Below are positions 1-32,000 of a stretch of 32,000 bases of DNA, piece after piece. Source of the DNA: Deinococcus radiodurans R1 = ATCC 13939 = DSM 20539 (GTDB lineage: Bacteria; Deinococcota; Deinococci; Deinococcales; Deinococcaceae); NCBI RefSeq assembly GCF_000008565.1, contig NC_001264.1, positions 95,417 through 127,416 on the forward strand, written 5' to 3'. Position numbers and translations under genes: made by a program. How positions within the stretch are numbered: position 1 is the first letter of the stretch; each line of letters starts with the position of its first letter. The notes under the pieces are model-generated. The model did not search any database, was not told where the DNA came from, and saw nothing but the letters and a program-made list of their open reading frames with translations.

Positions 1-2
1 GC

Positions 3-698
3 ATCAGCGACTACACCGGCACCCTGAACGACCCCGAAGGGCTCAACGACGCCGCGCTCGAACTGGTCATCGACCAGAAGAAATACTTCAACTTCGTCGT
101 GGACGATGTGGAAGCGCAGCAGAGCATCATCCGCCTGGTGGACGAAGGCTCCAAGCGTGCTGCTCAGGCCATGAGCGACGTGCGTGACCTTTACGTGGCG
201 GGTTTCCACAGCGCCGTCGATGCCGCCAACCTCGTCGGCACCGACGCCACGCCCGTCGTGGTCGGTTTCGCAGGCGGGCAGACCAAGCCCTACGACGCTT
301 TCCTCGACCTGACTCAGAAGCTCGACGAGGCCAACATCCCCACCGTGGATCGCCGCGTGGTGCTGCCGCCCTGGTTCATTCGCGCCCTGAAGGCGCAGTT
401 CGGGGACCGGGGCAGCGGCCTGGGCGACAAGATCGCCCTCGACGGTATGGCCGGGCAGCTCGACGGCGTGACCATCTACCAGTCCAATAACGTGCCCAAC
501 GTGGGCGGCGAGAAGTACAAGATCATGATGGGCAAGGACTACATCACCTTCGCCGACCAGATCGTGAAGACTGAAACCTACCGCCCCGAGCGCAAGTTCG
601 GCACCGGCGTCAAGGGCCTGCACGTCTACGGCGCCAAGAACCTTCAGCCCAAGGGCTTCGCCGTCGGCACCTTCAACAAGGGCCAGATCAGCAAGTAA
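3..698 (+). CDS. Phage major capsid protein, 5'-partial (open to window edge)
   Basis: The frame of ORF 99-698 stays open back to nt 3 (ISDYTGTLNDPEGLNDAALELVIDQKKYFNFVVDD...). The C-terminal pattern ...KGLHVYGAKNLQPKGFAV is typical of phage coat proteins. It sits first in the structural operon and is followed by a terminator, as expected for a highly expressed capsid gene. Confidence 0.7.
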   Translation: MSDYTGTLNDPEGLNDAALELVIDQKKYFNFVVDDVEAQQSIIRLVDEGSKRAAQAMSDVRDLYVAGFHSAVDAANLVGTDATPVVVGFAGGQTKPYDAFLDLTQKLDEANIPTVDRRVVLPPWFIRALKAQFGDRGSGLGDKIALDGMAGQLDGVTIYQSNNVPNVGGEKYKIMMGKDYITFADQIVKTETYRPERKFGTGVKGLHVYGAKNLQPKGFAVGTFNKGQISK

Positions 699-702
699 TT
701 TT

Positions 703-744
703 CCCCCTGGACCGACTGAGCCTCCCTGACCGGGGGGCTTTTTT
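703..744 (+). terminator. Rho-independent terminator after capsid gene
   Basis: CCCCCTGG (703-710) pairs with CCGGGGGG (730-737), one G-U pair included, followed by a T6 run (739-744). Confidence 0.6.
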
Positions 745-761
745 CGTTCCCTGAGGTGCTC

Positions 762-1013
762 ATGAGCGATGAGAAACAAGACAGCGCCTGGTTCCGCCAC
801 CGCGACAGCGGGCAGGTGTTCGAGGCGTCGGGCCGCTTCCTGCCGGACGCCCGCAAGAACCGGGAGCTGGAAGAAACCATCAACCCGGAAACGGCGGTCA
901 AGATGGAACTCGACAAGCGCGAAATCAAGTACCAGCCCAACACCGGCTACAAGAAGCTCCAGGCGCTGTTGACTGAAGCCCTCGAAGCCGAAGCGGCGCA
1001 GAAGCCCGACTGA
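762..1013 (+). CDS. Hypothetical phage protein (small, charged)
   Basis: ORF 756-1013. GAGG at 752-755 favours the ATG at 762. Its stop overlaps the next start (TGATG at 1011-1015). Confidence 0.5.
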   Translation: MSDEKQDSAWFRHRDSGQVFEASGRFLPDARKNRELEETINPETAVKMELDKREIKYQPNTGYKKLQALLTEALEAEAAQKPD

Positions 1014-1378
1014 TGGCCGGCCAAACCAATCCGCGTGACGCCCCTGCGTGCATCGCCCTCGCCCAGCGGCAGGTCGGAGACGCGGGCGGCTGGACGCCGG
1101 AGCAGTGGCAGGCGCAGCTCACTGACGACGGCGCCGTGCGCCCGGTAGAGGGCGTGCAGCAGATGTTCTACCGCCCCTACAAAACGGCGATCGCCTACCT
1201 GCTGCGCCCCCGCGTGACCGCTCGTGTTGAGGGCGACGTGTCCGAGCAGTACGGCGACCTGACCGCGACAGTGGAAAACCTGCGCGAGCTGGATGCCGAG
1301 TGGGTAGCGGGACGCATCCCACCCGAGGCGGTCAGCGCCGACACCTGGGACAGCACCATCACCTGGGGCGGCTGGTAA
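1013..1378 (+). CDS. Putative head-tail connector/adaptor protein
   Basis: 121-aa ORF translationally coupled on both sides (TGATG, TAATG). The call rests on size and position between capsid and head-closure genes. Confidence 0.45.
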   Translation: MAGQTNPRDAPACIALAQRQVGDAGGWTPEQWQAQLTDDGAVRPVEGVQQMFYRPYKTAIAYLLRPRVTARVEGDVSEQYGDLTATVENLRELDAEWVAGRIPPEAVSADTWDSTITWGGW

Positions 1379-1698
1379 TGCTGCTTCCTCAGTTCCGTGA
1401 CGAGGCCGTGACCCTGCTGGTGCAGGTGCCTGGGCAGAAGGGGCGGCTGGGCGGCGAGGTCAGTCCACCGACCTACACGCCTGGTGAGACGCACACGGCG
1501 CTGGTGACGAATCTGGGTGCAGAGCAGGCCGTGAAGCTGGGGCTGACGGCCACCGGGCAGCGCTGGCGGGTGCGCCTGCCTGCGGGCGTCCTGGTCGTGC
1601 CGGGGGACCGCCTGCGGTTCCGGGGCCGGGAATGGAAGGCCGCGCTGGTCGAAGTGCGGACAAGCTACACCAAGGTGATTGCGGAGGAAATCCGCTAA
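1378..1698 (+). CDS. Putative head closure / head-tail joining protein
   Basis: The internal ATG at 1378 of ORF 1300-1698 overlaps the previous stop (TAATG). The 106-aa product MLLPQFRDEAVTLL...RLRFRGREWKAALVEV has the size and pattern of the SPP1 gp16 / Phage_H_T_join type. Confidence 0.5.
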   Translation: MLLPQFRDEAVTLLVQVPGQKGRLGGEVSPPTYTPGETHTALVTNLGAEQAVKLGLTATGQRWRVRLPAGVLVVPGDRLRFRGREWKAALVEVRTSYTKVIAEEIR

Positions 1699-1701
1699 AA
1701 T
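1696..1701 (+). promoter_or_regulatory. -10-like hexamer TAAAAT, 7 nt upstream of the tRNA-like element
   Basis: TAAAAT at 1696-1701 overlaps the stop codon of the previous gene. Its spacing puts a transcription start at ~1708-1709. I could find no convincing -35. Confidence 0.3.
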
Positions 1702-1708
1702 CCTTGTG

Positions 1709-1812
1709 ACGCGGTTGGGTGAGAGGCTGAAACCTATAGCCGTTATGAGTCATGGGAGTGAGGAACGGCTCAATACTCCACATGACCATCCGTTCGAATC
1801 GGATGCCGCGTG
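1709..1812 (+). ncRNA. tRNA-like structured RNA (type-II/Ser-like D-arm, consensus T-arm, 7-bp acceptor stem) with a non-canonical anticodon domain
   Basis: Acceptor stem: ACGCGGT (1709-1715) pairs with GCCGCGT (1805-1811), 6 Watson-Crick pairs plus 1 G-U. U8/G9 lie at 1716-1717. D-arm: GGT-GAGAGGCTGAA-ACC (1718-1734). T-arm: ATCCG-TTCGAAT-CGGAT (1788-1804) with the G53-C61 pair. The centre is a 6-bp stem, GCCGTT (1739-1744) with AACGGC (1764-1769), closing a 19-nt loop rather than a 5-bp/7-nt anticodon arm. Total length is 104 nt. Confidence 0.5.
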
Positions 1813-1814
1813 TC

Positions 1815-1836
1815 CTGCCCAGAGATGGGCAGTTTT
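1815..1836 (+). terminator. Terminator-like hairpin directly after the tRNA-like element
   Basis: CTGCCC (1815-1820) pairs with GGGCAG (1827-1832) around a 6-nt loop, followed by TTTT (1833-1836). Confidence 0.45.
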
Positions 1837-1855
1837 CCATTTGGAGAGTGAACTA

Positions 1856-2230
1856 GTGCCAGCCGACTTCAGCAGTGTTCGAGAAGCGGGAATAGACGTG
1901 CTTCAGCAGGAACTCGCCAATCGGGCGCAGCGCCTGCGAAATGGCATTGTCGAGGAACTCTCCCGCCCCGGCACAGGCCGCACCTACCGCACGGGCCACC
2001 GCACCGCGCCCCACAGCACCCACCAGGCCAGTGCCCCCGGCGAGTCTCCAGCGGTCAATACGGGCCGACTCCGGCAGTCCATCACCGCGTTGCGGATCAG
2101 CCCGATGAACTGGCGGGTGGGGACAAACGTGGACTACGCCCTGCACCTGGAGTTCGGCACACGGCGCATGGCCCCCCGCCCGTTCCTGCGCCCGGCAGCA
2201 GACAAAGAGCGTGAGCGTGGTGCGCCGTGA
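1856..2230 (+). CDS. HK97 gp10-family phage tail-component protein
   Basis: GTG at 1856 is preceded by GGAGAG (1843-1848). The motif ...AVNTGRLRQSI...VGTNVDYALHLEFGTRRMAPRPFLRPA is characteristic of the HK97-gp10-like family. The upstream part of ORF 1679-2230 covers the RNA element and was rejected as coding. Confidence 0.75.
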   Translation: MPADFSSVREAGIDVLQQELANRAQRLRNGIVEELSRPGTGRTYRTGHRTAPHSTHQASAPGESPAVNTGRLRQSITALRISPMNWRVGTNVDYALHLEFGTRRMAPRPFLRPAADKERERGAP

Positions 2231-2562
2231 GCGGGCCTTACGACGTGCTGGCTGATGCTTATGCGGCGCTGCTGGAACTGACCGAACGGGTCTACCTGCC
2301 GGACCAGTCGTTACCTGACGACGAAACTCCCCTCATCCGCCTGGACCTCATCGGCTGGACCGACCGCGCCCGCTACGGCTCGGCGTCCGCCCTCACCCGC
2401 ATTCAGGTCAGTGTCTGGGCGAACAGCCTGGACGCGGCCATCAGCCTGCACCAGCAGGCCAGGGAGCGGCTCGTGGGCCTCCGGTACAGACCGGACGGCG
2501 GCGGGCAACTCAGCGACCCCGACACCAAGCAGTTCGGCTGGAGAGCCGACTACCGGAGATAA
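2227..2562 (+). CDS. Putative tail completion / tail terminator protein
   Basis: 111-aa ORF with a GTGA overlap to the previous gene, positioned immediately upstream of the major tail gene. Confidence 0.45.
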   Translation: MSGPYDVLADAYAALLELTERVYLPDQSLPDDETPLIRLDLIGWTDRARYGSASALTRIQVSVWANSLDAAISLHQQARERLVGLRYRPDGGGQLSDPDTKQFGWRADYRR

Positions 2563-2564
2563 CC

Positions 2565-3051
2565 ATGTCTGACTTCCATATTGGAGACAACAACGCCGTC
2601 CGCTTCGCCATCGTGCCCAAAGGCACGTCCGCGCGTCCGGCCACCGCCGCGTTTTTCTCGCTTCCCAACGTGACCACCAGCGACGCCCCCATCTCGGCGT
2701 CGAGCGTCACCAAGAAGTACTACAAGACCAACGGCGGCACGGCGACTCGTGGCACCGGCGCCACGGTGACGTTCACCGTCAGCGGGGACCTGCCCCAGGA
2801 CAAGGCGCTGCGCGAACCCGTCTACCGCCTCCGCAAGGCGATCCTGAACGGGGACCAGATTTACCTGGAGCGGGCGTTCGACGAGGAGGCCCCCGCTGCC
2901 GAATGGGAAGGCGTTCGCCTCCCTGACGAACGCGGCGCTGCCCAGCCCCTCGGACAACGCCACCACCTACAGCTTCACGGCGGGCATCTCCGGCGAGCTG
3001 AAGGGGCCGCATCAGGCCGCTCCCGACGCCCCCAGCGCCCCCGGCGCCTGA
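2565..3051 (+). pseudogene. Major tail protein, reading frame broken as sequenced (frame 0 to frame +1, probably at the C5 run 2890-2894)
   Basis: GGAG lies before the ATG at 2565. Frame 0 reads protein-like until ~2900 and then becomes R-rich junk (RLPDERGAAQPLGQRHHLQLHGGHLRRAEG...). The +1 frame reads AFASLTNAALPSPSDNATTYSFTAGISGELKGPHQAAPDAPSAPGA and stops at 3049-3051. Removing one C from the C5 run joins the two parts. Confidence 0.6.
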
Positions 3052-3053
3052 AC

Positions 3054-3299
3054 GTGCCTCTCTTCGCCCTGGCCCGCCGCAATGGCGAGCCAGTGGCCCT
3101 GATCACGGGTGCCCACCGCGATGGTGGGCGCCTGTATGCGGGGCTGCTGGTTGTGCAGGCCGGCTTGACCCGGCGGCGCTGGACATTTCAAGACACCGAA
3201 ACAAAAGAAAAGCTCGTTTTGGAGCTACCCAAGGACGCGCTGCACCTCAAGCGAGGGGCAAACACAGCGCGGGTCTGGCTGGAGGTTTATGACCGCTGA
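3054..3299 (+). CDS. Hypothetical small phage protein (82 aa), artificially fused to the major tail ORF in the six-frame track
   Basis: GTG at 3054 lies 2 nt after the inferred major-tail stop. The sequence VPLFALARRNGEPVALITGAH...ARVWLEVYDR is protein-like. Its stop overlaps the chaperone start region. Confidence 0.4.
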   Translation: MPLFALARRNGEPVALITGAHRDGGRLYAGLLVVQAGLTRRRWTFQDTETKEKLVLELPKDALHLKRGANTARVWLEVYDR

Positions 3300-3759
3300 A
3301 CTGCAATGGGGCAGCCGGGGCACGCCCACCCCTTACCCGATCACCGAAGAGGCCCGCGAGGCCCTGCAAGAGCAGCAGATCGAGGCGCCGGAGCACCTGG
3401 TGCTGCACCTCCGTTCGGCCACCGGGCGTGAGCGCAAGAAGTTCCAGGCCGCGCTGGGCAAGTGCAAGTCCGAGGATGACCTGCGCGAATTGCTCGCCGA
3501 CCTGCTGCTCACCCGCATGGACGAGGGCACCGACCGGCGGATCGTGCGTGAAGTGCTGGAGGACGCCGACCAGACCGCCCTGAACCAGCTTCAGTACGCC
3601 TATGTCAACGGGGTCATTCCCGAGGGAAAAGCCCTGGAGCGGGCCGTCCAGGCGACAGCGGCCCGACTCACCCCAAGGACGCTCGACGCCCTCGCAGCTA
3701 CCTCAAGGCCGTCTTCGCCGCCTTCTACGGCGTTCGTCCCTGGGAATGGGACCACCTGA
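3289..3759 (+). CDS. Tail assembly chaperone (gpG-like, zero-frame product)
   Basis: GGAGGT lies before the ATG at 3289. The gene sits between the major tail and tape measure genes and contains the slippery heptamer. Confidence 0.7.
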   Translation: MTAELQWGSRGTPTPYPITEEAREALQEQQIEAPEHLVLHLRSATGRERKKFQAALGKCKSEDDLRELLADLLLTRMDEGTDRRIVREVLEDADQTALNQLQYAYVNGVIPEGKALERAVQATAARLTPRTLDALAATSRPSSPPSTAFVPGNGTT

Positions 3760-4103
3760 CCAAAGAAGACATCGAGGACTTGGACGTGGAATTGTCCACG
3801 GTCTTCTACCTGCGGGACCGGGCGATGCGGGAATATCACTTCTACAAGTTGCCTGAGGAGGCCCGCAAAGGTCTGGCCGAGCCGCCGGAATCGCCCAAGA
3901 ACGGACGCCTCACGGCAGAGCAACAGATCAGTCGGGACGCCCTCGTGGCGTTCATGTCGGACTACAACCTGCCTGAGCTGCAGCACCGCGTCCCAGGTGC
4001 CGCGGCACGGGAACTACTGGCACTGCACAAGGCAGGCAAGCTGCCCCGCTGGGCACAGAAGGCCGTGCGGCTGCGCGAAATGCGGGCGGCGGCAAGGGGG
4101 TGA
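3289..4103 (+). CDS. Tail assembly chaperone GT-like fusion made by programmed -1 ribosomal frameshift at 3624-3630
   Basis: The -1 frame is open from the slip site to 4103. It reads ...SYLKAVFAAFYGVRPWEWDHLTKEDIEDL... and continues into ORF 3780-4103, which has no good start of its own (TTG). Confidence 0.65.
3624..3630 (+). promoter_or_regulatory. -1 frameshift slippery heptamer G GGA AAA
   Basis: It fits the X XXY YYZ pattern in the correct phase of the 3289 frame (gag gga aaa), close to the lambda G/GT site GGGAAAG. A GC hairpin, GGGCCG (3641-3646) with CGGCCC (3659-3664), lies 10 nt downstream. Confidence 0.7.
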
Positions 4104-6293
4104 ACTATGGCATCAGGTGGAGGCACGGGCGGACAGGCCGCAGAAGTTTACGTCGATCTCGTCGGGCGGTTCGATGAATTCGAGCGCCGTTTAGCCGAGG
4201 TCGAATCTGGTGCCGGTGACGCAGGTGAGCGGGCAGGCTCCGGCTTCGGCGACAAATTCAGCGCCGGGTTGACCATCGCCGCTGGCGGCCTCCTGGCCCT
4301 GACGGGAGCGGTGACTGCCGTCGTGGGCAGCACCGTGGGGCTGGCACAGGAAGCGGCGCAGAACGTCAACGACTTCCAGGCCAAGCTGGGCGCGTCCCGA
4401 GAGGAAGCCGAAAAGCTGGGAACCGTCGCCGAGCAGGTCTTTGGCGACAACTGGACCGGCAGCCTCTCTGAGGCCGGGGAGGCCGTCGCCAATGTGCGCC
4501 GGGAGGTCAAGGGCCTGACCGATGAGGAACTGGCCGGAGTCACTGGAGCCACTGTTGCCATCGCGGAAAACTTCGACGAGGAGCAACAGCGCGTGGCCGC
4601 GTCGGTGCAGGCCGTCATGCAGGCGACTGGCGTCGGCGCCAAGGAAGCCACCGACTTCATCGCGGCGGGCTTCCAGCGTGGGCTGAACACCTCCGGGGAC
4701 TTCCTGGACACGCTCATGGAGTACGGTCCGCAGTTCGAGAAATCCAAGATCGGGGCTGACCAACTGTTCTCGATGCTCGAAACCGGGGCGCAGAAAGGCG
4801 CGTTGGGGACGGATAAAATCGCGGACGCCTTCAAAGAATTCGGACTGACCGTAACGGATGTTTCCGACGCCAGCACCGAGACCTACGCCGAGTTGGGCCT
4901 GAGCCACAGCAAGATCGTGGCCGACATCAACAGCGGCAAGATGACCACCGCCGAAGCCTTCGAGCTGGTCACCAAGAAGCTGAACGAGGTCAAGGGAGTG
5001 GCCGACAAGACCCGCATCAGCGCCGCCGTATTCGGTGGGGCTGGTGAGGACATGGCGGCGGGGCTGGCCGGAATCGACCTGACCAAAACCAAGCTCAAAG
5101 ACCTGCAAGGGGCCACCGACGCCCTGAATGCCAAGTACAACAACTTTGGCAGCCTCGCTGAGGGCATGTGGCGCAAGGTGCAGGTCGCCCTGCTGCCGGT
5201 GGGCAAAGAACTGCTCGGCATGGCAAACGAGGCGGTGCCCTACCTGACCAAGGCGTTCGACCAGGTGGGTCAAAAGCTCCCTGGCATGATCAAGAGCGGG
5301 ATCGAGACGGCCAAACAGTTCGGGGCCACTGCCGTCAACGTCTACAACTCGGTCAAGCCTGCCATTGAAACCACCGTGGTCACGGTGCAGAAGCTCAGCA
5401 GCTTCATCGAACGGAACAAGGAAGTCCTGATTCCGCTGACAGCTGCTGTGGGGGCTGGTGCTGCTGCGTTCGGGCTGTACCGCGCCGGAGTCGTGGCGGT
5501 GACCGTCGCCAAAGCCGCCTGGACGGTTGCCACCACAGCGGCCACCACCGCAAGTGTGGCCCTCCGCGCGGCCATCGCCTTCCTGACGGGTCCCATCGGT
5601 CTGGCGATCGCGGCCATTGGCCTCCTGGTCGGTGCGGGCGTGGCGCTCTACCGCAACTGGGATGAGGTCGTCTCCTGGGCGCACAAGACGTGGAACCAGA
5701 TCAAGGGCATCGTCGAGAACGCTATCAATGGGGCCATGTCCTACCTGCGCGGTGTGGACATGAAAGGCGTGGGCCTCGACATCGTGCAGGGCCTGGTAAA
5801 CGGCATCCTGGCCGGGCCGCGCCTGGTGCTCGCCGCCGCCCGCAACCTGGGCAGCAAGGTCATTGAGGGTGTCAAGGGTGTCCTCAACATCCAGTCACCC
5901 TCCCGCGTGATGAAAGAGCTGGGCGAGTTCACGGGTCAGGGCTTCGTGATGGGCCTGGAATCTGAGGTGCCGAGCGTTCGCAAGGCCGCCGAAGCGACAG
6001 CCAAAGCGTTTCTGGATTCGTTCAGCGACCTGAAGCTGGAACGGTCGGTGGGCAACGTGGACCTCACCACCTACACCCGCACGCTGGAGCAGGCCGCCGC
6101 GCAGCTGCGCAGCAAGCTCAAGACAGTGCAGGAGGGCACCCCTGCCTATGTTGCCTGGCTCAAGGCGCTCCAGACCGTGACGAGCGAGCTGGACGCGGTC
6201 AAGAGCAAGAGCAGCGGCGCTCAGGCATCAGCCAAGGGTCTCGCCGACGAGCTGACCCGCAACCGTCAACAGATCGAGCGCGGCGAGGCGATG

Positions 6294-7199
6294 GAGCAGT
6301 ACGTGGGGAGCCTGCGCTCGGCCACCTCGGCGCAACTGGCCTCGGCGCTCGAAACGGCCAGAGCCAGGGGCGAAACCGAGAAATACAACGCGATTCGTGA
6401 CGAGCAGCGCCGCCGCACCGACGCGGCCACCGCTGCCCAGAACAAGGCCACCGACTCGGTGCGCCGGCACCAGGAACAGGTGGCGGACACCCGTTCCCAA
6501 ATCGCTGCCAACGAGGCACAAGAACGCTATGTTCTCGGACTGCGTTCAGCCACCGACGCTCAGCTCCGCTCGGCGCTCGAAACCGCCCGGAGCCGGGGCG
6601 AAATGGAGCGGTACAACGCAATCCGCGACGAACAGCGCCGGCGCACCGACGCGGCTACCGCTGCTCAGGAAAAGGCGACGGAAGCGGCGCGGCGCCACCG
6701 GGAAGAAGTCGCGGACAACCGTGCCCAGATTGCCGCTGGCGAGGCGCAAGAGCGCTATCTGGCTGGGCTGCGCTCGGCCACTGATGCCCAACTCCGTTCG
6801 GCCCTGGAAACTGCCCGCAGTCGCGGCGAGGTGGAAAAATACAACGCGATTCGTGACGAGCAAAAGCGCCGTGCTGATGCTGTCCGGGACGCTGAGGATA
6901 AGGCGACTGAGGCCACCCGCCGTCAGCAGCAGCAGCTGGCCGACAACCGTGCCCAGATTGTCGCGGGTGAGTCGCAGGAACGCTACGTGCGCGGCCTGCG
7001 CTCGGCCACTGATGCCCAACTCGCCAGTGCCCTCGCCACCGCCCGCGCTGGTGGCGAGATCGAGAAGTACAACCTGATCCGGGCCGAGCAGAAGCGCCGC
7101 ACTGACGCCGCTGCCGACGCCCAGGAGAAGGCCGCTGAAGCCTCGCGCCGGGAAGCCGAAGCCGCTACCCAGGGGCGCAAGGCCATCGCTGAAGGGCGT
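6294..7199 (+). repeat. 4 in-frame tandem repeats of 228 nt (76 aa) inside the tape measure gene
   Basis: Units start at 6294, 6522, 6750 and 6978. Consensus: ERYVxGLRSATDAQLxSALETARxRGExEKYNAIRDEQxRRTDAAxxAQxKATEAxRRxxEQxADNRAQIAAGEAQ. Confidence 0.9.
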
Positions 7200-7202
7200 G
7201 AG

Positions 7203-8857
7203 TACGATGCCTGGAAGGAAGGGCTCAAGGGCCTGACCGACGAGGAGCTACGGGCCTCTGCCGCCTCGCTGGAAGCTGCTGGAAACCAGCAACGTTACGG
7301 CGACGTGATGGGCGAGCTGAAGCGCCGCACCGACGAGGCCAGCCGGGCACAGGAAGCGTGGGGCGACAACCTCGACCGCCTGGCCGAGTCGGACTGGGTC
7401 AAGGGCCTGCGGGACCTCAACGATGCCCAACTGGCAGCCGCCCTGAGCAGCGCTGAGGCTGAGCACAACGTCTCCCGGTACAACGCGGTCCTGGCAGAGC
7501 AGACCCGCCGCACCGATGAGGCGAGCAAGAAGCACGAGTCCTGGGCCGACAACCTGGACAAGCTCAGCGAAAGCGGGTGGGTCAGCAGCCTGCGGGACAT
7601 GACCGACGCTCAGCTGGCCTCGGCACTGGCGACAGCACAGGCAGGGGAGAACGTCTCTCACTACAACGCGGTCCTGGCAGAGCAGCGGCGCCGCACCGAC
7701 GAGGTGGAGAAGGCACAGCGCAGCTGGCTCGACAACCTCGACCGGGTTCAGCAGGGCACCTGGGTCAAGAGCTGCGGGACATGACCAGCGAGCAGCTGGC
7801 CGCCGCGCTCGCCTCTGCCGAGGCAGGGCAGAACGTGGGCGAGTACAACGCCGTCCTGGCCGAGCAGGGACGCCGCACCGACGAGGTCACCAAAAAGACC
7901 GAGGCATGGGCGGACAACCTGGTCAAACTCAGCGAGGGCAACTGGACCAAGGGCCTGCACGACTTCACCGACGAGCAGCTGCTCTCGGCACTGGCAACCG
8001 CTGAGGCTGAGCAGAACGTGGGCCGCTACAACGCGGTCCTGACCGAGATGCTCCGGCGCCTGGACGAATCGGGCAAAAAGCAGGATGCCTGGCTCGACAA
8101 CCTCGACAAGATTGGAGAGGGCAACTGGGTCAAGGGCCTGCGGGACCTCGACGAATCGCAGTTGCAGGCTGCCCTCAGCGCTGCCGTCGCCGAGCAGAAC
8201 GTTGCCCGCTACAACACAGTTCTGGCCGAACTCGCCCGGCGCACGGACGAGGCCACCAAGAGCCAGGACGCCTGGAACGACAACGTCAACAAGCTCAATT
8301 TCTCGCGCTGGACGGCGGGCCTCAAGAATATGAGCGACGCCGAGCTGGACGTGATGCTGGGCATGGCGGCGGCTGCGGGCAACATCGCGGAGTACAACGC
8401 GGTGCTGGCCGAGCAGGGACGCCGGGTTGACGATGCCAGCAAGAAGCACGAAGCCTGGGTCCAGAACCTGGAGAAGATCGAGCGCGGCACGTGGGTGGAC
8501 AGCCTGCGGGACCTGAGCGACGAGGAACTTCAGAGTGCCCTGGCCTCGGCCACCGCCGCCGAGAACCTCGACGGGTTCAACGCTGTGCTGGCTGAAATGA
8601 AGCGGCGCACCGACGACGCGGCCAGGGCCCAAGCAAGCTGGAACGCGGTTATCGGGAAGCTCGACCGTGACGGGTACGCCGAAAGCCTCAAGGGCATGAG
8701 CGACGCTCAGCTCGTGCTGATGCTGGAGACGGCGTCCTCGACCCAGAACGCCGAGGATTTCACGGCAATTCTGGCCGAGCAGAGCCGCCGTACCACTGAG
8801 GCCGCCAAGAACACCGAGACGCTCGCCGCCGCCCGCCAGAAGCTCACCGAGATTCAG
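7203..8857 (+). repeat. 9 in-frame tandem repeats of 183 nt (61 aa) inside the tape measure gene
   Basis: The anchor W/Y codon falls at 7212, 7395, 7578, 7761, 7943, 8126, 8309, 8492 and 8675. Every interval is 183 nt except 7761 to 7943, which is 182. Consensus: WVKGLRDLxDAQLxxALxxAEAxxNVxxYNAVLAEQxRRTDExxKxxxxWxDNLDKLxxG. Confidence 0.9.
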
Positions 8858-10016
8858 GCCGGGGGTGCGCGGCCCTTCGCCGCCGAGCTGGCCGCCCTGG
8901 AAGCCCTGCGGGGCAAGCCGGGGGTCGTGGCGGCGGAACTCGACAAGCTGATCGCCTCCTACACCCGCCTGCAAGAGCAGACCGAAAAGCAGCAGGGCCT
9001 GGAAAAGTCGATCAACAAATGGTCCACCTACGCGAAAAACCTCATTCCTGTTGTTACCGGCGCGATGGAAGCGCTGGGCGGGGCGTCGAGTGAGGTGGCC
9101 GGACAGTGGGCCTCTGACCTCGGCAGCATGGTCAGCGACATCACGAATTTCGGCATGGCGATTGCGAAAGGGGATTACATCGGCGCGGCCATCCAGTTCT
9201 TCACGACCGTCTTGAACTGGTGGAACCGAAACAAGAAGGCCGCCGAAGAAGCCGCCAAGGCCACCCGCGAATACAACGAGCAGTTCAAATTCGCGCAGGG
9301 GACTGCGGGCGACAACTACGGCAGCCGGACCACGGGGAGCTACACGACCGGCTTCCTGTTCTGGGAGACGACCCACTACACCGAGCAGATCGACACCCTC
9401 AAACGGGACATCGCGCTCGCGCTGGAGGGTGGCTGGATCAACGGGATGAAGGACGGGTTCACCCAGGCACTGGCCCAGAACGATTTTTCGCTGTTCGAGA
9501 AGTCGCTCAAGTCCTCGGTGGGGAAAGCGGTTCTGGACGGGCTGATGGAGTCGTTCATCAACCGGGCCATCATCGCCAGGATCATCGGCCCGGCCATCGA
9601 CTCTTACCTGCGAACCGGGGATACAGCGGCACTTCGCACAGCCATCCAGGCGGCGAGTGGCGAGGCTGAGCGGTTCTACAACGATGTCCTCGCGCCCATT
9701 GCTCAGGAGTTCGGGATGCTGGGCACCGCCGTAAAGCCCGAGGCGTCGTCCGGCCCCACGACCACGGCACCACAGGACACCACCCGCACAGTGAAAGTCG
9801 ACATGCCCAACGTCACAGCTTCCATGAATTTCGACGTACTGGGCACGCTCGCCACCGTGGTCGAGCGGGCGGCGCCCCGAATCGAGAACGGCGGTGTGGC
9901 GCTCGAACGCGGCGCCGGGGTGTTCGGGGCGCAGGTGGACCGCCTGGAACGTCTGCTCAGCGGCGCCGAACTGCGGCCCGATACTCGCGCCCTGCGCGGC
10001 TTGTAAGGGGGTAGAA

Positions 10017-11543
10017 ATGCAAATTCGGGACACAACAGGAATGATGCTGACCGCCCTCGGCTGGGGAGCGCCGAGCAGCGACGAGATCATCAGCGCCGAG
10101 TTCACGTATGGGGGCGCAGGCACCTGTCAGAGCGCCACCATTCGGCCTGTCAACACTTATGCCGGGGGGCGAGCGGCCAACTGGGAGTTTCGCCTGGGAG
10201 GCTGGCAGGTGTTCCAGGGCATTCCTGACGGCATCAGCGACGCCGACGGCCAACTCGCGCAGATCAGCCTGATGGCCCCTCACCGGCCCCGGCTGGGCGG
10301 GCTGGGGGAGAGCCTCGCCGGGGTACAGGCCGGACCCTTTGAGACCCTCTCTGCCGCACTTGAACGCGAGTTGGGGTCTATGCCCGAGGCTGACATCGGC
10401 ATCCGACCTGACGGCACCGAAGTGGCTGAGGTGCCAGGCGGTGGGGGTAGCGTTGGCGCAGACGAGACTTACGAGGTGCGTTACATCGGCCCGGCCTACC
10501 CGGATGCCGTGACTGACGCGGTGTTCGACCCTGGCGACGGCTGGCGCAAGTACGCATACAAGCGCGATTGCCCGCCCTACGCGCTGCGGCGCACGGCCAG
10601 CGCGAAGGCCGACCCTGCCATCATCACGAAGGAAGAGACGGGCGTGCCGGTGACGCGGGTGGGCGGCTACTCCTCGCCCGTGACGACCGGCGAGGTCACG
10701 CACTACTTCAGCGACCTGATCGAAGCCGATGGCGTGGAGCGCATGTACGCCGAGAAGGACAGTACGAAGACCGAGACGGTGAGCGACGTGGGCAACTGGA
10801 CTTTCTCGACGCCGAAGGACACCGACGTGCGGCGGAACCAGAAGGTGAAGGTGCGCTGCCCGTTCCTCGTGACCGCGATCGCCGCGTACCCGCCGCCCGT
10901 GCCGGTCGTGTTCGTGTCCAATACGGGTGGCGGGGACAGCGGTGGGGGCAGTGGAGAGACGCCCGACCCGATTAAGCCCGCGCCGACGAACGAAGAGCTG
11001 GCGCAGCGCCTGGATGCGGCTGAGAACCGGGTCTTCAGGATTGAGCGGCAGACGCAAGCCGCCGACGAGACGCGCCGGACGCCACGCGGGACGCCGCGCT
11101 TCGGGGAGCTGAAGCTGCTCATCAGCCTGTATCTCATGGGCGACGACGGCGACCAGGTGCTGGACACGACCGCGCACGTCTTCAAGGAACAGGACATTGC
11201 ACTGGAGCAAGCTGTCAGTTTCGAGGTCGGCAAGGTCGGTGAGGGCGCCAACTTCCGGGTGCGCTACGAGCTGATCGAACAGGACACAGGGCGCAGCCTC
11301 ACGATTGCCTTCCGGCCCCTGGAGGTTGCCATTGAGTACACGGCGCCGAACGTAGAGGGGGTGCAAATGCCCGAAGGGTGGGAAAAGCCCTTCGTGACCG
11401 AGGCCCGTCACGAGGTGCGCGTCCCTGGCTGGCACATTCCGCCGCTGACGGTGCTAGGCCAACCGGCGGCGTCGGCAGTGGTGACCTGGAATCGGGGCGA
11501 GTGCAGCACGCTGATCACCACAGGAGCCCTGGGCTATGGCTGA
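10017..11543 (+). CDS. Phage distal tail / baseplate-region protein (function unassigned)
   Basis: AAGGGGG lies before the ATG at 10017, just after the tape measure stop. The 508-aa product has a Gly/Ser/Pro linker (GGGDSGGGSGETPDP). The call rests on position only. Confidence 0.5.
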   Translation: MQIRDTTGMMLTALGWGAPSSDEIISAEFTYGGAGTCQSATIRPVNTYAGGRAANWEFRLGGWQVFQGIPDGISDADGQLAQISLMAPHRPRLGGLGESLAGVQAGPFETLSAALERELGSMPEADIGIRPDGTEVAEVPGGGGSVGADETYEVRYIGPAYPDAVTDAVFDPGDGWRKYAYKRDCPPYALRRTASAKADPAIITKEETGVPVTRVGGYSSPVTTGEVTHYFSDLIEADGVERMYAEKDSTKTETVSDVGNWTFSTPKDTDVRRNQKVKVRCPFLVTAIAAYPPPVPVVFVSNTGGGDSGGGSGETPDPIKPAPTNEELAQRLDAAENRVFRIERQTQAADETRRTPRGTPRFGELKLLISLYLMGDDGDQVLDTTAHVFKEQDIALEQAVSFEVGKVGEGANFRVRYELIEQDTGRSLTIAFRPLEVAIEYTAPNVEGVQMPEGWEKPFVTEARHEVRVPGWHIPPLTVLGQPAASAVVTWNRGECSTLITTGALGYG

Positions 11544-11955
11544 CCTCTACTACCTCTACAACAGCGCCGTAGGCTGGCGAGATCTCCCCCCCACCATGCG
11601 GCCTGCTGGAGCGTCTGCTCCGACAAGCGGCAACCTGGTTAGAGCGCGGGGACACACGGTCATCCACAACCTCGCGGATGGCTTGCCAGACCCTGTACCT
11701 GTGCAGCTCACAGGGCTGTGGGACACGGGTTATGAAGAGCTGCTCTCTTCTGAACTGGACTGGTGGACCTGGTTCGTCACCGGGTGCACCGAGTACCGAC
11801 GTGGCGACCGCCCACCTGACGAGGTGCGGGGCAGCTCTTTGATCTGGGCACCCGTAGACGACGACAGCAGCGTCGCCACCGTCACCATCACACTCATTCC
11901 CGCACGGGTACGCAACCCGGCGACAGCGCCCTCCGGGGCGTTCAAGGGGTTTTGA
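11536..11955 (+). CDS. Hypothetical phage tail-associated protein
   Basis: 139-aa ORF overlapping the previous gene by 8 nt (ATGGCTGA). The call rests on position only. Confidence 0.45.
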   Translation: MADLYYLYNSAVGWRDLPPTMRPAGASAPTSGNLVRARGHTVIHNLADGLPDPVPVQLTGLWDTGYEELLSSELDWWTWFVTGCTEYRRGDRPPDEVRGSSLIWAPVDDDSSVATVTITLIPARVRNPATAPSGAFKGF

Positions 11956-11957
11956 AC

Positions 11958-14408
11958 ATGACCGTACTTACCATCAGCCAGGACACGCTCGTCATGTTGC
12001 CGGACGGGGCGACGGGCGGAACTGTGCAGATCAGCTACAACGGCACCACCGTGGGGCCGGTAGTCGCTTCCGGGGATGACCAGGGCCGCGCCGTGATCGT
12101 GCAAGGGCGTCTTGCCAAGCTCACTGCGCTGGACGGCAAGAGCCCCCTGCAAATTGCAGGTCGGGAGGCCGGGGGCCGGCTGCCTGCCCGCGTGACCCTG
12201 CGCATCTACCCGGCAGGTTCCGCGACTGTGGCGCCGATCATCCTGTCCGGCCTGCCCGTGGGCTCGCCCGATGCGCCGGGCATCTGGGACCTGAGCAACA
12301 TCGATGACGCCAGTGGTGGGATGGACGTGATCACGCCAGCAGAGCGGACCAGCCTGGCGCTGCTCAAAGAGCGGGGGCTGTTGGCTGCTGAGCGGGCTGA
12401 AGGTGCCTCTGCTGTGGCTGTAGCTGCTGAGGGTAAGGCCAGCGCGGCCATCAGCAACCTGAACTCCAGTGTCAGCTCGGCGGCCACCCAGGCGGCGCAG
12501 CAGGCGATGCAGGGAACGCAACGGGAATGGGCCGATATCAAGCGCGATACCGCGCAGACCGCGTCTCAGCTCTCTCAGCAGCAGGAAGGCAACAATGCCC
12601 AGACTGCTATGAACATCGGACGCCGCACCGCTCTCAAAGTCGCCCTCATTGGTGCGGCGGCGGGCCTCTATAACGTCGTCAGCGGCCAGGAGGCCGGGCA
12701 AGTCTGGGAAGTCAAGGAAGAGGGCGGCGCCCCTGTGCGCCGCCCAGAGCTTGAGGCCGCCACCCAGCAGCAGCTCGGCGCGCTGAACTCTCCCGATCTT
12801 GACGCGGCCCTTGCCAGCACCAGTCTGGCCCCCCGGCACATTATTGGGGGCCTGCGCGGTGGCACGTTCGATCTGGTCGCAGACGACACGCCCGCAGACG
12901 GCGGTATCGTTGTGCTCCGTCAGGATGGCCGCAAGCTCCGTCGCCAGGTGTCACCTGACGGCGTCATGGCCCTGGAATGGTGGGGTGTTACTCCTGACGC
13001 GGGCGACAATGACCAGGCTGCCCTGGATGCCTGGAGCAGTTACGCAAACGCCCATGGCGGCAAGTTTGCCCTGCTGCCTGGGACAGAGGCGGTGGGCCAC
13101 GTCAAACTCCAGCGCCCTCAGCGCCCGGTCCACATCGTGGGTTACGGTGCCAAGCTGATTGGCACCGACACGAAGCGGCCTGTGTTCGAAGCGTACCTGG
13201 CTTTCCAGGGGGGGTCTATTGCCGGACTGATGGTGCGTCACCAGGGCATTGGCACGGCGCCTCCGGCCAATCATTCCGACTCCCGCCGCACCCCTGGGGG
13301 CCACGGGATTCTCATTACACACGGCGCGGATTGGGCGGTGAACAGCTGCATGGTCAGCCAGGTTGCCAGCATGGGAATCCTGCTCATCGGCGTGAACGGC
13401 TATACCATTTCCAACTGCAACGTCGACGTGTGCATGGGGGACGGCATCCACTCCTGTTACGGTGCCGCTCGCGGCACCATCACGGGCAACAACGTCCGCT
13501 TCACTGGAGATGACGGAATTCCGGTCGTCAGCTACCTGACCTGGCCCGAGAACGACTGGAACCTGGACTATGCCCAGGGGGGCAGCGCTGCCCCCCTCTG
13601 CCACGACATCACAATTGTTGGGAATACCGTTCAGCACGCGGGTTCACGCGGCATGATCGTGGCCGGGGGAGCACGCATCAACCTGACCGGCAACATCGTC
13701 GACACGACCTATGCCGCAGGCATCTTCATCCTGAAGGACGACGTTTACAAGACGCATGGGGTCACGCAAGTGACGCTCAGCGGTGGGCAGGTGTACGGTG
13801 CAGGACGACATGCCGATGGCGAGGCATCTGGTACACACGGCATCTCTCTAATTGGCGACGTGGCCGATGTCACGGTAGACGGGGTGATGGTCAGCAACGC
13901 CAAAGGCCACGGCGTCTATGTCGAGGTTCCAGGGAGCATCGATGTTCGCGGCGTCACGGTCTTCGGGAATGCGGGAGACGGCCTGCTCGCCGCTCAGGGC
14001 CAGGTTCAGGTGTCGGGCACCTTCCGGGGGAATGGTGGCCGGGGCGTCTCTGCTCTGGGTGCAGCGCTCCTGAAACTCAACGGTGCCCTGGTGCAGGAAA
14101 ATCAACAGGTAGGCGTTGGGGCCGGTGGGGCGTCGCGGGTGAGCCTACTCAACTGCGACATTGAAAACAACGGTGTAGAAGCGGGGGACACCCAAATCGA
14201 AGCAGGGGACACGGCTGCCGTGTCCCTGGTGGGTGGTCGTGTCCGCGGCAAAAAGATTTACGGCGTGGTTGCCAACACGGGGACCAGTGTGCGCTGCCTG
14301 GGCGTAGACCTTGAGGGGGCCGGTACGGAACTCAATGCCGTGGCGGCGCCCAACGCGACACTGGTGACGCGGAACTGCTTTGGGATTGCAGATACGCCTG
14401 CGGCTTAG
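11958..14408 (+). CDS. Tailspike / tail fibre with right-handed parallel beta-helix (pectate-lyase-like) depolymerase domain
   Basis: AAGGGG lies 8 nt before the ATG at 11958. A coiled Ala/Gln-rich shaft is followed by LEWWGVTPDAGDNDQAALDAWSSYANAHGGKFALLPG. Repeated beta-helix-like segments follow (NCNVDVCMGDGIH..., ITIVGNTVQHAGSRGMIV..., INLTGNIV...). Confidence 0.7.
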   Translation: MTVLTISQDTLVMLPDGATGGTVQISYNGTTVGPVVASGDDQGRAVIVQGRLAKLTALDGKSPLQIAGREAGGRLPARVTLRIYPAGSATVAPIILSGLPVGSPDAPGIWDLSNIDDASGGMDVITPAERTSLALLKERGLLAAERAEGASAVAVAAEGKASAAISNLNSSVSSAATQAAQQAMQGTQREWADIKRDTAQTASQLSQQQEGNNAQTAMNIGRRTALKVALIGAAAGLYNVVSGQEAGQVWEVKEEGGAPVRRPELEAATQQQLGALNSPDLDAALASTSLAPRHIIGGLRGGTFDLVADDTPADGGIVVLRQDGRKLRRQVSPDGVMALEWWGVTPDAGDNDQAALDAWSSYANAHGGKFALLPGTEAVGHVKLQRPQRPVHIVGYGAKLIGTDTKRPVFEAYLAFQGGSIAGLMVRHQGIGTAPPANHSDSRRTPGGHGILITHGADWAVNSCMVSQVASMGILLIGVNGYTISNCNVDVCMGDGIHSCYGAARGTITGNNVRFTGDDGIPVVSYLTWPENDWNLDYAQGGSAAPLCHDITIVGNTVQHAGSRGMIVAGGARINLTGNIVDTTYAAGIFILKDDVYKTHGVTQVTLSGGQVYGAGRHADGEASGTHGISLIGDVADVTVDGVMVSNAKGHGVYVEVPGSIDVRGVTVFGNAGDGLLAAQGQVQVSGTFRGNGGRGVSALGAALLKLNGALVQENQQVGVGAGGASRVSLLNCDIENNGVEAGDTQIEAGDTAAVSLVGGRVRGKKIYGVVANTGTSVRCLGVDLEGAGTELNAVAAPNATLVTRNCFGIADTPAA

Positions 14409-14460
14409 TCCGCGCAAAACTGGATGATGCAGACGTAGATGTTACCCTCTGAGGAGAGAC

Positions 14461-14664
14461 ATGAAAACGGTCCAGGAACTTATCGCTGAGCTATCAAATT
14501 GGCCGTCAGATATGCTCGTTATCGTTCCAGCAGATGACGGGCGCGCCCTGGGCTTCGCACCCTGTTTGCAGGTCGTCTATCAGACCAGTGAACTGGGTGG
14601 CCACCCTCTGTTTTCAGCAAAAAAAGGAGAACGACCGTTGTTGCTGCTCGAAGCTAGAGAGTAA
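14461..14664 (+). CDS. Small hypothetical protein in a low-GC insert (moron-like)
   Basis: GAGGAG lies before the ATG at 14461. The surrounding 14410-14850 region is visibly AT-richer than the phage genes around it. A hairpin lies downstream at 14785-14804. Confidence 0.5.
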   Translation: MKTVQELIAELSNWPSDMLVIVPADDGRALGFAPCLQVVYQTSELGGHPLFSAKKGERPLLLLEARE

Positions 14665-14737
14665 AACCTTGAGAGGCATCGAGCACTTGAACAGTGAGCA
14701 AGTCGGCAAAGGGAATCGTGGGGTTTGTTGCTAACCA

Positions 14738-14760
14738 CACAGTACCGGGCACAGTATCGG
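14738..14760 (+). repeat. Tandem direct repeat CACAGTACCGG / CACAGTATCGG (12-nt period)
   Basis: Read directly at 14738-14748 and 14750-14760, in non-coding DNA between the moron and the lipoprotein gene. Confidence 0.4.
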
Positions 14761-14784
14761 CCCCCACCTACAGCAAAAACATCA

Positions 14785-14808
14785 GCCCTCGCCACGGCGA
14801 GGGCCTTT
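14785..14808 (+). terminator. Hairpin, weak terminator candidate
   Basis: GCCCTCGC (14785-14792) pairs with GCGAGGGC (14797-14804) around a 4-nt loop, but only CTTTCC follows. Confidence 0.4.
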
Positions 14809-14849
14809 CCATGCTCGCCGGGTGTCATCCCCCCTGAAACCCTGAAGGC

Positions 14850-15194
14850 ATGAAGCGCCCTCTTCTGACCCTGCCGCTTCTGCTGCTGGCTTCCTGCGGA
14901 ATCGTCGCCCCCGCCCGCGACAACGCCCAGTGGCAGACCTCCCCCCACAACGTCCCGGTGACCTGGCGGGCCACCAGCCCTGGCGGCCTCGGGCGCATCA
15001 AGGTCGGCAACGTCCTCGGCTATGCCAGTTGGTTCCGGATGGGCACCAACTGCGTGGTCGACGTGGACCTCGCGCAGAGCCGGGCGCAGCTCGCCCGCGT
15101 CGCGGCGCACGAGTACGCCCATTGCGCTCAGGCTCCGGACCCACGTGCTGTGGCCGCTTCGGTGGTCACGCCACCTGAACGCCTTACGAGGTGA
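14850..15194 (+). CDS. Phage lipoprotein with HExxH metallopeptidase-like motif
   Basis: Signal peptide with lipobox: MKRPLLTLPLLLLASC. Motif: VAAHEYAHCAQ. GC3 is high. A GTGA overlap links it to the next gene. Confidence 0.6.
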   Translation: MKRPLLTLPLLLLASCGIVAPARDNAQWQTSPHNVPVTWRATSPGGLGRIKVGNVLGYASWFRMGTNCVVDVDLAQSRAQLARVAAHEYAHCAQAPDPRAVAASVVTPPERLTR

Positions 15195-15196
15195 CC

Positions 15197-15565
15197 ATGC
15201 ACAAACTCCGGCTCTTCCTGTGGAGCGCGGCCTGCCTGTTTCCGGTGGCCGCGCTCGCTCAATTCGCCCAGGCACCAGCCGCTCCGGCCGCACCTGTGCT
15301 CCTGTGCCGGGTGCTGGTGACCAGCACCCCGAGAGGCAACATGCAGCGCACCCTCACCATCGAGCTGCGCCCCGACTGCCCGCCCCACGGTGTGGCCTAC
15401 GTCCGGCTCGCCTCCGCTCTGGGCGGCCACCTGCCTGACGACCCGCCCGGCGCTTACTCCTTGCGCCCCGGTCAGACGCTGCGCCGCGTGGCGCTGCCCT
15501 GGTGGCACGTGGAGTGGCTCAGCGCGTCGAACAAACCCTACCGCGTGCGCGAGGAGGCGCCATGA
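15197..15565 (+). CDS. Secreted hypothetical protein (signal peptide)
   Basis: GAGG lies before the ATG at 15197. The N-terminus MHKLRLFLWSAACLFPVAALAQFAQA looks like a Sec signal peptide. Confidence 0.5.
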   Translation: MHKLRLFLWSAACLFPVAALAQFAQAPAAPAAPVLLCRVLVTSTPRGNMQRTLTIELRPDCPPHGVAYVRLASALGGHLPDDPPGAYSLRPGQTLRRVALPWWHVEWLSASNKPYRVREEAP

Positions 15566-15568
15566 CCC

Positions 15569-15940
15569 ATGACACCCGAACTCACCGAGCTGCTCAGCCT
15601 GCGCAACCTCATCCTCTACGGCGCGGCAGTGCTGATGGCCTTCCTCGTCTCCGTCGCCCGCGTCGGCAGGGAACGCAGCGTCCAGCGCGTGGCCGGCAAA
15701 CCGCTGACCACCACCGGCGAAATGCTGTGGGACGCGCTCTACGGGTCGCTTGCGGCCCTCGCGCTGCTCTTGATGCAAGACAGCGTCAAGGCCTTGCCGA
15801 TCAAGGCCGCCATTGCCCTCGCCATGTTTTACGGCTCGGTCGGTCCCTCGGCCTGGGATTTCCTGGCGGGGCTGGCCCAGGGCCGCTACGCCGTGACCAA
15901 AAAGGAGGCGAGTGATGGTGTCGAAGCCGACAAGTCTTAA
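15569..15940 (+). CDS. Putative holin (three predicted transmembrane segments, charged C-terminus)
   Basis: Hydrophobic segments LILYGAAVLMAFLVSV, LYGSLAALALLLM and AAIALAMFYGSVGPSAWDFLAGL are followed by KKEASDGVEADKS. The layout resembles LydA-type holins, and the gene is upstream of the endolysin. Confidence 0.5.
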   Translation: MTPELTELLSLRNLILYGAAVLMAFLVSVARVGRERSVQRVAGKPLTTTGEMLWDALYGSLAALALLLMQDSVKALPIKAAIALAMFYGSVGPSAWDFLAGLAQGRYAVTKKEASDGVEADKS

Positions 15941-16436
15941 GCGGCAAGCCGAGCGCGCCGAGCTGCGGCGCGGCCCCGCCTGGCGCTGGGCCGACGTGCT
16001 GCCCATCCTGCTGGTGATCGTGGCCGGGCTGCTCACGGTCTTCGTGCCGAGCCTGATGGCCGACATCGGCAGCACGACCATCGGCCAGGACCGCTGGGTC
16101 CCGGCCCTGGACATCAGTGAGAGCGGGCTGCTGCTCGCCTTGATGCGGATGCTGCTGGTGACGCTGATCGGCTGGATGCTCTGGCACGTCCGGCAGGCCC
16201 CACTCGCCCAGCGCTGGGCCTGGGCTGGGGTTGCCGTGGGCGTGATGATGAACTACGCCCGCAACGTCTATTCCGGCAACCCGGCCACCGTGTCGTTCCT
16301 GCTGCTCCAGATCAGCCTCAGTTGGCTGGCGTGGCGCCTGACCACGCGCCCGACGATCCACCAGCAGCTTGAAGATGCCATCGCGCGGGCCGACGCCGCA
16401 GAGAACGAAGTGAAGCGGTTGAGGGAGGACAAGTGA
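15915..16436 (+). CDS. Membrane protein with C-terminal coiled segment (antiholin / spanin-like candidate)
   Basis: AAGGAGG lies 6 nt before the ATG at 15915. There are about four hydrophobic segments, then QQLEDAIARADAAENEVKRLREDK. A GTGA overlap links it to the endolysin. Confidence 0.45.
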   Translation: MVSKPTSLKRQAERAELRRGPAWRWADVLPILLVIVAGLLTVFVPSLMADIGSTTIGQDRWVPALDISESGLLLALMRMLLVTLIGWMLWHVRQAPLAQRWAWAGVAVGVMMNYARNVYSGNPATVSFLLLQISLSWLAWRLTTRPTIHQQLEDAIARADAAENEVKRLREDK

Positions 16437-17260
16437 AGACAATTCTCGCTCCAGACCACGTCCGCATGGTGGCCCCGGCCTGCAAAGACCCGGTGTTGGT
16501 CGCCGCCCTTCTCCAGCCGGTGCTCGATACCTACGCCATCAGCGCCACCCCCGAGCGCGTGGGCATGTTTTTGGCTCAATGGGCTCATGAATCGAACTTC
16601 AACTGCCTTGCCGAGAACCTCAGCTACAGCGCCCAGCGGCTGACCCAGGTGTGGCCGAACCGCTTTCCCACTCTGGCGGCAGCCAAGCCTTTTGCGAGCA
16701 ACCCGCGCGCCCTGGCCAACCGGGTCTACAACGGGCGCATGGGCAACCGGCCCGGCAGCGACGACGGCTGGCTCTACCGGGGTCAGGGCTGGCCGCAGCT
16801 CACCGGACGCGACAACTACGCCTACTACACCCGGCTGACCGGCGTGGATCTGGTGGGCAATCCGGGGCAGATGATGACGCCCGAGATCTCGGCGCTTGTC
16901 TGCGGGGCCTTCTGGCAGCAGGCGGGGTGTAACGCCCTGGCCGACCAGGGTGACATGGTCAGCATCACTCGCAAGATCAACGGCGGACAAAACGGCCTGG
17001 ATGACCGCCTCGCCCGGTACCGCAAGGTGATCGGGGCATTGCGCTCGGCGCCGAAGGTAGACAGCGCGCCGCCGATTCCCGCCCTGCCGCCCAAAGTGCC
17101 GCCGCCCGCCCCTGCGCCGGCAGTCACCCGCCGGGTGGTGCTGAGCCGCTTTGGGGGCGACTTCGAAGACATCTCTGACGCCCGGGTGCAGATCACGGGC
17201 GCACAGTCTGTGGTGATCAACGCCACGGACCCCGAAAAGGTACAGGTGAGGGTGGAATGA
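16433..17260 (+). CDS. Endolysin, glycoside hydrolase family 19 (chitinase-like lysozyme) with Pro-rich linker and small C-terminal domain
   Basis: GH19-type motifs: FLAQWAHESNF, YRGQGWPQLTGRDNY and KINGGQNGLDDR. A linker PPIPALPPKVPPPAPAPA follows, then about 45 further residues. Confidence 0.8.
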   Translation: MKTILAPDHVRMVAPACKDPVLVAALLQPVLDTYAISATPERVGMFLAQWAHESNFNCLAENLSYSAQRLTQVWPNRFPTLAAAKPFASNPRALANRVYNGRMGNRPGSDDGWLYRGQGWPQLTGRDNYAYYTRLTGVDLVGNPGQMMTPEISALVCGAFWQQAGCNALADQGDMVSITRKINGGQNGLDDRLARYRKVIGALRSAPKVDSAPPIPALPPKVPPPAPAPAVTRRVVLSRFGGDFEDISDARVQITGAQSVVINATDPEKVQVRVE

Positions 17261-17820
17261 TCAGATTGCTGATGATGCTGGTGGTGTTGAGCGGGGTAGC
17301 CCAGGCGCAGGACCTGGACCTGAGTGGCGTGAACGTGCAGTGGCTGCTGTCGCTGGCGAATGACCCGGTGACGCTGGGGGTGCTGATCTTCGGGCTGGTC
17401 TCAACGGTCAAGCGCGACTTCGAACGCCGCGTGCCCCCAGTGGTCTGGAATCCGTGGCTCTGGCGGGGGCTGGCATTGGGAGCCGGGCTGGTGGTCAGTG
17501 TGCTGCTGCACCTCGTGACAGGGCAGGCAGCGCTGGCGCTGGCAGGCTGGCCGGGCGTGCTGGTGTTCGGGCTGGTGGCGGGAATGGCAGCCATCTTCGG
17601 GCGCGACGGCTTGAAGACCGTGTTGAGCTGGATGGCGGGGGTACGCTCGCCGACGACCGTGGTGACTGCACCGGCAGTGGTGCTGCCGACCCCAGCCAGC
17701 CCGGACGCGCCCCTGCCTGCACCGCCGCCTCTGCGTCCGGCACCCGAGCCGATCAACCCCAGGGCGACGGTGATCGTCGAGCGTGGCGACGACCAGGTCG
17801 TGCTCGACACCGGACATTGA
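17257..17820 (+). CDS. Membrane protein with signal peptide and Pro-rich tail (holin/spanin-like candidate)
   Basis: ATGA overlap with the endolysin. The product starts MIRLLMMLVVLSGVAQAQ, has three or more hydrophobic segments, and has a PTPASPDAPLPAPPPLRPAPEP tail. Confidence 0.45.
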   Translation: MIRLLMMLVVLSGVAQAQDLDLSGVNVQWLLSLANDPVTLGVLIFGLVSTVKRDFERRVPPVVWNPWLWRGLALGAGLVVSVLLHLVTGQAALALAGWPGVLVFGLVAGMAAIFGRDGLKTVLSWMAGVRSPTTVVTAPAVVLPTPASPDAPLPAPPPLRPAPEPINPRATVIVERGDDQVVLDTGH

Positions 17821-17844
17821 CCATTTCGGCCTTGCCGACGAAAA

Positions 17845-17884
17845 GCCCCCACCCCAGCTACGGCTGATGGGCGGGGGCTTTTTT
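17845..17884. terminator. Strong rho-independent terminator closing the phage late operon (A-run/T-run flanked, potentially bidirectional)
   Basis: AAAAGCCCCCACCC...GGGCGGGGGCTTTTTT. It is a long GC stem with an inner CAGC/GCTG extension and a T6 tail at 17879-17884. Confidence 0.8.
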
Positions 17885-18006
17885 GTTGTGGCCCACTCCT
17901 GCGCACACGCAACGTCGCGGGGCACCTGGTACACACGCCTGCTTTCCTCAACTTTCCAACTGCCCTCTCCGACTGACTTTGCTGCTGCGCTAGCCTGCGA
18001 GCTGAT

Positions 18007-20735
18007 ATGCACCCCCAGGAGTTCGCGGACACCTGGTCGCGCCGCGCCCTCAAGGCCACCGAGCGCGACTCTTACGTTCAACATTGGCTGGACCTCTGCC
18101 AGCTGCTGCACCACGAGGCACCAGGGGCAGATCCCGACTACAAGTTCGAGCGCAGGGTCACGAAGGTCGGCACAAAGGACAAAGGGTTTGCCGACGTCTT
18201 CAAGAAGGCCCACTTCATCACAGAGTACAAGCGGCCCGGCAGCGACCTCGGCGCGGCGCTTCAGCAGGCCACCCTCTATTCCCGTGACCTGGGCAATCCG
18301 CCACTGCTTCTGACATCCGATTTTCAGCGCATCGAGATCAACACGGCGTTCACGGGAACCAGTCCCAAGAGCTACCTGATCACCCTTGACGACATTGCAG
18401 AGAACCGGGTAGTCGGCGGCAACGACGTGCCAGCGCTCCAGATTCTTCATTCGGCTCTACATCAGCCGTACGATCTCGACCCGCGCCTCTTCCGGGAGAG
18501 GATCACGACGGACGCGACCCGGCAGGTCGGTCTCGTGGCGCGGCGACTGGGCGAACGCGAGGGCCGGACCAGGGCTGCGCACATGATGATGCGGGTCGTC
18601 TTCGCGTTGTTCGCAGAGGACACTGGCATGCTCGAGCGCGGGATCGTGACGCGGCTGCTGGAACGCGCGCGGCTCCACCCGGAGAAGACCAGCTCTACTT
18701 CCAGGACCTGTTCGGAGCCATGAAGGGCGGCGGAGAGTTCTGGGGGACGGACATCCGACACTTCAACGGCGGCCTGTTCGACAGTGAAGACGCCCTGGCC
18801 CTGACCTCCGAGGACGCCGCGGCCCTGATCATCGCCGCCAAGCTCGACTGGTCGGAAGTGGAGCCAAGCATCTTCGGCACCCTGTTCGAGAACAGCCTCG
18901 ACGTGGACACCCGCAGCCGACGCGGCGCGCACTACACCAGCGTGAACGACATCGAGCGGATCGTGGACCGCGTGGTGATGGAGCCACTGTGGGCCGAATG
19001 GGACGCCCTACGCCTGAGCTTGCCCGAGCTCAAGAAGAACGTGCGGCTCGAACGCCTCTTCGCCTTTCAGGACCGCCTGACCGCCGTGCGAATTCTCGAC
19101 CCGGCCTGTGGCAGCGGGAATTTCCTGTTCGTGGCGCTGAAGAAACTGCTCGATCTGGAATATCAGGTTCGCATGGCGGCGGTGATGAATGACATCGGCG
19201 AATTCGAGATGCCGCCGCTCGTGCACCCGCAACAGATGCTGGGCATCGAGATCGAAACCTTCGCGCACGAATTAGCGAGCATCACCCTCTGGATGGGCTA
19301 CTTTCAATGGAAGCGGGCGCACGGCGGGCACTGGGAAACGCCCATCCTGCAACGACTCGACAACATCCAGAACCGGGACGCCCTGCTGAACCCAGACGGC
19401 ACCGAGGCCACCTGGCCCCGAGCCGACTTCATCGTCGGTAACCCGCCCTTCCTGGGGGACAAGATGATGCGCTCGCAACTCGGTGAGGCCTACACCACGC
19501 AGCTCAGGGAGACATTCAAGGACCGACTGCCCGGCCAGAGCGACCTGGTGTGCTACTGGCCGGAGAAGGCCCGCGCCCTGATCGAAGCAGGCGTGACCAC
19601 CCGCGCCGGCTTCGTTACGACGAACAGCATCCGGGGCGGCAAGAACCGAGTGGTTTTGGAGCGGATCAAGGCCACCGGCGACCTGTTTATGGCCTGGCCT
19701 GACGAGCCGTGGCAGCAGAATGGCGCGGCCGTGCGTGTCAGTCTGTTCGGGTTCGACAACGGCACGGAAACGCTGCGGACGCTGAATGACGGGCATGTCG
19801 GCGTCATCAACGCGGACCTGAACGCTGGAACAGACGTCAAGCAGGCGCAGAAGCTGCCGGAGAACGCTGGAGTCAGCTTCATCGGGACCCAGAAGGGCGG
19901 CGCGTTCGACATTCCGGGCGACCTGGCGCGTTCATGGCTGAGCGTCCCGAATCCAGACAGGGTCAGTAATGCCGATGTTCTGAAGCCCTGGGTCAATGGC
20001 ATGGATCTGACGCGCCGCCCCAGTGGCCGCTGGATTATCGACTTCGCGCAGATGGATGAGGGGGAAGCCAGGCAGTACCTGCAACCGATGGCCTATGTAG
20101 AGCAGAAGATCAGACCCGAGCGGGCAACGAACTCAGATCGTCCTTCACGGGAGAGGTGGTGGCTACACCAACGTTCGAGACCAGAACTTAGAGAAGCGAC
20201 CATTGAATTAGACCGCTTCATCGGCATTCCCCGCGTTGCAAAGCACCTTCTTCCGGTCTGGCTGCCGGAAGGGACATTGCCCGACTCCCAAGTGGTCGTC
20301 ATCGCCCGTGACGACGATTTCATCTTTGGGGTGCTGGCCTCGACGATTCACCGCTCATGGGCGCGCATGCAGGGGACGTATATGGGCGTGGGCAACGACC
20401 TGCGCTACACCCCCTCCACGTGCTTCGAGACCTTCCCCGTCCCGGCGCCTACCGACGAACAACGTGCCGAAATCGAGAAGTGGGCCAAGTACATCGTGCA
20501 GCTGCGCGAACACCTGCTAAACCAAGATGCAAAGGGGACCCTGACTGGCATCTACAACCAGCTGGAGAAGCTGCGGAATTCACCCGACGCGGCTCACCCG
20601 GTCAGCGCGCTGGCAACAGCCCACGACAAGCTTGATCAGGCGGTGGCCACTGCTTACGGCTGGGAGTGGCCCCTGAACGAAGATCAAGTGCTGGAACGGC
20701 TGCTGGCGCTCAACTTGGAACGGTGCCCGGCTTAG
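18007..20735 (+). pseudogene. MmeI-family Type IIL restriction-modification enzyme (nuclease + N6-adenine methyltransferase + target recognition domain), split by a 1-nt deletion near 18684-18690
   Basis: The N-terminal D...ExK nuclease motif GFADVFKKAHFITEYKRPG aligns by eye with MmeI GFVDLFWPGILLIEMKSRG. Methyltransferase motif I is ILDPACGSGNFL and motif IV is FIVGNPPFLG. ORF 18007-18723 and ORF 18720-20735 together give ~909 aa. The -1 frame is already open and protein-like (DQLYFQDLFGAM) upstream of 18720. Confidence 0.8.
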
Positions 20736-20858
20736 AGCTTGAGATTCGTACTCGCCTTACGACGAGGCTTTCTTGTGCTTGCCACAGTGACAAGGGCCTC
20801 GCTTAAGAAAGCGGTTATCCCCACTTGCAGGGCGTAGTTTGGAGCGCACACTTGGGCT

Positions 20859-21875
20859 ATGGCTCCTCTTATTTCTGTTCTCGACCTGACGCCGGTCAGT
20901 ACCGGCCAGCAGCCGGGCGAAGCGCTGCGGCACACGCTGGAGTTGGCGGAAGTTGCCGATTCGTATCAATACACAAGGTTTTGGATTGCCGAGCATCACA
21001 ACAGTGGCGCTTTCGTCAGCGCGGCCACCGAAATCTTGATCGCGCTCGCCGCTGCCCGGACAGGCCGGATCCGCGTCGGCTCGGGCGGCGTCATGCTGCC
21101 CAACCACTCGCCGCTGAAGGTGGCCGAGAACTTTATGAGTCTGGAAGCGCTGTTTCCGGGCCGTATTGACCTCGGCCTGGGCCGCGCGCCCGGCACCGAT
21201 GGACGCACGGCACTGGCGCTGCGGCGCTCGCGGGAAGCGCTGGCCGCCGACGATTTTCCCACCCAGATCGCGCTGCTGCGGGCCTTTGCCGGGGAAACAC
21301 CCTGGCCCGCCGGGTCGGTGTTTGACGGCGTGCTGGCCGAGCCGCGCGGTGTGAAGCTGCCGCCGCTGTGGATTCTGGGCTCAAGCCTCTACGGGGCGCA
21401 GCTCGCCGGGGAACTGGGGGTCGGGTACGCGTTCGCCTACCACTTCAGTCAAGAAGACCCCGCCGTGGCCGTGCAGACCTACCACCGGCATTTCCGCCCC
21501 GGCCCGCTCGCCGAGCCCTACGCCATCCTCGGCGTCAATGCGCTGGCAGCCCCCACCGAGGACGAAGCCCGTGACCTTTCGCTGACCTCGGCGGCGCTCT
21601 CGCTCGGCATCCTCAGTGGACAGCGCGGGGTGCTGCGCTCGCCCGAAGAGGCCCGGCAGTGGCTGCAAGAGATGGACACCGACCCCGCCAAACTGCTGAA
21701 AAAAGCCCGCATCGGCACGCCGGAGCAGGTCTGGGCCAGCTTGCAGGAACTCGGCGAAAGCACCGGCGCCCAGGAAATGCTGGTCACGACCTACGCCCAC
21801 GACCCGCTTAAGCGCCAGCAGTCGTACCGGTTGCTCGCTCAGGCGGCGGGCATGACGCCGCAGAAGGAAGCCTAA
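20859..21875 (+). CDS. LLM-class (luciferase-like) flavin-dependent oxidoreductase
   Basis: YTRFWIAEHHNSGAFVSAATEILIALAAARTGRIRVGSGGVMLPNHSPLKVAENF is typical of the YhbW/MsnO8-like luciferase-like monooxygenase family. Length is 338 aa. Confidence 0.8.
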   Translation: MAPLISVLDLTPVSTGQQPGEALRHTLELAEVADSYQYTRFWIAEHHNSGAFVSAATEILIALAAARTGRIRVGSGGVMLPNHSPLKVAENFMSLEALFPGRIDLGLGRAPGTDGRTALALRRSREALAADDFPTQIALLRAFAGETPWPAGSVFDGVLAEPRGVKLPPLWILGSSLYGAQLAGELGVGYAFAYHFSQEDPAVAVQTYHRHFRPGPLAEPYAILGVNALAAPTEDEARDLSLTSAALSLGILSGQRGVLRSPEEARQWLQEMDTDPAKLLKKARIGTPEQVWASLQELGESTGAQEMLVTTYAHDPLKRQQSYRLLAQAAGMTPQKEA

Positions 21876-21955
21876 CCGCCACCACTGAAGTAGTCTGGGG
21901 ACCAACCTTTCAATTGAGAGCCGTTTGATGAGAAGCGGCCTGGAGGAGAGTCCCC

Positions 21956-23248
21956 ATGTCCAACGTCTTTTACCGTTCCAGCAAGCCCTACCCCGTCGCC
22001 GTGCGTGGGGAGGGCGTTTTTCTTTATGACGACGCGGGCCGCCGTTATCTCGACGGCTCCTCGGGAGCGCTCGTCGCCAACATCGGGCATGGCCGCGCCG
22101 AGGTGGGGGAGCGCATGGCGGCGCAAGCGGCGCGGCTCCCCTTCGTGCACGGGTCGCAGTTTTCCAGCGACGTGCTGGAGGAGTACGCCGGGCGACTGGC
22201 CCGCTTTGTTGGGCTGCCAACCTTCCGTTTCTGGGCAGTGTCGGGCGGTTCGGAGGCCACCGAGAGCGCGGTGAAACTGGCGCGGCAATACCACGTCGAG
22301 CGCGGCGAGCCGGGGCGCTTCAAGGTCATCACCCGCGTGCCGAGTTACCACGGCGCCTCGCTGGGCAGTCTCGCGGCGAGCGGGATGGGGGCGCGGCGCG
22401 AGCTGTATACCCCGCTGATGCGCCCGGAAGCCTGGCCCAAGCTGCCCAAGCCTGACCCGGCACGGAACGGGGCCGAGGACGCCGAGGGCCTGCGCGCCCT
22501 GCTCGAACGCGAAGGACCGGAGACCGTCGCTGCGTTCATGGCCGAGCCGGTGGTGGGGGCCTCCGACGCGGCGCTCGCTCCTGCCCCCGGCTACTACGAG
22601 CGGGTGCGCGACATCTGCGACGAGGCGGGCATCATCTTCATCGCCGACGAGGTGATGAGCGGGATGGGCCGCTGCGGGTCGCCGCTGGCGCTCTCGCGCT
22701 GGAGCGGGGTCACGCCCGACATCGCCGTGCTCGGCAAGGGGCTCGCCGCCGGGTATGCGCCGCTGGCGGGCCTGCTCGCCGCGCCGCAGGTGTACGAGAC
22801 GGTCATGGGCGGCTCGGGGGCCTTCATGCACGGCTTCACCTACGCCGGGCACCCGGTCAGCGTGGCGGCGGGCCTGAGCGTCCTCGACATCGTGGAACGC
22901 GAGGACCTGACGGGGGCGGCGAAGGAGCGCGGGGCGCAACTGCTCGCCGGGTTGCAGGCGTTGCAGGCGCGCTTTCCGCAGATGATGCAGGTGCGCGGCA
23001 CCGGGCTGCTCCTCGGCGTGGTGCTCGGTGACCTCGCTACCGGGCAGGCGTTCGAGACGCCGGGCATCGCTTCACGTATCGGTGCGGCGGCCCTGAAGCG
23101 CGGCCTCATCACCTACCCCGGCAGCGGCGCCGAGCCGAATGGCCGGGGTGACCACCTGCTGCTCGGGCCGCCGCTGAGCATCACGGCTGCCGAGGTGGAC
23201 GAACTGCTGGCCCTGCTCGCCGGGGCGCTGGAGGACGTGCTGGGCTGA
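21956..23248 (+). CDS. Class-III (omega) pyridoxal-phosphate aminotransferase
   Basis: GGAGGAGAG lies before the ATG. Family patterns are present: GSSGALVANIGHGRAEV, SGGSEATESAVKLAR, IFIADEVMSGMGRCG. Length is 430 aa. Confidence 0.8.
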   Translation: MSNVFYRSSKPYPVAVRGEGVFLYDDAGRRYLDGSSGALVANIGHGRAEVGERMAAQAARLPFVHGSQFSSDVLEEYAGRLARFVGLPTFRFWAVSGGSEATESAVKLARQYHVERGEPGRFKVITRVPSYHGASLGSLAASGMGARRELYTPLMRPEAWPKLPKPDPARNGAEDAEGLRALLEREGPETVAAFMAEPVVGASDAALAPAPGYYERVRDICDEAGIIFIADEVMSGMGRCGSPLALSRWSGVTPDIAVLGKGLAAGYAPLAGLLAAPQVYETVMGGSGAFMHGFTYAGHPVSVAAGLSVLDIVEREDLTGAAKERGAQLLAGLQALQARFPQMMQVRGTGLLLGVVLGDLATGQAFETPGIASRIGAAALKRGLITYPGSGAEPNGRGDHLLLGPPLSITAAEVDELLALLAGALEDVLG

Positions 23249-23264
23249 GGGGGCCCGCTGACGG

Positions 23265-24071
23265 CTAGCGCCCGAAGCGCAGCGTCACCCCGCCCAGCGG
23301 CCCGTAGTCGGCGTGAAACACGTCGCCGGGGTCAGCTTCCACCGGGCGGGTAAACGACCCGGCCAGGATGACCTGCCCCGCTTCCAGCCGTCGCCCGTGC
23401 GCGGCGTACTTGTTCGCCAGCCACGCCACGCCGTTCGCCGGGTGGTTCAGGACGCCCGCTGCCACGCCGGTTTCCTCGATGACGCCGTTTTTGTAGAGCA
23501 GCGCGCCCAGCCAGCGCAGGTCGAAATCGAAAGGCCGCACCGGGCGCCCGCCGGTCACGATGCCCGCGTTGGCGGCGTTGTCGGAAATGGTGTCGAAGAC
23601 CTTGCGGGTGGCCTTCGTCTCCGGGTCGAGCTGCTGAATCCGGGCGTCGATGATTTCGATGGCCGGAAACACATAAGCCGTCGCGCCGAGCACGTCGAAC
23701 ACCGTGCAGTGCGGGCCGCTCAGGTCTTTGTCGAGCAGGAAGGCGAGTTCGACTTCCACGCGCGGCACGATGAAACGTCCGGCGGGAATCTCGCTCCCCT
23801 CGGCGAACACCATATCGTCGAGCAGCACGCCGTAATCGGGTTCATTGATGTTGCTCGATTTCTGCATGGCGCGCGAGGTGAGGCCGATCTTGTGGCCGTA
23901 CACCCGCCGCCCCTGCGCCAGCTTATGGCTGACCCAGGCGTCCTGCACGCGGTAGGCGTCCTCGATGGTGATGTCGGGGTATTGCCGGGACAGGTGCCCG
24001 ATTTGCCGGCGGTTCGTTTCCGCCTCCTGCAAGCGGTGGGCGGCGTCCCTGATCTGTTCGTCGGTCAGCAT
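23265..24071 (-). CDS. hpaH: 2-oxo-hept-4-ene-1,7-dioate hydratase / 2-keto-4-pentenoate hydratase family (HpaH/HpcG-like)
   Basis: The ATG at 24071 is preceded by AGAGGAA. It shows strong by-eye similarity to HpcG: [64 protein letters not shown]. Length is 268 aa. The longer ORF running to 24410 was rejected. Confidence 0.75.
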
Positions 24072-24213
24072 GGTTCCTCTGGATTTGGAATAGGGGGTCT
24101 CCGCTCGGCGCGGCGGCCAGAGCGGTGTGTTGGCTTGTCGGTTCGCTTTCCATCCTAGCGAGTCGCCTCCCGGTGGGGGAGAACGGCGCCTGCCCTCTGT
24201 ATCGTGGGCAGTC

Positions 24214-24672
24214 GTGAAGCGTGTCCTGATTCTCTGCACCCACAATTCCGCCCGCTCGCAGATGGCCGAGGGCCTGAGCCGCGAGGCCGCCCGCCGCGCC
24301 GGGCTCGACCTCGACGTGCATTCCGCCGGCACCGAGGCCACCCGCGTCAAGGACGAGGCCCGCGCAGTGATGGCCGAACTCGGCATCGACCTCTCCGAGC
24401 ACACGTCCAAAACGCTGCACGACGTGCCGGACCCGCAGAACTTCGATTACGTCATCACGGTGTGTGACAGCGCCAATGACGCCTGCCCGGTGTATCCCGG
24501 CCACACCGAGCGCCGCCACTATCCCTTCCGCGACCCCTCGGGCGGCAGCCTGGAGCGGTGGCGCGAGGTGCGCGACCAGATGCAGGCGCAGTTCGGCGCC
24601 TTCGTGGACGCGCTGACGGCGGGGCGTGAGGCACCGGCCAGCTACGAGGCGAGCCCAGCGGTCAGCGCCTGA
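24214..24672 (+). CDS. arsC: Arsenate reductase-like low-molecular-weight phosphotyrosine phosphatase family protein (thioredoxin-coupled ArsC type)
   Basis: GTG at 24214. P-loop: [17 protein letters not shown]. The downstream Cys pair VCDSANDAC matches the Cys82/Cys89 spacing of Gram-positive ArsC. Confidence 0.65.
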
Positions 24673-24730
24673 CCTCCTAGACTGTTCCAAACATGTGCGC
24701 CGTTCGCCCCCTTTTCCCCCAGGAGACCCC

Positions 24731-25459
24731 ATGAAAATCGCTGTTTTCGGAGACGTACACGGCAACCGCTTTGCGCTGGAAGCGGTGGTGGCCGACATCG
24801 AGCGCTGTGAGCCGGACGCCTGGGTCAACCTGGGCGACCAGTTGTTTGGCGGAGCCGACCCCGCAGGCGCCTGGGCCTTGCAGCGGCGGCTGCGTGAGCA
24901 CTCCGGTGCCTTTGAAGTGCGCGGCAACACCGACGAGCGCCTCGGCGAAGCGCTGACACCCGACACCGACAAACTCGGGATGCTGACTTGGTTGCACGCC
25001 ACCCTGCCGCAGGGCGCCGGCAAGCACGTGAGTTCCCTGCCGACCAGCGCGACTCTGGCGGGCGGCGCGGTGCTCGCCGGGCACGGCACGCCCAGTGACC
25101 CCTGGGAATACCTGCTGCGCGACGGCGAAGAGTGGGCGAGCGACGAACTCGTCATGCAGCGGCTGGGGGACGTGGGAGAAGCCCGCGTGGTCATCGTCGG
25201 CCACTCGCACCTCGAGCATCTCCGGCAAATCGGGGCGCTCACGGTGGTCAACTGCGGCGCGGTCAGCCGGCAAAAAGACGGCTCGCCCCTCGCCCGCTGG
25301 GTGCTGCTGGAGGGCGAGGGGGACGCCTGGAACGTCACCTTCCGCCGGGTGCCCTACGACGTGGAAGCGGCGGCGCGCTGGGCCGAAGCCCACGCCCAGG
25401 GCGGCGCGCAGGAAGCCCGGCAACTGCGGACCGGGCGCGACCGCCGGAGCGGGAACTGA
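24731..25459 (+). CDS. Metallophosphoesterase (YfcE/MJ0936-like)
   Basis: AGGAGA lies before the ATG at 24731. Motifs: VFGDVHGN, NLGDQ, RGNTDE, VIVGHSH. Confidence 0.75.
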   Translation: MKIAVFGDVHGNRFALEAVVADIERCEPDAWVNLGDQLFGGADPAGAWALQRRLREHSGAFEVRGNTDERLGEALTPDTDKLGMLTWLHATLPQGAGKHVSSLPTSATLAGGAVLAGHGTPSDPWEYLLRDGEEWASDELVMQRLGDVGEARVVIVGHSHLEHLRQIGALTVVNCGAVSRQKDGSPLARWVLLEGEGDAWNVTFRRVPYDVEAAARWAEAHAQGGAQEARQLRTGRDRRSGN

Positions 25460-25464
25460 GGGCC

Positions 25465-27159
25465 GTGGCGAGGCTCAGCGAGCAGGCCGCCCGCCGCTGG
25501 GTGGGCCCCCGCGAGTGGCAAAAGGGCCAGCCGTACCTGCGCCGTCTGGACGACCTGAGCCAGCGTCAGGCGGCGCGGGGCACCGAATACCGCGCCGTAG
25601 CTCAGGGGCAGCGGCGCTACCGGGTATCGGCCACAGTGAGGGAAGGCCGGGTGCTCGACGCGAGCTGCACCTGCCCGGTGGGCAGCGGCGCGTGCAAGCA
25701 TGTGGCGGCGCTGCTGGCCCAGGTGGCCCAGGACCCGGCGGCCTTCGACGCTGACCAGGACCTCGGCAGCGTGCTCGGCGCCCTCGACCGGCCCGCGCTG
25801 GAACGGCTGGTGCGCCGCCTGCTGGCGCGGGCTCCGGAACTCGAAGAACTGGTCTACGCCCAGGCCGGCCTGACGAGCGCCGACGACCTGACCTCGCGCA
25901 TCGAGGCCGCGTTTGCCGATTTCGCCGAGGGCCTGACCCTGGACGAGTTGCTCGACCTGGAAGAAGAGCCTGCCAGCGAGGAGCTCGACCTGCTGCTCGA
26001 CGAACTCGGGACCCTGCTTGAAGAGCTGGATGAAGGGGACGAGGAGCAGGCGGCAGCGCTGGCCCAGGGTTACCTCGCGCTGCTGGACGGGGTGCAGGCG
26101 TTCTATGAGCGCCTCGACATCGACTTTGGCCTCGACGGGGTGGCGCAGGAGGCCCTGGCGGGGCTCTACAGCCTCTTTACCCACGCCGAGCTTGAGGGCG
26201 ACGTGCGCGAAGAGGCGCTCGAAGCCATTCGGCTGGAAATGACGAGTGGCCGCGTGGCCTACGACGAGGACTTTCGCGGCTGGGTGCTGGTGCTGCGCCC
26301 CGATGAGCAGCGCGAGGTGCAGCAGTTGCTCGAATCCCTCTCGCGCGGCAGCGGTCCCCGGCAACACGCCGCGCTGCGCGGCCTGCTCGACCTGCGCGGC
26401 GGCCCCCGCAGTGACGCGGACGAGGAAGCGCTGCTGCGGGCCGGACACAGCCCGAGTCGGCTGGGCCTGTTTTTAGCGCAGCGCGGGCGGACCGGGGAAG
26501 CAGTACAGACCTTGCAGACCGTGCGGGGGCCTCTGCCCTTTGCCGAGCTGCGCGGGCCGTTCGAGCGGGCGGGGGCGCTGGCCGAATTGGAACAGCTTGC
26601 CCTCTCACGCACGAGCGTGGGCCGTGACGAGGCGCGGCTGTGGCTGCACAGGGTGTACCTCGGCAGCGGGCGGCGTGAGCAAGCCCACGCGCTGGCGTGG
26701 CAGGAAGTGGTGAGTAGCAACCGCGCCGAGTGGCTGGCCGCCCTTAAGCGGGGCAGCGTGGACTGGCCGGCTGACCGTGAAACGCTCATCACCCGCCTGC
26801 GTGGGCAGCGGGGTGCTCAGCAGCGTTTGCTCGACTTGTTGCTGGCCGAGGGGCTGGCAGATCAGGCGTTCGAGTTGGTCAGCGACGCGGGAGACACGCT
26901 GGCGCCGGTACTCGCTTTGCAGGTGGCGGCCCTTCCCGGCCTGAGCGACGAGCGCGCCGCCCTGCTCTCAGTGCAGGTCGCGCAGCGCCTCGCCGCCGGG
27001 CGCCACCGCCGCGCCTATGCCGAAGCCGCCACTGCGCTGCAGCCCCTGCTGGGGCGGCTGGGCCAGCGTGAAACTCGTCAACTGGTCGCCGCCGCCTTCC
27101 CGGAAAGCTCCCGGCTGCCCGCCCTGCGCGACGAACTTCGCAAGGCGGGATTGCTGTAG
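25465..27159 (+). CDS. SWIM zinc-finger domain protein with long alpha-helical/acidic C-terminal region
   Basis: SWIM CxCxnCxH signature CTCPVGSGACKH. The GTG at 25465 lies 5 nt after the metallophosphoesterase stop. The upstream part of ORF 25132-27159 overlaps that gene and is R-rich junk. Confidence 0.65.
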   Translation: MARLSEQAARRWVGPREWQKGQPYLRRLDDLSQRQAARGTEYRAVAQGQRRYRVSATVREGRVLDASCTCPVGSGACKHVAALLAQVAQDPAAFDADQDLGSVLGALDRPALERLVRRLLARAPELEELVYAQAGLTSADDLTSRIEAAFADFAEGLTLDELLDLEEEPASEELDLLLDELGTLLEELDEGDEEQAAALAQGYLALLDGVQAFYERLDIDFGLDGVAQEALAGLYSLFTHAELEGDVREEALEAIRLEMTSGRVAYDEDFRGWVLVLRPDEQREVQQLLESLSRGSGPRQHAALRGLLDLRGGPRSDADEEALLRAGHSPSRLGLFLAQRGRTGEAVQTLQTVRGPLPFAELRGPFERAGALAELEQLALSRTSVGRDEARLWLHRVYLGSGRREQAHALAWQEVVSSNRAEWLAALKRGSVDWPADRETLITRLRGQRGAQQRLLDLLLAEGLADQAFELVSDAGDTLAPVLALQVAALPGLSDERAALLSVQVAQRLAAGRHRRAYAEAATALQPLLGRLGQRETRQLVAAAFPESSRLPALRDELRKAGLL

Positions 27160-27187
27160 GTGGAGGGCTCGGGGAGAGGGGCCGCGC

Positions 27188-28675
27188 TCAAAACTGGAGG
27201 GCCTTTACCTCCATAAATTCCTCCAGGCCCAGCCGCCCGAATTCGCGTCCGTTGCCCGACTGCTTGTAGCCGCCAAAAGGGGCCACCGGGTTGAAGGCGC
27301 CGCCGTTGATCGAAACCTGCCCGGTCCGCAGGCGGCGGGCGACCCGCACGGCACGCTCGCGGTCACTCGACCACACGCCGCCCGCCAGCCCGTAGTGGGT
27401 GGCGTTGGCGATGCGAACGGCGTCTTCCTCGTCCTCGTAAGGCTGAATGACGAGCACCGGCCCGAAAATCTCCTCGCGGGCAATGGTCATCTCCGGCGTC
27501 ACGTCCGAGAAGATGGTGGGCTGCACGTAGTAGCCGCGTTCCAGCCCCTCTGGCGACTCGGCGCCGCCCGCGATCAGCCGCGCGCCCTCGGCCACGCCCT
27601 GCCGGATATGGCCGCGCACCCGCTCGCGCTGCACGTCCGACACCAGCGGCCCCAGGGTGGTCGCGGCGTCGAAGGGGCTGCCGACCTTCACCTGTGAAAC
27701 GACCGCCTGCGCGACCGCTTCGACTTCGGGCAGACGCGAACGCGGCACCAGCATCCGGGTGAGCGCCGAGCAGGTCTGACCGGAGTTGAGGTAACAGCCC
27801 TGAATCCCGTTCATGACGGCCTGCACCAGCGCCTCACCGCTCAGGTCGGCGTCGTCCAGAATCAGGTACGGGCTCTTGCCACCGAGTTCGAGGGCGACCC
27901 GCTTGACGGTGCGCGCCGCGAGTTCGCTCACGCGCTTGCCCGCCGCCGTGGAGCCGGTAAACGACACCATATCCACCTCGGGGTGCGCGGCGAGCACCTC
28001 GCCCACCACCGGGCCGGTGCCGGTCACGAGGTTGAACACCCCCGCCGGGGCGCCCGCCGCCTCGATAATTTCGGCGAGCACGAAGGCGTTGAGCGGCGCC
28101 ACTTCGCTGGGCTTGAGCACCACCGTGCAGCCAGCGGCGAGCGCCGGAGCGACCTTGGCGGCAATCTGGTGCAGCGGATAGTTCCAGGGGGTAATGGCCG
28201 CCACCACGCCCACCGGCTCGCGCAGCAGCAGTGAACTGGCAAGCGTTTCCTCGGCGGGCAGCTGCCGGATTTCCTCGGCCATCGACATGAAGGTGACGGC
28301 GGGCAGCCCCACCTGAATCACGTTGCTGAGCACGAACGGCATCCCGACTTCCTGCGCGACCAGCGCGGCAATTTCGCTCTGGCGCTCGTTCAGGCCCCGG
28401 CTGATGCGCTCCAGCAGAGCGGCCCGCTCCTCGGCGGGGGTCTGCGACCACGAGTCGAAGGCGGCGCGGGCGGCCAGAATTGCGCGCTCGGCGTCCTCCG
28501 GCGTGCCTTCGGGCACCGTGCCCATGACTTCTTCGGTGGCCGAATTGACGACTTCCAGGGTGCCCTGACCGCAGGGCGTGACCCATTCCCCGCCGATAAA
28601 CAGGCGGTCACGAACCAGCAGGGGCGCGGCGGGCGGCGGGGTGGGCGCAGGGGAAACTTGAGGTTCAGCGGTCAT
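27188..28675 (-). CDS. NAD(P)-dependent aldehyde dehydrogenase
   Basis: 495 aa, with AAGGAG before the start. Family patterns are present: [38 protein letters not shown]. Confidence 0.85.
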
Positions 28676-28736
28676 CGCAGGGCTCCTTGGAAGGGGGAAA
28701 AGGTGGGGACAGTGAGGAAAGGGCGGCCGGGAAAAC

Positions 28737-30800
28737 TCACTGCGGCGCCCCGGCTTCGGCGGTCAGCCCGGCGCTGTGGTGATGAGGCAGGCCGGAACCC
28801 GTTCCGCCGTCTGCACCCTCCATCGCCGCCAGCAGCTTCTCGGCGGTGCGCGAGGCGAGGGCCATGCACGACACCATCGGGTTCACGCCGCTGCAAGTCG
28901 GAAAGGCGCTGGTGTCACCGATCCACACGCCCGGCACGTCGTGGAGCTGTCCGTCGGGGTCGGCCACGCTGGTCTGGGGGTCGCTGCCCATGCGCGCCGA
29001 GCCCATCTGGTGGGCGCTGAAGACCGTCTGCCCGCCCGCGCCCAGCGGCACCTGCGCCACCTGCCCGATAAAAGCTTCGAGGTCGTCCCCGCGCCGCCAG
29101 GGAGCCACGCCGGGGGCGAGCGCGACGATTTCCTCGGCTCCGGCGGCCTCGTGGAGCCGGATGCTCTCGGTCACGCCGCGCCGGAAGTTGCGGGCGTCGA
29201 GGTCGTCGGTCAGGGCGTAGGTGTGTACTGCATTGCCCTCGTCATCCACCGTCACCTGCCCGTGTCCCCGGTCCTGCACGATGCTCACGAAGGTCGCCAT
29301 GCGGTGAAACTTGCTCATCAGGTCGCGGTGCGCCTCGCCGCCGGTCCAGGGCAGGCCCGACGCCATCAACGCAGGCCCGTACTGCACGCCCTCGATGATG
29401 AAGCCATGCCCGTTCTCGTGGTCGGCGAACTGCTTGAGAATCCCGCTCTGGGGCGGGCCCCACCACGCCCGCTGGTCCTCGCCGTAAATCCCGGCGACCA
29501 GTCCGGCGGGGTGCAGTCGCAGGTACCGACCTGCCGCCGGCCCGCCGATGCCCGAGCGCAGCAGCAGCGCGGGCGTTTCGAGCGCCCCGCACGCGACCAC
29601 GACCTGCGGCGCCCGCACGGTGATCTGGCGCGTTTCGTCCCCCATCGTCGTCACGGCGCTGACCCCGGCGGCCCGCCCGTCCTCGACGAGCACGCGCTGC
29701 GCCCGGGTGCCGACCAGAATCCGCGCCCCGGCCTCAAAGGCGTCTTTCAGGAAGGTGTTCAGGGTGCCCTGCTTGGCGCCGGTCTGGTCCCCGAAGCCCG
29801 CGTGCCCCGCCTTGTCGGCGTCGTAGTGCTCGGGGCTGAGGTTCAGGGCGGCCTTGACGAAGGTGTAGCCGAGTTTGTCGGCCCCCTCAACGAGGCGCTG
29901 GTGCGGCCCGTTGTGGTCGCTGCACTGCTCGCTGACGCCCATGCGCTCCAGCACCGCGTCGATGTGGCGGTCATAGCCGGGGTCGGCCACGTCGCTCAGG
30001 CCGTGCTCGCTCGCCCAGCGCTGGCGAATGTCGTCGCGTGGGGGCACCGAGTTCGACCAGTTGACCGTCGAGCCGCCGCCCAGGTTGGCCCCCGCCACCA
30101 GCGTCACGTTGCCGTCGGCGGTGGGGTGGTAGCCGCCCCGGTAGTACAGCGTCTGGTAGGCGGCGAGTTCGCGGCCCTGAAAGTGGGCCTCGTGGTAGTG
30201 CCCGCCTGCTTCGAGAACCACCACCCGTTTGCCCGCCTGCGCCAGCCGCGCCGCGATGACTCCGCCGCCCGACCCCGAGCCGACCACCACGGCGTCGGCT
30301 TCCAGCACCTCACCGTCTTGCGGAACATACGGCGTGATGGCTGAGTTGCGCTGCGGCGCGGGGCTGCTGAATCCCGCGTACTCGAACTGCGCCCACAGCG
30401 GGTTCTGGCCCTGTTCGTCGGTCATGCCGTAGCCGAACAGCAAGGAAAGCTGCCGCAGCGCCCCCAGCCCCGCCGCCGCTTCAGGCGCGATGCCGGAGAC
30501 CGTGCGGAGCAGCGTTTCGCGCACCGCCTGACTCTGCGCGGCAAAACTGAGCGAGGCGAGCGCGTCGAGCAGCCCCAGCAGCCCGGCGCGGGCCTCGGGG
30601 GGCAATTGGGTATTGAGATACCCCTCCAGGGCGAGGTGCACCCCCAGGTCGGACGCCGCCAGCTGCCAGAAGGGAACGTCGCCGCGTCCGGGCAGCGCGG
30701 GCAGCACCGTGTCGGCCAGCGCCCGCAGGGTGGCCTGCTGGACTGGGGTTAGTGGAGCCGGGGCCAGTGGTGCTGGAGTCGAGGAGTCGGGAACCGTCAT
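28737..30800 (-). CDS. GMC-family FAD oxidoreductase with long N-terminal extension (long-chain alcohol oxidase-like)
   Basis: AGGAGG lies 5 nt before the ATG at 30800. FAD fold: [20 protein letters not shown]-terminal GMC motif: [11 protein letters not shown]...[14 protein letters not shown]. The gene is 61 nt upstream of the aldehyde dehydrogenase on the same strand. Confidence 0.75.
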
Positions 30801-30933
30801 AGGGACCTCCTGGCCGTCCGGAGAGGCGGCGCGACACACCGGCAACAGGGCCAGTAGCCAGGCGCCGGGGCCGGGCGAACACATGATGAAGTTGGGGTGC
30901 CCCACTCTAGAAGCGACGGCTGGAGAGCGGCAA

Positions 30934-30947
30934 GGTAACTGGTTACC
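30934..30947. promoter_or_regulatory. Inverted repeat GGTAAC-TG-GTTACC, candidate operator upstream of the GMC/aldehyde dehydrogenase operon
   Basis: Two perfect 6-bp arms with a 2-nt spacer, in the 174-nt gap between the regulator stop (30975) and the GMC start (30800). The site is AT-richer than its surroundings. Confidence 0.3.
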
Positions 30948-30974
30948 GGGCCGACCAGTCAGCGGGTCTTCTGC

Positions 30975-31756
30975 TTATTGGGCTGCCAGGAGCCGCTGCG
31001 CCGCCGCGCCCACCGGCAAAAAGGTCACCAGCCACAGCTCGGGCAGGCCGACGACTTGCAGCCGCAGCACTTCGAGGTGCAGCGGGCCGTGTCCCGGCAG
31101 GCTGAGTGCCAGCGGCATCGCCGGGGTGGTGTCGGCGGACGCCTCGACATGCCGCCATAACCGGGGAAAATCGGGCAGGGCGTGCAGCCGCACCAGCAAC
31201 GCCTGCTGCGCGGGGGTGTGACTGAGGTGCCGCTGTCGCGCTTGAACTGCGCCAGCATGGCGCGCGCCCAGCCCTCCCAGTCGGGCAAGCGGGCGCGCAG
31301 GGCCGGGTCGAACACGTCCTCGAGCAGTGAGCCGCCCGCGAGCATCGGCACGCCCAGCACCCCAAACAGCCGTTCGAGCGGCCCGTTGGTATAGCCGACA
31401 ATCCAGCGGCTGTCGTGCAGCGCCGCCGGGTAGGGCAGCCCGTCCACCAGCTGCCGCGCCAGGGTGTGTGCCGCGTCCCCCGCGTCGCTGAGCGGTTGTT
31501 CGAGGTCCGGCCAGCCCGCCGCCGTCAGAAATTCCTGGCGCGCCTCGCCCTGCAACCCCAGCGCCGTGGCGAGCCGCAGCGCCACCGCCCGCGAGGGCCG
31601 CTGCCGGGCGCCGCCTTCGAGCTGGCTCACGTAAGGCCGGGTGCAGCGGGCCCGCCGCGCCAGTTCGCTCTGGCTCAGGCCCGCCGCGCCGCGCAGGGTT
31701 CCCAGCAGCGCGGCCAGCTCACGGCGCACCGGGGCAGGTGGCGCAGGCGGCGTCAT
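30975..31756 (-). pseudogene. MmyB-like/XRE-family helix-turn-helix regulator, frame broken at the G5 run 31211-31215
   Basis: HTH: GLSQSELARRARCTRPYVSQLEGG. After ...AQFKRDSGTSVTPP the frame degrades to Cys/Arg junk. The other frame reads AQQALLVRLHALPDFPRLWRHVEA...LVTFLPVG and stops at 30975. Adding one C (minus strand) to the C5 run restores a single ORF. The ATG at 31756 is preferred over 31819. Confidence 0.65.
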
Positions 31757-31766
31757 GGGAAGGCAG

Positions 31767-32000
31767 TCAGCCGGTCGGCGCGGGCCGCCGCCAGTCGTGC
31801 GCCGCGAGCGGCTGGGCACTGCCGCCCTGCACCACCTGCACCAGTTCGCTGAGGATGCTCAGGGCGATGCCCGCCGGGGACGACATCCCGAGGTCAAGGC
31901 CCGCCGGGGTCCGCACCCGTTCCAGTTGCGCGGCGTCGAGGCCGGTGTCTTCCAGAAAGCGCAGTACCGCGCCCCCCCGGCGGCGGCTGGCGAGCAGCGC
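31767..32000 (-). CDS. XdhC/CoxI-family accessory protein, C-terminal part only (start outside window)
   Basis: Manual minus-strand translation, open to the window edge: ...LEDTGLDAAQLERVRTPAGLDLGMSSPAGIALSILSELVQVVQGG...PAPTG*. The PAGLDLG...IALSILSE pattern is typical of the XdhC C-terminal domain. Confidence 0.5.
   Translation of the reverse strand, partial: ALLASRRRGGAVLRFLEDTGLDAAQLERVRTPAGLDLGMSSPAGIALSILSELVQVVQGGSAQPLAAHDWRRPAPTG

What the first reader, a model, noticed from the sequence alone, without database searches (positions are those of the whole stretch)
1696..1836. Stand-alone tRNA-like RNA gene with a non-canonical anticodon domain inside the phage head-tail operon
All neighbouring phage genes overlap or abut, yet here there is a 157-nt AT-richer gap. 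Within it I can fold, directly from the sequence:
- a 7-bp acceptor stem (1709-1715 with 1805-1811), then U8/G9;
- a 3-bp D-stem with the loop GAGAGGCTGAA, one base different from my recollection of the E. coli tRNA-Ser D-loop GAGTGGCTGAA;
- a textbook T-arm, ATCCG-TTCGAAT-CGGAT.

No 5-bp/7-nt anticodon arm exists anywhere between the D- and T-arms; I tested every register. Instead there is a 6-bp GC-rich stem closing a 19-nt purine-rich loop (AUGAGUCAUGGGAGUGAGG), followed by an 18-nt poorly paired segment. Total length is 104 nt.

The module is framed by a TAAAAT -10-like box ending 7 nt before the first acceptor base and by a hairpin plus TTTT 3 nt after the discriminator. It therefore looks like its own transcription unit.

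Possible identities are a degenerate phage tRNA, a tRNA mimic (a decoy or substrate for tRNA-targeting enzymes, CCA-adding enzyme or RNase P), or a regulatory element of the late operon.
Basis: partly seen in the sequence, partly recalled or inferred. Interest (0 to 1): 0.72.

Follow-up and report, generated by a model that had tools for sequence, protein, structure and literature searches.

The report
Inserted tRNA-like RNA gene in prophage
A 160-base piece of foreign DNA in a Deinococcus radiodurans prophage carries a small gene for an RNA with the acceptor, D and T arms of a tRNA but a long folded-back hairpin where the anticodon arm should be; similar genes occur in other phages and their function is unknown.

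Summary
Window 1709-1812 folds into a tRNA-like core: 7-bp acceptor, U8/G9, a class-II D-arm and a textbook T-arm. There is no 5-bp/7-nt anticodon arm. Default ARAGORN and Rfam find nothing.

- **Insertion.** The gap is a roughly 160-nt, low-GC insertion (52% against 68-70%) between GGAG(G/A) repeats. Five related Deinococcus prophages have the two flanking genes abutting. It carries a -10-like box and an intrinsic terminator, so it looks like a 'moron'.
- **Structure.** The 7-bp stem (S1) pairs the post-D-arm linker with the apical loop of that hairpin.
- **Relatives.** The same layout recurs in about 13 unrelated phage or metagenome sequences. Acceptor and T stems covary strongly. C48 is invariant. 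Three relatives share mid-domain sequence with the window. Two sit next to canonical tRNAs.

Best reading: a tRNA-derived RNA that cannot decode, from a recurrent phage group I could not find described, probably matured like a tRNA and acting as a mimic. Function is unknown. Rivals are a decaying pseudogene and a cis-acting processing element.

The parts
1378..1698 (+). Upstream gene, head-closure-like (PHROG 501). Its last two codons (IR*) differ from relatives (VK*) because the insertion starts here.
1683..1688 (+). Left copy of the GGAGGA microhomology at the insertion junction
   Evidence: Sequence compared with relatives L001/L003 in alignment A1
1689..1842 (+). Inserted cassette. It is absent from five related prophages. 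GC is 52% against 68-70% in the flanks.
1696..1701 (+). -10-like hexamer TAAAAT (5/6 match to TATAAT), with no recognisable -35. It overlaps the stop codon of the upstream gene.
   Evidence: The promoter scan found no full sigma-70-type site.
1709..1812 (+). tRNA-like RNA, 103 nt plus discriminator G1812
1709..1715 (+). Acceptor stem, 5' strand (ACGCGGT)
   Evidence: All 7 pairs covary across relatives.
1718..1734 (+). Class-II-type D-arm, GGT / GAGAGGCTGAA / ACC, with A14, G15, G18, G19 and A21 in place
   Evidence: The identical 17-mer occurs in phage tRNA-Ser(GCU) and tRNA-Tyr(GUA) genes.
1738..1744 (+). S1a (AGCCGTT): a linker segment that pairs with 1764-1770
   Evidence: p = 0.027 in the window; Fisher combined p = 6e-4 over 14 sequences
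1750..1759 (+). S2a (TCATGGGAGT): 5' strand of the long hairpin that sits where a variable arm would be
1764..1770 (+). S1b (AACGGCT): lies in the apical loop of the S2 hairpin
1775..1785 (+). S2b (ACTCCACATGA): 3' strand of the long hairpin. C47 and C48 (1786-1787) follow it.
1788..1804 (+). T-arm, ATCCG-TTCGAAT-CGGAT
   Evidence: 4 of 5 pairs covary across relatives.
1805..1811 (+). Acceptor stem, 3' strand (GCCGCGT). No CCA is encoded; G1812 is followed by TCC.
1815..1836 (+). Intrinsic-terminator-like hairpin CTGCCCAGAGATGGGCAG followed by TTTT
1843..1855 (+). GGAGAGTGAACTA: the right copy of the microhomology plus a relic of the ancestral end of the upstream gene (relatives have GGAGGTGAAGTAGC). 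It now serves as the Shine-Dalgarno region of the downstream gene.
1856..2230 (+). Downstream gene, HK97 gp10-like tail-completion/Neck1 protein, GTG start

Best explanation
Window 1709-1812 is a real, horizontally acquired small RNA gene. It sits on a roughly 160-nt 'moron'-type cassette with a -10-like box and an intrinsic terminator. The cassette was inserted by microhomology (GGAG) between two translationally coupled head-tail connector genes of a Deinococcus radiodurans chromosome II prophage.

The product is a tRNA-derived RNA that cannot decode. The acceptor stem, class-II D-arm, T-arm and the nucleotides that build the tRNA elbow are intact. The anticodon arm has been replaced by a short linker plus a long hairpin in the position of a class-II variable arm (S2). 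The apical loop of that hairpin is complementary to the linker (S1). This gives either a pseudoknot or a two-state switch.

**Shown:** the fold elements, the insertion, the terminator, and the recurrence of the same architecture in other phage sequences.

**Inferred:**
- The RNA is transcribed, either from its own weak promoter or as part of the late operon.
- It is cut out by tRNA-maturation enzymes: RNase P at 1708|1709, 3' trimming after G1812, and CCA addition.
- It accumulates as a stable species of roughly 104-107 nt.
- It acts in trans as a tRNA mimic or tRNA-scaffolded RNA that engages a factor recognising the tRNA elbow or acceptor, without taking part in decoding.
For: 1. **tRNA-like core.** It is statistically real.
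2. **Insertion.** L001, L003, L004, L006 and L008 have the two genes abutting. The insert GC is 52% against 68-70% in the flanks. A terminator is predicted.
3. **D-arm.** The 17-mer is the one used by phage tRNA-Ser(GCU) and tRNA-Tyr(GUA) genes.
4. **Recurrence.** About 13 further sequences from viral and metagenome contigs share the layout: acceptor, UG, the same D-arm, a 2-5 nt linker, S1a, S2a, S1b, S2b, C48, T-arm, acceptor.
5. **Covariation.** In 10 aligned sequences including the window, 98% of acceptor/D/T cells pair, against 32-44% when partners are slid. All 7 acceptor pairs and 4 of 5 T-stem pairs change on both sides. The covariation score is 0.97 against 0.22 for shuffles, with 0 of 500 shuffles as high.
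6. **C48.** The partner of G15 is invariant in 14 of 14 although the searches did not require it.
7. **S2.** Loop-to-variable-region duplexes are significant in the window, L030, L062, L083, L084 and L091 (z from -2.9 to -3.8). S1b always lies in the S2 apical loop.
8. **S1.** Fisher combined p = 6e-4. L062 and L084 differ by compensatory changes in both S1 and S2 (sequences).
9. **Shared sequence.** The window's mid-domain is significantly similar to those of L012, L083 and L091 (z 3.3-3.65).
10. **tRNA company.** Two relatives score above the Rfam tRNA gathering threshold (L030 32.4 bits, L064 30.3 bits). Two relatives lie 5 nt and 24 nt from canonical tRNA genes.
Against: - There are no expression data.
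- Only one genome lineage carries this exact element. All D. radiodurans copies are identical, so selection on it cannot be measured.
- No close relative of its own sequence was found in IMG/VR, the phage records or the plasmid records.
- The relatives were found with a motif-anchored search on the D-arm and T-loop. I picked the type by eye, so the group definition is biased.
- S1 is only weakly significant in single sequences (p 0.03-0.27).
- Simultaneous formation of S1 and full-length S2 looks sterically tight.
- The acceptor/P1 stem varies from 7 to 13 bp among relatives, so they may not all be processed in the same way.
- The window element itself gets no Rfam tRNA hit even at E <= 10.
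- The promoter is only a -10-like hexamer.
- The proposed trans-acting mimic function is inference. No partner or target was identified, and there is no antisense target in the 32-kb window.
Confidence: 0.55

Rival explanations
1. It is a decaying tRNA pseudogene. A phage class-II tRNA gene rode in on a moron and has since lost its anticodon arm. It is neutral cargo with no function in this prophage.
For: - Default ARAGORN and Rfam do not recognise it.
- It has no anticodon loop.
- It does not match the E. coli identity rules for Ser, Leu or Tyr. It has A1:U72, C2:G71, G11:C24 and G73 (read from the sequence; the rules are from my own knowledge).
- The related prophages do well without it.
- It is a single copy in one lineage.
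Against: - All helices in the window copy are intact: 7-bp acceptor, 5-bp T-stem, 7-bp S1, and 10-bp S2 interrupted by one bulged base.
- The same non-canonical layout recurs in about 13 very different sequences, with compensatory S1/S2 pairing and shared mid-domain motifs. Independent random decay would not produce that.
- Relatives are kept inside phage tRNA clusters.
Confidence: 0.2
2. It is a cis-acting punctuation element of the late operon. The tRNA-like fold recruits RNase P and 3' processing, and the terminator attenuates read-through. This uncouples the amounts and stability of head mRNA and tail mRNA.
For: - It lies on the sense strand between head-closure and tail-completion genes. 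It would therefore be transcribed with the late operon even without its own promoter.
- It is followed by an intrinsic terminator.
- RNase-P-processed phage RNAs are known, such as C4 of P1/P7 (own knowledge). L012 gives a weak, non-significant C4-like hit.
Against: - Relatives of the RNA sit in quite different contexts: early or replication regions, next to a methyltransferase gene, and in tRNA clusters. The RNA itself, not its position, is what is conserved.
- The closely related prophages need no such element.
- The elaborate S1/S2 domain is unnecessary for a processing site.
Confidence: 0.1
3. It is a genuine decoding tRNA whose anticodon loop carries a short intron-like insert that is removed after transcription. 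ARAGORN reads it as tRNA-Pro(AGG) with a 16-nt intron. Alternatively the loop begins A-U-G-A-G, resembling U33-G34.
For: - ARAGORN -i gives a full cloverleaf.
- Several relatives have W-U-G-A-N-R immediately after S1a, like the 5' half of an anticodon loop. In L030 a textbook UUGAAAA loop results if 13 nt are removed at position 37/38.
Against: - To my knowledge, the only tRNA introns described in bacteria are group I introns of about 200 nt or more. This insert is 12-16 nt.
- The 'intron' pairs with the variable region (S2). Removing it would leave a 17-nt unpaired variable region, which is atypical for class-II tRNAs.
- The implied anticodons are inconsistent (AGG, AUG or GAG) and do not fit a class-II body.
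- Acceptor stems of relatives vary from 7 to 13 bp.
Confidence: 0.05
4. It is a Y-RNA-like partner of the D. radiodurans Ro orthologue Rsr. Bacterial Y RNAs mimic tRNA.
For: - D. radiodurans has Rsr and Y RNAs with tRNA-like features, and YrlA-type RNAs occur in phages (PMC4201824).
Against: - There is no Rfam hit to any Y-RNA family at E <= 10.
- Known Y RNAs lie within 2 kb of rsr. YrlA has a permuted order (T, acceptor hairpin, D). Yrn1 has a long Ro-binding helix. Here the topology is that of a normal tRNA with a plain 7-bp acceptor, no Ro-binding helix and a prophage context.
Confidence: 0.03
5. It is a chance fold, or coding sequence. The frame of the downstream gene is open through the whole gap (TTG 1679, ATG 1745), so it could be an N-terminal extension of gp10.
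For: - The ORF 1679-2230 is open.
Against: - None of the near homologues listed, whose lengths are 109-135 aa, carries such an extension. Relatives start at the GTG/ATG equivalent to 1856.
- There is no Shine-Dalgarno sequence before ATG 1745, while GGAGAG precedes GTG 1856.
- Shuffle controls exclude a chance fold.
Confidence: 0.02

Closest known systems
Phage-encoded class-II tRNAs (tRNA-Ser(GCU), tRNA-Tyr(GUA))
   Same: The D-arm is identical (UGGGUGAGAGGCUGAAACC). The T-loop is GUUCGAAUC. The acceptor/T stack is 7/5. C48 is present. Both are stand-alone genes in phage genomes.
   Different: There is no 5-bp/7-nt anticodon arm and no self-paired variable arm. The region between the D- and T-arms is 51-66 nt in the relatives parsed (53 nt in the window), against about 38 nt. 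It forms S1/S2 instead. The acceptor and D-stem do not match the Ser, Tyr or Leu identity sets (own knowledge of the E. coli rules).
Rfam tRNA family RF00005
   Same: Two relatives (L030, L064) pass the gathering threshold, with the anticodon arm treated as a local insertion.
   Different: The window element gives no hit at E <= 10.
Bacterial Y RNAs (YrlA; D. radiodurans Yrn1/Yrn2), PMC4201824
   Same: They are non-decoding RNAs with a tRNA-like D/T elbow. They are present in D. radiodurans and in some phages, and in some cases are recognised by tRNA-modifying and tRNA-processing enzymes.
   Different: The topology differs: YrlA is permuted and Yrn1 has a long Ro-binding stem. Y RNAs are linked to rsr. 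No covariance-model match was found here.
Allo-tRNAs and 'irregular tRNAs' (Mukai et al. 2017, PMC5389517; review PMC7609411)
   Same: They are class-II/tRNA-Sec-like bodies with non-canonical geometry, found in metagenomes and phages. Some are inactive in translation and suspected to be regulatory.
   Different: Allo-tRNAs are defined by 8/4 or 9/3 acceptor/T stems and keep a normal anticodon arm. The window element is 7/5 and lacks the anticodon arm.
tmRNA tRNA-like domain
   Same: It combines an acceptor and T-arm with a non-tRNA domain replacing the anticodon region, and it contains pseudoknots.
   Different: tmRNA is about 350 nt and has a D-loop without a stem, G3:U70 and a tag ORF. ARAGORN's tmRNA mode finds nothing here.
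RNase-P-processed phage small RNAs (C4 of P1/P7; CI of P4); T4 stable RNAs C and D (own knowledge)
   Same: They are small phage RNAs released from longer transcripts through a tRNA-like acceptor end. Several relatives have a closing stem of the form 5'-UGG...CCA-3'.
   Different: C4 and CI act by antisense loops and have no D/T elbow. Only L012 gives a weak C4 hit (15 bits, E = 2.3). No antisense target was found in the window.
Morons of lambdoid/HK97-like phages (own knowledge: Juhala/Hendrix concept)
   Same: The element sits between two genes that are adjacent in relatives. It has a deviating GC content and its own terminator, and possibly its own promoter. It lies in the late structural operon.
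   Different: Classical morons encode proteins. This one encodes a structured RNA.

Membership tests
Canonical tRNA (ARAGORN / Rfam RF00005) | 7-bp acceptor stem stacked on a 5-bp T-stem, with T-loop TTCGAAT and G53:C61 | tested here: met
   Sequence. Pairs covary across relatives.
Canonical tRNA (ARAGORN / Rfam RF00005) | D-arm carrying U8, A14, G18, G19 and A21, plus a position-48 partner for position 15 | tested here: met
   The residues U8, A14, G15, G18, G19 and A21 can be read directly in the window D-arm. C48 is invariant in 14/14. The tertiary contacts themselves are inferred.
Canonical tRNA (ARAGORN / Rfam RF00005) | 5-bp anticodon stem closing a 7-nt loop with U33 and an anticodon | tested here: not met
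   Instead there is a 7-bp stem with a 19-nt loop, or alternatively the long hairpin S2.
Canonical tRNA (ARAGORN / Rfam RF00005) | Detection by standard models (ARAGORN default; Rfam score at or above 29 bits) | tested here: not met
Canonical tRNA (ARAGORN / Rfam RF00005) | Aminoacylation and use in translation | not testable with these tools
   Needs biochemistry. The acceptor and D-stem do not fit the class-II identity sets known from E. coli (own knowledge).
tmRNA | tRNA-like domain with G3:U70, a tag-peptide ORF and multiple pseudoknots, about 300-400 nt | tested here: not met
   ARAGORN -m finds none. The third pair is G3:C70. The RNA is 104 nt.
Bacterial Y RNA (YrlA / Yrn1) | Ro-binding helix, a gene next to rsr, and a match to the YrlA covariance model | tested here: not met
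   No Rfam hit. The context is a prophage late operon. The topology differs from that described in PMC4201824. Whether rsr lies outside the window was not checked.
Allo-tRNA | 12-bp acceptor branch arranged as 8/4 or 9/3 | tested here: not met
   The window is 7/5. Several relatives are 8/5 or longer.
C4 antisense RNA (RF01695) | Covariance-model score at or above 45 bits, with two loops complementary to a target in the same operon | tested here: not met
   No hit in the window. No complementary target in 32 kb beyond chance: one 10-mer against 2.7 expected.
Phage moron | Present between two genes that are adjacent in related phages | tested here: met
   Five relatives lack it.
Phage moron | Own terminator and deviating base composition | tested here: met
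   Terminator at 1815-1836. GC is 52% against 68-70%.
Phage moron | Own promoter | tested here: inconclusive
   A -10-like TAAAAT only. The scan found no full sigma-70-type promoter. Deinococcus promoter rules were not modelled.
Deinococcus small non-coding repeats / MITE | Many dispersed copies in the genome | tested here: inconclusive
   There is a single copy in the window and in the 412-kb chromosome II record, and no other PLSDB match.
Recurrent phage 'anticodon-arm-replaced' class-II tRNA-like group (defined here, not a curated family) | Class-II D-arm and T-arm core, a linker S1a complementary to the apical loop of a long hairpin that abuts the T-stem, and C48 | tested here: met
   Mid-domain sequence similarity to L012, L083 and L091.

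The most novel reading that the evidence does not exclude
The element is a member of a family of phage-borne 'tRNA-scaffold' RNAs that I could not find described. The tRNA elbow and acceptor are kept so that the host matures and stabilises the RNA. The anticodon and variable arms are fused into a pseudoknot or two-state switch, with conserved UGAR, GUGAG and GGCUCWAUAC motifs. That domain would bind a specific host or phage factor, for example as a decoy for a tRNA-recognising defence nuclease or synthetase.
Probability: 0.3. Interest if true: 0.8.

Novelty: new variant of a known kind. Interest (0 to 1): 0.6.

Why it matters
- **Detection gap.** Phage tRNA genes are increasingly seen as weapons in the conflict over host tRNA-targeting defences. 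RNAs that keep the tRNA body but discard the anticodon are invisible to default ARAGORN and, in the window, to Rfam. They have therefore not been counted.
- **Possible new class.** If this group is functional, it adds a class of tRNA mimic in bacteria and phages beside tmRNA and Y RNAs.
- **Tractable model.** D. radiodurans is a genetically tractable organism in which to find the binding partner.
- **Evolutionary example.** It is a clean case of an RNA-coding moron inserted by microhomology between two translationally coupled structural genes.
- **If it is only a relic.** It still marks a blind spot in annotation pipelines.

Tried and rejected
- **Standard detectors.** ARAGORN default found nothing. 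Rfam found nothing at gathering thresholds. At E <= 10 it returned only noise: TMV_UPD-PK1, SMAD5-AS1_3 and sno_ZL116.
- **BLAST against phage records.** Neither the 1-kb region nor the gap matched any of 50,697 records.
- **Multi-copy repeat (SNR/MITE).** Only one copy in the window and in the chromosome II record. Not supported, but chromosome I was not searched.
- **Close relatives by exact patterns.** The big-loop 17-mer gave one chance hit, L010, with unrelated flanks. The T-arm plus acceptor pattern gave 0. The AAACCTATA...ATAC...GTTCGAATC pattern gave 0.
- **Antisense regulator.** Complementarity elsewhere in the 32-kb window does not exceed chance.
- **Y RNA.** Rejected on topology, context and the lack of a model hit.
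- **Intron-containing tRNA.** Judged unlikely because the 'intron' is one strand of S2.
- **Conserved protein neighbour.** None. The contexts of the relatives differ.
- **Literature.** Searches for the sequences and for comparable phage tRNA-like RNAs found no description.
- **Covariance model.** I considered building one from the relatives, but the MAFFT alignments of the mid-domain (A2, A3) were too unreliable for column-wise S1/S2 pairs. I used per-sequence shuffle tests instead.
- **Chance hits.** Most of the remaining hits to the spaced D-arm/T-loop pattern are coding sequences with no acceptor or T-stem pairing.
Full report
**1. Where we are.**
- The window is chromosome II of Deinococcus radiodurans. 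The gap region is 100% identical to NZ_OV024759.1 388426-388586. The same locus occurs in CP094463 (L002).
- Positions 1 to about 14,400 are the late operon of a siphovirus-type prophage. It encodes a major head protein, a head-closure-like protein (1378-1698), an HK97-gp10-like Neck1/tail-completion protein (1856-2230), a tail terminator and a tape-measure protein.
- These genes overlap or abut, except for the 157-nt gap 1699-1855.
- In the deposited record the gap carries no CDS. PLSDB does not list RNA genes, so an RNA annotation cannot be excluded.

**2.
- The sequence shows the 7-bp acceptor stem (1709-1715 with 1805-1811), U8/G9, a 3-bp D-stem with the 11-nt loop GAGAGGCTGAA, the T-arm ATCCG-TTCGAAT-CGGAT, discriminator G1812, a TAAAAT hexamer 7 nt upstream, and a hairpin plus T-run 2 nt downstream.
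- The terminator scan finds that hairpin (1815-1832 plus TTTTCCATTT). The promoter scan finds no full sigma-70-type site.
- Default ARAGORN and Rfam at gathering thresholds miss the element. Rfam at E <= 10 also misses it.
- ARAGORN with introns allowed reports a cloverleaf at exactly 1709-1812, labelled 'tRNA-Pro(AGG)' with a 16-nt intron. It is the only such call in the 32 kb.
- Shuffled windows give 0.05 calls each. 300 shuffles of the element give none.
- The MFE is -41.8 kcal/mol, z = -3.2.

**3.
- The stem closing the 19-nt loop is 7 bp (AGCCGTT/AACGGCT). I call it S1.
- The 'poorly paired' 3' segment is complementary to the big loop. TCATGGGAGT (1750-1759) pairs with ACTCCACATGA (1775-1785). 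I call this S2.
- The S2 duplex energy is -17.1 kcal/mol against -8.8 +/- 2.2 for shuffles, z = -3.75.
- S2 is a long hairpin that ends 2 nt before the T-stem. That is where the variable arm of a class-II tRNA sits.
- The 3' strand of S1 lies in the apical loop of S2. The 5' strand of S1 lies in the linker after the D-arm.
- With the tRNA core enforced, the S2 form (-36.9 kcal/mol) is more stable than the S1 form (-30.9).
- The domain is therefore either a loop-linker pseudoknot or a two-state switch. I cannot decide which.

**4. The gap is an insertion.**
- Five related prophages lack the gap. They are one Deinococcus MAG (L001) and four metagenome or SRA contigs (L003, L004, L006, L008). Their gp10 proteins are 75-92% identical to the window's.
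- In them the two genes are separated by 0-1 nt or overlap (alignment A1).
- The junctions compare as follows:

| Source | Junction sequence |
|---|---|
| Relatives | ...ATTGCCGAGGAGGTGAAGTAGC\|GTGCCAGCC |
| Window, left side | ...ATTGCGGAGGA\|AATCCGCTAAAATCC... |
| Window, right side | ...CCATTTGGAGA\|GTGAACTA\|GTGCCAGCC |

- The right junction still carries a diverged copy of the ancestral gene end (GGAGAGTGAACTA against GGAGGTGAAGTAGC).
- The insert supplies a new C-terminus, IR* instead of VK*.
- The insert is about 160 nt between GGAG(G/A) direct repeats (1683-88 and 1843-47). This is what illegitimate recombination at a microhomology would leave (inference).
- Its GC content is 52%, against 68-70% in the flanking genes.
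- It is single-copy in the window and in the chromosome II record. A multi-copy repeat is therefore not supported, although chromosome I could not be searched.
- Absence from relatives, foreign composition, an own terminator and a possible own -10 are the definition of a phage 'moron' (own knowledge). Here the cargo is an RNA.

**5. Relatives of the RNA.**
- BLAST against phage records and exact-pattern scans with the window's own loop or T-arm/acceptor found no close relative.
- The D-arm 17-mer GGTGAGAGGCTGAAACC occurs in 22 IMG/VR contigs. Thirteen are canonical phage tRNA-Ser(GCU) or tRNA-Tyr(GUA) genes. Seven are chance hits, four of them in lysozyme-type coding sequence. Two (L012, L030) are odd genes with the window's layout.
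- Spaced D-arm...T-loop patterns that exclude normal class-II tRNAs added more:
  - From viral contigs: L041, L097, L098/L103, and L095, L096 and L101, which match L084, L062 and L073 respectively.
  - From metagenomes: L052, L055, L062, L064, L067, L072, L073, L083, L084 and L091.
- The common plan is:
  - a closing 'acceptor' stem of 7-13 bp, often 5'-UGG...CCA-3';
  - UG;
  - the D-arm GGU-GAGNGGCUNAA-ACC;
  - a 2-5 nt linker;
  - S1a;
  - S2a;
  - S1b;
  - S2b;
  - (N)C48;
  - a 5-bp T-stem with GUUCGAAUC;
  - the 3' strand of the closing stem.

**6. Is that plan real?**
- The search enforced only parts of the D-arm and the T-loop.
- Features not enforced but present:
  - Acceptor and T-stem pairing. 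Across ten sequences including the window, 98% of cells pair, against 32-44% when partners are slid by 1-3 columns. All 7 acceptor pairs and 4 of 5 T-stem pairs change on both sides. The covariation score is 0.97 against 0.22 +/- 0.04 for shuffles, with 0 of 500 shuffles as high.
  - C48, the partner of G15, is invariant in 14 of 14.
- S2 is individually significant in the window, L030, L062, L083, L084 and L091 (z from -2.9 to -3.8; at most 0.6% of shuffles). It is weaker in the others.
- In every sequence the S2 conformer is the more stable one, and S1b falls in the S2 apical loop. In L072, for example, the hairpin GGTC-GATATGA-GACC has a 7-nt loop fully complementary to the upstream TCATATC.
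- S1 is weak in single sequences (p 0.03-0.27). The Fisher combined value is p = 6e-4. My selection by eye biases this number.
- The closely related pair L062/L084 differ by compensatory changes in both helices (sequences):
  - S1: U.G becomes A-U.
  - S2: C-G becomes G-C.
- The window's mid-domain has significant primary-sequence similarity to those of L012, L083 and L091 (z 3.3-3.65). The shared motifs are TATA-CC, ATGAG, GTGAG and GGCTC(A/T)ATAC.
- I therefore regard the window element as a homologue of these, not just a look-alike.

**7. Links to true tRNAs.**
- Rfam's tRNA model scores two relatives just above its gathering threshold, treating the whole anticodon region as an insertion (L030 32.4 bits, L064 30.3 bits).
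- The L091 element lies 5 nt upstream of a canonical tRNA-Asn(GUU).
- The L073/L101 element lies 24 nt downstream of tRNA-Ser(GGA), in a seven-tRNA cluster of a 140-kb viral contig.
- Other relatives are solitary, in early or replication regions or next to a methyltransferase gene. There is no conserved protein neighbour.
- The RNA itself is the conserved unit, and at least sometimes it is co-transcribed with tRNAs.

**8. What it most likely is and does.**

Shown:
- a tRNA-derived gene with an intact elbow and acceptor and a remodelled anticodon/variable domain;
- inserted as a moron;
- a member of a recurrent phage group.

Inferred:
- It is transcribed, either from the -10-like box (a start near 1708/1709 would give a near-mature 5' end) or with the late operon.
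- Transcription is terminated or attenuated at 1815-1836.
- The RNA is trimmed by RNase P and 3' processing enzymes and receives CCA, because none is encoded.
- It accumulates as a stable RNA that cannot decode.
- Its acceptor (A1:U72, C2:G71), D-stem (G11:C24) and G73 do not fit the Ser, Leu or Tyr identity sets known from E. coli (own knowledge). I therefore expect no aminoacylation.
- The most economical role is a tRNA mimic or tRNA-scaffolded RNA whose S1/S2 domain is the functional part.
- I found no target or partner. There is no antisense site in the window.

**9. Rivals.**
- **Decaying pseudogene (0.2).** It explains the detector failures and the dispensability. It does not explain the recurrence of one specific non-canonical layout with compensatory pairing.
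- **Cis-acting RNase P/terminator punctuation of the late operon (0.1).** It is compatible with the position. It does not explain the varied contexts of relatives or the elaborate domain.
- **Spliced decoding tRNA (0.05).** The loop 5' ends often read W-U-G-A-N-R, like U33-G34. However, the 'intron' is one strand of S2, and I know of no bacterial mechanism that would remove it.
- **Y RNA (0.03) and chance or coding (0.02).** Both are contradicted.

**10. Novelty.**
- Rfam 15 has no family for these RNAs apart from marginal tRNA hits.
- The literature searches found tmRNA, Y RNAs, allo-tRNAs and other 'irregular tRNAs', tRNA-Other and plant-virus TLSs. None describes an anticodon-arm-replaced class-II body with this S1/S2 domain.
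- I rate it a new variant of a known kind (tRNA mimics and non-canonical tRNAs). Interest is moderate to high, limited by the lack of expression data and of a mechanism.

Noticed in passing
L050 1347-1423 and 1528-1604 (-); L080 2852-2928 (+); L082 13038-13116 (-): A second kind of odd class-II tRNA-like gene. It has a tRNA-Ser(GCU)-like body in which the 3' half of the anticodon arm (CTAA-ACTGT) is kept, but the 5' half is replaced by a hairpin TCCCGA-NNNN-TCGGGA. L050 has two tandem copies.
   Followed up: no
L073 4881-7315 (-), with the odd element at 7118-7202 (-): A tRNA cluster in a roughly 140-kb viral contig holds four tRNA-Ser isoacceptors and a 95-nt 'tRNA-Ile(UAU)', which may be an allo-tRNA-like class-II body. 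The odd tRNA-like gene follows tRNA-Ser(GGA) by 24 nt.
   Followed up: partly
L091 1491-1602 and 1607-1680 (+): The odd tRNA-like gene has a 10-11-bp closing stem and lies 5 nt upstream of a canonical tRNA-Asn(GUU).
   Followed up: partly
L032 around 2040-2056 (+): The same D-arm 17-mer sits inside a structure closed by GGGCAG...CTGCCC. It has a GGGCCAGG-AAAGGAG-CCTGGCCC hairpin but no T-arm. Its identity is unknown.
   Followed up: no
L067 3205-3303 (+) and ORF 4100-5257 (-): A member of the 'CTCTG-GTGCG' subgroup lies about 0.8 kb from an ORF that looks like a tyrosine integrase, judged from its N-terminal sequence only. It could be an integration-site tRNA-like gene.
   Followed up: no
L014, L018, L026, L029 (positions as): The D-arm 17-mer GGTGAGAGGCTGAAACC also occurs in coding sequence that looks like a phage lysozyme gene, reading ...GERLKPY.... 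This is a source of false positives for motif searches.
   Followed up: partly
window 1856-2230 compared with L002 3001-3399: In assembly CP094463 the gp10-like protein has a different, frameshifted C-terminus (...MAPARSCARQQTKSVSV...) compared with the window and relatives (...MAPRPFLRPAADKERERGAP). This is either an assembly error or a real frameshift.
   Followed up: no
window 3289-3759, 3780-4103, 4107-7784: Two small ORFs lie directly upstream of the 1225-aa tape-measure gene, in the position of tail-assembly chaperones. I did not check whether a programmed frameshift links them.
   Followed up: no
window 1679-1855: The reading frame of the downstream gene stays open through the whole insert (59 codons; ATG at 1745). 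No homologue has such an extension and no Shine-Dalgarno sequence precedes the ATG, so it is probably coincidental.
   Followed up: yes
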